Notes: a model not told the origin generated them from the letters alone. A stretch of 64,000 nucleotides of DNA from Candidatus Aerophobetes bacterium Ae_b3b (GCA_005223085.1 NJBP01000002.1:2427-66426), one strand, 5' to 3'; shown: positions 1-64,000, counted from the first letter of the stretch. Translations and numbers: made by a program.

Positions 1-606
1 GCTACTCTGGTGTGCTCAGGCACCAAATGACCCCCTTCTTTTTTGGTGAAGTATTTATCGTCCTTCCTTGCTGGGTGCTCATCCCGTCGAACAGCCATGA
101 ACAAGGCTTTTATATTATTTTCTTCCACGAACTGATTGAGAACAACTGTTTTCATGAGGTGATTGCCAGCATAAGACTCTGCCTCAAAGGTGAATGAGTC
201 TTCCTCAAATCCAATTCGCTTAAGCTCAGCCTGATTTTGCTCATTTAAATCCTCTACATTGACGAGGCAGCCTAGATGACTTTGACAGCATTTAAGAACA
301 TCAAAATTACAAAGCCACTTAAGATCGACGTTCCATCTTTTTAAGATCCTGATAAGAAAGTCGGTGATTTCAGTAAATGCGTCCCCTTCATCAATGGTGA
401 TAACGTGTGGAAGCTCAATATTATCTTCCAAGCACACCTGACGAATGATCCAGAGATTGGTAGTACTATCTTTTCCTCCGGTCCAAGTAATAGCCGCTTC
501 AGAGGGTCTAAACTTTTCAAATGCTTGCCGGACGATCTTTTTGGACTCGCCAATTTTTTTTTGAATCTCTCTGGTTCTTTCCTCACTAACCTGGTATCCT
601 TTCACC
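1..606 (-). CDS. PAPS reductase / CysD-family PP-loop ATP pyrophosphatase (3' partial, runs off window)
   Basis: Manual minus-strand translation is open from a GTG at 606 (RBS AGGAGG 7 nt upstream) to position 1: VKGYQVSEERTREIQKK...AITWTGGKDSTTNLWIIRQ...LPHVITIDEGDAFTEITDF. The TGGKDS PP-loop and the HVxxDxG block are typical of the PF01507 family. Missing from the ORF track because it is partial. Confidence 0.6.
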
Positions 607-639
607 GGTTTACCTCCTGCAACTTTTCTGTTTTAGTTA

Positions 640-1854
640 CTATTCCTTCCCTAACCATCTTCCTAGTCTTGGTCTCAATATCTCTTTCATCCTGTCTACC
701 TTGGGGGATATTTCAGCTATATTGTTAAGCTCCTGGGGGTCCCGCCGAAGATCATACATCTCCCAGCTATCCGTATTCTCTCTGTATATCACTTTGAACT
801 CTTTGTTCTGGTAGTAGTATATGGGTCTATCGGTCTCCTTCTCGTGGGCGCTTCTTTTATCAATAGCCTCGCCAAAACATCCCCTTTCAGGAAACTCTTC
901 CAGAGGAAGGAGAGAGTGACCTTCAAAACTTTCCTCGCGGTCTAGGCCAAAAAGATTAACGATCGTGGGGGGGACATCAATGCTACTCACCAAGGTATCA
1001 GAAACCCTACCCCTCGTTTGGGTATGATTATAGATTAAAAAAGGCACATTTATGAGTTCGGAGTACATCTTGCCATCATGAGAGAGACCCCCATGTTCAC
1101 CAAACTCATCGCCGTGATCTGAAGTTATAACAATGACTGAACCCTCTAAGAGGTCGATTTTTTTTAATAGCTCAAAGAACTCTTCCACGTAACTGTCTAC
1201 TTGCCGAATATGGACAGAGTAAAGTTTTTTTAGAAGTTCTACCTTTCCTTTGTCGGAGAGATCTCGTTTCAGTAGAGTTTCTTTAAATAAGTTAAACATT
1301 TCACCCCGACTGAGGTCAATGGAAGAATCAACCATATCAATATATTTTTTCTCAGGCATATAGGGCTCATGCAAATCCATATAGTGAAGCCACAAGAAAA
1401 AAGGCTTGTATTTTCCTCCTTTGATATAGGAGGAGAGCCACTCCTTTACCTTTCCGTTAATCTCATCTCCTTTTATATAGGGAACTTCCTCACTCACTTC
1501 ATCTTCTATTGAATCATAAAAAACATCCCAGCACCGGTTCCAGCCAAAATAATCGCTAAGATAGGGATTTGAGTGAAACCCGGCGGTGGTGATTCCAGAT
1601 TTTTGAAGTACTGTAGAAATCAAGGTTTTCTTTGGGGAAAGATACTTCTCTCTTCCGTATTCAAGATAATATGAAGAGGTGAGTATCGCTGGAAATGAGG
1701 CCTGAGTGTATGGTCCTGTAGCCTGCATATTAGTAAATCTAATGCAGCTTCCCTGAAGAGAGTCAATAAAGGGAGTTAAGTTACTTTTGCTGTCATAGCA
1801 TCCTAGCACATCTTTTCTAAGGGTATCTATGGTAAGTAGAATAACATTTTTCAT
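640..1854 (-). CDS. sulfatase-fold (AlkP superfamily) hydrolase, Thr variant lacking C/S-x-P-x-R
   Basis: N-terminal LLTIDTLRKDVLGCYDS and IRFTN...TGPYTQASFPAILTS align to the sulfatase signature block. The FGly position reads T-Q-A-S-F, so both Cys and the Pro/Arg are lost. Confidence 0.7.
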   Translation of the reverse strand: MKNVILLTIDTLRKDVLGCYDSKSNLTPFIDSLQGSCIRFTNMQATGPYTQASFPAILTSSYYLEYGREKYLSPKKTLISTVLQKSGITTAGFHSNPYLSDYFGWNRCWDVFYDSIEDEVSEEVPYIKGDEINGKVKEWLSSYIKGGKYKPFFLWLHYMDLHEPYMPEKKYIDMVDSSIDLSRGEMFNLFKETLLKRDLSDKGKVELLKKLYSVHIRQVDSYVEEFFELLKKIDLLEGSVIVITSDHGDEFGEHGGLSHDGKMYSELINVPFLIYNHTQTRGRVSDTLVSSIDVPPTIVNLFGLDREESFEGHSLLPLEEFPERGCFGEAIDKRSAHEKETDRPIYYYQNKEFKVIYRENTDSWEMYDLRRDPQELNNIAEISPKVDRMKEILRPRLGRWLGKE

Positions 1855-1931
1855 TTTGCGTTCCTATTTGCTCTTCTTTTTATACTTTAACCTCTAGGTC
1901 TATCTGCAAGGTATCAATTTTTGGCTAATTA

Positions 1932-3191
1932 TTACCACAATGCTGGGAGTTTAAAAACAGGTTTTCTTTCAGCCAGATATTTCTCGGTACAAAAAGGAGA
2001 GCCAAAACCGTACTTTTCAGCGCTCTCCATTAACTTATCATATATCTCCGGTCTGAAGATAAGCTTGGTGGGCTTCACCTTATCCTCTATCATACTTCTA
2101 ATTAATGTACCGCTGAATTTTTGTCTTTCCTGGCTATGACCACAGAGACCCGAGTAAGTGACTTCCCCACATATTGGGCAGTACCACCATTCAAGCACCC
2201 GTACTGGCTTAATTTTCAATTTATGTTGGGGGATCTGGTCGAATATGCGGTGAGCATCATAGGAGCCATAGTAGCTACCTACTCCAGCATGGTCTCGACC
2301 AAACATGTGATGAGTGCATCCTAAGTTCGTCCGCAGAATGGCGTGGAAAATAGCCTCTCTTGGCCCTGCGTAGCGCATATCCCACAGAGCAATGGTCACC
2401 ATATGAATATCATCTCTGAAGTACCTTGCCTCACAAAGTCGCTGATGACACAAAACAATGGCCTCATCTATATAATCACCGGTTCGCTTAGGTCCAATTA
2501 TACAGTTTACCAGGATCCCTGTCTTTAGCTTCTCTACGGGAAGTTCTCCATTTGCAGAAAACCAAGCTCCCTTCATTAACCATTCATGCCCACTATGCGG
2601 CACATTCCTGGTTTGATGGGCTACTACTCTTTCCCAACCGTTTTCAACTATTCTCTTTCGCAGTTGCCTTGGCGTATACCAGAATCTATCAAAAGGGGGC
2701 TGGAACTCGGGGGGGTTCACCAAAGCAATCTTCCCCCCTAAGAAAGTATTCTCCAATCCCCTAAGCATTCTTACTCCAGGGTGTCTCTCATCGGTTGTTC
2801 CCAGCACAGCCTCTGCTATTTTCGTTTTATTGAGTCTGAAAATATCTTCCACTTCCATCATCGCCAATGAAGAGGCAGTGTAAGTAAGGAGAATGGAATC
2901 TCCTTTCTTAATTTTCTTTGTTCTGATTTCCTCCTCTTTCACATCGAGAACAATGGGGATAGGCCAGAGCGTGCCGTCAGCCAAGGTCATCCTTTCGCAT
3001 ACCGCATCAACCTCTTCCTTACCCATAAAACCCTCTAGGGGGGTAAAAAAACCGTAGGCGATGTTGATGCATTCTCTCGCACATCGTCCACTGACGGGAA
3101 TTTGCTTCAACTTTCTAATCTTTTCTGTTACTTCAGACTCGGGTATCACCCTTTCTCTAATCTCGCGGTTACCATGCCCCTCATAGTTCAT
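1932..3191 (-). CDS. sat: sulfate adenylyltransferase (ATP sulfurylase), Zn-ribbon-containing type
   Basis: QTRN(VPHSGHE) and GRDHAG motifs, PUA-like N-terminus (FTPLEGFM, LADGTLWPIPI). C-terminal CPICGEV-x8-CGH resembles the Cys3His zinc site described for Thermus Sat. Confidence 0.9.
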   Translation of the reverse strand: MNYEGHGNREIRERVIPESEVTEKIRKLKQIPVSGRCARECINIAYGFFTPLEGFMGKEEVDAVCERMTLADGTLWPIPIVLDVKEEEIRTKKIKKGDSILLTYTASSLAMMEVEDIFRLNKTKIAEAVLGTTDERHPGVRMLRGLENTFLGGKIALVNPPEFQPPFDRFWYTPRQLRKRIVENGWERVVAHQTRNVPHSGHEWLMKGAWFSANGELPVEKLKTGILVNCIIGPKRTGDYIDEAIVLCHQRLCEARYFRDDIHMVTIALWDMRYAGPREAIFHAILRTNLGCTHHMFGRDHAGVGSYYGSYDAHRIFDQIPQHKLKIKPVRVLEWWYCPICGEVTYSGLCGHSQERQKFSGTLIRSMIEDKVKPTKLIFRPEIYDKLMESAEKYGFGSPFCTEKYLAERKPVFKLPALW

Positions 3192-3266
3192 AGTTTAATC
3201 CTTCCCTCAAAAGGGTGTCGTCTTCGTTCAGATCGACTACCCCCTGTTTTTCTCTACTCTTTATGT

Positions 3267-4355
3267 TTAAGTAAATTTGCCCTTCATATCCTGTAGGCCT
3301 TCATGTTCCGGACCATATCGGTATGCTCTGGGGATAATTCTGTTATGTCCATAAACCGGATCGGACGAGGCAGAGAAGGGATTAACGAATTCCCAAACGA
3401 TCCGTCCTGATTTCATTACCTCAAAGATTCGTCCTGTCGCTGCCTCGCATATCAAAGTATTATCATTGGGTAGCCTCTGACAACTAGACATGTAGGCACT
3501 ATAAAAAGCCATCCAAGGGTCATCCTTATATTCCCACACCATTTTATTGGTAGCGGGATTTACCTCCAAAACGCGAGAGTACCCTTCAGAAATATGGACA
3601 CAGTGCGTCCCATTATCAAATAACAGAATGTTCCCATTTTCGAGGATGGTAGCACTATTTTGATGACCTAGCTCTCCTCCCGAACCCCACCGCCATTTGA
3701 TATCTCCTGTAGATTTGCTGATGATACATATACTATTAAGTCGGGCGAAGCTAGCTAAGATATCCCCATTGGATAGGATGGCAAATGAATTAGCCTCGGT
3801 CCACTGGCTACGGGGACATAAGGAACAAATAATGTCCTTTTCTGGATCTAAGTGCTCGTATGCCAACCACTTCCAGACTATCTTACCACGCGGATTAACC
3901 TCTTGAAAAGAGTCACCCCACATAATTCCTTCCTTTTCAGTACCTAGTATACCGCCTTTGACTTTTGCAGCAATATCCTTGGGTACCTGAACCCATCTAA
4001 GTACCATAGTATTTCCATTGAACAGGCGGCAAAAACTATGGTGCAAATACCGGTCCTGGTAATTCCATACCACATTACCATTCCAATCTACTTCAAGTAA
4101 CTCTCCCCCGGCACCCTTAAAACTAGCCAACGGTCCGTTTTCTAGCTGCCCGGCATAAAGCAGATTGCCACTATTCAAAAGCACCCCGTACAACGCTGGT
4201 GGATATGGTACCTTCCATTGATGAACGACCCGTCCCTTCATATCAATTAACATCGTTTCCCTTATTCCCAAAGGAGTAAATAAGGTATACCCATTGTAAG
4301 CATTTGAATGAACATAGTGGGTAACCCCTTTCAAATTGGTTCGTGCAATGCCCAT
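3267..4355 (-). CDS. arylsulfotransferase (ASST)-like beta-propeller protein
   Basis: Repeated NGN/DNG blade motifs (ENGNILLFDNGTH, LSNGDIL, LPNDNTLICE) and an HH(S/D)F block. Start moved to MGIARTNLKG (RBS AGGAGG 7 nt upstream) by comparison with the paralog; the ORF-track N-terminus is an extension. Confidence 0.5.
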   Translation of the reverse strand: MGIARTNLKGVTHYVHSNAYNGYTLFTPLGIRETMLIDMKGRVVHQWKVPYPPALYGVLLNSGNLLYAGQLENGPLASFKGAGGELLEVDWNGNVVWNYQDRYLHHSFCRLFNGNTMVLRWVQVPKDIAAKVKGGILGTEKEGIMWGDSFQEVNPRGKIVWKWLAYEHLDPEKDIICSLCPRSQWTEANSFAILSNGDILASFARLNSICIISKSTGDIKWRWGSGGELGHQNSATILENGNILLFDNGTHCVHISEGYSRVLEVNPATNKMVWEYKDDPWMAFYSAYMSSCQRLPNDNTLICEAATGRIFEVMKSGRIVWEFVNPFSASSDPVYGHNRIIPRAYRYGPEHEGLQDMKGKFT

Positions 4356-4385
4356 TGGATCTCCTCCTTGCCCCATTAAAAATAT

Positions 4386-5558
4386 CTACGTAGCATCAGG
4401 TCCATATATTCCATTTAACCACTCAAATTTGTCAGGATCTAAGTTCTTTCCTATTAGCCCCTCATGTTCATGTCCGTAGCGGTAAGCTCGATAGATTAGG
4501 TTAGCCTGACCGTAAACCACAAAGGGGCCATAAAAGGGACTGATATACTCCCAAACTATCTCACAATCAGGAGTCGCCTCGAAAATACGACCTCCATGAG
4601 TCTCACATATCAAAGTATTCCCGTTTGACAGACGCTGGGCCCCCCCCATACCAAAGGCATAGAACTCCGACGGAGGGTCATCCTTATATTCCCACTCAAT
4701 TTTATTAGTAGCTGGATTAACCTCCAATACTCTAGAATAGTAATCCAGATCTTGGGTGAAAAAACGATGCGCTCCATTATCAAAGACTAAAATATTCCCA
4801 TTATCCAGCATAGTAGGCTCATGCTGGTGTCCCAATTCCTCGGGACCCCACCTCCAGGTGATCTTTCCCGTAGCTTTATCAATAATACAGATGGTATTAG
4901 TCTGGCGAAATGAGCCTAAGATATTTCCATCTGGTAGCACAGTACAACCATTCATATGAGTCCATTCTCCTCGATACTCCAGAGGGCAAATGACATCTAT
5001 CTCCGGATCTAGGTGTTCGTACGATAGCCACTCCCACACTACTTTACCCTCAGGAGTAACCTCATTAAGGGCATCAGCCCACATAACCCCCCCGCTCAAC
5101 TCTGTACCCGGGATACCACCTTTGACCTTACTTTTAATGTCATCAGGCACAGTTACGTATTTTATAAGCATAGTATTTCCATTTTCCATGCGGTAAAAGT
5201 CGTGATTAAATTGTGGTTCTTCGTACTTCAATACCAGATTATTATCCCAATCTACCTCTATTAAACACACGCCTCTATCTTGCTCATTTTGCTCGCAATC
5301 CTCACCAAAGAGGTAGGCAACCCCCGGTCCCATTATGCCCCCCGACTTAACACCTTGATAAACCAGATTACCATTAGTCAAAAACCGTGCAAAATTTGGT
5401 TTATACGGTTCTGTAGACCAATGGTGCACAATTCTACCCTGCATGTCGATCAGCCACGCATCATTGCCAAACATAGGCGTAAACAAAGTATACCCTTTAT
5501 ATGCCTTTGAAGGAACATAGTGGGTAACCCCCTTCAAACTGGTTCGTGCAATACCCAT
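4386..5558 (-). CDS. arylsulfotransferase (ASST)-like beta-propeller protein, tandem paralog
   Basis: Paralog of 3267-4355 (MGIARTSLKGVTHYV..., LDNGNILVFDNGAHR, NHDF). Start set at MGIART with RBS GGAGG upstream. Confidence 0.5.
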   Translation of the reverse strand: MGIARTSLKGVTHYVPSKAYKGYTLFTPMFGNDAWLIDMQGRIVHHWSTEPYKPNFARFLTNGNLVYQGVKSGGIMGPGVAYLFGEDCEQNEQDRGVCLIEVDWDNNLVLKYEEPQFNHDFYRMENGNTMLIKYVTVPDDIKSKVKGGIPGTELSGGVMWADALNEVTPEGKVVWEWLSYEHLDPEIDVICPLEYRGEWTHMNGCTVLPDGNILGSFRQTNTICIIDKATGKITWRWGPEELGHQHEPTMLDNGNILVFDNGAHRFFTQDLDYYSRVLEVNPATNKIEWEYKDDPPSEFYAFGMGGAQRLSNGNTLICETHGGRIFEATPDCEIVWEYISPFYGPFVVYGQANLIYRAYRYGHEHEGLIGKNLDPDKFEWLNGIYGPDAT

Positions 5559-5728
5559 TGGATTTCCTCCCTTCGTCAACCTGATTAAGAATCTTCTCGT
5601 ACCTCGTGTTACGACCAACACAAACTAGACACAGCCTTGACATAGGCTGTTGACATATCCTATCTCCTCCTTAAAAAGCCTCTTTTATGAGAAAGGGGAT
5701 TATTCTTGATTCCGCCTGATACTAAATT

Positions 5729-7204
5729 TCAATAACCTAAAAACTTGAGCCGAGAAGCTACTTTCTTGTCAGTCTCTTCGGGAGATGGCATTACCTCTTT
5801 TTTTACCATAGGTAGAATGGATGGCCTTTCCATATTTCTTGGGGTTGGTATGTCAAGAACATCCAGAACAGTCGGAGCAATGTTAAGTAATGATACTCCC
5901 TTAAGTTCCTTTCCCTCTGGGATACCTGGCCCAGTGATAACAAAGTAGCCACATAAACCATATGCCACGTCATGACAGTCTTTTGCAGTATCAAATGAAT
6001 ATATTCTCTCTTGGTCATGACCTACTAGCTCACTGGTACCTAATCGGCCTTCATCAAAGTCCACCAACAGGTCCGGACCGTAGCTTACGTAAGGACCAAA
6101 ACAAATATCACCGGGCTGCCACACCTGAGTGTTTAGAGGTTTTCCACCCTTATCGGGAATATCCTTTAGCTTAGCGGTCAATTCACCCAAGAATTTATCA
6201 TAGTCCTTGGGGTCAACAATTCCTTGCGGTTCCCTTCCCTTCATATTGAGGTATAACTTACCAGTATAACCCGTACTCCAGCATTTTGTCCTAGACCAGT
6301 CCACCTTAACATCCTTGAATGAGGTCGGCCTCTGTGGTTGCTCAAAGAGGCTCATATATCCCTCTTTCATTAGCCACTCATCAAGATTGATCCGTCCCTG
6401 AAGTTCTTTGGCACTATAGCCACTATAAATGAATAGTACGGTCTCTTTAGGTACGTTCTGATAGAGTTCTCCAATATTCTTATCAATCCAAAGGTAGTAA
6501 TCATGCAAAGCTCCTTCATAATGAGGATCAGGAGTGTACTGTCTATTTTGCGAATTAAAACCACCATAGAAAAGACTCAGCATCCGAGTACATCCCATTA
6601 CTGCCGTCATAACACAGTCACAATTTTTTTCATTAATAAAATACTTTGTCAATACGAAACGCTGCGAATCCATTTCGTAGATTTTTTGGAGCACCCGGCC
6701 CTTATCTACCTCCTTACCACCCACATCGGCCTCCGTCAGGTCAATAATATATTTCCCGACTAATTCATAAACCTCATCTTTAAGATTCTCGGGATAGGTA
6801 AAGCTAAGATCGAGGTTCGGAGTTATCAATCCAGAAATAACATAGCCTGCGGGAATTTTGGGAGAGGGCCAAGTAGCCGGGACATTAATCATCGCTACTC
6901 TCTGCATCTTTTTAGGAAGGATTGTGTATAGTAGATCAACCCTTCTTGTGACTTCGGAACTAACCACTTTTTTCTCACCATAAGAGAAATCATCCCTATA
7001 GGTAAAATCCCAGATTCCATAGGCTCCAGGGTTCCGACCAGATTGAGTGGATATCCACACTTGAGGGAGAGCCGGAGGAATTGCACTTTCTAAAACTCCC
7101 CAAATTCCCCTCTTCTGCATTTTCATCAAGTTAGGCAGCTCGTCCGCCCACTGCCTAAGAAACTCGGGACATAATCCATCTAAGCCCAGCAATACTACTC
7201 TTGC
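5729..7204 (-). CDS. AlkP-superfamily type I phosphodiesterase / nucleotide pyrophosphatase-like protein
   Basis: MARVVLLGLDGLCPEFL N-terminus (metal-ligand Asp block) and paralogy to 18279-20213. Start set at MARVV (RBS AGGAGG). The residue aligned to the NPP Thr nucleophile appears substituted (..PPALPQVW..). Confidence 0.55.
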   Translation of the reverse strand, partial: ARVVLLGLDGLCPEFLRQWADELPNLMKMQKRGIWGVLESAIPPALPQVWISTQSGRNPGAYGIWDFTYRDDFSYGEKKVVSSEVTRRVDLLYTILPKKMQRVAMINVPATWPSPKIPAGYVISGLITPNLDLSFTYPENLKDEVYELVGKYIIDLTEADVGGKEVDKGRVLQKIYEMDSQRFVLTKYFINEKNCDCVMTAVMGCTRMLSLFYGGFNSQNRQYTPDPHYEGALHDYYLWIDKNIGELYQNVPKETVLFIYSGYSAKELQGRINLDEWLMKEGYMSLFEQPQRPTSFKDVKVDWSRTKCWSTGYTGKLYLNMKGREPQGIVDPKDYDKFLGELTAKLKDIPDKGGKPLNTQVWQPGDICFGPYVSYGPDLLVDFDEGRLGTSELVGHDQERIYSFDTAKDCHDVAYGLCGYFVITGPGIPEGKELKGVSLLNIAPTVLDVLDIPTPRNMERPSILPMVKKEVMPSPEETDKKVASRLKFLGY

Positions 7205-7548
7205 CATAGACAGGCCTCCTAATTTCAGTAAGTCAGGAAGAGAAGTGCAACTTAAGGAAAAATTACTAAGCAGTCCTTCTCTCGTCTGAAGCATATTCGT
7301 AACTTTATTTTTACGAAAAAACCCTCGATCCCTGATTTCTCTAACAAAACTTTCACTCTCGCAGCATTGCCGAGCTTTTCCATATTCCTGTCGGTTATCA
7401 GTAAGGGCTTCTCACCAAATTCGATTGCTTCACTTCCCACTCTCCCAGTTCCAGTTGCTCTTCTTAATATTGATATTTGAAATATCTTTAAATTACTTCT
7501 GCTGTAGCCTTATCTTCGAGTTTACGAGTAAAGTGTCCATTACATCTT

Positions 7549-8373
7549 TTATATCTTTACGGCCCCCGCGGTAAGCCCTCTTACAAAATACTTCTGCAAT
7601 AAGAAAAAACCAATAATTAAGGGAAAACACACTATTACATCTATGGCCATAAGATCATTCCAAAATATATTATATTGACCTAACTTGGCACCTATAACTA
7701 CAGTTAGCATCCGTCGATTAGCAGAAGTAGTGAGTACAAGTGCAAATATATATTGGTTCCACGCAACCAAAAAGCCAAATAAAGCCGTAGCTATCATTCC
7801 AGGAAAAGATAATGGCAGAATTATTCGGAGAAAGGCTCCCAATCTTGAGCATCCGTCGATTAGCGCAGCATCATCCAGATCTACAGGTATATTGACAAAA
7901 AATCCTCTGAGTATAAGTGCACAAAAAGGTAAAGTAAATGTAAGATAGGTTAGCATGAGACCAGGATAGGTATCGTAAAGTCCAGTTCTCTTTAATATAA
8001 GATAATAGGGAAGGATTAAAAGAACAGGGGGTATCATCTGTGTGGAAAGCATATAGATAATAAATGTATTTTTACCCTTAAATTCGAATCGAGAAAGCCC
8101 GTATCCTGCCACTGCTGCTAAGAACACAGAAACTAATGCTACGGAAATGGAAACTATCACGCTATTAATAACAGCCTGCAGGAATGCCGGATCACTCAAT
8201 ACCCTTTCGAAAGCTCCGAAGGTTATCTTTTCTGGTACCCAACGAGGAGGAATGGTGAAGACTTCCTGCGCTTCCCTTACAGAAATTGTGCACATCCAAA
8301 ATATAGGAAATACTATAATTATAACTACTACAATACAACAGGTAAACCATACATATTTCTTAATATTCGTCAT
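7549..8373 (-). CDS. carbohydrate ABC transporter permease (MalG-like)
   Basis: Six TM segments and the EAA-loop region (DAALIDGCSRLGAFLRIILP). Confidence 0.85.
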   Translation of the reverse strand: MTNIKKYVWFTCCIVVVIIIVFPIFWMCTISVREAQEVFTIPPRWVPEKITFGAFERVLSDPAFLQAVINSVIVSISVALVSVFLAAVAGYGLSRFEFKGKNTFIIYMLSTQMIPPVLLILPYYLILKRTGLYDTYPGLMLTYLTFTLPFCALILRGFFVNIPVDLDDAALIDGCSRLGAFLRIILPLSFPGMIATALFGFLVAWNQYIFALVLTTSANRRMLTVVIGAKLGQYNIFWNDLMAIDVIVCFPLIIGFFLLQKYFVRGLTAGAVKI

Positions 8374-8403
8374 CTAGGCCACTTATCTTGCCAAATTTAA
8401 AAC

Positions 8404-9288
8404 TCATTTTATTTCCCTGGGAACAGAAAGCTTTATGTAAACAATAGCAAAAGCAAGAGTAAACAAAAATGTCAATATTCCTTGTGCTGCGGCTCTTCCG
8501 AATCTTAAATCCTCAAAGGCAGTATAATAAATAAGCAAAGGTAAGTTTCGGGTAGCACCCGCGGGACCTCCCCCTGTAGTGAGGAAAATCAAGTCGAATT
8601 GTTTGAAAGACCAGATTGTATCTACCATACCCAAGGTAAGCAGACTGGGAACAATATAAGGTAAGGTAATATAGAAAAATTGCGTAACTTTACCTGCCCC
8701 ATCTATACTAGCTGCTTCGTAAAGTCGCTGAGGTATACTTTCCATCGAGGCTAAAATAATAACTACAAAAAAAGGCAAGATTCTCCACACATACAATACT
8801 ATTACTGATGGAAGGGTTAATTTATTATCTCCTAACCATATCCAAGGGTTCTTTAACAAACCAAGAGTCATAAGAATGCTATTGACAGCTCCAAAAGGAT
8901 GAAAAATAACGAGCCAAATAGAAGCAGCTACTGCCCCGGCTAAAAGCCAAGGTACTATGATAACAGCGCGAAAAATTCTTCTTATTCTTTCGAATCCCGC
9001 AAACCGCTGATTAAGTAATAGTGCTATGCTTACTCCTAAAACTAAATGTAAAAATACTGCACTTCCACTAAATACAATAGTTATTAGAAAGGAATTCCAA
9101 AATTCAGGTGTTTGTAAGATTTGTAAATAATTGGAAAACCCAATGAAACTCTGTGTTTCCTCAGGTAGATAGTATCTGCGAAATCCCAATAAAAGAACAT
9201 AACCAAGAGGTATAGTAGTGATCGCCACGAGGCACGCACCTACAGGAAATACGCTTATCCAACCCGTTGTTTTAGAGCTTAGTTTCAT
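8404..9288 (-). CDS. carbohydrate ABC transporter permease (MalF-like)
   Basis: EAASIDGAGKVTQFFYITLP EAA motif and multi-TM profile. Confidence 0.85.
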   Translation of the reverse strand: MKLSSKTTGWISVFPVGACLVAITTIPLGYVLLLGFRRYYLPEETQSFIGFSNYLQILQTPEFWNSFLITIVFSGSAVFLHLVLGVSIALLLNQRFAGFERIRRIFRAVIIVPWLLAGAVAASIWLVIFHPFGAVNSILMTLGLLKNPWIWLGDNKLTLPSVIVLYVWRILPFFVVIILASMESIPQRLYEAASIDGAGKVTQFFYITLPYIVPSLLTLGMVDTIWSFKQFDLIFLTTGGGPAGATRNLPLLIYYTAFEDLRFGRAAAQGILTFLFTLAFAIVYIKLSVPREIK

Positions 9289-9540
9289 TTTTTAGCTCTT
9301 TTCCAAAAATAGTTTGCACTTAATTCGTCGATGGGAGCTATGATTTTCTCACCACTATATTCTATTGCATATCTAACAAGAAGAGGTATTTGCAGTACAT
9401 CGGGAGCAGTACCAGCATTTACAGCCACTAATATCTTCTCCTCGTATCTCGGGCCACTAACTCCTATAGTATTTAAAATCTTCTTATGTTGAGCGTTTCC
9501 CTCTACCGAGCAAAGAAAAACTCTTCCCCCGTTTGATTTT
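9283..9540 (-). pseudogene. remnant of an extracellular solute-binding protein gene (fragment, no proper start)
   Basis: Minus-strand frame reads ...KILVAVNAGTAPDVLQIPLLVRYAIEYSGEKIIAPIDELSANYFWKRAKK*. It resembles the AGxxPDV block of the neighbouring SBP (MWQAGRLPDVLAVNRNWLWEF...EPLDPY). It is bounded upstream by an in-frame TAA, and its stop overlaps the permease ATG (ATGA). Confidence 0.35.
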
Positions 9541-9631
9541 TAGCAAGCCTGATATCATCCACTTTATCCAGCGCCTCTCGAGCTATCGCTCAAAATGAAC
9601 CTGCTTCATTCCTCACTTATAGTACAGAGGC

Positions 9632-9676
9632 AAAGGAAAGCTGGAAGTTAAATAGCCCCAGCTTTCCTTTGCTGTT
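9632..9676. terminator. perfect 15-bp stem hairpin between SBP and permease genes
   Basis: GCAAAGGAAAGCTGG-13 nt-CCAGCTTTCCTTTGC located 25 nt downstream of the SBP stop. Probably an intra-operon attenuator/stabiliser hairpin; no clean U-run. Confidence 0.45.
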
Positions 9677-9699
9677 CTAATCGCTAGTAAATGATTTTT

Positions 9700-11016
9700 T
9701 TACTCCTCCCCGTAGGCCTTTTCAAGAACTTCATTATATTTAGCAGCTGCTGCATCCAGGGCTTCCTTCGCTGACTCTTCCCCCAGAAATACCTTATGAA
9801 TTGCAGATACCACTATTCGGTTCATTTGAATCTCCTGAGGAATAGACCCAGTCTGGAAAAAGTTATTCGTGGAGCCAAATGTTTCAAAAAATCCCTCGTA
9901 TTCACTCTTGAACTCAGGGAAATCTGCAATTTTCTTAGCCAGGGGCATGTATCCGCTTTTGTACCAGTAATAAATTGTATCGTCGCTTGTCATGTACTTA
10001 ATGAACTCCCATGCCTCGCTTTTATGCTTTGATTGTTTGGGGATACCCAAGTTTCCCCCATTATATACCGTTCCTATCGCTTCATCCATTGGCACAGGAG
10101 CATTTTTAATGTTCAACTCAGGAGCTTTTGCACCGTACACTGCCCAACACCAAGCTCCATCCAGAACCATAGCAGCCTTCTCGCCTGCAACCATATCACG
10201 CATATCTGCTGCTGTATAAGTTATAGAGCCAGGCATAGTGTATCCTTTTTTCTCCATATTCACCATAAAATCAACAGTCTTCACCCCCGGTTCTTCATTG
10301 AACACTGCCTTTTTATTTCTAACATATTGGCCACCCATCGAATACAATAAAGGTCCAATAGTACAAACGTTAGCTCCAGCTACATTCTTTTCGCTAAGGC
10401 AGAAAACAGTTGCGTAACGAAATCTAGCAGGTTCTGCAAGCTTCTTGCTCACTTCAACAAAGTCTTCCAAAGTTGCAGGAGGAAGTAGGCCTTTTTTCGC
10501 AAATATGTCTGCGTTATACACCAGGCCTGCAACTCCCCCCCATAAAGGAAATACGTATGTTTTTCCACGAAAGGTACCTCGAGCTGCTTCAAAGAATTTA
10601 TTTTGAAGCTCTTGTGCGTACTCCGGCGATTCCTGGTTTAGATAAGGGTCCAGCGGTTCAATTAACCCAAGTGAAACAAATTCCCATAGCCAATTTCTAT
10701 TCACTGCCAATACATCAGGTAATCTCCCTGCTTGCCACATAGTGATTATTTTGTCGTGAGTGACCGGCCATGGATCAGTGATTTGTTTTACGTTAATATC
10801 TGGATGTTTTTTTTCGAATCCTTTAATTATATGCTCCATTACCCCTGGTTTAGCTTCTTGACTAACCCATTCATACCAGGTGAGGGTTATTTTTTCAGCA
10901 GCTGCAGTGCCAAAAGAAATCAATACCAGACAGAAACTTAATAAAATCCCAAAGCTCAACATCCCCATACTTCTTTGCTTTCCTCCATACATCTTGTTCC
11001 TCCTTACATAGTTCAA
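9700..11016 (-). CDS. ABC transporter extracellular solute-binding protein (family 1)
   Basis: N-terminal signal peptide (LSFGILLSFCLVLISFGTAAA) and SBP_bac_1-like sequence. Confidence 0.85.
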   Translation of the reverse strand: MNYVRRNKMYGGKQRSMGMLSFGILLSFCLVLISFGTAAAEKITLTWYEWVSQEAKPGVMEHIIKGFEKKHPDINVKQITDPWPVTHDKIITMWQAGRLPDVLAVNRNWLWEFVSLGLIEPLDPYLNQESPEYAQELQNKFFEAARGTFRGKTYVFPLWGGVAGLVYNADIFAKKGLLPPATLEDFVEVSKKLAEPARFRYATVFCLSEKNVAGANVCTIGPLLYSMGGQYVRNKKAVFNEEPGVKTVDFMVNMEKKGYTMPGSITYTAADMRDMVAGEKAAMVLDGAWCWAVYGAKAPELNIKNAPVPMDEAIGTVYNGGNLGIPKQSKHKSEAWEFIKYMTSDDTIYYWYKSGYMPLAKKIADFPEFKSEYEGFFETFGSTNNFFQTGSIPQEIQMNRIVVSAIHKVFLGEESAKEALDAAAAKYNEVLEKAYGEE

Positions 11017-11170
11017 CCTTCGGCCAACGTTCCCCAGAGAAGCGGGCTTTCGACACTCCTCTCTTGACGACTTGGCTCACTTTTCCCTGAAAGCTTCTAA
11101 AAAGAAATTTAGTTATTTAACGCTTTTCTTCAGAAGCTTTCTCTTGTCCCAGCTACCGGCCTATGTACTT

Positions 11171-11198
11171 TCTCACCCCCCTCCCGCCTTATTTTTAG
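11171..11198 (-). promoter_or_regulatory. conserved upstream box, copy 1 (TAAAAAT + AGGCgGGAGGgGGGTGAGA on coding strand)
   Basis: One of four copies of a ~30-nt box, about 150 nt upstream of the SBP start. A -10-like hexamer is followed by a purine-rich conserved segment. Confidence 0.5.
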
Positions 11199-11574
11199 AC
11201 TTCCTTTCAAAAAAGACCTAACCTTGCTAACTAATTATGAGCACATTCATTCTTTGTCAGTAATCATAGTGTGAAGTACTGTGTCTCTAGTCATGTCTCT
11301 TTTCTCATATTTTCTACTACGGGTTTTAAAGCGTATCCTTTGTCATGCCCTTGACGAATTCCTCAAGTTGGAGAATAACCTCTCTAGACTGATTCATTTT
11401 GACCCTCCCTTCTTGTCCATAGTTTTTCCCTGGAAAGGAGAATAGCAATTTTTCTCCTCCTTAACAAGAAGCAATAATTACCGGACACAATATTTTTTAT
11501 CCTCCTTAGCCTTCGCAAATTTCAATATCAGTTATTTTTCCCAGCTTTCAAATACGCTACAACATCGTATTTTC

Positions 11575-12993
11575 CTACTCCACCAAAAGTGGGGTACAGC
11601 CGGGCTCACCCTTTAGCTTCCTTAAGAACTCTGGAACCTTGCCACCGGCATCGGCAATTGCCAGATCTTTCATCCGCTCACAGATGTGAGGATACTCTTG
11701 GGCAATATTTTTTTCCAGTTTGGGATCAGCCTCTAAATCATAAAGAAGGGGGCTTTCACCCCAAAGATAAGCGTTATACCAATAGTGTCTGTCACGAACC
11801 ATAACGAATGGTCCCCAGCCACAGGTAACATGATCGTATATCTCTTTTCCTTTGCCTAAGGCTAGAGGCCAAATATCTTTTCCATCCATGGGCTTTTCTG
11901 GCTCTATTCCTAATCTGGCAAGAATGGTGGCGGGTAAATCAAAGTTGTAAATTAGACTATCGCAGGTTGTACTTGCCCCTTCTGCTTCTGGATGGCGAAT
12001 TATCAAAACCAAATCACAAATCTCTCGGCTCATGGGATGGCCTTGCTTTCCGACTATGTTATACTCACCAATGCAATGCCCATGATCAGAGATGAGAGCA
12101 ATGAGAGTATTCTCCATTAATCCAAGATTTCTCATCTTCTCAATAAAATAACCTAGCCATCGGTCTACCAATGTTATCTCTCCGGCATAGTTTGCTCTAA
12201 GGCGTTTTAATACACGTGAGCTCAGTTGATCAACCGGACCATAAAGAGAGGATAAGAAGTCTATGGTATCATTATCAGCATCATAGAGTTTTCTATAAGA
12301 TTTAGGTGGATCCCAAGGCTCATGAGGATCAAAGGAATCAACCACGAGGAAGAACTTATCGGCATCTTGATTCCTCTCGAGCCAATTAGTAGCAGCTTTA
12401 AAAACCTGAGCAGGAAAATAATCCTCCTCACAATGTCTATCAGCCACATTAGTTAGATACTTGCCAACAAAATCTGTATAATTTCCAAATTTTTCTATTT
12501 TCCCAGATCCTCTTAACTTTGTTCTTAAATTTTCAGGTATGTGATTTTCAATCTCTTCCTCAGGTGGAGCAGGACCTGAGCGATAAGGATCATGTTCCTG
12601 TCCTCTTATCCAGACCCACTCATCAAAACCACGATGAAAGTTCATTGATGGCTTAAACTGATGGTAAGTGTCGGTTATGAATGCCGTGCGATATCCATGC
12701 TGCTGCAGAATCTCAGTGATAGTATCACGTTCTTCGGAGATAGGCCCCCAGCCAGGTGAACCAATAAAAAGGTTGCCCCTGGAAGCTTTATGACCTATGA
12801 AGGGAAAGATATGACAGCCGGTTTGTAGAACTCTTCGAACCTGTAAAGTAGGAAGTGATTCTGGATAAGCATGGGTGAAAAGTACCGACTCTTTAGTTAA
12901 GGAGTCAAGATAAGGTGTTTTAATCCACTTATTTCCATAACAGCCTACATGATCCTGTCTTAAGGTATCAATGATTATCAATACCACATTCAT
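11575..12993 (-). CDS. sulfatase-fold (AlkP superfamily) enzyme, Thr-x-x-x-R variant of FGly motif
   Basis: IIDTLRQDHVGCYG N-terminus. AYPESLPTLQVRRVLQTG aligns to AYxTSPVCSPSRAALLTG with Thr at the Cys position. No TM segment. Confidence 0.75.
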   Translation of the reverse strand: MNVVLIIIDTLRQDHVGCYGNKWIKTPYLDSLTKESVLFTHAYPESLPTLQVRRVLQTGCHIFPFIGHKASRGNLFIGSPGWGPISEERDTITEILQQHGYRTAFITDTYHQFKPSMNFHRGFDEWVWIRGQEHDPYRSGPAPPEEEIENHIPENLRTKLRGSGKIEKFGNYTDFVGKYLTNVADRHCEEDYFPAQVFKAATNWLERNQDADKFFLVVDSFDPHEPWDPPKSYRKLYDADNDTIDFLSSLYGPVDQLSSRVLKRLRANYAGEITLVDRWLGYFIEKMRNLGLMENTLIALISDHGHCIGEYNIVGKQGHPMSREICDLVLIIRHPEAEGASTTCDSLIYNFDLPATILARLGIEPEKPMDGKDIWPLALGKGKEIYDHVTCGWGPFVMVRDRHYWYNAYLWGESPLLYDLEADPKLEKNIAQEYPHICERMKDLAIADAGGKVPEFLRKLKGEPGCTPLLVE

Positions 12994-13366
12994 CCCATTT
13001 CCTCCTCGTAGAGCTTTTTTTAAAATTATCAGCCTGCCTACTTATCCTTTGTGTAACGAGCATTACTCTATTAAAACTGGCAATTCCCTTTTATGAATAT
13101 AAAACTTTGGGAGAAGTTATCCTGAAAATAAACTCAAATGCTTGCTAGTATAAACACACTATAGCTGATTACAAATTAGCAAGGACAAAAGTCAACGTGA
13201 CCCGTATCTTTCCTGTCTAATTGGGTGCAGAAAATTTCCGATTCGAGAAAAAATTACAAAGCTTCAAAGAAAATTGAATTACATTGAATTTTCCATCAAG
13301 GCCTTACAAAGAACGAGAAGTCAGGATAGGTGTTTAGCCCTGTCTTTCTATCGCTGTAACAGCACA

Positions 13367-14215
13367 TCATTGCTTAACAGCCCCCGCCGCAAGTCCCGCA
13401 ACTAAATGGCGCTGCAACAAAAGGAAGAAAATAACGGTAGGGACAGTAGCCACGACTGAGGCAGCCATCACTACTCCCCAATCCGTTGTATACTGCCCAA
13501 GAAAGTTTGCTACCCCCACCGGTACGGTCTTTTTCTCAGTCTGGGTCATCAAGGTTAGCGCAAACACAAACTCGTTCCATGTTACTGCAAATGTATATGC
13601 TGAAGTTGCCACCAGACCCGGCAGGGAAATGGGCAAAATTACTCGAAAAATGACGCCCAGTGGTGAGCACCCATCGACAACGGCTGCCTCATCCAAGACT
13701 TTGGGAATTGTCTCAAAGTAACCTAATAGCATATATATGGAGAAAGGTACCGTAATGGCGATATAGACAATGATCAAACCCAGATAGGAGTTCACCAGGC
13801 GAAGGGCCCAAAACATCATAAAAACGGGGGTAACTAAGATTACCCAGGGGAACATTTGGGTAAAACCGACCATGGCCAATATTGAATTTCTCCCCGGGAA
13901 ATGATAGCGGGAAATGGCATAAGCCGCTGGCGAAGAGATAAGCCAAACACAAACGATAGTAGCAGTCGTGCACATAAACACGCTATTTAGAACGAAGCGG
14001 AAAAATCCAGCTTCAAGGATTCCCCGGTAATTTTCCAAGGTTAACGAACGACCGATCAATTGGAGTTCCCTGGTTAATAAATCAGTGGAAGGTTTTAGAG
14101 AACTAATAATCATCCAGAAGAAAGGGAATAGTATCAATCCAATGATGGCAAAAGTTACTACTACCACCGGTAAATCGCGGATCCTTGAAGACATATTCTC
14201 TTCGCTCCATATCAT
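13367..14215 (-). CDS. carbohydrate ABC transporter permease (MalG-like)
   Basis: EAA loop (DEAAVVDGCSPLGVIFRVILP) and TM profile. Confidence 0.85.
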   Translation of the reverse strand: MIWSEENMSSRIRDLPVVVVTFAIIGLILFPFFWMIISSLKPSTDLLTRELQLIGRSLTLENYRGILEAGFFRFVLNSVFMCTTATIVCVWLISSPAAYAISRYHFPGRNSILAMVGFTQMFPWVILVTPVFMMFWALRLVNSYLGLIIVYIAITVPFSIYMLLGYFETIPKVLDEAAVVDGCSPLGVIFRVILPISLPGLVATSAYTFAVTWNEFVFALTLMTQTEKKTVPVGVANFLGQYTTDWGVVMAASVVATVPTVIFFLLLQRHLVAGLAAGAVKQ

Positions 14216-15201
14216 GCAGTTATATTTCGTTTAAAAAGAGTACTAAAATATACCAATGCGAATCCCATCATTATCACCGTCATTATGACCCCAAAGGTTG
14301 CCCCGTACCCTACCTTGTAATTGACAAAGCTCTCGAAATACACATTGGTCCCCAGTACATGAGTAAAATCACCTGGACCTCCTCGGGTAGAGAGCCACAC
14401 GTAAACAAAATTGTTAAATGTCCAGATTGTGATCATGAAACCCACGATGGTGATAATTGGTTTCAGAAGAGGAAGTGTGACATAACGAAGTTCATGAAAC
14501 CAGCCCGCTCCATCGATTCTGGCAACTTCGTATAACTCCTGCGGGATGGATTGAAGCCCAGCAAGAAAACTGACCACGGCGAACGGCAGCTCTCGCCATA
14601 CCACTATTAAAATAATTGATAGCCAGACGACAGAAATATCAGTTAAGAAAAAAATCGGCTGACGTATCAATCCGAGGTTCTGAAGAGTTAAATTGACCAC
14701 TCCGTATCTGCTATGAAGCATCCACTTCCAAATGGTTACCGCCACCACAGGAGGAACTCCCCAGGGTACAAAAATAAGTATGCGCCCCATTCCGGCTAGG
14801 TGCCACCGCTTTAAGGCCTTGGAATTTAAAAGCAGTGCCAGTCCAAGACCCAGTAAAATCCGAAAAACCACCGTGGCCCCTGTGAGCCACAATACTGTGT
14901 TCTTAAGGGCATTATAAAACGCAGGATCCTCCGTGACCTTGATGAAGTTTTCCAGACCGACGAATTCTCCTCTTCCCTTGGCAGTCTCAAAAAGGCTAAT
15001 CTTATGCAGACTGAGCTCTATATTATACAGGGAAGGTATGAAGAAAAAGAAGACCAGGAGGGCTACGGCGGGCAAAATCAACCCATAGGCGTGAAATCTA
15101 GGTCGATGAGACCTATGCAGCCTTCCCCAGAGATTATTACTCTTCCCCATTTCTAGCCCCCCTGTCTCCTTTTTATCCTCACCTACACCATTTTCTTGCA
15201 A
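14212..15201 (-). CDS. carbohydrate ABC transporter permease (MalF-like)
   Basis: EAA loop (YEVARIDGAGWFHELRYVTLP). Stop overlaps the downstream permease start. Confidence 0.85.
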   Translation of the reverse strand: MQENGVGEDKKETGGLEMGKSNNLWGRLHRSHRPRFHAYGLILPAVALLVFFFFIPSLYNIELSLHKISLFETAKGRGEFVGLENFIKVTEDPAFYNALKNTVLWLTGATVVFRILLGLGLALLLNSKALKRWHLAGMGRILIFVPWGVPPVVAVTIWKWMLHSRYGVVNLTLQNLGLIRQPIFFLTDISVVWLSIILIVVWRELPFAVVSFLAGLQSIPQELYEVARIDGAGWFHELRYVTLPLLKPIITIVGFMITIWTFNNFVYVWLSTRGGPGDFTHVLGTNVYFESFVNYKVGYGATFGVIMTVIMMGFALVYFSTLFKRNITA

Positions 15202-15204
15202 CTT

Positions 15205-16539
15205 CTAGGACTTCCCGGTTGCCTCTTGCAATGCCTCCTCAATAGCCTCCAGGAGATCCTTGCTTGCTCTTTCTACTGACTTCTGACCCGAATAAACCGC
15301 AGCGAATTCACGGTTCGTAAGGGACCACATCGTCTGTACTCGAACAGGTGAGACAATATACTCATAGAATGTCTGTGCTTGCGGTATGAGTTTTACATAT
15401 CCCTCGTATTCAGATGCATAGCTAACTTTTTCCAGAAGCGTTTTTTGGGCGGAGAACTGTTGTCGGTAATAGGTTTCAAATACATGCTCAGAGCACATCC
15501 ATTTTAGAAGTTCCCAGGATTCCTTTAGATGTTTGGTATTCTTGTTGATGGCCAGAGTGCGCCCTCCCAAGTGGGTTCGCCGAGTCACCCTGCCTGCCGG
15601 AACCTGGGCAGAGGCTAGGGGTGCCTGGGGATTAGCGTCCATTGCCGCACGAAATGATTGAGGGGGCATGAATCCCATAGCAAAGTCACCTTTGGCCAGT
15701 CCATGGAGTATCTCGGGGTCTCCCCAGGAGTCGACGGCGATTAAGGATCGTGGGGAAATACCTTCCTCAAAGAAACTATTGAAATACCGCATGGCTTCCG
15801 CAATTGCCTCGGCATCAACTCCAAGTTGCCAGGTACCATCGCCGTTTTGTTTCATAAAGGTATATCCGTGACTCCAAATAAAGTAGTTAACCAAGAACCA
15901 CATTCCCCCGGTAGGGCCGCTGCCGGCTGGAAAAGCAAAGCCGTATCGATCTATTATTCCATCTCCATCACGATCTTCGGTCAGTTTCTTTGCCACCTCT
16001 TTGAAATGAGACCAGGAATCGTCCGGAAAGCCAACAATACCCGCTTTGGCAAAGAAATCTTTTCGATATATCATCGCGAAGGTATCAGTGGTCCAAGGGA
16101 TTCCATAGACATCATCACCCATCTTTCCAAGCTCTAGCGCGACAAAATCATCAATTCCCCTCGGTAGTGGATATTTCTCGAACAAGGGATTGAGTTTAAC
16201 CAATGTACCAGCCTTGGCCAAGTCCATTGTCCATACAAAAGCAAGTTGGAGCACATCGGGGCCTCCACCAACTCCCGCTTCCCGGACAAATTGAGTAAGA
16301 GCATCTGACCAGGGTACTACCTCATATTGGACTTTGATGTTAGGATGCTTCCGGTCAAACTCTTGCACAGCTTCTGATAGGCCAGTAGCATCAGCCGGAG
16401 AATCGTTTTGCCGGAATATCAGACTAATCTTATCTTGGGCAAATCCGGCCATCCCGGTGACCAACGTTAAAGTCAAACTAAGACCTACTACTAAGACAAG
16501 CTCTATTAGTTTTCGTTTCTCAATTCTCATTAATTTCAT
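15205..16539 (-). CDS. ABC transporter extracellular solute-binding protein
   Basis: Signal peptide and family-1 SBP-like sequence. Confidence 0.8.
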   Translation of the reverse strand: MKLMRIEKRKLIELVLVVGLSLTLTLVTGMAGFAQDKISLIFRQNDSPADATGLSEAVQEFDRKHPNIKVQYEVVPWSDALTQFVREAGVGGGPDVLQLAFVWTMDLAKAGTLVKLNPLFEKYPLPRGIDDFVALELGKMGDDVYGIPWTTDTFAMIYRKDFFAKAGIVGFPDDSWSHFKEVAKKLTEDRDGDGIIDRYGFAFPAGSGPTGGMWFLVNYFIWSHGYTFMKQNGDGTWQLGVDAEAIAEAMRYFNSFFEEGISPRSLIAVDSWGDPEILHGLAKGDFAMGFMPPQSFRAAMDANPQAPLASAQVPAGRVTRRTHLGGRTLAINKNTKHLKESWELLKWMCSEHVFETYYRQQFSAQKTLLEKVSYASEYEGYVKLIPQAQTFYEYIVSPVRVQTMWSLTNREFAAVYSGQKSVERASKDLLEAIEEALQEATGKS

Positions 16540-16656
16540 TTACTTTACCTCCTATATACAGGCATGGTTCAATTTGCCGTCAAATTCTCCAAGGAAATCT
16601 TAATTACCAGAGATCCCTTGGAAAATTCTTTGCCTCAAGCTAGCCTGGCCCCTTAT

Positions 16657-16689
16657 CTCTCACCTCCCTCCTGGCCTTATTTTCTAGCT
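16657..16689 (-). promoter_or_regulatory. conserved upstream box, copy 2
   Basis: tctctcacctccctcctggccttattttctagct, about 120 nt upstream of the SBP start. Confidence 0.5.
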
Positions 16690-16974
16690 TTTGTTCCACC
16701 AAGCCAGATCGTGTTCTCCCAACCTCTCGGAAATTGCTTTATCACCTCGTCAGTTTATGGACCTCTTTTTAGATATCCCTTTCACCTCCCTTCAATTTCT
16801 ATTTCTACTCTCTGTCTTCTCGTGATAACAAAAACCTTAATTTTTTTAAACTTTGTTCTCTCAAAACTTTATCTTAGGATGCGGCTATTAGAAAACCAAC
16901 ACCAGAGAGGTGTAGTTGTTTATCTACTATACCCTGTGATCGGCAGAAAAGCTATATTAAGTCCTTGCCCGTAT

Positions 16975-18282
16975 TTAGAAAGACCGACGATAAATTTGCT
17001 CCACATCTTCCTCAGTTGCTGGGACAGGATTCTTTTCTACACCTCTCCTCATAGTTTTAAACGCACCTTGGGCCATATTCGAAATCTTATTTTGATCGAT
17101 CTTCAATTGACTAAGATTTACTCTCAAACCCACCTTCTCCAGTAGCTCCTTTACTGCCTGGATACTCTTTTTTGCCTTCTCCTTAGTGCATTCACGTATC
17201 GATTGACCCATAGTTTTAGCTATCTCACAGTACTTATGCACAGTTTTTTTATCCCCGTTATCGATGTTAAACTCCATCACGTTAGAGGAGATGGCAGCTA
17301 AGGCCACCCCATGATCAACATTAGGATAATGTCCGCTTATCGGATGAGCCATAGCGTGGGGAAGAGCTGCAGATGCGACGGCAATAGCCCAACCAGCGTA
17401 GGTATCAGCGAGGGCCATGTTGAATCTTGCCTCCATGTTATCTCCTTCCCGGTAGGCTGCAGGAAGATAACTGAAGACAAGTTCAATCGCCTTCAAGCAG
17501 TAGCTATCTACAATAGGATTACCCTCCCTGGATACAAAAGCCTCCAAAACATGGGCCAAGGTATCAAATCCTGTACGGGCAGTTAGTTCTGGAGACATAT
17601 TTTTTGCTATATTTAAATCTACAATGGATACCCGGGGATACATATACTCTGAACCGAACCCTGGCTTTTCACACGTCTCAGGGTTGCTAATCACAGCATA
17701 TCTGGTTACATGACTTCCAGTACCCGACGTGGAAGTCACAGCAATTACGGGTAATGTGGCCTCGGTTATAGATAGTGGTTCATCCTGTGTTACCGAGAAA
17801 TCCCAGATAGAACAGGGGCTACTTTTAGAGTGCCCTGCCACTACTGCTATTACTTTTGCCGAATCCATAGCCGAACCTCCACCCATGCCCACTATCACCT
17901 CACACTGGTTTTGTAAAGCCAATTTAGCCCCTTCATCCACTATATCTACGGTGGGATTGGGTTCTACCTTCCCATAATGGAATACCTTAAGCCCTTCTTG
18001 CTCCAGATATTTTCTTGCTTTGTCCAAGAATCCCAATCTCTGCATGCTTTTTCTACCTGTAACCAGTAGGACAGATTTACCCAGTTTTCTTGTCTCTTTA
18101 CCGAGACTTTCCAGCGCTCCCTCTCCAAATATGAGGTTAGTTCGAGGAAATAGGTACCGAAATGTCATTTTCTTCTCCATCTGTAGTTTATGACTACTTT
18201 TGCTTACCCTGTCTTCTATATTTTCCAGCACTCCTTTACCAGACATTAACTCTGTTCTGGGTAGCAGATATTCAAAATTCAT
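16975..18282 (-). CDS. iron-containing alcohol dehydrogenase family protein
   Basis: GGGSAMDSAKVIAV and Fe-ADH His block (ALPHAMAHPISGHY). ATG overlaps the stop of the upstream NPP-like gene (ATGA). An alternative start is at M39 (18168). Confidence 0.85.
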   Translation of the reverse strand: MNFEYLLPRTELMSGKGVLENIEDRVSKSSHKLQMEKKMTFRYLFPRTNLIFGEGALESLGKETRKLGKSVLLVTGRKSMQRLGFLDKARKYLEQEGLKVFHYGKVEPNPTVDIVDEGAKLALQNQCEVIVGMGGGSAMDSAKVIAVVAGHSKSSPCSIWDFSVTQDEPLSITEATLPVIAVTSTSGTGSHVTRYAVISNPETCEKPGFGSEYMYPRVSIVDLNIAKNMSPELTARTGFDTLAHVLEAFVSREGNPIVDSYCLKAIELVFSYLPAAYREGDNMEARFNMALADTYAGWAIAVASAALPHAMAHPISGHYPNVDHGVALAAISSNVMEFNIDNGDKKTVHKYCEIAKTMGQSIRECTKEKAKKSIQAVKELLEKVGLRVNLSQLKIDQNKISNMAQGAFKTMRRGVEKNPVPATEEDVEQIYRRSF

Positions 18283-20213
18283 TCTTCTTGCTCCACTACA
18301 TCGTAAAGTACTCGCCCCTCTGCATTTCCCGGTGGGTGTATGCCTACAAGATAAGCTACAGTTGGTGTCACATCTATAGTTCTCGCTGGAACCTTACGTC
18401 GATATCCCTTTTTAACACCTGGACCCTTTATGAAAAGAATTGCTTTCATCGTCCCCAAGTTCTGCCTAGAAGACGGAAGATAGGTATGGTGGACGCCAGC
18501 GAAGGGATAAATGCCTTCCTCAGACTCATAGGGAGGATCCTCAATAATAGGCAGTCCTTTAGTGAGTATCCAAGCTGTCTCATCGTTGTACTTTGGATTT
18601 AGAGTATATACGATATCTCCCACTCTATCTCCGTGCTGACCAAAAAACGCGGCCTCTTCCTTCTTCAAGATCATATTTACGACATTCTCTCTAGTTTCTG
18701 GATCTTTGAGATTTCGGAAAAGGTCGATAACCTTCTCTCTTATCTTCTCGTAATCTTTAGGGTCTACAACCCCTCCTTTTTCTCGTCCGGCGAGGTTAAC
18801 ATAAATATACGAACCAAAGGGAGAAAAGACTTTAGTTTTGGACCAGTCAACTTTCAGGTTACCATCCTCAGTCTCTTTGTAAGCTATAAGACCTTCTCTC
18901 GCCAAAAAGTTATTGCAGTGGAATACCTTCCTTGGAGCCATATGTCCATGGTCTGAGACAACTAAGATAAGGGCCTCTTCTCCAGCTGCTTTCATAAGTC
19001 TTCCTAAGTAGACATCCGCCATCTGATAGACTCTACGGATGACCTCTTCACATTCTGTTGCCCTTTGCTCCTTGTAGGCAGAACTTTCCGGGTCCATTCC
19101 TCCAAGATAGCAGTGATCAGTGTAATCTATTCCGTGCCACTGGGCAAAGAGCATATCCCAGTCCTTATTCTTCACAAGATACTCTCCTGCCTCTGCCAAC
19201 CAGCTCATTTGATTCTCCAGCTCCTCTAGATATGTTTTTGAATCTATCCATCCTCCCAATATAGGACTGTAAATATCACAGAGAAGCTGATACGGTCGGC
19301 CGATATGCTCTGTGAGCTCTCTGGCAAGACTATCTGGATAAGTCCACCCCGTGGAGGGAAAGATCTGGCTAAAGTAGAGACGAAACCTTTTCGCATCCTT
19401 GGAAAGCTCAATGAGTTTCATACGAAAGTTCCCTTCCTCTTTTCCTTTACTGGTGGTAAATTCTGCCTTCAAAAAGTTGCTCCACTCCCCTTCAGTTATG
19501 CTACATAAAGCTTTTTCTATATCTTTTTCCTCTGAGAGGAAAAATCTGTCGTAACCCTCACCTTTGCTATCTATAACCAGAGCATAAAATGCTTTCTCTT
19601 CTCCCCCCGGAGGACGGATCTTTAGTATGGTCTCTAGCGGAGGAGAGTTTGAAGAAGGCCTGTTTCCCCATCTCTGCGCCTCCTTAAACTCTACCTTATA
19701 GGCACAGCTTATCTCCTTAGGTCCTGCCCCATAGGCTTCCATGTTTCTTTCTCGCATCTTCTCTGTGGAAAACCCAAGTCTAGGAGCAATTTGGAAAGGG
19801 TTCCAATCTGGATTTCCCACTCCTTCAACCTGTAGACCTTCCTTTATAGTTGGAGGCCAGGAGGCTGGGTAACGCAAGAGAATTACCTTCTTTCCCTGTC
19901 TTTCTGCTGCGTTCCATAGGTACTCTGCCTGACATCTTTCGGTGGTGAAAGACTGAAACCTCTCAGAAAGGGAAGTTCCGGGAAGATGAAGAGTCATCTC
20001 CACAATACCGTGAGTACCTACGTTGGCTCCTGTGGCAATACAGGTCCAGTTCATAGCTGTACCTGTGGGAATAGCAGGAAAAGTTTCTGAGGTCACTCCC
20101 TCTTCCATAAGGCGCTTCATGTTGGGAAGATGACCTTCCTTCACAAATCTTTCCACTAAGTTCAAATTCGCAGAGTCGAGTCCTAGTAGTATACATTTTT
20201 TTACGCGTGCCAT
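18279..20213 (-). CDS. AlkP-superfamily type I phosphodiesterase / nucleotide pyrophosphatase (NPP)-like protein
   Basis: ILLGLDSANLNL and FPAIPTGTAMNWTCIATGANVGTHGI match the NPP PTxTFPNHYTxVTGxxPxxHGI nucleophile block (Thr). Confidence 0.7.
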   Translation of the reverse strand: MARVKKCILLGLDSANLNLVERFVKEGHLPNMKRLMEEGVTSETFPAIPTGTAMNWTCIATGANVGTHGIVEMTLHLPGTSLSERFQSFTTERCQAEYLWNAAERQGKKVILLRYPASWPPTIKEGLQVEGVGNPDWNPFQIAPRLGFSTEKMRERNMEAYGAGPKEISCAYKVEFKEAQRWGNRPSSNSPPLETILKIRPPGGEEKAFYALVIDSKGEGYDRFFLSEEKDIEKALCSITEGEWSNFLKAEFTTSKGKEEGNFRMKLIELSKDAKRFRLYFSQIFPSTGWTYPDSLARELTEHIGRPYQLLCDIYSPILGGWIDSKTYLEELENQMSWLAEAGEYLVKNKDWDMLFAQWHGIDYTDHCYLGGMDPESSAYKEQRATECEEVIRRVYQMADVYLGRLMKAAGEEALILVVSDHGHMAPRKVFHCNNFLAREGLIAYKETEDGNLKVDWSKTKVFSPFGSYIYVNLAGREKGGVVDPKDYEKIREKVIDLFRNLKDPETRENVVNMILKKEEAAFFGQHGDRVGDIVYTLNPKYNDETAWILTKGLPIIEDPPYESEEGIYPFAGVHHTYLPSSRQNLGTMKAILFIKGPGVKKGYRRKVPARTIDVTPTVAYLVGIHPPGNAEGRVLYDVVEQEE

Positions 20214-20471
20214 ACCATGCTTCTCCCTAGTTCGTTAATGTGCCCTTCGCAAAATTCGAAAATCAGCTACTGCTACTTTATCTCCTATCTGCTTGCGATA
20301 GAGTATCCATCAGTCCAGAGTTTTCTGCTGCAGCATCTTCCGCTTAGATGTAGGAACTCATACAAAATCTCATTCCTCGATATACTCTTTATTATATTCA
20401 CCAGCTTTGCTGGAGTGTGCCTTGGTGGAGCTGAAAGGAAAAGATGGACATGACCCCTCATATTGTAAGAA

Positions 20472-21845
20472 CTACCTCACTGAAGTGTGAGATAACTCAT
20501 ACTGAAGCTGCAACATCTTTGTTTTCTGGGAGAAGGTTCTGTTTATCTCTTTTACTTTAAGGGTGAAATACCTGCCAAGATGGGATAAAAACTCCTCTAC
20601 TTTTTCCGGATACTCGTCGATGAGGTTTTTTGTTTCTTTAGAATCCCCCTTTAAGTTATAAAGTTCATTTTTCTCCCCTTCAGGGTGAACAAGTAAGCTC
20701 CACTCTTTATCTCGGATGCACCGATGATATGATTCATGGTAACCGGTTATGATAAAATCTCTTATCTTCTCCTTTTTTCCCCTAACAACGGGCCAGAAGC
20801 TTTTCCCGGACATAGCCTGGGTCTCTTTTTTGAGATCCATTGCCTCCAGGATGGTAGGAAGAACATCAGGCATTTGAATGAGAGTATCAATCCTTTTCCC
20901 TGCATAAAGTCCCTCAGGAGGATGAATGAAAAGAGGTATTCTTATAAGCTCACCGTATAGATTATCCGGGGTCTTCATTATGGAGCCATGATCTCCATGA
21001 GGATGTCCATGATCGGAGAGGAGTGCTATAAGAGAGTTATCATAAAGACCACAATCTTTTATCTTCTCTAAAAGGTATCCCACCCACTTATCCACAAAGC
21101 TTACCTCTCCTGCATATAGAGCTTTCACATATTTTAGCTCCTCATCACTCATCCAGTCAACTTTTCCATATTGGGGATGGATGAGTTTGGGACCTTCATA
21201 ATTAGGATTGGTATACATCTTATCAAAAGGAGAAGGAGGGTCCCAGGGCTCATGGGGATCAAAGGAGTCCACCCAGAGAAAGATCTTTTCCTCACCTTTA
21301 TTGCGTTCCAGCCACCTTACCGCCTCCTGCATGACCTGGGCGGCAAAATAGTCTTCTTCTTTTTGCCAATGTTCGGTATTTTTCAAGTACTGCTCAAGCA
21401 TTCCCTCCACAGGATCGCCTTTCATGGCTGGCTTTATATAACCATTGATATTCTTATTTAAAGGGCCTGACACATAGGAGTCTGCCTCCTGTCCCCTTAT
21501 CCAACGAAAGCAGCTAAATCCTCGGTGAAAGTTCATGTCAGGTTTAAATAAATGGTAGGTGTCAGCAATCAAGGCTGAGGTGTAGCCGTACTCTCTCAAT
21601 ATCTCTGAGATAGTTACATCCTCTTTGGTTAAGGGTTGCCAGGGTCGGTAGGGAAGGCTACTACATCCTGTGAAAAGCTCAGTTCTAGCCGGAATGGTGG
21701 GAAGACCTTCGGTGTAAGCCTCTTCAAAGAGGATACTCTCCTTAGCAAATTTATCTATATTGGGCGTCTTTATCCATGTATTCCCATAGCATCCCAGATG
21801 ATCCTGCCTCAAACTATCCAGCATAATCACAATAAGGTTCATCAA
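20472..21845 (-). CDS. sulfatase-fold enzyme, T-x-P-x-R variant (paralog of 11575-12993)
   Basis: MLDSLRQDHLGCYG N-terminus. AYTEGLPTIPARTELFTG carries Thr-Ile-Pro-Ala-Arg where sulfatases carry Cys/Ser-x-Pro-x-Arg. Confidence 0.75.
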   Translation of the reverse strand: MMNLIVIMLDSLRQDHLGCYGNTWIKTPNIDKFAKESILFEEAYTEGLPTIPARTELFTGCSSLPYRPWQPLTKEDVTISEILREYGYTSALIADTYHLFKPDMNFHRGFSCFRWIRGQEADSYVSGPLNKNINGYIKPAMKGDPVEGMLEQYLKNTEHWQKEEDYFAAQVMQEAVRWLERNKGEEKIFLWVDSFDPHEPWDPPSPFDKMYTNPNYEGPKLIHPQYGKVDWMSDEELKYVKALYAGEVSFVDKWVGYLLEKIKDCGLYDNSLIALLSDHGHPHGDHGSIMKTPDNLYGELIRIPLFIHPPEGLYAGKRIDTLIQMPDVLPTILEAMDLKKETQAMSGKSFWPVVRGKKEKIRDFIITGYHESYHRCIRDKEWSLLVHPEGEKNELYNLKGDSKETKNLIDEYPEKVEEFLSHLGRYFTLKVKEINRTFSQKTKMLQLQYELSHTSVR

Positions 21846-22087
21846 CTTTCCTCCTGTTTTTTGATCTTATCTACTTTGCCTCTAGCCATAGTTTGGTTGG
21901 ATATTCTGGTATTATTCATTACGAAAGGTAACCGTCAAAAAAATTGCAGGATGATCATAAGAAAGAACTAATCTCCTCGAGAAGAAATTTGAACCACGTC
22001 ATACTCTCTACCTTTCTTTAAGAGCTCTACCGTAATCAAGTCACCGCTGAAGCCCTGGAAAATACTCATAATTCGGGATAGATTTCT

Positions 22088-23209
22088 TTATGAAGGTAAA
22101 CTTTTACCTGTAGTAGGATCGAACAAGTAGATATTTTTTTCTCTAAAAGCAAGGAAAATTTGATCTCCAACCCCAAGCTCTTCTACCTCCAGAGGAGGAA
22201 ACACTCCTCTCAATTTTATCCTGTCCCTTTCAAAATGTACCACTATCTCTCGACCAAATTTCTCTATTACCTCAACACTCATCTTCAAGCTGCCTATGTA
22301 TCCTCTCGGAGATCTTTGATTAGCTTTTACTATACAAATATCTTCTGGCCTCATTCCAATTACTACCTTGTCTATATTACTTTCTTTAATAACTTGGGTT
22401 AATCTAGGGGACAGCAGAATCTTAAAATCTTTGTTTAAAAGAACTAATCCTCTTCCCTCTTTAAGTTTAAATTCACAATCACCAAAGATGTTCATAGGAG
22501 GATTTCCAATGAATCTAGCAACAAATTTGTTTTTGGGTCTAAAATACACCTCCATAGGAGATCCTATTTGCTGGATCTTTCCTTCATTTATAACAACAAT
22601 TCGATCACTAATTGACATTGCCTCATTCTGATCATGGGTTACATGAATTATCGTTGCTCCAAGCTTTTGGTTTAACCTACGTAACTCTGTTTGGAGTTCT
22701 ATTCTCAATCGCGCATCTAGGTTAGCAAAGGGCTCATCCATCAGAAAAACTGAAGGATCTCGCACAATTGCTCTACCAATAGCTGCTCGCTGTTGCTGTC
22801 CTCCACTTAACTCATGAGGCATTCTTTCAAGCAAATGTTCGATTCTAAGCAGGCGTGCAGCATTTTTTACTTTTTCCAAAATCTGCTCCTTAGAAAACTT
22901 CCTCTGCATACGCAGCCCAAAAGCAATGTTGTTTTTGATTGAAAGATGAGGAAATAAGGCAATACTCTGGAAAACCATGGCTATATCTCGGTCCTTGGGA
23001 GGAAGATGGGTGACCTCTCTTTTCCCTATGAAAACTTTCCCCTGATCTGGCTGTTCGAGACCAGCTACACAATAAAGAGTTGTAGATTTACCACATCCAC
23101 TGGGCCCTAGTAAGGTCATCAATTCTCCATCGTTAACCTTCAAATTAAAATCTTTGACCGCTGTTATCTTGCCGTATTTTTTGGTCAAATTTTCGAGTCT
23201 AGCTTCCAT
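22088..23209 (-). CDS. ABC transporter ATP-binding protein (MalK/UgpC-like)
   Basis: Walker A GPSGCGKSTT, signature LSGGQQQR, Walker B FLMDEPFANLD. C-terminal regulatory domain. Confidence 0.9.
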   Translation of the reverse strand: MEARLENLTKKYGKITAVKDFNLKVNDGELMTLLGPSGCGKSTTLYCVAGLEQPDQGKVFIGKREVTHLPPKDRDIAMVFQSIALFPHLSIKNNIAFGLRMQRKFSKEQILEKVKNAARLLRIEHLLERMPHELSGGQQQRAAIGRAIVRDPSVFLMDEPFANLDARLRIELQTELRRLNQKLGATIIHVTHDQNEAMSISDRIVVINEGKIQQIGSPMEVYFRPKNKFVARFIGNPPMNIFGDCEFKLKEGRGLVLLNKDFKILLSPRLTQVIKESNIDKVVIGMRPEDICIVKANQRSPRGYIGSLKMSVEVIEKFGREIVVHFERDRIKLRGVFPPLEVEELGVGDQIFLAFREKNIYLFDPTTGKSLPS

Positions 23210-23212
23210 TCT

Positions 23213-24088
23213 TCATTCCCGTGATCTTGCAACTAATCCTCGTATTATCTGTTTTTGAGCTAATAAGATGACTAACAATATGGGGATCATGGACACAACC
23301 GAGGCAGCTGTCACTAAATCCCAAGGCTGATAATATCCAACCGCAAATCGAAATATACCAATTGGAGCAGGCTGAGACGCCTTGGTGTGACTGAACAAGT
23401 TAGAAAAGAAAAATTCATTGTAAGTCATTATGAATGTCATTAATCCTACTGAAATAAAGCCCGGTAGGGCTAAGGGAACAATTACTTTCCAAAGAGCCTC
23501 AATCCTTGTGCATCCTTCAACTCGGGCAGCTTTCTCCAGATCCTGGGGTATCTGTTTATAGAACGCCTGAAGGGCCCAAACTGCTATTGGTAGCAAGTAA
23601 GCCGAGTCTGGTAAAATCATGGCAAGATGGGTATCTAACAAACCCCATCTGGAAAACATCTCAAATAGAGGGAAGAGAAAAGATACTTGAGGAAACATGG
23701 AAAGTCCCAGAATTGTGAGCATTATGATCATCTTCCCTTTGAGGCGGGCTCTACCAAAAACATACCCGGCTAAACTTCCAGCAAATAAAATAATAATTGT
23801 TGTGGAGCCAGAAATAATGACACTATTTAAAAGGTACCTTTCAAAATCCATGAATTTCCATATCTTTATAATATATGGGCTAAGGTCAATACTCCTGGGT
23901 ATAAGGTGTTGGATACGACTGTACAGTTCAGAGGGAGGTTTAACAGAAGACATGAATAACCAGTAAACCGGAAATAAAGCCTGAAGAATAAAGATAGACA
24001 CAAGTATCCAAAATGCTACTTTATAAAGTTTTGATCCATCCCCCTGAAATACTAATTTACTTGCCTTCTTTATTCCTTTTAAGATCAT
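23213..24088 (-). CDS. carbohydrate ABC transporter permease (MalG-like)
   Basis: EAA loop (EKAARVEGCTRIEALWKVIVP). Confidence 0.85.
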   Translation of the reverse strand: MILKGIKKASKLVFQGDGSKLYKVAFWILVSIFILQALFPVYWLFMSSVKPPSELYSRIQHLIPRSIDLSPYIIKIWKFMDFERYLLNSVIISGSTTIIILFAGSLAGYVFGRARLKGKMIIMLTILGLSMFPQVSFLFPLFEMFSRWGLLDTHLAMILPDSAYLLPIAVWALQAFYKQIPQDLEKAARVEGCTRIEALWKVIVPLALPGFISVGLMTFIMTYNEFFFSNLFSHTKASQPAPIGIFRFAVGYYQPWDLVTAASVVSMIPILLVILLAQKQIIRGLVARSRE

Positions 24089-25101
24089 TTTCTTCTTTTC
24101 TCCATATATTGAATGAACACCAGGTAGGCCAATATAATAAGAAAAGTAAATATCATTGTCATCGTAGCTATTGCACTTCCTTTTCCGATGTTCTTCGCAG
24201 TGAAAAAAGTCCTTATCGTTAATAACTGCAAGGTCTCGGTAAGTCTCCCTGGCCCTCCGCCTGTCATAGTCTCAATAATGCCATATATCCTCATCGCTGT
24301 AATTGCCCGCCATAGCACCACTACTGTTATAGCTGGCATAATAAGGGGAAGGGTAATGTGCCGAAAGATCTGCCAGGTGTTCGCCCCATTTACCTTAGCT
24401 ACTTTATAATATTCCGAGGGTATCGACTCCAGAGCTGCAAGTAGTAATAATGTACTGATAGGAATATTTCGCCATACTGCTGCAACAATAACAGCATTCA
24501 TAGCTACAGCTGAGTACATCCAGTTAAATACATGGGAGTAAGATAGCAACCATGGAATGTATTCTTCTATGAATCCTGCTGACTTCAACAGATAGTTAAT
24601 AACTCCATATTCGCTACTATACATTAGTTTAAAGGTTATACCTGCAATAGCTATAGGAGTAGCCCAAGGTACCAGAAGTGCAGTTCTAATAATAGCCTTT
24701 CCTTTAGTTTGTTTGGAGGCAAGAAAAGCACCCATCATTGCAAACAGGAGCATAAAAACAATATTTAAAACAGTAAAATAAAAGGAATGGAGAAGAGCGG
24801 CAAAAAAGATTGGGTCCGTCAAAAGGGAGATGTAATTGGCAAGCCCGGTGAATTTATACTCCAGCCAGGGTTTGGTCGGTGCATATTGGTGAAAGCTCAC
24901 CCAAATTGTTCCAAGGAGAGGAACCCCGATTATTACGGTAAGTAATAGGATAAGGGGACTTAATAGGAGAAGACAAAAGTGCCCCTCCGATAGTCTTTCC
25001 ACCCATAGACTGAATTTACCGGGTATACCTCTTATCCCATTTATGAAAAGACCCAGGGAAACCGTTCTTAGTTTCCCTGGGCTGTTTCTCCCTTTTACCA
25101 T
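24085..25101 (-). CDS. carbohydrate ABC transporter permease (MalF-like)
   Basis: EAA loop (YKVAKVNGANTWQIFRHITLP). Overlaps the downstream permease start. Confidence 0.85.
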   Translation of the reverse strand: MVKGRNSPGKLRTVSLGLFINGIRGIPGKFSLWVERLSEGHFCLLLLSPLILLLTVIIGVPLLGTIWVSFHQYAPTKPWLEYKFTGLANYISLLTDPIFFAALLHSFYFTVLNIVFMLLFAMMGAFLASKQTKGKAIIRTALLVPWATPIAIAGITFKLMYSSEYGVINYLLKSAGFIEEYIPWLLSYSHVFNWMYSAVAMNAVIVAAVWRNIPISTLLLLAALESIPSEYYKVAKVNGANTWQIFRHITLPLIMPAITVVVLWRAITAMRIYGIIETMTGGGPGRLTETLQLLTIRTFFTAKNIGKGSAIATMTMIFTFLIILAYLVFIQYMEKRRK

Positions 25102-25109
25102 ATCACTGT

Positions 25110-26483
25110 TTACTTTTTCCTTCCATACTCTTCCTCGATCTTCCTCATACCGGCTTCAAGACGTTGAACAGCTTCCTTCACATCGTACTGGCCAATTAGC
25201 ATAGGCTTAAGTACATCTATCAGCAGTGCTCTCAGCTCCCCGTAGACCGGGCTGAACGGCCGCTCATTAGCGTATTGAACTGCTTGCCCAATGGTTCTCG
25301 CATAGGGGGCAAGCAAAGGGGAAACTTCTTTAATTTTCTCAGGAGTGAAAAGAGCCGAGTAGGGAGGTAGGGCTCCCATAGCGTTAATGAGGAAGAGCAA
25401 TGAATTGGGCTCTGCTGCTGCTTGAATTACCTTTACTGCTGCCCTCTTGTTCTTGGAGTTGGGATTCACTCCCCACCACCATCCCCCCATTGAACTGTTG
25501 CCATGAGGAGACATTGCCGAGTAAAGTGGTGTCGCTGCCCATTTCTCGGAAGAGAGTCCAGTTACCGGTTCCAATTGAGTAATTCCGAAGTTCCAGAGTC
25601 TCATAAAAACGGACTTACCGGCACCAAACATCCTCATCGCGTCACTGTTATTCCAACTGATAGCTTCTTTAGGCATAATCTTGTGCTTTAAATACAAGTC
25701 CTGCCAGGCCTTCAGAGTCATAATAACCTCGGGGGCATCAGCGGTTATGGGACGGTCTCCTACCGGTCCATAGAGATACTGTTTTCCTCCGTAGAGATAT
25801 CCGTCAAAAGCCCGCAAAAGCTCAAAGAAGAAGCCATCAAAACTTCCACCCTCATGGGGAGCGATCCAGCCGTAAGGAACACCTTCTTTTTCAGAGACCT
25901 TTTTAGCAGCATCAATGAGGTTGCCCAAGCTGGGGTTACTGTCAAACTGTAAGGGAGTAACCTTGTATCCATATTTTCCTAAGAGATCCTTCCGCACGTA
26001 GAGAACTCCTACCCCGAACCGCCAAGGAACAGCATAGTACTTGTTACCCCATGCCGCAGCATAAATACTTTGGTGTACTGGAAAAAGTCGGTTCCAAAAA
26101 TCTTTGGGCATGTGTTCCATCAGTGCTTCCGCATCTAGCCATCCTGCAGTAACATATTCTGCATAGTCCTCTACGGTAAGACTGGTGAGGTCCGGTAGTG
26201 ACTGTCCAGTTATCATAATTGTGGCAACTTCTTCCCTTTCCTTGGGGACACTGACATCAGAACGTCCAGGAACGAATTCGACTTTTATATCTTCTCCCAT
26301 TTTTATTACATTGTCTTGAACGATGGATTTCCACTTCTCCCAGTTCTCATCAGTCATTCCCTTATTAGCCCGGAACTGAACTTTAGTGGTAGCCCCAGCG
26401 GTACCGAGGCTAATCCCTGCTAGGATAAGGCAACTCAAAGCCAATATACAGAGACTTCTGCAAACATTTGCTTTTGCTCTCAT
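25110..26483 (-). CDS. ABC transporter extracellular solute-binding protein
   Basis: Signal peptide and SBP-like sequence; first gene of the SBP-perm-perm-ATPase operon. Confidence 0.8.
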   Translation of the reverse strand: MRAKANVCRSLCILALSCLILAGISLGTAGATTKVQFRANKGMTDENWEKWKSIVQDNVIKMGEDIKVEFVPGRSDVSVPKEREEVATIMITGQSLPDLTSLTVEDYAEYVTAGWLDAEALMEHMPKDFWNRLFPVHQSIYAAAWGNKYYAVPWRFGVGVLYVRKDLLGKYGYKVTPLQFDSNPSLGNLIDAAKKVSEKEGVPYGWIAPHEGGSFDGFFFELLRAFDGYLYGGKQYLYGPVGDRPITADAPEVIMTLKAWQDLYLKHKIMPKEAISWNNSDAMRMFGAGKSVFMRLWNFGITQLEPVTGLSSEKWAATPLYSAMSPHGNSSMGGWWWGVNPNSKNKRAAVKVIQAAAEPNSLLFLINAMGALPPYSALFTPEKIKEVSPLLAPYARTIGQAVQYANERPFSPVYGELRALLIDVLKPMLIGQYDVKEAVQRLEAGMRKIEEEYGRKK

Positions 26484-26598
26484 ATTTTCCCTCCCTGAAA
26501 TATGGTTCGAATTTCTAGGAAAGCTCTCATCAAGAAAAAACCATGAGTTAACAACCTACCTCGAGAACTTCCTTTTCCTGAGCTGACAGCCTACTCAT

Positions 26599-26629
26599 TC
26601 TCTCACCTCCTCCTGGCCTATTTTTAGCT
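26599..26629 (-). promoter_or_regulatory. conserved upstream box, copy 3
   Basis: tctctcacctcctcctggcctatttttagct, about 117 nt upstream of the SBP start. Confidence 0.5.
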
Positions 26630-26843
26630 CTTCTCTTACCGACAATCCAGCTTCACTACTACTTGTGAGGATTTTTCGAGCAGCATTTCTCTCAAAAACT
26701 TTCCTTAACAATGTTCACTCTCAAAAACATTGACAAAACATCCATCGAGATTATACCAAAAAAGAGCCGCTTTGGCAAGACCACCCTCGTTTTAGTTTCG
26801 CCTTCTAACCTGCATTCCTCATCGATCCAGAAAAGATTGCCCC

Positions 26844-27824
26844 TTACTCTCCCTTCAGCATCTCCCTTCGTTTGTTGAGCAGAGATTCAATAGCTTCTAT
26901 ATCTTCATTGGAGAGAGTCCACTTTGCTGCAACAACATTTTCCTCAATTTGAGATTGTCGTCGTGCCCCTACGATAGCTGCGGTTACCTCGGGACGTCGT
27001 AGCACCCAACCAATCGCCACGTGCGCCACAGTGATATCATTCTTTTTGGCAATAGACCGTAGGCCCTCAACCAACGCAAGATTAGCGCCTAACTCGGGTT
27101 CCTGAAAATGAGGATCTCTATCACGCCGATGGTCATCGTGGGGCAAGCTGTGTATCCACTCCTTGGTGAACTTCCCGGTCAAAATGCCCTTTTGCAGGGG
27201 ACTGTACACAATGACACCGATGTTGTTGGCTGCACAATAATCCAGCAGCCCTTCCTCCACACCCCGCTCGAGCATACTGTAGGGCGGCTCGAGTGAAGCC
27301 ACCGGATGAATGGGCTGGATACGTTGGAGTTGTTCTACGTTGAAATTAGAAACTCCAATGTAGCGGACCTTCCCCTCTTTTACCAGCTCGGCCATGGCAG
27401 CCCAGCCTTCCTCAATATCTTTGTCGGGATCTGGCCAGTGCATTAGATACAAATCAATAACCTCGACCTTTAGTCGCCGGAAGCTTGCCTCAATTTCGCG
27501 GCGGATACTGTCTTTGGTCAGTATGCCAGATATCTTCCCCTTTGAGTCCCACTTCCGACCGCACTTGGTAACAAGGATCACCCGCTCACGTATTCCTTTG
27601 ATAGCCCTGCCCACGACCTCCTCTGAGTGACCAAATCCGTATACTGGAGCGGTATCTATCCAATTTATCCCTAGTTCCACACCTCGCCGGATCACAGCAA
27701 TCGACTGTTCGTCATCCTGGGGACCCCAACTCCATGTCCACCCGCTTCCTCCAATTCCGGCCGTCCCTAGTCCAATGGTTGATAGGCTAAGCCCTGTGTA
27801 ACCCAGTCTTCTTGTCTTCACCAC
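26844..27824 (-). CDS. aldo/keto reductase
   Basis: AKR family sequence (GYTGLSLSTIGLGTAG..., IGVSNF). GTG start preferred after RBS GAGGAGG; the ORF track uses an upstream TTG. Confidence 0.8.
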   Translation of the reverse strand: MVKTRRLGYTGLSLSTIGLGTAGIGGSGWTWSWGPQDDEQSIAVIRRGVELGINWIDTAPVYGFGHSEEVVGRAIKGIRERVILVTKCGRKWDSKGKISGILTKDSIRREIEASFRRLKVEVIDLYLMHWPDPDKDIEEGWAAMAELVKEGKVRYIGVSNFNVEQLQRIQPIHPVASLEPPYSMLERGVEEGLLDYCAANNIGVIVYSPLQKGILTGKFTKEWIHSLPHDDHRRDRDPHFQEPELGANLALVEGLRSIAKKNDITVAHVAIGWVLRRPEVTAAIVGARRQSQIEENVVAAKWTLSNEDIEAIESLLNKRREMLKGE

Positions 27825-28406
27825 TACGCCTCCTCGCAAGTCTTATAAAGGGTCAATTTTCGATGAGTAAGCGCTACCACACCTGAGGTTCTCTTCCTCA
27901 GGCCAGAAGTATATCTAGCCCCCGAGCCTTGCTTTCTGACCACCAAAAGCATATCTCCTGCCTTACGTTTCTTCCAATTCTTCTTTTACCTGCTCGACAC
28001 AGCTGCGTCCATAATTCTACTCACGTAAGTAATTATCTCGCCTCCTTTTATTTCCATTTCTCCACGTATGGAGCCATCCCCGGCATATAAAATTTTGATC
28101 ACGCCTCTTACCTCCCATTCTTATTTTTGAGATCCAGCTTGCGATTCTGACAGAATAACAAAGTTCCTTTTATCCTAATTATGATTTGAACATGGTTGCA
28201 GGGTCAAGCAGGCGTGGTATCTTAAGTCTGACCAGTCTGTTTCCACCCTTTTCGTCTGGTGACGCCTCAGCAGCCATACCATAGATCTATCTCTTGTTCT
28301 CGCCTCTTCAAACTGGACTCGACCTTTTCGGTGACATGGCTTTCCTGGCTACTTCACATATCTCCAAGCTGGATCGGCCCTCCCTACCTGTCGGCGGACT
28401 ACCTAA

Positions 28407-28439
28407 CTCCTCACCTCCTGTCGGCCCTATTTTCCAGCT
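28407..28439 (-). promoter_or_regulatory. conserved upstream box, copy 4 (more diverged)
   Basis: ctcctcacctcctgtcggccctattttccagct in the 760-bp gap between the IclR and AKR genes. Confidence 0.4.
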
Positions 28440-28601
28440 TTGCCGCCTTCAAAAGATCTGAAGAACTGGTTTTGTAGCCAGTGCAAACCGCTTTCGACCT
28501 TTCTTTTGCTTAGGATGGAGATTGAGCCATGAAAGAACAATAAGGCAGACCCAGGATCTGCCTGCACCTTGGAATCTAAAAGGGCTGTCTTTCGACTCTG
28601 T

Positions 28602-29381
28602 TTATGTTTTATTCTCTAATCTTTCCCAGCCAAGCTTATTTGAAACCTCCCCCGCTGCTCGCTTAACTATCCTGCCTAGCTCTTCTTTTCGTCCTCGTCT
28701 CATACGGAAAGTCGGTCCAGCAATGCCAATAACACCTGCTATCTTTTTTGAATGATCGAATATGGGGGCGGCGATGCGTCGGACCCCGAGTCTTACCTCC
28801 TGATCATCAAAAGCGTATCCGTTGGCTCGGATTTCTTTTAACTCTTCTTTCAACTTCTCGGCATCGGTGATGGTATTTTGCGTAAACTGCTTTAACCCTC
28901 TTTCTCTTATAATATACTCAAAGTCTTCCTCAGACATATAGGCCAGAAAAACCTTTCCTACGGCGGTTGGATGCAAAGTTGAGTATCTGCTCCCAATATG
29001 GGCTACCAGTCTTATAGACTCGTAACTTTCGTGCTTGTCGATATAAACTATCTCTTTATCATCAAGAATAGCTAGTTCTACAGTTTCTTTCGATTTCTCC
29101 ATCAGCTTCTGCATTGAAGCTCTTGCCTTTTCCCGTAAATCCAGTCTATCTAGAAGTCTATCGCCAAGGGTCAAAAGCTTTAGAGTCAGTTGATATTTCC
29201 TGGTCACAGGATTGTGGCTAACATAGCCCCTTTGCTGCAAATTAGAGAGCAATCGTGAAAGTGAAGGCTTGGGGATGTTTAAAGAAGAGCTAAGCTGAGT
29301 AAAAGATAGCTCTCCTTGCTCACTCGCCAACAATTCGATAATCTTGAGAACCCTATCTACCGCTGGAATCAGTTTTTGCAT
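28602..29381 (-). CDS. IclR-family transcriptional regulator
   Basis: N-terminal wHTH (LKIIELLASEQGELSFTQLSSSLNIPKPSLSRLLSNL) plus C-terminal effector domain. Confidence 0.85.
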   Translation of the reverse strand: MQKLIPAVDRVLKIIELLASEQGELSFTQLSSSLNIPKPSLSRLLSNLQQRGYVSHNPVTRKYQLTLKLLTLGDRLLDRLDLREKARASMQKLMEKSKETVELAILDDKEIVYIDKHESYESIRLVAHIGSRYSTLHPTAVGKVFLAYMSEEDFEYIIRERGLKQFTQNTITDAEKLKEELKEIRANGYAFDDQEVRLGVRRIAAPIFDHSKKIAGVIGIAGPTFRMRRGRKEELGRIVKRAAGEVSNKLGWERLENKT

Positions 29382-29728
29382 CTTTATTAATCCATATATG
29401 AAACAAAGGTTCCTTTTTCTTAACTTAATAATAATATGAAAATCTCAAGTGTCAACCCCCCCCTTTTTATTTTTTGATAACCGGATGAGCCAAAAATATT
29501 GAGGGGATCGGCTATCTAAGCTACAATGAGTGCGGCGTAAATCAGCGAGTTTCATGGCAATAAAAGTGAAAGATACGGAAAGATATATTGTTAAGATTAT
29601 CCATTTTGGAAGTACCGCTAAAGGAGAAGGAAGCGAGGAGGGATGTATATTCAGTGAAAAAGGGAAATTTAAAGAAAGTTTTCGCTGACCTCCGTTAAAA
29701 GAAAAATAATCTAAAAATCTTTGGTCTT

Positions 29729-30463
29729 TTACCCGTTCTCTATCTCTCTGCTTAAGATTATGGCTTCGGCTACCTCACGCATGGATTTACGGGTATTCAT
29801 GCTCTGCCTCTGGATCCTTCGGTATGCTTCCTCTCCAGAAAGCCCTAGCCTTTGCATCAAAATATCCTTGGCCCGTTCTACCAGCTTACGGGCTTCAAGC
29901 TCTTCTTGAATCACCCTTGTCTTTACCATCAGTTCTGTATTCTCGATGGCAATGGCAGCCTCATTGGCAACAGTGGTGAGAACATCCACCTCCACTTTAG
30001 AGAATTTATGGAGACGCGAAGTATAGCAGTTGATTACTCCAATAGTCCGGCCCTTAACGCTCAAGGGAACACATAGAAGTGATTTTAGACCCTCTTTTTC
30101 AGCTATGTCCTTATACTTATACTCTGCCCTCTTCATAACATCAAATACAGCAATGGGCCTACTCTCTTTTATCACCTTACCAGCAATACCCTCTCCCACC
30201 TTCAAGGGAGGCTTCTTGTTGTACTCTTCACTGATACTCTGAGTAGCCCTGATAATTAACTTTTCGTCTTTCTCATCTAACAACATTAAAGAGCAGATTT
30301 TAGAATTCATTACCTGAGCTGTCACGGTAACAATTAGCCTTAAGATATCCTCAAGGTAAAGATCAGAGGATATGGCTTTGCTTATTTTGGAAAGAGCCTC
30401 TATCTTTTCCACATAAGAAGGAACTTCTTTATTTCCCGTAGGGGAATTTTTGGATTGTCGCAT
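29729..30463 (-). CDS. GAF-ANTAR RNA-binding antitermination regulator
   Basis: GAF-like N-terminal domain and C-terminal ANTAR block (LEARKLVERAKDILMQRLGLSGEEAYRRIQRQSMNTRKSMREVAEAII). Confidence 0.8.
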   Translation of the reverse strand: MRQSKNSPTGNKEVPSYVEKIEALSKISKAISSDLYLEDILRLIVTVTAQVMNSKICSLMLLDEKDEKLIIRATQSISEEYNKKPPLKVGEGIAGKVIKESRPIAVFDVMKRAEYKYKDIAEKEGLKSLLCVPLSVKGRTIGVINCYTSRLHKFSKVEVDVLTTVANEAAIAIENTELMVKTRVIQEELEARKLVERAKDILMQRLGLSGEEAYRRIQRQSMNTRKSMREVAEAIILSREIENG

Positions 30464-30540
30464 TTTACTTTCTTATAATATTCAACCGCAGAGCACGCCG
30501 AGAACGCTAAGAGTAAGACAGTTGCGGTGAACAGTTACAG

Positions 30541-31263
30541 TTAATCCAGTTTAAATACGGGAACCGGGGACCTTTTATGTTCGGATTTTTTCTTTAACTC
30601 CTTTACCCTGGCTACCATCCGGGGAGGAAGAGAATCGGTTTTACCCGATTCTATGGCCAAAATAATTCTATCTAGATCCGAGTAACTCAGGCCTATTTCT
30701 CCCTCATCGGTCTGTTCTTTCCACAACCCAGCACTTGGCTTTCTTTTTATTATCTCCTCGGGAATTCCCAAACTTACAGCCAGCTCCCTCACCTGGGTCT
30801 TCAAAAGATCTCCTAGAGGAAGGATATCACATCCTCCATCCCCATATTTGGTAAAGTAACCTATGAGGATTTCACTTTTATTTCCTGTCCCGGCCACTAA
30901 ATAATTCAAATCATTGGCAAAATAATATAGAGTGGTCATTCGCAGTCTCGGTTTCAAATTGGCCAAAGCTAGCTTCTCGGCGGAAGGGAGGATCTCGAGG
31001 AATCTGTCGTAAACAGGGTCAAGAACTATGTGTTCTGTCCTCATACTCAACTTTTTAGCCATCAAGCCAGCGTAGTGCTCATCCAAAGATTCGCTATAGC
31101 AGGGCATAATCAGCCCCAGCACTTTGTCTTTCATGGCCATCCTGGCCAAACAGGCAACTACCGAGGAATCTACCCCTCCACTCAGACCAACTACCACACC
31201 CTCAGCCCCTGCCTCCTGGACCTTTTCCCTAATCCAGTTAGATACCCGATCTTCTAGCCTCAT
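30541..31263 (-). CDS. nadE: NH3-dependent NAD+ synthetase
   Basis: PP-loop GLSGGVDSSVV and NadE-like length and sequence. Confidence 0.85.
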   Translation of the reverse strand: MRLEDRVSNWIREKVQEAGAEGVVVGLSGGVDSSVVACLARMAMKDKVLGLIMPCYSESLDEHYAGLMAKKLSMRTEHIVLDPVYDRFLEILPSAEKLALANLKPRLRMTTLYYFANDLNYLVAGTGNKSEILIGYFTKYGDGGCDILPLGDLLKTQVRELAVSLGIPEEIIKRKPSAGLWKEQTDEGEIGLSYSDLDRIILAIESGKTDSLPPRMVARVKELKKKSEHKRSPVPVFKLD

Positions 31264-31290
31264 TTTTATCCAGTGCTTAAACCATCAAAA

Positions 31291-31779
31291 TCACATATTC
31301 TCCTTTAATTTTTGATAGGTCTTGCGCAAAGACTCTGAGATTATCTTGGTATTTGAAATAACAGGCATAAAATTGGTGTCCCCTTTCCAACGGGGAACCA
31401 CGTGAAGATGTAAATGACCGACTATACCTGCCCCGGCTACACTTCCCAGATTCATCCCCACATTGAAACCCTCAGGGCGTAAAACCTTCTTAAGTAGAGT
31501 TATCATCCGGGAGAGAATCTCCATCATATCCCTTGCCTCATCACCCTCTAAATCCTCAACTGAGTCAATGTGCCGATATGGAGCTATCATGAGGTGACCA
31601 TTATTGTAAGGATAGGTATTAAGCATCACCAGGCACCTTTTTCCCCTGAGGAGAATGTAGTTATCCTCGTCCTTCTCTTGCTTGGGTTTTTCGCAAAATA
31701 TGCATTTACCCTCCTTCTCACCCAGGATATACTCAATTCGCCAGGGAGCCCATAGTCTCTTCATCTGATGACCCACCAA
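31291..31779 (-). CDS. HIT family hydrolase
   Basis: Histidine triad HLHLHVVPR and CIFC zinc motif. Confidence 0.85.
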   Translation of the reverse strand: MVGHQMKRLWAPWRIEYILGEKEGKCIFCEKPKQEKDEDNYILLRGKRCLVMLNTYPYNNGHLMIAPYRHIDSVEDLEGDEARDMMEILSRMITLLKKVLRPEGFNVGMNLGSVAGAGIVGHLHLHVVPRWKGDTNFMPVISNTKIISESLRKTYQKLKENM

Positions 31780-31976
31780 TTGCTTATTTTATGGCTAACC
31801 TAGTATAATTATTGAGTTTTGTCAACCTTGACATCTAAAATATCCCCTATAAAATAGAAAATAAATTGTGGGTTTTCTTTTGTGCATAACCCACAAGATG
31901 AGCCTGGAGCGTGAGTTTGGGTGAACAAGGGAAGTGCCTTGATAAGATCTTTTTCTTAATCCTGAAGGGTTTTTAG

Positions 31977-31996
31977 TTATCCACACCTGTGGATAA
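31977..31996. promoter_or_regulatory. pair of perfect inverted DnaA boxes (TTATCCACA cc TGTGGATAA) immediately upstream of dnaA
   Basis: Exact consensus 9-mers head-to-head, 21 nt before the dnaA start. A weaker ATAACCCACA sits near 31888. Confidence 0.8.
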
Positions 31997-32017
31997 CTCT
32001 GTGATTAACTTCTGACG

Positions 32018-33361
32018 GTGAAAAGAGTTTTTTTGATGACCGATCGAGAGAAAAGCGTCTGGGAAGAGCTTCTATCCAAGCTAGAGAAAAAACTCAAGCC
32101 ACAGAACTTTAAGACCTGGTTTAAACCCACCCAATTATATTCAGTTACCTCAGAAAAGCTGACCATTATGGTTCCCAATGATTTCTTTAAAAAATGGCTA
32201 GATAGGTACTATATGGGAATGATAAGAAGAGAGATTGCCAAGATTAGTGGGCATGAAATGGAGGTAGATTTTATTCTTCCTCCAAAGTACAACAATATCA
32301 AAAAGAGAAAAAATGTTGGCTTTAAGAAAAAACGTTCTGTTTCCCGGTTAAACCCTAGATTTCACTTCAATAGCTTTGTGGTAGGAAATAATAACCGATT
32401 AGCCCATGCGGCGGCTCTGGCAGTAGCTCAATCTCCTGCGCGTGCTTACAACCCTTTGTTTATCTATGGGAAGGTAGGGTTGGGAAAGACTCACCTCTTG
32501 CAAGCTATCGGTCACTATATTACGGAAAACAGTGAATTAACCTTTACCTATCTATCTTCTGAACAATTTACCAATGAATTAATAAATGCCATTAGGGATG
32601 ATAAAACAACTGCTTTTAGAAGAAGGTACAGAAATACCGATGTTCTGCTGGTGGATGATATTCACTTCCTGGCCGGGAAAGAGAGAACTCAGGAGGAGTT
32701 TTTTCATACTTTTAATGCCTTACATGAAGCCCACAAACAGATAGTTCTTTCAAGTGATAGACCCCCTATAGAGATTCCTACCTTAGAGAAAAGGCTTCAA
32801 TCACGTTTTGAATGGGGCCTTATTGCTGATATTCAGTCTCCAGACCTAGAAACGAGGATTGCTATTTTAAAAAAGAAAGCAGAAATCGAAAATATGGAGC
32901 TTCCTGATGAAGTGGCTACGTTTATTGCTGAGAGAATAAAAACTAATATTCGTAAGCTAGAGGGCTGTCTGGTAAGAATAACTGCTCATTCCTCTCTATT
33001 CAAAGAAAAAATAGACATGAATTCAGTTAAGGAAATCTTAAAAGGCATTCTTCCTGAAGAAAAACCCAGACCGATTACGGTAGAGTTGGTCCAAAAAACA
33101 GTTAGTAAATACTATAAGATTAAAGAATCAACAATTAAAGGGAAAAAGAGAAGTAGATCTATTGCTTTTCCCAGACAAATAGCTATGTACCTGTGCCGGG
33201 AGCTCACCGAGGATTCTTTTCCAGAAATTGGAGCAAAATTTGGCGGCAAAGATCACACAACGGTCATGTACGCCTACAGAAAGATAGTCGAACAGGCTAA
33301 GAAAGATGAGGTTTTAAGTAATGAACTAAAAGAACTAGAGAACATACTAAAAACCTCTTAA
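32018..33361 (+). CDS. dnaA: chromosomal replication initiator protein DnaA
   Basis: AAA+ Walker A GKVGLGKTHLL, DnaA box-binding C-terminus (AMYLCRELT, KFGGKDHTTV). Confidence 0.95.
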   Translation: MKRVFLMTDREKSVWEELLSKLEKKLKPQNFKTWFKPTQLYSVTSEKLTIMVPNDFFKKWLDRYYMGMIRREIAKISGHEMEVDFILPPKYNNIKKRKNVGFKKKRSVSRLNPRFHFNSFVVGNNNRLAHAAALAVAQSPARAYNPLFIYGKVGLGKTHLLQAIGHYITENSELTFTYLSSEQFTNELINAIRDDKTTAFRRRYRNTDVLLVDDIHFLAGKERTQEEFFHTFNALHEAHKQIVLSSDRPPIEIPTLEKRLQSRFEWGLIADIQSPDLETRIAILKKKAEIENMELPDEVATFIAERIKTNIRKLEGCLVRITAHSSLFKEKIDMNSVKEILKGILPEEKPRPITVELVQKTVSKYYKIKESTIKGKKRSRSIAFPRQIAMYLCRELTEDSFPEIGAKFGGKDHTTVMYAYRKIVEQAKKDEVLSNELKELENILKTS

Positions 33362-33444
33362 TATTCTGGGTAATATTTGGGAATAAAAGTTAATAAGAAC
33401 TTAAAAAGTTCCTTGATTGTGAATAAGATAGAAAAGTTTAGTTA

Positions 33445-33600
33445 TTATCCTCATACTTATCTTCTTATCCTGAATAGGTGGAAGCGTAGCTTTCGCATTT
33501 ATCCCCATAACTCACAAGTACTACTACTACTACTATTTGTTTATAAAATAATAGTATAAATAAGTAAGTCTTAATTAAAGGATATCTGGAGTGAGAGAAA
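33445..33600. promoter_or_regulatory. oriC-like region: three direct DnaA-box variants, (TAC)5 microsatellite and AT-rich unwinding stretch
   Basis: TTATCCTCA (33445-33453), TTATCCTGA (33465-33473) and TTATCCCCA (33499-33507), all in one orientation. Then TACTACTACTACTAC (33519-33533) and a >70% AT tract up to the trx RBS. Confidence 0.6.
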
Positions 33601-33622
33601 TAATACTTTTTAGGAGAATGAA

Positions 33623-33949
33623 ATGAGTCAGGTTAAAGAACTCAAGGAAGAAGATTTTCAAGAAAAAGTACTGGAAGCCGATAAACCCGTAGTAATAGAT
33701 TTCTGGGCTAAGTGGTGTAATCCCTGTTTAAAAATGGAACCCATAATTGAAGGGCTAAGTGAGGAATTCAAAGGTAAGGTCGAGATCTACAAATTAAATG
33801 TAGACGAAAATACCTCTAAAGCAGCTGAATATGGAGTACGTGGTATTCCTGCTTACTTTTTTTTCAAAAATGGAGAAGTAGTTGATCGAGTAGTCGGAAT
33901 AACATCAAAAAAGGAACTTACGCGACGCTTAATAAAGTTAATAAGATAA
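33623..33949 (+). CDS. trx: thioredoxin (active site WCNPC)
   Basis: FWAKWCNPCLKMEPIIEGL and thioredoxin fold length. Gly of the CGPC motif is replaced by Asn. Confidence 0.85.
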   Translation: MSQVKELKEEDFQEKVLEADKPVVIDFWAKWCNPCLKMEPIIEGLSEEFKGKVEIYKLNVDENTSKAAEYGVRGIPAYFFFKNGEVVDRVVGITSKKELTRRLIKLIR

Positions 33950-33955
33950 TGATTC

Positions 33956-35803
33956 ATGAAAAATAGGAAAATAAGGGTAATTTTCCGACCAGAAAAAAAG
34001 GAGATTCTCACCTCTATTAAAAGTTCTCTTAAGGAAGTGATAAAAAGAGCAGGAATTAAGATAAATTTTCCTTGCGGCGGAAAAGGTATATGTGGAAAGT
34101 GTAAAGTTAAAGTCAAAGGGAAACTTTCTCCCTTAACTTCGGCTGAAAAAAAACATCTCCAGCCAGTAGAGAAAGATGTTCGCCTGGCTTGCCAGGCAGT
34201 TGTTGAAGGCAACATCGAGGTTGAGGTTTACCCTCTTTCCTTAATTTCCTTTCCCAAAATTTTAACTAATAGAATAAACAGGGAAATAAAAATCAAGCCT
34301 TTAATTAAGAAAACATACCTTTCTCTTCCTCCTCCCAGCCTTAAAGATCAAATTGCTGATCTATCCCGCCTGGAAAAATATCTAAAGGAAAGAGGAATTA
34401 GGTATCCTTTTGCTGATCTTGATTTAGTTAAAAAGCTCCCGAGGGTTATGCGGGAGGCAGATTTCAAGCTTACGGCCGTATTAAAGAAGCAAAGATTATT
34501 GACAGTGGAAAAAGGGGACACCAGAGGAAAAAATTTCGGAGTGGCTTTCGATGTAGGAACTACGACAGTGGTGGGGACACTAATAGACCTGGACACAGGA
34601 GAAGAGCTAGCTACACGCGCTCTCTTAAACCCACAGGCCTCGTTCGGAGAAGATGTGGTAAGCCGAATAGATTTTCTTCAATCACACCTGGAGGGGCTCA
34701 AGATTCTGCAGAAAAGGATAATCGGGGCAATAAACCGGATAATCCAGATGTTGAGCCGAGTAGGTGAAGTAAAAAGAGAAAACATTTATTTAGCTACCTT
34801 TGTAGGAAATACAGTCATGCAGCATCTTCTTTTGGGAGTGAATCCTACAAATTTAGCTCTTTATCCTTATGTCCCTGTGCTCAAGAGATCTATGGAGTTA
34901 AAAGCTAGTGATTTAGGGATTAGAATAAATCCCCAGGGGAGCTTATATTTTTTTCCTAATATCGCTGCTTTTGTAGGAGGAGATACAGTTGCAGTCATTC
35001 TGGCCACCTCCTTATTCGATGATAATAGTCAGAAGGTAAGATTAGCCATAGACATTGGGACAAACGGTGAGATTGTCCTGGCCAAAGGAAAAAAGTTGGT
35101 TTGCGCCTCTACGGCTGCTGGACCGGCCTTTGAAGGAGCGAGGATCTCCCAGGGAATGAGAGCAGAAAGAGGGGCTATAGAGAAGGTAAAACTTGAAGAA
35201 GGGAAGGTAGAGATAGGGGTGATAGGAGGGGGTAGGGCCAGGGGAATTTGTGGCAGTGGATTGATAGATGCCTCCAGCCAGCTTCTAAAGGAAGAGATCA
35301 TTGACAGCTCGGGATGGCTCAAGCCTTCTTCCAAAGCAAAAGAAAAATGGTCGAGTAGGATAACAAAGAAAAATAACCACAATGGTTTTCTTTTGGTGGA
35401 AAGAGAAAAAGCTCAAGATAGAATTCCTATTGTCCTCACCCAGAAAGATATAAGGGAGCTTCAATTGGCCAAGGGAGCTATTTGCTCGGGGATAAAAATT
35501 CTCCTCACTCGTCTTGAAGTAGAAAAAGGCGAAGTAGATGAGGTTCTTCTGGCTGGAGCATTTGGAAGCTACATTAACCCTGAAAGTGCTCATCTAATTG
35601 GTCTAATTCCCAATTTTCCTAAAGCTAAAGTGAGGAGTGTGGGTAATGCGGCAAGTCTGGGTGCAATTATGGCTCTTGTTTCAGAAGAGGACTGTAAGCA
35701 AGCAGAGAAAATTTCTGAAGGGGTAGATTATGTTGAGCTGGCCTCTTTCCCCGAGTTTCCGGATATCCTCACCCAGGCCATGAGATTTGGGAAGCAGGAT
35801 TGA
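33956..35803 (+). CDS. 2Fe-2S ferredoxin-domain / ASKHA-fold ATPase protein (RACo-like, DUF4445-type)
   Basis: N-terminal Cys cluster (FPCGGKGICGKCKV) followed by sugar-kinase/Hsp70/actin-like motifs (FDVGTTTVVGT, AIDIGTNGEIVLA). Confidence 0.5.
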   Translation: MKNRKIRVIFRPEKKEILTSIKSSLKEVIKRAGIKINFPCGGKGICGKCKVKVKGKLSPLTSAEKKHLQPVEKDVRLACQAVVEGNIEVEVYPLSLISFPKILTNRINREIKIKPLIKKTYLSLPPPSLKDQIADLSRLEKYLKERGIRYPFADLDLVKKLPRVMREADFKLTAVLKKQRLLTVEKGDTRGKNFGVAFDVGTTTVVGTLIDLDTGEELATRALLNPQASFGEDVVSRIDFLQSHLEGLKILQKRIIGAINRIIQMLSRVGEVKRENIYLATFVGNTVMQHLLLGVNPTNLALYPYVPVLKRSMELKASDLGIRINPQGSLYFFPNIAAFVGGDTVAVILATSLFDDNSQKVRLAIDIGTNGEIVLAKGKKLVCASTAAGPAFEGARISQGMRAERGAIEKVKLEEGKVEIGVIGGGRARGICGSGLIDASSQLLKEEIIDSSGWLKPSSKAKEKWSSRITKKNNHNGFLLVEREKAQDRIPIVLTQKDIRELQLAKGAICSGIKILLTRLEVEKGEVDEVLLAGAFGSYINPESAHLIGLIPNFPKAKVRSVGNAASLGAIMALVSEEDCKQAEKISEGVDYVELASFPEFPDILTQAMRFGKQD

Positions 35804-35867
35804 AAAAAAGGGACGTGATTATTTTTTCTTTTATCAGGGAATTGCTGGATAGCTGAACGCTTACAGC

Positions 35868-36112
35868 TATTTTTCGGTGGAGGGGGGAGTTTCTTTCTCC
35901 TGGGACTCTTCCTCAAGACTCTCCGGCTTTAGTTTACCCTCCGCAATCTCCTTTAAAACCAAGATAGGCAGTTTCTCGTGAGTGTCCTCTAGGGCCCTTT
36001 TATCTTTCTCTTTAACAAGTTGTCTGATTCTTCGAATGGCCAAACGGGTAAGCTCGTATTTATCTTCTATCCCACTTTTACGTAATAAATCATCAGTAGA
36101 GAATTTAATCAG
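35868..36112 (-). CDS. rpoZ: DNA-directed RNA polymerase subunit omega, apparent non-AUG (CTG/ATT) start
   Basis: Manual translation: (L)IKFSTDDLLRKSGIEDKYELTRLAIRRIRQLVKEKDKRALEDTHEKLPILVLKEIAEGKLKPESLEEESQEKETPPSTEK*. Typical omega core, directly downstream of gmk, RBS AAAAGGAG. No ATG/GTG/TTG in frame after the upstream TAA, hence absent from the ORF track. Confidence 0.65.
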
Positions 36113-36135
36113 TTTAAGCTCCTTTTAGCTTGATA

Positions 36136-36765
36136 TCAGTGGTCAAAATCTCTCAATTCTCGCACGGGTACTCTATTCATGCGACAGCGTTCCGCTCTGA
36201 TTATGGCGGTCAAGTCATCCAAAGCTCTATTTATATCGTTGTTTATTATTAAATAATCATAATAAGGCGCATACTCAATCTCTTTTTTTGCCTGTGTTAT
36301 CCTTTCCTTAACCCTCTCGTAATCCTCGGTACGCCGGCTTTTTAACCGTTTTTCTAACTCCTGCCAAGAGGGAGGAAGGAGAAAGATTAGCACCGCCTGA
36401 GGATAGTTTTTCTTGATTTGGGTTCCGCCCTTGACATCAACCTCCAGCACCACATCTTTTTCCGCTTCTATGGCTTTATTTAAAAGATTAGCTGAGGTTC
36501 CGTAAAGTTGCTCATGCACCTTTGCCCATTCCACGAATTTTCGGTCCTCTATCATTTTTTGGAATTCTGTGGGTGAGACAAAGCAATAGTCTACCCCTTC
36601 TATCTCATTCTTACGAGGATGCCGAGTAGTGAAAGATACCGAACAAGTAAATGAGGGTGAGTTTTGGAGAAGTCTTTTGCAGAGGGTAGTTTTGCCCGCT
36701 CCTGAAGGAGCAGAAATAACCACGATTAAACTCTTCTTTTTAAACAAATTTCTCCTTTTATTCAT
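36136..36765 (-). CDS. gmk: guanylate kinase
   Basis: P-loop SAPSGAGKTTL and Gmk family sequence. Confidence 0.9.
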   Translation of the reverse strand: MNKRRNLFKKKSLIVVISAPSGAGKTTLCKRLLQNSPSFTCSVSFTTRHPRKNEIEGVDYCFVSPTEFQKMIEDRKFVEWAKVHEQLYGTSANLLNKAIEAEKDVVLEVDVKGGTQIKKNYPQAVLIFLLPPSWQELEKRLKSRRTEDYERVKERITQAKKEIEYAPYYDYLIINNDINRALDDLTAIIRAERCRMNRVPVRELRDFDH

Positions 36766-36860
36766 AGAAAATGATTTTTCAGGATTTAGAGTTAAGCACC
36801 AGAAACCTAACTAGATTAGCTAAGTTCTAAATTCTCTTTTACTCATAAGTGGTTGGTTAG

Positions 36861-37736
36861 TCATTCGATGTTCTGAACTTCCTCTCTGATTCTTTCTAGA
36901 TCCTCTTTAATTTGGACAACAAGGCGAGAGATAATAAAAGAATTAGCTTTTGCTCCCATGGTGTTAATTTCTCTATGGAGTTCCTGTAGTATAAATCTTA
37001 TTTTTTTCCCCACCGACTCTTTCTGCTGCAAAGTGGTTTGCAACTCGCGTAAATGAGATTGAAATCTTAGCTTTTCCTCGCTGATGTCACCGCGTGAGAT
37101 AAGGAAGGATAGCTCGCGGGCGACCTTTTCCCTATCTTCTCCTAATGCCAAAAGGTTCTTCAGGCTTTCCTTTACCTTCTCTTGATAGAGGTTTTGAGCC
37201 GTGGGGATCTCTTCTTCCAGGTCGGAAAGTCTTTTTTGGATTCTCTTCAGGTACCGAAGAATACTTTGAAGATGTTCTTTTCCCTCCTTTCCCCTCATCT
37301 TGAGAACGTTCTTTAAGGCCTTGGTTAAGGCTTTCTCCAACGTGGTCTCTAAACTCTTCTTGATCTGTGGTTTTCTAGGGGGTGAGATTACACCTCGAAG
37401 TGCTAAAAGATGAGAGAGGGTCACTCTGTCATCTAGCCCTAGGTTCTGGCAAAGCCCAGAAAGGGCATTTTTGTAGGAGGTGACAAGCTCCCGATTTATC
37501 ACTACTTCAGAGAGGAAGGGGGGTTTCCATTTAGCCTCAACATTAAGACTTACTTTTCCCCGCTTAATTTTTTCTCTAACCAAATGCCTAATTTTTTTCT
37601 CCCAGGCAAAAGGAATCGGTTCAGAAGATTTAACTTCTATTTCTAGGAACCGGTGGTTAACTGTGCTCATCTCCACATGGAGATCTACTTCCTTGTTGCT
37701 CTCTCTTCCTTCCCCATACCCGGTCATACTGTACAA
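36861..37736 (-). CDS. yicC: YicC family stress-induced protein
   Basis: MYSMTGYGEG N-terminus and conserved yicC-gmk-rpoZ synteny. Confidence 0.8.
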   Translation of the reverse strand: MYSMTGYGEGRESNKEVDLHVEMSTVNHRFLEIEVKSSEPIPFAWEKKIRHLVREKIKRGKVSLNVEAKWKPPFLSEVVINRELVTSYKNALSGLCQNLGLDDRVTLSHLLALRGVISPPRKPQIKKSLETTLEKALTKALKNVLKMRGKEGKEHLQSILRYLKRIQKRLSDLEEEIPTAQNLYQEKVKESLKNLLALGEDREKVARELSFLISRGDISEEKLRFQSHLRELQTTLQQKESVGKKIRFILQELHREINTMGAKANSFIISRLVVQIKEDLERIREEVQNIE

Positions 37737-37792
37737 TTAAAACGCTCCCCCCCCCGACTAATCATTATTATACCTTGCCCCTCTCCCCTGTC

Positions 37793-37996
37793 AAGAGAAT
37801 CTCGGGACTCTTCCCCTTCGTCGCTGTATATCGACTTTGGATTGTTTCTGCTCGTCTTCTCGTTTCGGGAAAGACGTGAAACTCGTCGCTCCGCTCCTCA
37901 GACATCACGTCTTTCTTCTTCCTCAACTCGAAGACTCGTTAAGGTGGCTGATATAAGGCTCCTTTGGGGAAAGTCCCTCGATACGCGTATAAATCT
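37793..37996. repeat. MITE-like repeat, family A, copy 1 (~205 bp, imperfect TIRs GGGACTCTTCCCC / GGGGAAAGTCCC)
   Basis: Near-identical to 49453-49814 apart from two indels. Intergenic between yicC and folK. Confidence 0.75.
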
Positions 37997-38091
37997 TCTG
38001 AACAGCTTCCCGCAAAAGTTTAAAAGCCCCCTGGCCGATAGATAACCATATAAACTGGGATCCTTGATAAATCTTTCTGATCCTTCTAGTC

Positions 38092-38589
38092 TTAATGACC
38101 TGCATACCCATTCTCCAGGATTTTGTCCACCTGGTGTGAGTCCTTAAGTCCTTTCAGAATCTCCTTCAAGGATTTTCCCAGCACCGGATGAACAAGGTGG
38201 GAATTGATTTCTACCAGCGGTATAAGGGCAAACCTTCTTTTATGTAGATGAGGGTGGGGAACTATGAGGTCGACCTTGTCAACTACTGCATCCTCGTAGA
38301 GCAAAAGATCGAGGTCTATCACCCGGGGGTTCTTCTTTTTTTCTCTGATTCTTCCCATCCTTTTCTCAATTTGGAGTAAGGTATCGAGCAGTTTTTCCGG
38401 GGACTGTTCTGTTTTCCCTTCCAGAACGCAGTTTACAAACCATCTTCCTTCCATTCCCACTGGCTCGGTAAGGTAGAAAGAGGATATTTTCTCTACGGCT
38501 ATCTTCTCTTTGAGGTGATCCAGGGCGACTTTTATATTCTTAAGTCTATCGCCCTTATTTGAACCTAACCCGATATAGACGACTGGCAT
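38092..38589 (-). CDS. folK: 2-amino-4-hydroxy-6-hydroxymethyldihydropteridine pyrophosphokinase
   Basis: VYIGLGSNKGDR N-terminus and HPPK family sequence. Confidence 0.85.
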   Translation of the reverse strand: MPVVYIGLGSNKGDRLKNIKVALDHLKEKIAVEKISSFYLTEPVGMEGRWFVNCVLEGKTEQSPEKLLDTLLQIEKRMGRIREKKKNPRVIDLDLLLYEDAVVDKVDLIVPHPHLHKRRFALIPLVEINSHLVHPVLGKSLKEILKGLKDSHQVDKILENGYAGH

Positions 38590-38652
38590 TTATTTCCTGG
38601 CCTCAAAATATCTCCCACCAAACTTCTCATAATCCCCTGTAGTAAGATACCT

Positions 38653-38985
38653 TCAGCAATCCCCGGGAGAAAGACAGAAAGCGAATTTTATGGCTTGATT
38701 AACTTGACTTATCTTTTCGGCACTTAAAAGACAAACTCTTTCCCTTAGCAGTTCCTTGCGGATAGTAATTATGGTATCTAAGTTTGCAACACACCTTTTA
38801 GGAAGACCATCCTTAGGACCAAGACATACCTCAACAGGTATGTCTCTGATGGTGGTAGTTACCTCTGCCACCGTAACTGCATTTCTTATCGGGTAGGCCT
38901 CATCCCGGGAAAGAAGCACTACGGGACGTTTCCTAATAGGTGAAGGCAGTTCAGCCCACCAGATCTCTCCTCTTTTCATCACCAT
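38653..38985 (-). CDS. type II toxin MazF/PemK-family endoribonuclease
   Basis: RGEIWWAELP...KRPVVLLS PemK signature and ~110 aa length. Confidence 0.75.
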   Translation of the reverse strand: MVMKRGEIWWAELPSPIRKRPVVLLSRDEAYPIRNAVTVAEVTTTIRDIPVEVCLGPKDGLPKRCVANLDTIITIRKELLRERVCLLSAEKISQVNQAIKFAFCLSPGDC

Positions 38986-39233
38986 TCCTCTTTGGTAAGT
39001 GCTGTTAAAGAAGCCTTTTCCCAGGCTATCGATTCACCTATGGTCTCCGGCATTTTTTTATATCCTTCCTCGTATTTTCTGATAAGCTTTTTCATACTTT
39101 TGGACTCTTCCCATAGTTTAACCGCCTGTAAAACAGCTTTACTACGAGTTAATCTCTCCTGCTGCCTGAGCGCCTCCAGTTTGTTGAAATCCTCTTCAGG
39201 AATGCTTATAGCAAATTTCACTACCTTAGTCAT
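38979..39233 (-). CDS. putative RHH/CopG-type antitoxin
   Basis: 84 aa, 7-nt overlap with the MazF-like gene, N-terminal beta-strand/helix pattern (KVVKFAISIPEEDFNKLEAL). Confidence 0.55.
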   Translation of the reverse strand: MTKVVKFAISIPEEDFNKLEALRQQERLTRSKAVLQAVKLWEESKSMKKLIRKYEEGYKKMPETIGESIAWEKASLTALTKEEW

Positions 39234-39402
39234 GAGGCTCTCCTTTGGAAAATATTTTCATACTCTAGTATAACGACATTTTCCCATATGTCAATCCTAT
39301 GTACACGCCTAAGTCAAATGATGACGATGACCTAACCCAAATCACACATTTTACAGCCCACCCTTTATCTGTTAGAATAGAGGTAAATACTTAGTGAACC
39401 AC

Positions 39403-39493
39403 GCCATTGCGAGCGCAAGCGAAGCAATCTCAACCTTCATCAGAGATTGCCACGTCGTCCCGAAGACTTTCGGGACTCCTCGCAATGACAGAA
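39403..39493. repeat. MITE-like repeat, family B (gccATTGCGAG...CTCGCAATgac terminal inverted repeats, internal hairpin)
   Basis: Shares terminal and internal segments with the TIRs flanking the GIY-YIG gene (60774-61183) and with 62441-62500. Confidence 0.6.
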
Positions 39494-39676
39494 GGGAACG
39501 TACTTCACTGAATTTTTACGAATAGAGGGAGGGTTTTTCGGAATGCGCAGAAAGGGGAGGGATGAATGGAAATAGTGTTGGGCGAAACCAAGGACTCAGG
39601 CATTTATGGAAAAAAGAGTGAAGTAACCAGACTCAATGGGATGAGAGCGGGTTGAACAAAACGAGGAGGAAGAGGG

Positions 39677-40876
39677 ATGAAAGTCAGTCCGACATATGAG
39701 CGCGATTTGGAAATTCATTTACACGGGCCGGGCCCGAGTGACGTGCCGGGAGAGGTTTTAAGAGCAATCTCGATGACTACCCTGGGCCACTTAGATTCAG
39801 AATTCATCAGAATAATGGACGAGACCCAGGCCATGTTAAGAATGCTGTATCAAACCGAAAATCGAATGACCATTCCCATTTCCGGCACCGGAAGCTCGGG
39901 CATGGAGACCCTGGTAGCTAATCTCATCGAGCCTCAAGATAGAGTAATGGTGGTGAAAAATGGAGTCTTTGGAGGAAGGATTGCCGATGAAGTATCTCGA
40001 TTTGGGGCGGAAGTGGTACCGATCGATCTAGAATGGGGAACTGTGGTTACCCCTGATGAGGTAAGAGAAGCTTTTTCTAGAAAAAGCTGTCAGGCGCTTT
40101 TCCTGGTACACGCAGAGACCTCTACTGGTGCCCATCAACAACATATGAAAGAAATTGGTGAGGTTGTTCACCAAAATGGCGCCCTATTTCTAGTTGATAC
40201 GGTAACATCTTTAGGAGGGACCGAAGTAAAGATAGATGAGTGGGGGATCGACGCTGCCTACAGTGGAACCCAAAAATGCCTTAGTGTGCCCCCAGGGCTT
40301 TCTCCCATTACGTTAAATGAGAGAGCCATGGAAAAGCTCCGGGGAAGAAAGGTAAGAAGCTGGTATTTTGATTTAGGGATGATCGAGAAGTACTGGAATG
40401 AGGGGCATCAAAGAAAATATCATCATACTGCCCCGGTGAATATGATTTATGCCCTCCATGAAGGGCTCAGGTTAGCCCTAGAAGAAGGGTTTGAGGCAAG
40501 ATTCCAACGCCACCGAAGAAACGCTGCCACCCTTCAGGCTGGTCTTGAAACCTTAGGTTTCACCTACATTGTGAGAAAACAGGACCAAAGACTTCCCATG
40601 CTTCATGCGGTCTACCTTCCCGAGGGAGCAGAAGAAGGCAAACTTTGGGGAGAAATAAGATCGAGTTACCATATTGAGATTGGTGGTGGTCTGGGGAAAT
40701 TCAGTGGAAGGGCCTGGAGAATTGGACTGATGGGTCACTCGTCAACAGAAGACAAAGTATATCGGCTTCTCAATGCTATTGGAGAGGTATTCGAAAAATA
40801 TGGTCTTGTAGGTGATCGAGCCGCCGGTGTTCAAGGTGCCAAAGCTATTTACAAGGACGCAAGAAGGCTGAGGTGA
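39677..40876 (+). CDS. class V aminotransferase (alanine-glyoxylate / serine-pyruvate aminotransferase family)
   Basis: SGTGSSGMET, LFLVDTVTSLGG, YSGTQKCLSVPPG (PLP-Lys region). Confidence 0.8.
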   Translation: MKVSPTYERDLEIHLHGPGPSDVPGEVLRAISMTTLGHLDSEFIRIMDETQAMLRMLYQTENRMTIPISGTGSSGMETLVANLIEPQDRVMVVKNGVFGGRIADEVSRFGAEVVPIDLEWGTVVTPDEVREAFSRKSCQALFLVHAETSTGAHQQHMKEIGEVVHQNGALFLVDTVTSLGGTEVKIDEWGIDAAYSGTQKCLSVPPGLSPITLNERAMEKLRGRKVRSWYFDLGMIEKYWNEGHQRKYHHTAPVNMIYALHEGLRLALEEGFEARFQRHRRNAATLQAGLETLGFTYIVRKQDQRLPMLHAVYLPEGAEEGKLWGEIRSSYHIEIGGGLGKFSGRAWRIGLMGHSSTEDKVYRLLNAIGEVFEKYGLVGDRAAGVQGAKAIYKDARRLR

Positions 40877-40906
40877 TATTTTTGTGGTAATATCCGGTTT
40901 CCATCT

Positions 40907-42337
40907 TCAGTCAGGAAGAATTTTTCCCGGATTGAGGATGTTGTTGGGGTCGAAAAGCTGTTTGATGCCCCGGAAGAGTTTCAGTATTTTCGGGCCCACT
41001 GCTTTTTCGAGGTATTTACTCCTCGTGGCACCAACTCCGTGCTCGCCGGTTATCTGCCCACCCAGGGCAAGAGCGATATCAAAAATCTCCCCACTGATTT
41101 TAGGAATGATTTCCTTCCATTTATCTTCAGGATAATCCTCTTTGAGGATATTAACATGAACATTCCCATCACCTGAATGGCCGAAACAGATGATTGGATA
41201 CTCGTATCTTTCCTGCAGTTTCTTTATCTCACGTAGAAAATCGTTTATCCGGGCTCGAGGAACGACGATGTCCTCCATGTGATTGACTGGGCTTCTCTCC
41301 TTCAGTGCCTCAATGATGGCCCGCCTGGCTTCCCATAATTTCTCCTGAGTGGGACGGTCATCGGCAACCAAAACATCAATGGCATCGTGCTCAAAACAGA
41401 CCTCGCCGACAGTCTCACAGAGTGCTTCCACATCTTCTTTCCGATTTCCATCCAGTTTTATGAGGAGAAAGGCGGCCGCTTCACGTAGAGGGAGTTCTTT
41501 CTTAAGGTATTTCTCACAGGCGAGGAGGGAGTCTTGTTCCATAAACTCAATGGAGGTAGGGAGTATCTGTCGTTTGATAATGGCTGAGACCGTGTCCGCT
41601 GCACCTTGAAATTCATTGAAGGCCACCAATAGGTCTATGGTTACCCTGGGAAGGGGAATGAGACGAAGGATTATCTTGGTTATGATGGCTAAGGTACCCT
41701 CGGAGCCGATGAGAAGCCCGATTAAATCATAACCGGTGACGTTTTTGACAAGTTTCCCGCCCAATTGAATTACTTGACCCGAGGGCAGAACCGCCTCCAG
41801 TCCGCAAACGTAGTCTTTGGTCACTCCGTACTTAACGGCCCGCGGTCCACCAGCGCATTCGGCGACGTTGCCGCCGATAGAGCAGGAGTCCAGGCTGGCC
41901 GGATCCGGCGGATAGAAAAGCCCTTCTCTCTCTACGGCTTCATGGATTTTGCTGGTTATAACACCTGGTTCAACCGTTATCATAAGATTCTTCTTATCAA
42001 TTTCCAGAATTCGGTCCATTTTTTCCAGGGAGAGAACTATCCCCCCGCAAACAGGGACTGCCCCACCGGAGAGACCATAGCCAGCGCCGCGCGGAGTTAC
42101 GGGAATTCTTTTCTCATTGGCGAATTTCATGACTTTTGAGATCTGCTGGACCGTTGTCGCCCTGACAACTACCTCCGGTCGGGCCTTCAGGCCAGGGACC
42201 TCATCGTGGGCATACATCTCCAGCAGATCTGGATCAAGCAAAACCCTATCTTTACCAAATAGACCGGTTAGGAATTCCAGGACCTCATGGTCGACTTTTG
42301 CATACATTTCTAAACCCTCCCCTTGTTGAGGGATCAA
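40907..42337 (-). CDS. FAD-linked oxidase (GlcD / D-lactate dehydrogenase family)
   Basis: FAD_binding_4 region (PRGAGYGLSGGAVP) and C-terminal oxidase domain. Confidence 0.8.
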   Translation of the reverse strand: MIPQQGEGLEMYAKVDHEVLEFLTGLFGKDRVLLDPDLLEMYAHDEVPGLKARPEVVVRATTVQQISKVMKFANEKRIPVTPRGAGYGLSGGAVPVCGGIVLSLEKMDRILEIDKKNLMITVEPGVITSKIHEAVEREGLFYPPDPASLDSCSIGGNVAECAGGPRAVKYGVTKDYVCGLEAVLPSGQVIQLGGKLVKNVTGYDLIGLLIGSEGTLAIITKIILRLIPLPRVTIDLLVAFNEFQGAADTVSAIIKRQILPTSIEFMEQDSLLACEKYLKKELPLREAAAFLLIKLDGNRKEDVEALCETVGEVCFEHDAIDVLVADDRPTQEKLWEARRAIIEALKERSPVNHMEDIVVPRARINDFLREIKKLQERYEYPIICFGHSGDGNVHVNILKEDYPEDKWKEIIPKISGEIFDIALALGGQITGEHGVGATRSKYLEKAVGPKILKLFRGIKQLFDPNNILNPGKILPD

Positions 42338-42501
42338 GTTTACCCACTAATGATGCTCAATGCAGAGTTACTTTGAGTCGTTTATCGATAGAAATCTGTT
42401 TTTTTCGATGGATAAGTGTGGCAGTAGAGAAAGCGAGTGTCAAAGAAGGTTAAAAAATTTCTTTTGGCTACAATGATACGGGACACATTCAGGCAAAAGG
42501 T

Positions 42502-42894
42502 CTACTCAATCTTCACTATTACCTGGCGGTGGCGGGGGCCATCGAACTCACAGAAGTAGATGGACTGCCAGGTGCCCAGGACTAATTGGCCTTTCTCCAC
42601 GAATATAGTTTCAGAAGAGCCAACTAAAGATGCCTTTATATGAGCGGGGGAGTTTCCTTCCCGGTGTTGATAATCACCGCTCCAGGGGATGATCTTATCC
42701 AGTTGATTCAGTATATCTCTTCTCACACTGGGGTCAGCTCCTTCATTGATAAGGATCCCGGCCGTGGTATGAGGAACAAATACCTGGCAGGTCCCCTCTT
42801 CTACCCGGGCCTCTTTTACAATATCCTCTACTTGAGAACTGATGTCGATTAACTCTGACCGGGAATGGGTAGAAAGGGAAAATTTTTTTATCAC
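42502..42894 (-). CDS. YjbQ/UPF0047 family protein
   Basis: Strong similarity in pattern to E. coli YjbQ (HTTAGILINE, PAHIKASL, GTWQSIY). Confidence 0.8.
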   Translation of the reverse strand: MIKKFSLSTHSRSELIDISSQVEDIVKEARVEEGTCQVFVPHTTAGILINEGADPSVRRDILNQLDKIIPWSGDYQHREGNSPAHIKASLVGSSETIFVEKGQLVLGTWQSIYFCEFDGPRHRQVIVKIE

Positions 42895-42895
42895 T

Positions 42896-43363
42896 TTAGC
42901 CTCCTTCTTGTTTCATGAGCTTCTCGGGGGTAGTAATCCTTATGCGGGGATAACCGCTAATCAGATTATAGGCATTTATTCTTCTTTCTACCTGGGTTTT
43001 GACCAGATGTGCAAAATCCCAGCTAACAAATATATCCACTTTGTTTATCACTGCCAGTGCTAGATGTAGAGCATCGTTGAAGGCATTTGGGGGGATGATC
43101 TTTTCCTCGACATACCTTCTAGCTAGTTTCTCGGCCAAGGGGGAGACCTCCAGGGGAGGAAAATCACTAATTAAGGAGAGGATGGCCTCTCTTTTATCTT
43201 TAGTCTCCAGGGCCTTTATTTCATCAATGGTTAACCTTGAGATTATCACCCGGCAATGAGGAATCCGAACCTTCCACCACTGACGAGTGATCCTTCGGCG
43301 CTGCGGCTGGGAGGTCTCGCAGCAAGCAGAAGGAATGGAGGGATCAAGATAAACACTCTTCAT
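42896..43363 (-). CDS. PIN-domain (VapC-like) protein, no cognate antitoxin seen
   Basis: YLDPS N-terminal Asp plus the NDALHLALAVINKVDIFVSWDFAHL C-terminal block typical of PIN nucleases. Confidence 0.5.
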   Translation of the reverse strand: MKSVYLDPSIPSACCETSQPQRRRITRQWWKVRIPHCRVIISRLTIDEIKALETKDKREAILSLISDFPPLEVSPLAEKLARRYVEEKIIPPNAFNDALHLALAVINKVDIFVSWDFAHLVKTQVERRINAYNLISGYPRIRITTPEKLMKQEGG

Positions 43364-43366
43364 AGA

Positions 43367-44236
43367 TTAAAGTAGTCCATAGTCAGCCAGAGCCTTCTCC
43401 AGCCTTTCCTCATTCTCCTTTTTCATCCCATCCAGAGGAAGTCTCCACTCTGGCTCGATCATCCCCAGACGGGCCATGGCTGTCTTTACTGGAAGAGGAT
43501 TGGTCTCTATGAACATAGCCCGGGACAGGGGATATGTCTTGTAGTGAAGCTCCTTTGCTTTGCTGATATTTCTCTTTAAGTAAGCTTCCACCATTTGAGA
43601 CATCTCTCCGGGTAAGATATTCGCTAGCACTGATATTACTCCCACTCCACCAAGAGATAGGATGGGCAAAGTATGAGAATCATTTCCGGAAAGGACAGAA
43701 AAGTTAGGGTCGGATAAAGACATAATAGTTGATACCTGGTCCATATTACCACTCGCTTCTTTAATGCCTGCTATGTGGGTGAGCTTGCTTAATTTAGCCA
43801 CCAATGCTGCATCAATATTGACTCCAGTGCGTGAAGGGACATTATAGATAATAATAGGAAGGCCAATGGCCTCTAATTTCCGGTAATGAGCTTCCAGACC
43901 CTTAGGGGTGGGTTTATTGTAATAGGGAGTGATTACCAGGGCAGCATCTGCACCGGCTTCTTTGGCAAATTGAGTTAACTCTTCGGCCTCATGGGTGCTG
44001 TTGGAACCAGTCCCGGCGATTACCGGAACTCGATGATTGACCTCTTTCACAGTTATCTCTACCACTCGTTCGTGTTCATCAAAGGACAAAGTAGGTGACT
44101 CCCCTGTGGTTCCACAAGGAACTATTCCATCCACTCCTTTTTCCAGACAAAACCCGATGAGCTTGCGGAAGCTATCCTCATCTACCTCCCCCCCTTTGAA
44201 AGGGGTAACTATGGCTACATGACATCCTTTGAACAT
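43367..44236 (-). CDS. dapA: 4-hydroxy-tetrahydrodipicolinate synthase
   Basis: GTTGESPTLS motif, Lys region (IAGIKEASGN). Confidence 0.9.
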   Translation of the reverse strand: MFKGCHVAIVTPFKGGEVDEDSFRKLIGFCLEKGVDGIVPCGTTGESPTLSFDEHERVVEITVKEVNHRVPVIAGTGSNSTHEAEELTQFAKEAGADAALVITPYYNKPTPKGLEAHYRKLEAIGLPIIIYNVPSRTGVNIDAALVAKLSKLTHIAGIKEASGNMDQVSTIMSLSDPNFSVLSGNDSHTLPILSLGGVGVISVLANILPGEMSQMVEAYLKRNISKAKELHYKTYPLSRAMFIETNPLPVKTAMARLGMIEPEWRLPLDGMKKENEERLEKALADYGLL

Positions 44237-46398
44237 TGGCTAACCTCCCCTTCCCATTTTCCCTCATATACCACTTCTGCTTTACCTTCCAGGGAAACTT
44301 GAGTAAAATTATGGGTGCCTGATTTTTGAAAATAGACTTTCAGATCTCCCCCGCCGGTTTTTATCTTCACCGGAGAATTAAGGGCGTAGACTAGATTTGC
44401 TGCTAAAGCTGTAGCTACTGCTCCGGTACCACAACTTAGAGTCTCTGCCTCTACCCCTCTTTCGTAGGTTCTCATCCTCACGGTATCATCCTTTATTTCT
44501 GCAAAGTCAACATTGGTGCCCTCTGGCTGAAACTTTCCATGGTATCTTATTCGGGATCCCATTTTGGGAAGATCAATCTTTTCTACCTCCGGGACAAAGA
44601 GAACAAAGTGAGGTACTCCCGTATCCAGAAAATGGCCTGTGTAGGAGCCATCCCCCAGGTTTATCTCTAGGTTTAACTGAGAAATGGAAGGATCTTTCAT
44701 TCTTATGCGGACCCGATTCTTTTTTACCTGGGAGAAAATCTTTCCCGATAAGGTCTCAAAAGAACATTTTTCCCCCACAATTTTCTTAAGGTGGGCAAAT
44801 CTAGCTATGCATCGGGCTCCATTTCCACACATTGCCGGTTCGCTCCCGTCAGGATTGAAAATGCGCATTTTAAAATCAGCTACCCGAGATTTTTCCAGAA
44901 GTAGAACTCCATCTGCTCCAATGCCGATCTTTCTGGGACATATGGTTCTGGAAAATTCGGGTCCATTCTTGATAAACTGGGAGCGGTTATCAATGACGAT
45001 AAAGTCATTGCCACTTCCCTGTAACTTGGTGAAAGGGATGGGACCAGAAAGAGCTTTCTTTTCCCCCAGTGGGCGAGCTGAGCAAGATTTAGAACTCGAG
45101 GGAGAACCTCTAAAGGAGGAGAATAATTCCTCAGGGATGGACTCCTCCTTAATCAGATCTTTATAAGTTTCCCTCTCTCGAATTATCCACCACTGATCCT
45201 TCTTTACCAACACTTCTGCTGGTCTGGGTCGAGCATTGTAAGTAAAGCTCATGCTAAAGCAATAGGCTCCGGTATCCATGATAGCCAGATACTCTCCTTC
45301 CGTGATTTGAGGAAGAGGTCTTTCCCGAGCAAAGAAATCTCCCGACTCACAGACCGGACCTACTACATCTACCACTTCAGGGGAACCCGCCCCATGAGGT
45401 TCTTTTAGTTTTTTTATCTGGTGATAGGCTCCGTAAAGGGATGGTCTAATGAGATCGTTCATCCCCGCATCTACAATGATAAATCTCTTTTTCCCTCTAT
45501 TCTTTTTATAAAGTACCTGAGTGATTAAGACCCCGGCCGGTCCCACCAGGAATCTTCCTGGCTCAAGGATTAATTTTGCCCCGGTTTTCTTGATCAATGG
45601 ATAGATTTTTTCTGCTAGATCCATGATGTTTAAAGGGAGCTTTCCTTCCTCATAGCTAATGCCAAATCCCCCTCCCATATCCACATATTTTAGGTTCAGT
45701 CCCTTTTCTTTAAGCAGTTCAAGAAAATCCAGGATCTTTTCCAGAGCCCTAAGATAAGGCTGAAGGCTGGTTATCTGGGAGCCGAGATGAAAATGAATCC
45801 CTACTGGCTCCAAGAGGGGTGATTTTTTAACCTGGGAGTATAGTTTCTCTGCCTCATCAAAGTCAAGACCGAACTTATTTTCCCTCTTGCCGGTGGTGAT
45901 GTAGCGGTGAGTTTTCGGATCCACGTCGGGATTTATGCGTAAGGATATTTTGGCACTCTGGTTCAATTGGCGGCTGAGCTTTTCTATTAATCTTAACTCT
46001 CCTGGTGACTCCACGTTAAAGATAAAGATGTTCTCTCTTAGGGCGTATTCTATCTCCTCTTTATTTTTTCCGGGTCCCGCAAAAACTATTTTTTGAGGAG
46101 GGAATCCAGCCTGAAGCGCTTTGTATAGCTCTCCTCCCGAGAGAATGTCTGCTCCCGCACCTTCAGTAGCCAGAATTCGGCAAAGGGTAAGATTGGCATT
46201 GGCCTTTACTGAGTAGCAAATTAAGGGGGAGAGTTTGCTGAAGGCGTGGCAGACTTCCCGGTAACCATCGATTAGGCTATTATAGCTGTAAAGATAAAGA
46301 GGGGTCCCTACCTCCTCAGCCACCTGGCCAACTGGTACCTCTTCGCAGAAAAGCTGCCTGGCCTTATAGTGAAAATGGCTTTTTCTATTAGCTGGCAA
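44215..46398 (-). CDS. lysA-dapF: fusion protein: diaminopimelate decarboxylase (N) + diaminopimelate epimerase (C)
   Basis: N-terminal 430 aa has the Orn/DAP decarboxylase fold-III PLP signature (YSVKANANL, GGGFGISY, EPGRF, CESGD). C-terminal 290 aa has DapF motifs (MQGSGNDFIVID, FNPDGSEPAMCGNGARC, GTGAVA). Confidence 0.8.
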   Translation of the reverse strand: MPANRKSHFHYKARQLFCEEVPVGQVAEEVGTPLYLYSYNSLIDGYREVCHAFSKLSPLICYSVKANANLTLCRILATEGAGADILSGGELYKALQAGFPPQKIVFAGPGKNKEEIEYALRENIFIFNVESPGELRLIEKLSRQLNQSAKISLRINPDVDPKTHRYITTGKRENKFGLDFDEAEKLYSQVKKSPLLEPVGIHFHLGSQITSLQPYLRALEKILDFLELLKEKGLNLKYVDMGGGFGISYEEGKLPLNIMDLAEKIYPLIKKTGAKLILEPGRFLVGPAGVLITQVLYKKNRGKKRFIIVDAGMNDLIRPSLYGAYHQIKKLKEPHGAGSPEVVDVVGPVCESGDFFARERPLPQITEGEYLAIMDTGAYCFSMSFTYNARPRPAEVLVKKDQWWIIRERETYKDLIKEESIPEELFSSFRGSPSSSKSCSARPLGEKKALSGPIPFTKLQGSGNDFIVIDNRSQFIKNGPEFSRTICPRKIGIGADGVLLLEKSRVADFKMRIFNPDGSEPAMCGNGARCIARFAHLKKIVGEKCSFETLSGKIFSQVKKNRVRIRMKDPSISQLNLEINLGDGSYTGHFLDTGVPHFVLFVPEVEKIDLPKMGSRIRYHGKFQPEGTNVDFAEIKDDTVRMRTYERGVEAETLSCGTGAVATALAANLVYALNSPVKIKTGGGDLKVYFQKSGTHNFTQVSLEGKAEVVYEGKWEGEVSQCSKDVM

Positions 46399-47779
46399 TG
46401 GGATTTTCTCCTTCCTCCAGTTTCTCCCTGGCCAGTTTTATCTGTCTGGCCAGAGACTTTTTTCCGGTACCCCCGGTTGATTCCTTATTAAAAACAGATT
46501 CTTCCAGCTTTATCCTTTGGAAAACATCGGCCTCAAAAAGAGAAGAAATCTTTTGATAGTCCTTCAAGGCTAGATCCTCAAAACACTTATTTTCCTTTAA
46601 ACAGTGTTTAACCAATTTTCCCACCATTCCGTGAGCTTCTCTGAAAGGAACGCCTTTCTCTACCAGATAATCAGCCAGGTCCGTAGCCGCGAAAAAGCCC
46701 TGTTGGGCCTGTTTTCTCATATTCTCATGGTTTAGCTTTATCTTACCTATCATCCTGGGGTACAGTTTTAAACATCGCTTGATAATCTTCACCGCTTCAA
46801 ACAAAGAAGATTTGTCTTCCTGTAGATCTCGATTATAAGAGAGGGGAAGAGCCTTCATGGTGGTGAGAAGAGAAAAAAGATCCCCATAAACTCTGGCCGT
46901 TTTTGCCCGAGTGAGTTCGGCCACATCAGGATTCTTTTTCTGCGGCATGAGACTGGAGCCGGTGGTAAAGGCATCACTTATTTCAACAAAGGAGAAGGCA
47001 GGAGATGACCAGAGGATGAGATCCTCTGAGAGACGGGAAAGATGCATCATTAAAAGAGCCACACAACATAGAAATTCAATAATATAATCACGGTCACTCA
47101 CGGTGTCCATACTGTTCTTGGTAATGAGGGGAAAATTTAAAAGCCTGGCCACATAGGCTCTATCAATGGGCAAAGACGTTCCCGCCAGAGCCCCTACCCC
47201 CAGGGGAAGGACATTGACTCGGACATAGCAGTCTTTTAGCCGTAGTTTATCCCTTTGTAGCATCCAAAAATATGCCAGAAGGTGGTGAGAGAAAAAAACT
47301 GGCTGGGCATATTGTAGGTGCGTATAGCCGGGTAGGATAACCTGCCTGTTTTTTTCGGCAAATTCAAGGATCACCCTTTGGAAATTAGATATAAGATGGA
47401 GGATTTCACTTATTTCCTCTCTCAAGAAAAGTCTTTCATCCAGGGCTATCTGGTCATTTCTGGATCTTGCCGTGTGAAGTTTTTTGCCAGCCTCCCCGGC
47501 TCTTCTTATTACCTCCTCCTCTATAGCCATATGAATGTCTTCTTTTCCAGTGAAGTCAAGCTTTCCCTTATCTAAGTCTTTTTTTATCTCTTCCAGGGCC
47601 AGGATGATCTTTTGAGCCTCCTTTTCCTCGATGATTCCCACCTTGGAGAGCATTTTGACATGAGCAATGCTCCCGATTATATCGTGGGGGTAGAGTTTTC
47701 TATCTACGTCAATAGAGGAGGTGAAGTCCTTCACTAACTCATCGGTCTCCTCACTGAATCTTTCGGCCCAGAGGCTCAT
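46388..47779 (-). CDS. argH: argininosuccinate lyase
   Basis: Fumarate-lyase signature GSSLMPQKKNPD and ArgH-like N-terminus. Confidence 0.9.
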   Translation of the reverse strand: MSLWAERFSEETDELVKDFTSSIDVDRKLYPHDIIGSIAHVKMLSKVGIIEEKEAQKIILALEEIKKDLDKGKLDFTGKEDIHMAIEEEVIRRAGEAGKKLHTARSRNDQIALDERLFLREEISEILHLISNFQRVILEFAEKNRQVILPGYTHLQYAQPVFFSHHLLAYFWMLQRDKLRLKDCYVRVNVLPLGVGALAGTSLPIDRAYVARLLNFPLITKNSMDTVSDRDYIIEFLCCVALLMMHLSRLSEDLILWSSPAFSFVEISDAFTTGSSLMPQKKNPDVAELTRAKTARVYGDLFSLLTTMKALPLSYNRDLQEDKSSLFEAVKIIKRCLKLYPRMIGKIKLNHENMRKQAQQGFFAATDLADYLVEKGVPFREAHGMVGKLVKHCLKENKCFEDLALKDYQKISSLFEADVFQRIKLEESVFNKESTGGTGKKSLARQIKLAREKLEEGENPIAS

Positions 47780-47795
47780 AAAAATATTCCCTTAT

Positions 47796-48017
47796 TTATC
47801 TATGGCAAGGTGCACAGCTTGGTGCTCGGCAGGTAGAACAGCTACTCGTTCCACCTAGTGTGCCTTCTTTGGTTCTCCCGCTGATGAATCGAGGAAGAAG
47901 TTTTTTCAGTTGGGAGCTACCGCATTTTGCGCATTTAAGTTCATTTTCCTTACCCAGATTTACCAAGCGGGTAAACTCTTCCCCGCAACTGCCACATTTG
48001 TATCGATATAAAGGCAT
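47796..48017 (-). CDS. FmdB-family zinc-ribbon protein
   Basis: YRYKCGSCGEEF...CAKCGS CxxC-x-CxxC, 73 aa. Confidence 0.7.
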   Translation of the reverse strand: MPLYRYKCGSCGEEFTRLVNLGKENELKCAKCGSSQLKKLLPRFISGRTKEGTLGGTSSCSTCRAPSCAPCHR

Positions 48018-48167
48018 CTTAACCTACCTCTTCGGGCTTTCCCTCTCTATTAGCGCAATCTGGTGCTTAAGTTTAGTATAATTCGGTGGAGCTGTCAAAT
48101 TGACTCTCTTAGAAAAATTGCTTATTATGGTTTAGTGAGCTTATTGGAAACCAAAGTTTTTGAATGA

Positions 48168-49451
48168 TTGAAAAAAATGAGGAAAAGATTAACTTTAAGG
48201 TATAAAGACAAGGAGATTGAGGTAAAAATTCCCCTGGGGAATCTTATGTATGTTATAAAGCCAGAGGATCTTCCTGGACTAGAGAATGAGCAAAAATCTA
48301 TTAAGCACTCGCTAGAGAATCCCATAGGCTCAGCTCCTCTATCTCAACAAGTGAAAAAAGGAATGAAGGTGGTTATCATGGCAGATGATATTACTCGACC
48401 CACACCCCGAGAGAGGATTCTTCCGGCCCTCCTGGATGGATTAAATGAATCTGGCATACTTGATAGAGATATCACGGTGTTGATTGCTCTGGGAACTCAT
48501 CGTTATATGAGCAAAGAGGAGATAGAGCACTGTTTTGGGAAAAGGCTTACGGAAAGAGTAACCATCTTAAACCATGAGTGGAAGGCTAAAGCTAATCTTG
48601 TCTACCTGGGCTCAACTCCCAGGGGGATACCCGTCTCCATTAATAAGATCGCCCATGAGGCTGATTATTTAATTGGGGTAGGCAGTATTGTTCCTCATTC
48701 TCTTGCTGGTTATGGAGGAGGCGCTAAGATAGTCCAGCCTGGAATTTGTTCTTGGGAGACCACTGGGAAAACGCATCTTCTGGCGGTAGAAAGGAATGAC
48801 TTTCTTGAAGTTGCAGGAAATCCGGAAAATGAGGCCAGGTTGGAGATGGAGGAGGTGGCAAGAATTGCTGGATTAAATTTCATTGTTAATGTGGTACTCA
48901 ATGGCAAAGGAAGAATAGTCAAGGTAGTTTCCGGTGACCCAGTGAAGGCCCACAGAGAGGGAGTAAAAGTAGCCAGGAAAGTTTATGAGCAAAAAATACC
49001 CGAGTTAGCTGATGTGATTATAGCAAGTGCCTATCCAGCCAATATAGACTATTGGCAGGGTGCCAAGGCCCTCTCTTATGCCCAACACGGCCTTAGAGAA
49101 AAGGGCACGGTTATCCTTCTAGCTTCCTTCCCTGATGGCATCTCTCCCACGCACTCTGAGTTTGAAAAATACGGAGATAGGCCATATGAGGAGATAAAGC
49201 GGCTAATTAAAGAAAATAAGATTCAGGATCTCGTCTGTGCCTCTATTTTAGTTTGTCATGCGCTGGTTAGAGATCGCTGTGAAGTTATCTGCGTTTCGGA
49301 GGGACTGTCTATAGAACAAAAGGAAAGGCTTGGCTTCAGGCACGCCGATAGCCTGGATGAGGCATGGGAAATGGTCTTATCAAAGTATGGAAAAGGGGTG
49401 AAGATAGGGCTTATAGACCATGGAGGTGATATGCTGCCCAGACCTGGTTAA
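48168..49451 (+). CDS. lactate racemase (LarA)-like nickel-pincer enzyme family protein
   Basis: LarA_N hallmark DITRPTP, ALGTHR, GVGSIVPHSLAGYGGGAK. Confidence 0.65.
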   Translation: MKKMRKRLTLRYKDKEIEVKIPLGNLMYVIKPEDLPGLENEQKSIKHSLENPIGSAPLSQQVKKGMKVVIMADDITRPTPRERILPALLDGLNESGILDRDITVLIALGTHRYMSKEEIEHCFGKRLTERVTILNHEWKAKANLVYLGSTPRGIPVSINKIAHEADYLIGVGSIVPHSLAGYGGGAKIVQPGICSWETTGKTHLLAVERNDFLEVAGNPENEARLEMEEVARIAGLNFIVNVVLNGKGRIVKVVSGDPVKAHREGVKVARKVYEQKIPELADVIIASAYPANIDYWQGAKALSYAQHGLREKGTVILLASFPDGISPTHSEFEKYGDRPYEEIKRLIKENKIQDLVCASILVCHALVRDRCEVICVSEGLSIEQKERLGFRHADSLDEAWEMVLSKYGKGVKIGLIDHGGDMLPRPG

Positions 49452-49452
49452 G

Positions 49453-49814
49453 AATATCTCGGGACTCTTCCCCTTCGTCGCTGTATATCGACTTTGGATT
49501 GTTTCTGCTCGTCTTCTCGTTGCCTGCGGCACCTTAACGGCCGGGAAAGACGTGAGGATCTCGAGGGGGGAAACATCCCCCCTCGACGCTACGCTGCTCC
49601 CCCCAATCCAAAAACAGGCAGAGCACGTCGCTCCGCTCCTCAGACAACACGTCTTTCTTTTCCTCAACTATTCTTGAGGGGGAAAATATTCCCCCTCAAC
49701 GCTCGCTTCGCTCACTGCTCCCCCTAAATTCGAAGCCTGCAGAGCTGACTCGTTAAGGTGGCTGATATAAGGCTCCTTCGGGGAAAGTCCCTCGATACGC
49801 GTATAAATATCTTC
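49453..49814. repeat. MITE-like repeat, family A, copy 2 (~360 bp, with two internal palindromic insertions)
   Basis: Same termini as 37793-37996. The extra segments contain near-perfect hairpins (CTCGAGGGGGGAAACATCCCCCCTCGA; CTTGAGGGGGAAAATATTCCCCCTCAA). Confidence 0.75.
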
Positions 49815-49873
49815 CTGGTACTGGTAGTTTAGCCCGTTTTTGAAAAAGCTAAAGAGCGAAAGGAGAAAATGGT

Positions 49874-50905
49874 TTGAAGGCGATTTTAAAAAATAAGGAG
49901 GCCGTAGGTTTTGATCTTGAGGAGATACCTGTACCTGAGCCCAAGTCCAAAGAGGTTCTGGTTAAAGTGAAAGCTGCTGCTATATGCGGCTCGGATTTGA
50001 AAATTTTTAAGTGGATACCCTGGTGTAAAAATGTGGTTAAGTCTTTGCCCTTTATTCCAGGGCATGAATGTGCCGGTGAGGTGGTGGAGGTTGGAAAGGA
50101 GGTTAAAAGGATAAAAGTAGGGGATAAAGTAGCAGCGGAAACCCATATTACCTGTGGAAAATGCTGGCAATGTCGGCATGACCGCTCTCACACCTGCCAG
50201 AATATGGAACTTTTTGGTCACACTGTAAACGGCTGTTTTGCTGAATACTGTATAATACCCCTGGTCTCTACCAGGAGGGTGCCTGAGGATCTACCTTTTG
50301 AGAAGGGATGTCTTCTCGAACCAATGGGAATCCCCTTGAGGGCTGTATACGAAGGAGAAGTAGAGGGAGATTCAGTAGTGGTTATAGGATGTGGGCCTAT
50401 CGGGCAATTTGCGGTAGGGATTTCGAGGATAAAAGGAGCCGAAAAAATTATCGCTACCGATATTAACGAGAAAAGGCTAAACCTAGCCAGGAGAATGGGA
50501 GCGACTCATCTGGTTAATGCTCAAAAAGAATCTCTCGTAGATAGAGTTTTATCCCTGACCAACGGAAATGGAGCAGGAGTGATAATCGAGGCTTCGGGTG
50601 ATGCTCAAGCCTTAGAGAAAGCATTTAATTACTTAAGGACTGGGGGAAAGTTATTTATGATAGGTCATCCTGAGGAGCTTTTAAAGATTGATGGATCTCC
50701 TCAGATTATTCTCAAGGAAGCCAGAATCAGAGGACTGTTCGGAAGGGAAATATGGAGAACCTGGGAGATAGCCGAGAATCTACTTTCCGCGGGAAAACTC
50801 AATATAGATCCTATAATTACTCATAAATTTTCCTTAGAAGATTTCGAGAAGGCCTTCGATATAGCAATTTCGGGCCAAGGATGCAAGATACTTCTCATTC
50901 CTTGA
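49874..50905 (+). CDS. zinc-dependent medium-chain alcohol/polyol dehydrogenase
   Basis: GHECAGEVVEVG zinc signature and a structural-zinc Cys cluster (CGKCWQCRHDRSHTC). Confidence 0.85.
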   Translation: MKAILKNKEAVGFDLEEIPVPEPKSKEVLVKVKAAAICGSDLKIFKWIPWCKNVVKSLPFIPGHECAGEVVEVGKEVKRIKVGDKVAAETHITCGKCWQCRHDRSHTCQNMELFGHTVNGCFAEYCIIPLVSTRRVPEDLPFEKGCLLEPMGIPLRAVYEGEVEGDSVVVIGCGPIGQFAVGISRIKGAEKIIATDINEKRLNLARRMGATHLVNAQKESLVDRVLSLTNGNGAGVIIEASGDAQALEKAFNYLRTGGKLFMIGHPEELLKIDGSPQIILKEARIRGLFGREIWRTWEIAENLLSAGKLNIDPIITHKFSLEDFEKAFDIAISGQGCKILLIP

Positions 50906-50926
50906 TAGCTTTAAAGGAGTAATTCA

Positions 50927-51874
50927 ATGGCTGTTCTTATTACGGGAGGTTACGGACAATTAGGGTCCTGGCTTACCTACCAGTTTGCTGGGGTGGGAAA
51001 AGAGGTTATAGTTCTCGATGTGGTAGGTAAAGACCTTGATTATCTTAAGGAAATAAAAGATAAGATTAGATTTGTTCGGGCAAGTGTGCTCGATTTCCCA
51101 AAACTGGTGGAAGTATTTATCCGGTACAAGGATAAAATTGAGGGAATTATACATACAGTAGCGATAACTGCCGACCCCTCTCTTGAGGGAAACCCTCACC
51201 AGGCTCTTATGATAAATCTCACCGGGACAGTCAATATGCTCGAGCTGGCTAGACTCTTTAAAATTAAGAAATTTCTCTTTGCTAGCTCAGGAGCAGTATA
51301 TGGAGAGGTAAAAGACAACCCTTCTGAACTTACTCATCCTCTTCATCCTAGTGACTTATATGGCGCCAGCAAGGTGGCCGGGGAGCTCATTGGTCAGCAA
51401 TATGAGCATCACTATGGTCTTGATTTTCGGAGTGCTCGTCTTTACTTTTTCTTTGGTCCGGGAAGGCTTCCTTCCCAGCAAACTGAGCTGTTTAAAAATC
51501 TTCTAGGGCCTCTTGAGGGTCTTCCTGGTCTAAAACTGGAGAAGGGTGCCGATCAGAAACTGGGATTTACTTACGTTAAAGATATCGCCTATGGAACTTA
51601 TCTTCTCTACCAGGCTGAAAATCTCAAGCACAAATCGGTAAATATCTCTTCCGAACAACCGATTTCTTTCCTCCAGATGGTGAGCTTAGCTCAAAAGTAT
51701 AGTGATAAACCTACTCAGGTGGAGATAGGCCCGGGCAAGCTCTTTCCTCGAGGAGAGACTTTGGATATCTCTCTTGCCAAAGAGGAGCTTGGATTTTATC
51801 CCCAATATACTGTGGAGGAAGGTATGCGCGAATACGCCCGGTGGGTAAAGAAAAATGCGATGAGGAAGGATTAG
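50927..51874 (+). CDS. NAD-dependent epimerase/dehydratase (extended SDR)
   Basis: ITGGYGQLGSWL Rossmann motif and YGASK catalytic motif. Confidence 0.8.
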   Translation: MAVLITGGYGQLGSWLTYQFAGVGKEVIVLDVVGKDLDYLKEIKDKIRFVRASVLDFPKLVEVFIRYKDKIEGIIHTVAITADPSLEGNPHQALMINLTGTVNMLELARLFKIKKFLFASSGAVYGEVKDNPSELTHPLHPSDLYGASKVAGELIGQQYEHHYGLDFRSARLYFFFGPGRLPSQQTELFKNLLGPLEGLPGLKLEKGADQKLGFTYVKDIAYGTYLLYQAENLKHKSVNISSEQPISFLQMVSLAQKYSDKPTQVEIGPGKLFPRGETLDISLAKEELGFYPQYTVEEGMREYARWVKKNAMRKD

Positions 51875-51887
51875 AGAGGACGATAAG

Positions 51888-53441
51888 ATGGCTAGATATG
51901 TCATTGGCGGTGATGTGGGCTCATCCGGGTACAAAGCAGTCCTTCTGGATATGGAAACCGGTGAGGTTAAGGCAACTGCTAGTGTGGTTTATGAAGTGAA
52001 CTGGGTTAAGCCAAGCTGGGCTCAACAAGATCCTATTCTCTGGAAAAGAGCATTTATAAAGGCAACTAAAAGGCTATTAAAAAATGCAGGAATTGCAAGT
52101 AAAGAAGTTGAGGGGATTGCTTTTTCCGGTCAGCAGCACGGAGCAGTGGTAGTGGATAAGGATAATCAACCTTTGTATGAAGCCATTTTATGGTGTTGTC
52201 AAAGGAGTGCTCAGGAATGTAAGGATATAGAAGAAAGTGTAGCTAAAGAGACTGCCAGAACAGATGCTTATGTTGAAGAGATTGGTATGCATGCTATGCC
52301 TGGTTTTCAAGGACCAAAGGTGCTCTGGATCTACAGGCACCTACCTCAGGTTTATAAAAGGACAGAACAACTTTTATTTCCCAAGGACTGGCTAAAGACA
52401 GAGATCAGCCGAGAAAAAAGGTGGGCAACAGAACTTTCTGATCTTTCTGGCTCGGGCTATCTAAGGCTAGATGGCACATTGTCGGAATTAGTAATGAAGG
52501 TTATGAAATTAAATTCTCGCTGGGTACCGGAGATTCTTCCTTCTACTTCTCAAGTAGGTACTGTTTCAGAGGGAATAGCTAAAAAGACAGGCTTAGATGT
52601 AGATACCAGAATCTTCGGTGGAGGAGGAGATAATCCGTGTAGTATGCTAGGCAATAATGCCTATCTTCTAGAGAGTGTAGGTACCTCAGGTACCTTTTCC
52701 GTCAGGGTTAAACAGCCCATCGTGGATGGAACCCTACATCCTTTCATTCTTCCTGACGATAGATTTAATCATCCCCGGGGACCAAGACAGCCCTTGCACT
52801 GTATTATTGATGCGGCCAGTGCCATAGATTATATCGCCGAGAAGGTTTATGGAAAAGGTAGGTTTACTTACGAGATGCTTAACAGAGTTGCCAGAAATAC
52901 GCCGGCAGGCTCCAATGGCAAAATCATTATTCCTTTTATCCATGGACAAAGGGTTCCCTATGCGCCTCAGGGTAAACTCTACATCAAGGGATATGATCCG
53001 ACTAAGGATAAAAAGGAAGATTTGATTCGTGCGGTAATGGAGGGAGTAGCCTATGCTATGAAGTATGGCTTTGAGCTCTTACAAAGAGGTATGCAAAAGC
53101 AGAAAATAGCTGAGCCGAAAAGAATTACCATTACCGGGGGCGGTTCTAAAGGCGAAGAAGCTAGCCAGATAAGATCGGATGTTTACGGCAAGGAGCTTAT
53201 CAATCCTCATACTGAGGGTGCCGCGGTTGGTGCTGCCTACATTGCTGCAGCAGGAGTGCTTGATGAGCCAGTAGAAGAGGTATCAGCCAGGTTATTTGAA
53301 AGAGGGATTCAACTCAGCCTGCAAAAACCCACTTTTGTAATTCCCCGGGATGAAAACATCAGGCTGTATGAAGAGGGCTATCAAAGATATTTAGAAATTC
53401 TTGAAGAGGCTATTGAAAATAACTTTGAGCAAAAATGGTAG
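51888..53441 (+). CDS. FGGY-family carbohydrate kinase (xylulokinase-like)
   Basis: VIGGDVGSSGYKAV N-terminus, FGGY_N/C pattern, ITGGGSKG. Confidence 0.8.
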   Translation: MARYVIGGDVGSSGYKAVLLDMETGEVKATASVVYEVNWVKPSWAQQDPILWKRAFIKATKRLLKNAGIASKEVEGIAFSGQQHGAVVVDKDNQPLYEAILWCCQRSAQECKDIEESVAKETARTDAYVEEIGMHAMPGFQGPKVLWIYRHLPQVYKRTEQLLFPKDWLKTEISREKRWATELSDLSGSGYLRLDGTLSELVMKVMKLNSRWVPEILPSTSQVGTVSEGIAKKTGLDVDTRIFGGGGDNPCSMLGNNAYLLESVGTSGTFSVRVKQPIVDGTLHPFILPDDRFNHPRGPRQPLHCIIDAASAIDYIAEKVYGKGRFTYEMLNRVARNTPAGSNGKIIIPFIHGQRVPYAPQGKLYIKGYDPTKDKKEDLIRAVMEGVAYAMKYGFELLQRGMQKQKIAEPKRITITGGGSKGEEASQIRSDVYGKELINPHTEGAAVGAAYIAAAGVLDEPVEEVSARLFERGIQLSLQKPTFVIPRDENIRLYEEGYQRYLEILEEAIENNFEQKW

Positions 53442-53454
53442 AATTCAGGAAAAC

Positions 53455-54678
53455 TTATTCTGGAGGTTGAGAACCCTGAGATTTTAGCTGGGCGGCTTTT
53501 TCATGGTGATCCGCTGCCTGTAAATACATTCCTTTCTCTGCGTACAGGTCCCCTAGTAGCTCATGGGCCTGAGCATCCTGCGGGTTAATCTGTATTACCT
53601 TCCTCAAGTTTTGTTCAGCAAGATCGTACTTTTTCTCTTCAAAATAAATAAGGCCTAAATTGAAATAGGCATCTGGATTGTCGGGATGATGCTGGGTCTC
53701 TTTCTCATAACACTCAATGGCTTGCTCGTTTTTACCTTGCTTGTAGTAAATACTACCCAGATGAAAGTAGGTGTCCTGAAAAACAGGTTTCAGTTTTAGG
53801 ACCTCTTGAAACTCCTCAATTGCTTGTGCGTACTTTTGTAGCTGGACGTAGGTGTGAGCTAAATTATAATGGAAGAAAGGCTCATCTGGTTTTATTTTTA
53901 CTGCTTTTTCCAGCTCGGCTTCTGCTTTAGGATACTCTCCTTGTTCCATATAAATGTTAGCCAGATAGGCATGGGCATAACTATTTTTGGGTTCCAGCTC
54001 TATCACTATCTGCAACTCCTTCTCTGCTTTTTCATAGTTTTTCTGTTCAAGATGGACCCTTCCTAAATAAAGATGAGAATCTACGTGTTTAGGGTTCTGA
54101 GTGACCGCTTTCTGGAGTGATTCCAAAGCCTTGTCCCAACGATGGAGCTTAAAATAACTCATTCCTAAACTCGTATACGCTCTCTTTAAATCAGGGTTAA
54201 GATCAATAGCTTTTTCAAAGTTCTCCATCGCTTTTTCGTATTCCCCCTGCCAGTAAAGGATTTGGCCTAAATTGTACCAGGCTAGAGCATCGGAAGGATT
54301 AATGGTTATTTCTTTCTCATATTCAGTTATAGCTTTTTCAGGCAGTTGCTGATAGGAAAATAGGTTTCCCAATAGCAAGTGAATCCCTGGATAGGCTGGT
54401 TTAAGTTTTACGCAGACCATAAGCTCCTCAGTAGCTTCCTCGTATTCTTTGAGTTCGAGGTCGGTGAGAGCTAAGTTATAGTGGGCTTCAAAGTTGTCCG
54501 GCTCCAGTTTAACAGCCTGCTCGAAGGCTTGCCTAGCTTTGGTGTACTCCTTCAAGTGATAATAATCCAGTCCGAGCTTAATATATGGTGCCGAGTTTTG
54601 TTCTGGATATGCCAATCCTGAAGAAAATAAGATTATCCCCAGGCCTATCAGAAATGAAAACACTACTATTTTCTTCAA
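53455..54678 (-). CDS. tetratricopeptide-repeat protein with signal peptide
   Basis: About 10 consecutive 34-aa TPR units (AxxYxNLGxxYxxxGxYxxA). Confidence 0.8.
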   Translation of the reverse strand: MKKIVVFSFLIGLGIILFSSGLAYPEQNSAPYIKLGLDYYHLKEYTKARQAFEQAVKLEPDNFEAHYNLALTDLELKEYEEATEELMVCVKLKPAYPGIHLLLGNLFSYQQLPEKAITEYEKEITINPSDALAWYNLGQILYWQGEYEKAMENFEKAIDLNPDLKRAYTSLGMSYFKLHRWDKALESLQKAVTQNPKHVDSHLYLGRVHLEQKNYEKAEKELQIVIELEPKNSYAHAYLANIYMEQGEYPKAEAELEKAVKIKPDEPFFHYNLAHTYVQLQKYAQAIEEFQEVLKLKPVFQDTYFHLGSIYYKQGKNEQAIECYEKETQHHPDNPDAYFNLGLIYFEEKKYDLAEQNLRKVIQINPQDAQAHELLGDLYAEKGMYLQAADHHEKAAQLKSQGSQPPE

Positions 54679-56147
54679 TCTCTATCCTCCTTGATCAAAG
54701 TAGATTCCTCTAGCTGATAAACAATTTGTAGTTCTACAGTGAGAGAATTTTTCTGCCAGGAAGAGGGAAAAGGAGGAAAAGGTGAGGTATCTTTTATCAG
54801 TTTTTCTGCGGCGCGATTGAGCACTTCGTAACTACAGGGAGACGAAACTTCAGTCTTTATGACTCTGCCACTGGAATTAATCGTGAATCTGACCTTTATT
54901 CTTCCTTTCCATCCGTGTTGCCTGGCAACCGATGGATATTTTTTGTTGGCGTTGATTAACTTTCGAGTCTTTTGTGCATATTCTCTTAGCCAAAGGCTCT
55001 CGGTAAGGCGCTCTGTATCTTCCTTCAGGATCCTGATTTCTTCTCGGTGAAAATCTGGCTCAGTGGTCAGAGGTGAGAATTTCTTTTTTTCTACGATGGG
55101 GGAATAACCACGAGTCCTTGGCTGCACAATCGGATCTAAGGAAGTGGACAAAATTTCGCGCCTAACCTTTTCCTTAGCTTTACCGAGGGATATTCTCGGG
55201 AGCGGATTTGGTTCCCTCAAAGCGGCTTTTTTATAAGGGAAAACTCGTGAAGCTCTTGAGATTATGATTTCGGGTCGTATACCTTCTTCTGTGATTCTTA
55301 CCTGGTGAGGATAGTAGTTCTTTTCACTTTTCCTCATAGGGAAAGCGTTAAGGTTCCTTTCCGTGGGTAAATAAGAAGCTGACATAGGTTCCGATTTCTT
55401 TTCCTCGAAAAGAAGACCCAGGAAAGCCAGGCTTCCCTCCCTTTGTCTTAGCGGTAGAGTCTGGTTTAAACCTACAGGCTCAGTAGCTAAACTCGGGGTA
55501 TGATCGGCCAACCTTTTTTGGCTCAAGTTTTCCTCCCTCGCAAGGTAAACGCTTGCTTCAATTTTCCTGAGGAGAGGAGATTTTTCCACTTGGGTTAAGG
55601 GTGAGAAAGACGAGGAGATGGCGGCTTTGTCAACTGAAAGATTCACTCCCGGGATCTTACTCACCATCTTGGATGTTCCTTCTCTGAGAGGGTTAGATTC
55701 CATGGTCGATTCACGTACCTTTGTTGGTGGGGAAAAAAGGGATAGAGATTTTCTTTTCCTGTGGTTAGATGTCTCTTCGGGAGAAAGGATTCTCTCCTGA
55801 GATCTCAGATTGGAAGAAATAGAGGGCTTTATCGTGCGAATCGAAGATGGCTTGAGTAGCTCCCTATTCTTTCTTTTGAATGCAATGGTTAAGGGAGAGA
55901 TTATGGATTTTCCCGATGATTCCCTCAGGTGATGATTTATTTTAGGCAAAGAGATAATGTAGTCTACTTTTATACTTTTGACATATTTGACAGACTTCGG
56001 GGGAGAAAGGAAAATGGGGGCTGCAAGAAGTCCCAAATGAATGAGTATGGAAATGAGAAGAGAAAATGTCTCTACTTTCAATTTACCCACTCTATTTTTC
56101 TTACCAGTCCCTAATTTCCCCCTTTTTACTTTCTTTCTAGAGGCCAA
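54675..56147 (-). CDS. TonB-family energy transducer (N-terminal TM anchor, Pro/Ser-rich linker, TonB_C domain)
   Basis: TM helix LLISILIHLGLLAAPIFL, low-complexity linker, C-terminal TonB fold (GRIKVRFTINSSGRVIKTEV). Confidence 0.65.
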   Translation of the reverse strand: MASRKKVKRGKLGTGKKNRVGKLKVETFSLLISILIHLGLLAAPIFLSPPKSVKYVKSIKVDYIISLPKINHHLRESSGKSIISPLTIAFKRKNRELLKPSSIRTIKPSISSNLRSQERILSPEETSNHRKRKSLSLFSPPTKVRESTMESNPLREGTSKMVSKIPGVNLSVDKAAISSSFSPLTQVEKSPLLRKIEASVYLAREENLSQKRLADHTPSLATEPVGLNQTLPLRQREGSLAFLGLLFEEKKSEPMSASYLPTERNLNAFPMRKSEKNYYPHQVRITEEGIRPEIIISRASRVFPYKKAALREPNPLPRISLGKAKEKVRREILSTSLDPIVQPRTRGYSPIVEKKKFSPLTTEPDFHREEIRILKEDTERLTESLWLREYAQKTRKLINANKKYPSVARQHGWKGRIKVRFTINSSGRVIKTEVSSPCSYEVLNRAAEKLIKDTSPFPPFPSSWQKNSLTVELQIVYQLEESTLIKEDRD

Positions 56148-58023
56148 TTTTCATCCCCAGATTGATTCTTCTACCCGGCATGGGGTAATCCCTGAACACC
56201 TGGTATGACTCATCCAGTAAATTCTCCCCCGTGGCAAAAACCTCAACTTTCTTGGTTAACCTTTGAGAAAGCCTGGCGTTAAGGAGATTATAGCCCTTTA
56301 ATTTCTGGGTGTTTTCTCTATTGGTATATTGCTCACTTACCTTCTCTGTCTCTATGCGGATGCCTAATCCAAAATCTGTTTCATATTCCAGACTCAAGCC
56401 CATTTTGTATTCAGGTGTATATGCCAGATAATTTCCTTTATACTCCTCACCCTCATCCTTAGCTTGTTGATAGAGATAATTTAATCCGAGAGATAACCTC
56501 GAGGTCAACTGTAATCTGAGCTCCGATTCTATACCCTGGTTATGGGCCTTGTCTACATTGGTAGCCTGCCAGTGCCAGGGTGAAATCTCCACCCAGCTAA
56601 TTAGCTGCTCAGTTTTTCTATCAAACCAACTTATTCTGGCTAGTAGAGGCAGGCTAAACTGATGCTCCAATCCCAACTCATAGCCTCTAGATTTTTCTGG
56701 TTTAAGGTCTTCATTTCCAAATAGACCCATTCCCCATCCCCAATCCTCATACCAGTAAAGTTCATTTACCGTAGGGGGCCTGAAAGCCTGACCATAGGAA
56801 GCACGAAGGCGGGTATTGTGTCCTAAAAGGTAAAGGAGACTCACTCGAGGACTGCATTGGGAAGCGTAGGCGGAGGGATTGTCGTACCTCAGTCCCGGGA
56901 GGAGGACTAAGCGGGAAGAAGGATTTATCTCGTCCTGAAGATAAAGAGAAATCGTATCTAACTTCCGGGGGTCACCAATTCTGGAAGCTCCATCAATGGT
57001 TGTGACTTTGACCCGATCCTGTCTTAGCTCCAAACCTATCGTGGGGAAATGTCTTCCCCAGGGGAGGCTATACTGCATTTGCACACCACTGGCAAGATTT
57101 TCTGTTGTATCTTTCATCGGACCGCCCCAGGCCTCAGGGTCTTGGTAACATATTTCATATTGTTCGATAAAAGTTTTAGTAAGAAGACGAGCTCCTCCTT
57201 TTAAATCCTTGTGGTAGGAAAGATCCAAGAAGTTCCTTTTGTCCTCTTCCCGGGCACCAGGAGTGGGATAAGTGGTGGAGCCGGGAACCCCGCTGTCTCG
57301 ATGAGAGTAACCAGCCAATAAAGAGAACCCCGATGAATCATTGACTTCATAAGTGAGCTTGGCTGTCGCATGTGTCTCGTTACAGCCACTATTTTCTCTG
57401 TCTCCGGCTGAGTCTCCCAGCTTAGCGGTGAGAAAGTATCCAGTCTTGTCTAGCTTTCCACCATGGGTAAGAGTGTATCCACTGGTTTCATAGGTGCCAT
57501 AGGAAGCTCTGATCTCGGTCTGCCTCTTTTCAGGAGCAGGTTTGGTAATGATATTGATAACGCCGCTCAGGGCGTTAGCTCCGTAGAGAGAGGAGAAGGG
57601 ACCTCTAACTACCTCGATCCTTTCGATGTTTTGTACCGGAAGGAAACCCAGATCTATGGTTCCGGAAGCGGCAGGATTTAATTCTCGTCCATCCATTAAA
57701 ACTAAGACTTGATCTGCGGCAGAACCGCGAATATGTGCTGTAGTCAGTGAACCCGGACCCCCGTAAGCGGTCACTCTCATTCCCGCTACATTCTCTAATG
57801 CCTGAGCCACCGTGGAAGCACCGGTTTGTTCGATCTCTTTTTCAGTGATGACCGTGGTGCTCACCGGAACATCCTTTAATAAATGGGGAGTACGGGTAGC
57901 GGTAATAACTATTTTTTCTAGCTCTAGGATGCTTTCTTCTTTATTTTCCTCAGCCTCTGTCCAACCGGAAAAGATAAGCACTAGACCCAAGGTTACCATA
58001 AGTAATCTGCTAAATGAAGACAT
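56137..58023 (-). CDS. TonB-dependent outer-membrane receptor (probable corrinoid transporter BtuB-like)
   Basis: Signal peptide, plug domain with TonB box region, C-terminal beta-barrel ending with aromatic residue. Preceded by a cobalamin riboswitch. Confidence 0.8.
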   Translation of the reverse strand: MSSFSRLLMVTLGLVLIFSGWTEAEENKEESILELEKIVITATRTPHLLKDVPVSTTVITEKEIEQTGASTVAQALENVAGMRVTAYGGPGSLTTAHIRGSAADQVLVLMDGRELNPAASGTIDLGFLPVQNIERIEVVRGPFSSLYGANALSGVINIITKPAPEKRQTEIRASYGTYETSGYTLTHGGKLDKTGYFLTAKLGDSAGDRENSGCNETHATAKLTYEVNDSSGFSLLAGYSHRDSGVPGSTTYPTPGAREEDKRNFLDLSYHKDLKGGARLLTKTFIEQYEICYQDPEAWGGPMKDTTENLASGVQMQYSLPWGRHFPTIGLELRQDRVKVTTIDGASRIGDPRKLDTISLYLQDEINPSSRLVLLPGLRYDNPSAYASQCSPRVSLLYLLGHNTRLRASYGQAFRPPTVNELYWYEDWGWGMGLFGNEDLKPEKSRGYELGLEHQFSLPLLARISWFDRKTEQLISWVEISPWHWQATNVDKAHNQGIESELRLQLTSRLSLGLNYLYQQAKDEGEEYKGNYLAYTPEYKMGLSLEYETDFGLGIRIETEKVSEQYTNRENTQKLKGYNLLNARLSQRLTKKVEVFATGENLLDESYQVFRDYPMPGRRINLGMKIGL

Positions 58024-58224
58024 TGCCTTCTCCCTTCCTTTTATTCTCTGTATCTAACGGTGCTAACCTACATGCCTCATCCTTCTGAGGGTACTCCTCA
58101 GTTATTCAAAAAGCTACTTCCTATAAAAAACCCCAGCCTTCCCGATAAAGAAAGCTGGGGTTCTATTGTTCGACAAAAACCCTCATTACCTTTTATGCGA
58201 AGAAGGAGGGTACACACACATAGG

Positions 58225-58425
58225 CAGGTCTTCTGGCTCCCGGTGACCTCAATCTTGAGTTTTTCTACTCTCCGCGCCTTCCCATCTCACTGGCTCATCA
58301 AAATTACTACATCAAGAGACAGTGGCCTAGTGCGGATTTCGCTACCGGTTACAGCGGCGCAACCGCGAGGGTTTCTCACCCTCTTCCCTTTTAAGCCCAC
58401 ATAGGGCACCTATATACTTCAACCA
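58225..58425 (-). promoter_or_regulatory. cobalamin (B12) riboswitch
   Basis: Minus-strand RNA: GGUGCC...AAAAGGGAA...GGUGAGAAACCC...GCUGUAACCGGUAGCG...GCCACUG (B12 box)...GGGAAGGCG. Lies in the leader of the TonB-dependent receptor. Confidence 0.8.
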
Positions 58426-58509
58426 GGACATTAAAGAGCAGATATTTTATAATACTGTATCAAGAATTTTTGTCAAATTGAACGTTCCAAGATTCCCTCA
58501 TTTAGTGAA

Positions 58510-59871
58510 CTATTTTTTTTCCTTTCCGTTAAAGATCCTTCTATAGCTTAGGTTTAAAATGAGGGCAGGAAGTGAATATTTCCACCTTCTTCCTCCGGAT
58601 AAACTGGTCAGTCTCTTAAAAATAGAAGAAAGACGATAGATTCTCTGATAGGCCCAGTCAAATCCTTGTTTTAGCTCCTGAGGAGTCATTGATTTTGGTT
58701 TAAAGACCGCATGGGCCAGGTCATAATTTGACCAATTTCTATCTATGATTCTATCTTCTTTTTCTAATTTTTCATATAATTTTGTCCCCGGCAAAGGGGT
58801 GAGAATGCTGAATTGAACGACATCTAACTTCACTCTCTCTATGAATTCTACTGTTTTTTTGAAGATACTCTTATCATCATGATCAAAGCCAAAGATAAAG
58901 GCCCCTTCAATTGATATCCCAAACCGGTGGATTTTTTCAATAGCCTTCTCGTAGAATTTTATCTTATTTTGAGATTTATCAGCTTCCGCCAGGGAGGCTT
59001 CAGAAATTGATTCAAAACCAATGAATAGTCCTTTGCATCCGCTGGCTGCTGCCAGTTGCAGAACGTCTTCGTGCCGGGCTATGTTGATAGAAGATTGCCC
59101 TATCCATAAAAGCTTATAGGGTACCAAAGCCTTAAACAGCTCCCGGGCATAGGCAATATTCCCGACAATGTTATCATCGAGAAATCCCAGGAAGCGCGTT
59201 TTTAGGGGTTTACTTACCATACCTTTGATTTCTTCTATGACTTTTTTTACCGGACGAAAGCGATATTTCTTGCCGAAAAATTTAGAGACCGAACAGAAAC
59301 TACAATCAAAGGGACAGCCCCTGGTCAATTGCAAGAAACGACTGAGAAGATAGCCTTTATCCTTAACGAGCTCTCTTCTGGGAATAGGTATCTTCACCGG
59401 ATCCGGCCTCTGGGAATTTCGGTAGAACTTGGCCAGTGCTTGCTTTCCTCCCCTTTTAAAATCCTCAATTAGCCTCTCCCATAATCCTTCTGCCTCTCCT
59501 ATTACTACTGCATCTGCATGTTTAGCTGTTTCCTCGGGCAAAACTGTCGCATGTATCCCCCCAAAGACCACCAGAACCCCTCTTTCTCTAAATGTATCCG
59601 CTATTTCGTAAGCACGGGGACTGGAGGCGGTCATAGTAGTTATCCCTACCAGGTCAACCTTCTTATCAAAATCTATCTCTTCAATATTCTCATCAATTAT
59701 CTCCACTTTTACATCCTTAGGAGTTAAGGCAGATACAATAAGAAGATTATGGGGGGGAACTTTAAAGATTCTACCTCTGCCCATTCTCTTAATTTTTGTC
59801 TCTTTTTTCCAGGTAGGTGAAATCAACAGTATTTTCATATTTCCTCTTCCTTTTTTTGAATGATTTTCCAT
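58510..59871 (-). CDS. B12-binding domain radical SAM protein
   Basis: N-terminal cobalamin-binding Rossmann (KILLISP..., VVFGGIHATV) and radical SAM CxxxCxxC (RGCPFDCSFCS). Confidence 0.8.
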   Translation of the reverse strand: MENHSKKGRGNMKILLISPTWKKETKIKRMGRGRIFKVPPHNLLIVSALTPKDVKVEIIDENIEEIDFDKKVDLVGITTMTASSPRAYEIADTFRERGVLVVFGGIHATVLPEETAKHADAVVIGEAEGLWERLIEDFKRGGKQALAKFYRNSQRPDPVKIPIPRRELVKDKGYLLSRFLQLTRGCPFDCSFCSVSKFFGKKYRFRPVKKVIEEIKGMVSKPLKTRFLGFLDDNIVGNIAYARELFKALVPYKLLWIGQSSINIARHEDVLQLAAASGCKGLFIGFESISEASLAEADKSQNKIKFYEKAIEKIHRFGISIEGAFIFGFDHDDKSIFKKTVEFIERVKLDVVQFSILTPLPGTKLYEKLEKEDRIIDRNWSNYDLAHAVFKPKSMTPQELKQGFDWAYQRIYRLSSIFKRLTSLSGGRRWKYSLPALILNLSYRRIFNGKEKK

Positions 59872-59911
59872 TTTATGCCTGTCTTTTCAAAGTATAGCTA
59901 GCTTCGTCATC

Positions 59912-60712
59912 TCACCTCAACCTCCCTTGGCGATAGGCAGAAATATAATCCATACAGTATTCATCCAATCCAAGAGCTGCTTGAGCTGAGAGTAGAATAT
60001 TCATCATCCCGCGCTCACAGGGGTCAATAATTATCCCATCACATCCGGCTGCCATAAGCATAGCCAGAAAAACTTTATTTAAGTTATTCCGTAAGGGAAG
60101 CCCGAAGGAAATATTTGATAATCCAAGAGCAATGTGAGCTTCAGGGAATTCTCTTTTGGTAGCAATAATAGCATCTAAGATAAATCTTGCCTGTCCCGGA
60201 TTGGTTGAGGCGGGACGGACAAGATGATCAAAATAAACTTTATCCAGAGGAATCCCTTCTTCTTCAATTATCTTTGCTAAGTTCCTGGTGATCTTCATCC
60301 TTCCCTCATAATCTTCAGGCATACCGTTATCATCCATGGTTAATGCAATTACACCTGTTCTATATTTCTTTACCAAAGGTAGGATATCTTCAATGCGCTT
60401 TTTTTCTCCGGTAATAGAATTTATTATAGTTCCCGGTCTATTGCACAGCTTCAGCCCTTCTTCCAGTGCTAGGGAGTTAGCTGAATCAAATACAAGGGGA
60501 AGCTTTGTTGCCTTAGATACTACCTCTGTTAACCATCTCATATCATCTACTTCCTTTGCTGGATCACCGCCGGCATTAACATCTATATGAGTGGCACCTG
60601 CTTCAGTCTGTTTACGTGCTTCCAACATAATAAAATCAGCATCTCTTTCCCATACCTTTTCTTTAATTTTCTTTCGCGTCATATTAATGCGTTCTCCAAT
60701 GATTGTGAACAT
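59912..60712 (-). CDS. pterin-binding (methyltetrahydrofolate) methyltransferase domain protein, MetH/AcsE-like
   Basis: MFTIIGERIN start and Pterin_bind/DHPS-like TIM barrel sequence. Confidence 0.7.
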   Translation of the reverse strand: MFTIIGERINMTRKKIKEKVWERDADFIMLEARKQTEAGATHIDVNAGGDPAKEVDDMRWLTEVVSKATKLPLVFDSANSLALEEGLKLCNRPGTIINSITGEKKRIEDILPLVKKYRTGVIALTMDDNGMPEDYEGRMKITRNLAKIIEEEGIPLDKVYFDHLVRPASTNPGQARFILDAIIATKREFPEAHIALGLSNISFGLPLRNNLNKVFLAMLMAAGCDGIIIDPCERGMMNILLSAQAALGLDEYCMDYISAYRQGRLR

Positions 60713-60773
60713 AGCTTTTTCTCCTCCTAGTTAGTTCCCAGTTCATAATTTACAAAATAATATTGTATTTAGC

Positions 60774-61183
60774 CTGTCATTGCGAGGGACAAGGTCCCGA
60801 AGCAATCTCAAGACAGACTCGGAACAGGCTCCGTAATCTCTTATAGTTCCCCATACAAATCCCGCCATTCCTTATTCATACTATTGATTAACTCAATCTT
60901 CCTCTGCCTTGAGCCAGCTTTGATCTGTTTCTCTTTCAAAATGGCACTCTCTATATCCTCAAATACCTCATAATACACAAGTTTAGTAATGTTATATTTT
61001 TTTGTGAATCCATCGACAAGTTTTTCTTTGTGCTCATAAACCCTTCTTTTTAAATTGTTGGTAACACCTGTATAAAGTACAGTGTTCCTTTGGTTGGTCA
61101 TTATGTAAATATAGTACTGTTTATTCATTTATTTATAGATGCCATTGGATTGCTTCGTCGCTTCGCTCCTCGCAATGACAGTA
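60774..61183. mobile_element. small TIR-bounded element carrying a GIY-YIG nuclease gene
   Basis: Left end gtcATTGCGAGggacaaggtcccgaagcaatc, right end (reverse complement) gtcATTGCGAGgagcgaagcgacgaagcaatc. Gives ~35-bp imperfect TIRs enclosing the 95-aa ORF. TIR-only derivatives at 39403-39493 and 62441-62500. Confidence 0.6.
60841..61128 (-). CDS. GIY-YIG nuclease family protein (UPF0213-like)
   Basis: YYIYIMTNQRNTVLYTGVTNNLKRRVYEH: GIY...YIG, Arg, Glu catalytic pattern. Confidence 0.85.
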   Translation of the reverse strand: MNKQYYIYIMTNQRNTVLYTGVTNNLKRRVYEHKEKLVDGFTKKYNITKLVYYEVFEDIESAILKEKQIKAGSRQRKIELINSMNKEWRDLYGEL

Positions 61184-61217
61184 AATCACACAAGTTAATC
61201 CGGAGACGAATAATAGG

Positions 61218-62147
61218 TTAACCAGAAAATTTAATCACTGTTTCCAGATATTTTTTAGCTATATCAATGTAACTGGGGACTTCTTTAGCAATTAAACGAA
61301 TATGCTCAGGGGTAGTTCCGCAACATCCTCCAATCATACTTATTCCTGCTTTTATCAAATCAGGAATCAACCTTGCCATCTCTTCTGGAGTTTCCCGATA
61401 AACAGTTTTTCCCTCTTCCAGTTGAGGAGATCCTGCATTTGGTTTTATCCACAAAGGCAGGGTAGTAGCAGAACGTATAATACAGGCTATTTCAACCATA
61501 TTTTCTATTCCAGAGCCACAATTTGCTCCTACTATGTCTGCTCCAGTTTTTTCTAATTCGACCACTGCTTTTCTTGGAGTTACGCCCATCATTGTAGCGT
61601 ATCCCCTTTCTCCTTTGTTAAAAGTCATTGATACCGCTACCGAAAGATTAGAATTCTCTCTAACAGCTTTTAGAGCACACTTGGCCTCATTAAGATCTGT
61701 CATTGTCTCAACGATTACACCATCGGCACCTCCTTCTACAAAAGCCTTAACTTGCTCTGAAAAACAAGAAATCATCTCATCCTCTGCAGTCATGCCTAAA
61801 GGCTTCAGAAATTCACCAGTAGGGCCGATAGAGGCAAATACTAAGGAATCTTCCGCGATCTCCTTAGATAACTCCACACCTTTCCTGTTTATCTCTCTTA
61901 CTTTCGATGAAACACCGGCTTTTTTCAATTTAAAATAATTGCCGCCAAATGTATTGGTCAATATAATATCAGCTCCAGCTTCTCGATAAGCTCTGGCAAT
62001 GGCCCGGATATCATCAGGGCGGTCTAGATTCCACAGCTCTGGACATTCGCCAGGCACAAGTCCTCGCTTTATCATTTCTGTTCCCCAGGCTCCATCCAGA
62101 ACTAGGATTCCCCTGGAAAACAGCCTTTTCTTCCAGTCTCTTGTCAT
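61218..62147 (-). CDS. homocysteine S-methyltransferase domain protein (MetH N-terminal module-like)
   Basis: LDGAWGTEM start of the Hcy-binding barrel, Zn-ligand Cys pair (GANCGSG; GGCCGTTPEHI). Confidence 0.8.
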   Translation of the reverse strand: MTRDWKKRLFSRGILVLDGAWGTEMIKRGLVPGECPELWNLDRPDDIRAIARAYREAGADIILTNTFGGNYFKLKKAGVSSKVREINRKGVELSKEIAEDSLVFASIGPTGEFLKPLGMTAEDEMISCFSEQVKAFVEGGADGVIVETMTDLNEAKCALKAVRENSNLSVAVSMTFNKGERGYATMMGVTPRKAVVELEKTGADIVGANCGSGIENMVEIACIIRSATTLPLWIKPNAGSPQLEEGKTVYRETPEEMARLIPDLIKAGISMIGGCCGTTPEHIRLIAKEVPSYIDIAKKYLETVIKFSG

Positions 62148-62440
62148 CTTTCTTTCCTTTTTATTTTATCTGATTTTCTTCTAACGAGCCTTTAATGTCA
62201 AGACCCATTTTTTGCTGGGCTTTCCCCAAAATTTTTAAAAGGAGAAAGTCCAGGGAAGTATTGGAGCTGATAATATCTTTGTCAAAAAAATCCCAAACCA
62301 CAAATTGGTTTGGGGATTCCTCTAACTTAAAGACCATTCTGCAGATATTATTAACACATTGTTACTTTTTGTCAACCCAATTGTGACGTTAAGGCTTATA
62401 TTCCCTGCAGTCCTTGCATTTCCTGGAAGACAGGCTCGGA

Positions 62441-62528
62441 ACAAGCTCCACAATCCCATAAGATTGCCACGGTTGTTTTCAACAACCTCGCAATGACAGC
62501 GACGGAGGGGAAGAGTCCCGAGATATCC
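62441..62528. repeat. adjacent repeat fragments: family B right end (..CCTCGCAATGACAG) followed by a solo family A terminal repeat (GGGGAAGAGTCCCGAGAT)
   Basis: Sequence identity to the ends of the elements at 60774-61183 / 39403-39493 and to the left TIR of 37793 / 49453 (inverted). Confidence 0.6.
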
Positions 62529-62557
62529 TTGACAAATCTGTCTTGATAACGTAAATT
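62529..62557 (+). promoter_or_regulatory. sigma70-type promoter (TTGACA-17-TAAATT) driving riboswitch-cobU-cobT
   Basis: Consensus -35 and good -10 with 17-bp spacer, about 15 nt before the riboswitch. Confidence 0.55.
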
Positions 62558-62569
62558 GGAGACGATTTG

Positions 62570-62730
62570 AAAATTAGGTTACGTATGAGATGAGCAGATG
62601 AAGGGAATTGGGTGAAAATCCCAAGCAGTGGCGCTGCTGTAATGGGAAACGAAACCTCACAAACCACTGGAACGTGAAGTTCTGGGAAGGGAGGGAGTAG
62701 GCTGTCCCTAAGCCAGAAGACCTATCTGCT
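62570..62730 (+). promoter_or_regulatory. cobalamin (B12) riboswitch
   Basis: GAAGGGAAUUGGGUGAAAAUCCCAAGCAGUGGCGCUGCUGUAAUGGGAAACGAAACCUCACAAACCACUGGAAC...GGGAAGGGAGG: GGUGAAAAUCC, GCUGUAA, B12-box-like CCACUGG. Confidence 0.8.
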
Positions 62731-62776
62731 TTTCTAGCCATTCTTCCTTTGCGCATCACAAAGGAGGTGTTTTTTT

Positions 62777-63340
62777 ATGAAAGTTGAATTAGGAGGAGAA
62801 TCTCTCCACAAAATGGCTAAACTTATCTTTATTACTGGAGGGGCCAGGAGCGGGAAAAGCAGATTTGCCGTAAAACTGGCTAAACAGTTGGCCAGTAAGG
62901 TGACCTTTGTAGCTACAGCTATGGCAAAGGACGAAGAAATGCGGGAGCGCATCCGACGGCATCAAAAGGATCGTCCTAGCCATTGGAGATTGGTGGAGGA
63001 AGGAAAAAACCTCTCTCTCGTTCTCTCCCAGCTTGATGCTTCCTGCGAGCTGGTGATAATAGACTGCTTGAGTTTTCTCATCTCCAACCTTCTTCTCGAT
63101 AATACCGAGGAAGATACTATCATCAAACAGGTGAGGGAGATAGCTGACGAGGTAATTCATCTTCGGCCTACTTTCATCGTGGTCTCTAATGAGGTAGGTT
63201 ATGGAGTGGTACCTCCTACCAGATTAGGCCGGAGGTTCAGAGATATCTGTGGTCAAGCTAATCAAATAATGGCTGAGCAAGCCCAGGAAGTCTATTTTAT
63301 GATATCAGGAATTCCCATGAGGATAAAGAGGAACCTATAA
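62777..63340 (+). CDS. cobU: adenosylcobinamide kinase / adenosylcobinamide-phosphate guanylyltransferase
   Basis: P-loop ITGGARSGKSRFA and CobU/CobP family length. Confidence 0.85.
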   Translation: MKVELGGESLHKMAKLIFITGGARSGKSRFAVKLAKQLASKVTFVATAMAKDEEMRERIRRHQKDRPSHWRLVEEGKNLSLVLSQLDASCELVIIDCLSFLISNLLLDNTEEDTIIKQVREIADEVIHLRPTFIVVSNEVGYGVVPPTRLGRRFRDICGQANQIMAEQAQEVYFMISGIPMRIKRNL

Positions 63341-63363
63341 GAAAATAAACAAAGGAGAGCTTT

Positions 63364-64000
63364 GTGAGAAAGATCACCGAGACTATAGGGAAGATAAAAC
63401 CGATTGACGCTAGAATTCTCAAAGAGGCTCAGCGTCGACTGGATAACCTCACTAAACCTGAGAGAAGTCTGGGGAGATTGGAGGAATTAGCCAAAAAGGT
63501 GGTAGCCATCACCGGCAGAGAAAACCCCACCCTGGATAGAAAAGTTATCTTTACCATGGTGGGAGATCATGGGGTAGCCAGGCAAGGAGTGAGTGCTTTT
63601 CCTCAAGGAGTTACGGTTCAGATGGTTCATAACTTTCTTCAGGGAGGAGCAGCCATAAATGTTCTAGCCAGGGGAGTGGGAGCAAAAGTTCTAGTTGTAG
63701 ATATGGGAGTAGCTCACAAGATAAAGTCCAGCAAGAATCTGATTAACAAAAAGGTGGCCTCTGGAACACAGGATATGATGAAGGGTTCAGCTATGAGCCG
63801 GAAACAGGCTCTTGAGTCCATCAGAGGGGGAATAGAGATTTTTGAGGAGGAATGGGCTATGAGTGGCGTTGATATAGCCGGTACCGGAGATATGGGGATC
63901 GCTAATACCACCTCTAGCAGTGCCATTGTAGCCTGCATAACCGGGTGTAAAGTTCAAGATGTTACTGGTAGAGGAACGGGGATAGATGATGAGAGGCTTA
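63364..64000 (+). CDS. cobT: nicotinate-nucleotide--dimethylbenzimidazole phosphoribosyltransferase (5' partial view, continues past window)
   Basis: GTG start after RBS AAGGAGAG. Sequence KPIDARILKEAQRRLDNLTKPERSLGRLEELA..., GDMGIANTT. Partial, so absent from the ORF track. Confidence 0.8.
   Translation, partial: MRKITETIGKIKPIDARILKEAQRRLDNLTKPERSLGRLEELAKKVVAITGRENPTLDRKVIFTMVGDHGVARQGVSAFPQGVTVQMVHNFLQGGAAINVLARGVGAKVLVVDMGVAHKIKSSKNLINKKVASGTQDMMKGSAMSRKQALESIRGGIEIFEEEWAMSGVDIAGTGDMGIANTTSSSAIVACITGCKVQDVTGRGTGIDDERL

Follow-up and report, generated by a model that had tools for sequence, protein, structure and literature searches.

The GIY-YIG gene at positions 60841-61128 of the window (the whole 64-kb stretch of DNA that was analysed) and the repeats on both sides of it very probably form an ssn cassette, in which a GIY-YIG gene of the Ssn family stands between two oppositely oriented copies of its cognate hairpin, with further copies of the hairpin dispersed elsewhere. 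Ssn enzymes are site-specific nucleases that cut single-stranded DNA and nothing else, and to our knowledge no other family of this kind is known. Judging from sequence comparison, the gene and five repeats of the window would belong to the system of Ssn nucleases and Ssn-related motifs (SRMs), which was published in 2025. The repeats represent a widespread class in which the short base is conserved and the upper hairpin is free in sequence, and the published search pattern does not find them.

The system has been characterized in Neisseria. Chenal et al. (Nat Commun 2025, PMC11893778) reported that SsnA of N. meningitidis is a 94-aa single-domain GIY-YIG protein (cd10448) that binds the hairpin repeat NTS (CGTCATTCCCGCGMAVGCGGGAATCYRG) as ssDNA only and is inactive on duplex DNA, on RNA and on the reverse strand. 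SsnA cuts a few nucleotides upstream of the repeat; the 3 nt preceding the palindrome matter most for cutting and the C directly after it matters most for binding (PMC11893778). At least one SRM was found near 71% of the Ssn homologs and SRMs on both sides of 42% of them, and the Ssn system was shown to reduce transformation by repeat-bearing DNA (PMC11893778). The authors pointed out that the repeat-gene-repeat layout resembles an insertion sequence, compared the system with REP/RAYT, and put forward a selfish-element hypothesis in their Discussion (PMC11893778).

The gene and the repeats of the window

The features on which the argument rests are the following, in order of position.

39402..39432, plus strand, solo SRM unit, left half of a gene-less pair (pattern match; covariance model E=2.8e-5)
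39443..39490, minus strand, solo SRM unit, right half of the gene-less pair (pattern match; covariance model E=2e-6; fold z=-3.55)
59912-60712, minus strand, pterin-binding gene (PF00809)
60775..60809, plus strand, downstream hairpin repeat, SRM (covariance model 53.6 bits, E=1.9e-12)
60812..60840, plus strand, one copy of a second small repeat (GACAGRCTCGGAACARGCTCCRYAATCYC), lying after the stop codon and before the downstream hairpin
60841..61128, minus strand, ssn-like gene for a predicted 95-aa single-domain GIY-YIG nuclease of the Ssn family
61146..61180, minus strand, upstream hairpin repeat, SRM of the ATTGCGAG class (covariance model 59.7 bits, E=4e-14, the best in the window)
61218-62147, minus strand, homocysteine S-methyltransferase-domain (Hcy) gene (PF02574)
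62429-62457, plus strand, other copy of the second small repeat, its sequence read directly, abutting the SRM unit at 62460-62498
62460..62498, minus strand, single complete SRM unit (pattern match; covariance model E=3.1e-6; fold z=-3.16)

The position of the GIY-YIG gene between the Hcy gene and the pterin gene, which the first-pass annotation had read from the sequence, is borne out by the Pfam matches of the three products (PF01541, PF02574, PF00809). A B12-binding radical SAM gene comes next, and all of these genes lie on the minus strand. No promoter above chance was found inside this arrangement for the GIY-YIG gene.

The only Pfam match of the 95-aa protein is PF01541 GIY-YIG (residues 4-77, E=2.6e-16). 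For comparison, the N. gonorrhoeae ortholog was taken from a chromosome sequence that PLSDB lists among its plasmids, in which tblastn with the 95-aa protein found the locus at E=4e-23. This locus encodes a 94-aa product in which Y6/Y17/E64 are present, and 9 exact NTS repeats occur in the 3.3 kb around the gene; because of the length, the three residues and the nine flanking repeats, the locus was taken to be ssnA. BLASTP aligns the 95-aa protein gaplessly with N. gonorrhoeae SsnA over 92 aa, at 47% identity and E=1e-33; this E value is well below the E<1e-10 to Neisseria SsnA that the paper uses as its homology criterion for the Ssn family. In the pairwise alignment Y8/Y19/E66 align with the catalytic residues Y6/Y17/E64 of SsnA. 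The UPF0213 structure 1ZG2 gives only a weak match (E=1.3e-3), which says merely that the protein is not a close member of UPF0213. NCBIfam returned sub-threshold matches only for the protein, and no defence-system model of PADLOC matched. Literature searches linking GIY-YIG with REP, REPIN or MITE, or using COG2827, the motif string or YhbQ/UPF0213, gave nothing useful.

The protein has more than 8,000 relatives in a word-indexed search, and 5,123 clusters at 50% identity have E<=1e-10. Proteins that are 60-83% identical occur in Dehalococcoidia, Syntrophales, Nostoc, Kuenenia, Jettenia, Melioribacter, Nitrospirota, Elusimicrobiota, Omnitrophota and several CPR lineages. The dN/dS of the gene against its homologs is 0.05-0.13 and synonymous sites are saturated. 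The gene is kept by selection, and the purifying selection is strong. Recent cross-phylum transfer was considered, as some proteins are 80-89% identical across phyla, and was dropped: the saturation of synonymous sites means that the similarity across phyla reflects purifying selection and that transfer cannot be dated.

A repeat finder detects inverted arms around the gene at 60774-60807 and 61148-61181 (34 nt, 79% complementary). These arms had been annotated as terminal inverted repeats. The inverted, conserved arms are real, but each arm is a self-contained oriented hairpin rather than a plain terminal inverted repeat, and both of its stems covary. The gapped pattern ATTGCGAG-N(3-33)-GCAATC matches five times in the 64-kb window, at 39406-39429(+), 39445-39486(-), 60779-60807(+), 61148-61176(-) and 62462-62494(-), against 0.00 matches expected from 100 dinucleotide-preserving shuffles. 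The covariance model finds the same five copies at E<=3e-5 and no other strong match in the 64 kb. Its weak matches at 37875-37906 and 49618-49648 were rejected as members of a different repeat family that has only the GAGGAGCGGAGCGACG core in common.

The upstream hairpin, TGTC-ATTGC-GA-GGAGCGAAGCGAC-GAA-GCAAT-CCA, stops 17 nt short of the start codon (ATG) of the nuclease gene and has its motif strand on the sense strand of the gene. The downstream hairpin, TGTC-ATTGC-GA-GGGACAAGGTCCC-GAA-GCAAT-CTC, has a two-tier fold (z=-2.8) and is inverted relative to the upstream copy, with the TGTC ends of both facing outward. Between it and the stop codon, the unit of the second small repeat at 60812..60840 forms a weak terminator-like stem on the minus strand.

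The remaining copies lie away from the gene. A gene-less element of about 90 bp had been proposed, and it is confirmed as a head-to-head pair of units at 39402-39490 with the same outward geometry as the cassette. The left unit of this pair has a degenerate 5' tag (CGCC in place of TGTC) and the right unit has a long upper hairpin (GTCCCGAA/TTCGGGAC). What had been called a partial copy at 62441-62500 is actually one complete unit (62460-62498) beside a unit of the second small repeat (62429-62457); the complete unit sits between the operon and the divergent cobalamin riboswitch/cobU. It had been allowed that the repeats might turn out to be fragments of a tRNA or of another conserved RNA. A tRNA scan found no tRNA at the repeat sites and no credible Rfam match was found there at gathering or permissive thresholds, so this explanation is rejected.

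A conserved base, a free upper hairpin and a partner gene

The consensus of 246 copies, from the window and 80 related loci, is 5'-T G T C | ATTGC GA G [variable] C G N R GCAAT | C T/C C-3'. The repeat thus described has an invariant unpaired 5' (T)GTC tag, a 5-bp lower stem (ATTGC/GCAAT), a small internal loop in which GA lies opposite GNR, and an upper hairpin that is free in sequence and length above a closing G:C pair; the C that follows the stem is invariant too. Among the 246 copies G-3 is conserved in 98%, T-2 in 98%, C-1 in 100% and C+1 in 98%, and none of these four positions is part of the search pattern that gathered the copies. Conservation ends abruptly outside -4 and +3. The conserved tag and the C after the stem are the positions that the Ssn paper found to be critical for cutting and for binding, respectively. 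In one subclass the upper hairpin opens with tandem G.A/A.G mismatches, and GNA triloops (e.g. GCGAAGC) are common.

A covariance model built on 33 copies has 347 matches in 660 kb of related loci. In the upper stem 75 double-sided changes were counted against 14.7 in shuffles, and none of 500 shuffles reaches 75. The lower stem is near-invariant in the best matches and is compensated elsewhere (ATCGC/GCGAT ten times, ACTGC/GCAGT six times, GTTGC/GCAAC six times). The two strands are not equivalent: G.A/A.G mismatches number 164 against 5 for C.T/T.C, and the motif strand is the more stable strand in 165 of 182 unique copies. This asymmetry fits the folding of one specific strand, and it speaks indirectly for an enzyme that would cleave ssDNA only, upstream of the motif.

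The first-pass annotation had named the GIY-YIG protein as the partner of the repeat, and the genomic neighbourhood of its homologs upholds this. In 80 loci from many phyla the motif occurs about 5 times per kb within 150 bp of the gene and 0.07-0.1 times per kb beyond 500 bp, which is an enrichment of about 50-fold beside homologous genes. The orientation is also biased. The nearest upstream copy is on the '+' strand in 39 cases and on the '-' strand in 7, and the nearest downstream copy is '-' in 33 cases and '+' in 15. In the usual layout the '+' copy ends 10-30 nt before the start codon and the '-' copy starts no more than a few nt from the stop codon; a '+' copy upstream and a '-' copy downstream mean that both TGTC ends point outward. 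With the strict pattern, 58 of 75 genes have at least one motif copy within 120 bp and 28 of the 75 have the canonical outward pair. Most of the apparent exceptions hold variants of the motif, such as the NTS-like TGTCATTCCCGCGAAAGCGGGAA in a Bacteroidota locus. None of 120 viral contigs with the repeat also carries the gene.

Several features are shared with Ssn and the SRMs as published. Both systems have a single-domain GIY-YIG protein of about 94 aa with the catalytic Tyr/Tyr/Glu kept, an oriented hairpin on both sides with a 5' (C/T)GTC tag, a stem of the form ATT...AAT and an invariant C after the stem, and many extra dispersed copies of the repeat, which are often clustered. However, the repeats themselves are built differently: TGTC-ATTGC-GA-[free upper hairpin]-GNR-GCAAT-CTC here and CGTC-ATTCCCGCG-MAV-GCGGGAAT-CYRG there. 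The NTS has a continuous, sequence-specific stem of 8-9 bp, whereas the repeats described here have a 5-bp lower stem, an internal loop and a free upper hairpin. Since the architecture is unlike that of NTS, the specificity and the position of the cut may differ. The enzyme and its site are a candidate pair, probably of new specificity, that could serve as ssDNA tools. The orientation of the repeats at N. gonorrhoeae ssnA also differs from the strict outward-facing pair found here. Symbionts and pathogens are emphasised in the Ssn paper, whereas the hosts here are uncultivated anaerobes, CPR, anammox bacteria and cyanobacteria.

The published SRM search string, HGTCWYN(0-2)YYVSBRHN(0-5)WNVSBRGN(0-2)RNCYNB, was built from 29 genomes (PMC11893778). 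It has no match in the window and finds none of the five copies; in the 80 loci it matches 9 times, each time in a repeat of another type. The string is a search tool and not a definition, and it is by this string that the repeat class is set apart. No copy here fits it, and the copies therefore form a distinct class outside what the published census counts. Censuses that use the pattern would thus undercount the system in Chloroflexota, CPR, anammox bacteria, cyanobacteria and others.

Gain, turnover and possible role of the cassette

Does the cassette behave like an insertion sequence, a question that the authors of the Ssn paper raised? The population data bear on this: the cassette was gained in a sublineage, has sharp ends and occurs in paralogous copies, but target duplications are absent. 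Scanning metagenomes with the Hcy-domain protein gave 31 related loci. The cassette is present in the window and in the related loci L088, L090, L096 and L099. Strains with a 91-96% identical Hcy protein lack it and have the Hcy and pterin genes adjacent, with a spacer of about 70-75 bp; it is also missing from five outgroup loci with a Hcy identity of 74-79%, where the genes are likewise adjacent and separate. Over all empty alleles the spacer is about 25-190 bp, and the genes have their own stop codon and ribosome-binding site. It had been suggested that the cassette splits a contiguous Hcy-pterin unit, and that relatives be compared to see whether the two genes are adjacent or fused in its absence. 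The comparison of this region finds them adjacent without the insert, and separate rather than fused. Since the cassette-less relatives already have two separate genes, the cassette was gained in a sublineage within an existing spacer and no gene was split.

In other genomes the ends of the cassette are sharp. In 13 loci the nucleotide similarity to cassettes elsewhere begins no more than 3 nt from the outer TGTC and in no case runs on beyond that point, and genes that are 87-89% identical occur in unrelated contexts where the hairpin-to-hairpin unit alone is in common. One Paceibacterota contig has two paralogous cassettes 4.9 kb apart that are about 92% identical from TGTC to GACA and divergent outside, with their upper hairpins swapped. 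The junction in the window is not so simple. Compared with the empty allele, the filled allele carries, outside the shared cassette, 46 extra nt on the left of the hairpins and 30 on the right, so that no clean junction or target site can be read. No consistent target-site duplication of 3-6 nt was found at four offsets in 27 canonical cassettes (355-541 bp), and there is none in the window.

Losses and rearrangements are seen among the strains as well. In the L106 allele the cassette has been deleted between GAGGAG microhomologies and TGTCATTG was left behind. The site of the gene-less pair (39402-39490) has about five units in the related strain L119. At the site of the single unit (62460..62498) other strains have a tandem of two units, the other single unit or a microhomology deletion. 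At these two sites strains thus differ in the number of units, or they have lost DNA between the conserved halves of adjacent units, and these array differences and deletions make unit-to-unit recombination a demonstrated source of variation. The second small repeat varies in copy number downstream of the gene, with extra units in L004-L007 and L088; its copy at 62429-62457 is conserved in the strain variants and is removed in the L096 deletion allele.

If the Ssn-cassette reading is correct, the mechanism can be outlined by analogy to the Neisseria and Wolbachia enzymes (PMC11893778). The 95-aa protein would bind the motif strand only when this strand is single-stranded and folded, and it should not act on duplex DNA, on RNA or on the complementary strand. 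Hydrolysis of ssDNA a few nt 5' of TGTC would mean cuts immediately beyond the ends of the cassette, at about 61183 (minus strand) and about 60772 (plus strand). The substrate in vivo could be any repeat-bearing ssDNA, such as incoming transforming or conjugating DNA or intermediates of replication or repair. Shortening of this DNA would then modulate recombination around repeat-flanked genes, and the repeats themselves would turn over by recombination and slippage between their conserved halves. The role in Neisseria, which is to modulate natural transformation, may not transfer to a subsurface Aerophobetes bacterium.

Mobility of the cassette is plausible, and the data allow the possible, though doubtful, reading that it is an autonomous selfish element in which hairpin, gene and hairpin move as a unit, with their own nuclease as catalyst or trigger, while gene-less pairs are REPIN- or MITE-like passengers. 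A selfish element with MITEs had been proposed in the first-pass annotation. The anatomy of gene and repeats, the gene-less derivatives, the presence or absence among strains and the sharp ends agree with it, but the lack of a target-site duplication and the unclean junction do not. The indirect evidence for movement is that the cassette occurs in some strains and is absent from close strains (91-96%) and outgroups, which points to gain within the lineage, that it ends at the outer TGTC in the 13 loci and the Paceibacterota paralogues diverge beyond this point, that 87-89% identical proteins are found in unrelated gene contexts, that the gene-less pair shares the outward geometry, and that the cassette is minimal (355-380 bp). 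However, none of the 27 canonical cassettes shows a target-site duplication, the extra 46 nt and 30 nt make the junction resemble recombinational replacement rather than clean insertion, and every loss or array change that was observed is a microhomology or unit-to-unit deletion. DNA cleavage by GIY-YIG enzymes is hydrolytic and passes through no covalent intermediate; strand transfer would therefore be impossible for the nuclease alone, and of the two flanking hairpins a given strand has only one in cleavable orientation. Saturated synonymous sites together with a low dN/dS also resemble a long-retained domesticated gene, as in RAYTs. Propagation of the cassette and the gene-less pairs by the nuclease in the manner of REPIN and RAYT is a minority possibility. 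It is rather unlikely that the cassette (about 360-410 bp) represents a new kind of mobile element, active now or until recently, in which a GIY-YIG ssDNA nuclease would act on oriented hairpins together with host repair and make no target duplication, the gene-less pairs would be REPIN-like passengers and the free upper hairpin would be a neutral 'cap' shuffled by recombination. As a side point, a selfish element is compatible with an ssDNA nuclease, and it is a rival to the Ssn-cassette reading only on what the cassette is for.

The other explanations fare less well. A free-standing homing endonuclease would cut alleles that lack the cassette, such as gene-less hairpin pairs, after which homologous repair would copy the gene in. 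GIY-YIG homing endonucleases exist, the gene-less pairs match the geometry of the occupied cassette, and presence of the cassette is polymorphic among strains. However, the 95-aa protein scores 18.9 bits against a cut-off of 56 on the group I intron endonuclease model TIGR01453 and is without a DNA-binding domain or extension, the empty alleles at the Hcy-pterin locus have no hairpin pair that could be a homing site, the homology arms would be merely about 12 conserved nt on each side, and the characterised relatives leave duplex DNA uncut (PMC11893778). The homing-endonuclease-like role suggested earlier is thus very unlikely. It is also highly improbable that the hairpins are RNA-level elements (terminators, stabilisers or attenuators of a met-like operon) and the GIY-YIG gene is incidental. 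The cassette does lie inside an operon, co-oriented with its neighbours and with no promoter of its own above chance, and its hairpins are stable. The flanking copies are inverted, however, so that an mRNA would hold one as the motif strand and the other as the complementary strand, and the unpaired tag and the G.A-rich asymmetry track the motif strand whatever the direction of transcription. There is no U-tract and no Rfam family at the hairpins, the association of gene and repeat persists across phyla and gene contexts, and SsnA does not bind RNA (PMC11893778). The last explanation is that the inverted repeat arose by chance or belongs to a generic REP family that has nothing to do with the gene. 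Intergenic DNA often contains short palindromes, but 0 of 100 shuffles give any match to the gapped pattern, and about 50-fold enrichment in a fixed orientation is found beside homologous genes in 80 loci. With the 347 covariance-model matches in related loci added, this explanation is refuted and we give it next to no weight.

Likeness to other repeat families

The cassette has much in common with REP/BIME/REPIN repeats and their RAYT (TnpA_REP) genes. In both cases short hairpins with an unpaired 5' tetranucleotide tag occur as inverted pairs and as mosaic arrays, the arrays vary between strains, and a nuclease gene, small and single-copy, lies between two inverted repeats. Gene-less inverted pairs and arrays elsewhere, a feature of membership in that group, are found here too. 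The enzymes and tags differ: a hydrolytic GIY-YIG protein and TGTC here, an HUH/Y1 transposase and GTAG there. The imperfect hairpins of IS200/IS605 (TnpA, 'peel and paste') are likewise recognised as ssDNA with a cut a short distance away, as would be expected here by analogy, but in IS200/IS605 both end hairpins are on one strand and Y1 covalent intermediates are formed, whereas the hairpins here are inverted and the enzyme is hydrolytic. Unlike classical IS and MITE elements, the inverted repeats here have no direct target-site duplication.

There is also a likeness to a group of REPs that has been known for some time. A 2013 classification divided REPs into GTAG-tagged and CGTC/TGTC-tagged superfamilies, the latter without a dedicated transposase (Di Nocera et al. 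2013, PMC3733652). The CGTC-tagged superfamily includes Neisseria dRS3 and Rickettsia RPE-4/6 (PMC3733652). In these repeats, as in those described here, the CGTC/TGTC tag is unpaired, the stem begins with A-T followed by T-A, the 3' tail is short and head-to-head dimers predominate. They differ in that the CGTC-tagged REPs have continuous stems of 8-9 bp, loops of 4-5 nt and a CCA tail, whereas the stem here is interrupted, its upper part is variable and the tail is CTC. TGTC/CGTC-tagged REP-like repeats, long described without a partner enzyme, would gain one, and the association with Ssn explains the gap.

B12-centred surroundings of the ssn gene

The ssn gene, which encodes a 95-aa GIY-YIG nuclease, lies in a region that holds the following features.

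58206-58428, (-) strand, cobalamin riboswitch, 105.9 bits
62559-62743, (+) strand, cobalamin riboswitch, 89.5 bits
56137-58023, TonB-dependent receptor gene, preceded by one of these two riboswitches
62777-63340, cobU, preceded by the other riboswitch
37786-37824 (-) and 62499-62537 (+), two copies of a ~38-nt repeat, CAGCGACGRAGGGGAAGAGTCCCGAGATWYCYTTGACA, with a consensus -35 box at its end

Between the two riboswitches there is an operon that contains a 58-aa ORF and the genes for the Hcy-domain (homocysteine S-methyltransferase) protein, Ssn, the pterin-binding protein and a B12-binding radical SAM protein. The operon is a split MetH-like set and its surroundings are B12-centred. The CAGCGACGRAGGGGAAGAGTCCCGAGATWYCYTTGACA element looks like a promoter-bearing repeat. 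In the copy near 37.8 kb the -35 box is followed by a 17-nt spacer and then TATAAT, and the copy at 62.5 kb is located directly upstream of the cobU riboswitch. The first-pass annotation mentioned a "family A" terminal repeat, which is probably this element.

Small repeats that share sequence with the SRM

Two other small repeats have short parts in common with the SRM, the oriented hairpin repeat that is paired with ssn.

37875-37906 (-) and 49618-49648 (-), second hairpin family, ACGTGWTGTCTGAGGAGCGGAGCGACG..., weak covariance-model matches to the SRM (E about 0.01-0.02)
60812-60840 and 62429-62457, second small repeat, GACAGRCTCGGAACARGCTCCRYAATCYC

The ACGTGWTGTCTGAGGAGCGGAGCGACG family has only TGTC and the GAGGAGCGGAGCGACG core in common with the SRM; it may be a distant SRM relative, or both may contain a common mini-hairpin module. 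The GACAGRCTCGGAACARGCTCCRYAATCYC repeat and the SRM have the 3' GCAATCTC end in common, but in the GACAGRCTCGGAACARGCTCCRYAATCYC repeat the lower stem is missing its 5' half. This repeat always adjoins the GCAATCYC end of an SRM unit and is also found at related loci (L088 and L004-L007, 3' of the ssn stop, and L119), and its copy number differs among strains.

Related genomes and viral contigs

The Hcy-pterin spacer is a recurrent landing place of hairpin repeats. At L102 (about 3040-3200), where the Hcy protein is 79% identical, the spacer is ~120 bp above the usual length and holds an unrelated insertion with GTAG-tagged REP-like palindromes, GTAGCGCGGGGGCTTGTCCCCCG.... Two loci from one Melioribacter genome bin (L022 and L023, about 4925-5420 in each) have an identical hairpin-ssn-hairpin cassette inside a larger duplicated unit. 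This unit occurs in two different genomic contexts and has a perfect 18-bp inverted repeat at its boundaries, CAATGCTGTCAGGTTAAG / CTTAACCTGACAGCATTG. The cassette may have been carried by this second, larger element.

At least 120 putative viral contigs from IMG/VR (L129-L248) contain the ATTGCGAG-type repeat, with 186 copies among the contigs L129-L248 and arrays of up to 15 copies. CGNR, which was outside the search specification, is also conserved in 90% of these copies. No Ssn homolog is encoded in the 1.05 Mb analysed from these repeat-bearing contigs. An ssn-like gene (66% identical) is found on the Planktothrix agardhii plasmid NZ_LR882964.1 (L128, 18847-19131). Its neighbours are a type IIL MmeI restriction-modification gene on one side and drmA, which encodes the DISARM helicase, on the other; this context is a defence island.

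Annotated lengths of Ssn homologs

Many database Ssn homologs (P0121-P0270; loci such as L009-L012) are annotated as 110-170 aa proteins. At several of the loci read the ssn reading frame continues into the flanking hairpin repeat, therefore caution is needed with lengths and "extra domains" in the Ssn family. Read-through into the hairpin would explain at least some of the 110-170 aa lengths as gene-calling artefacts.
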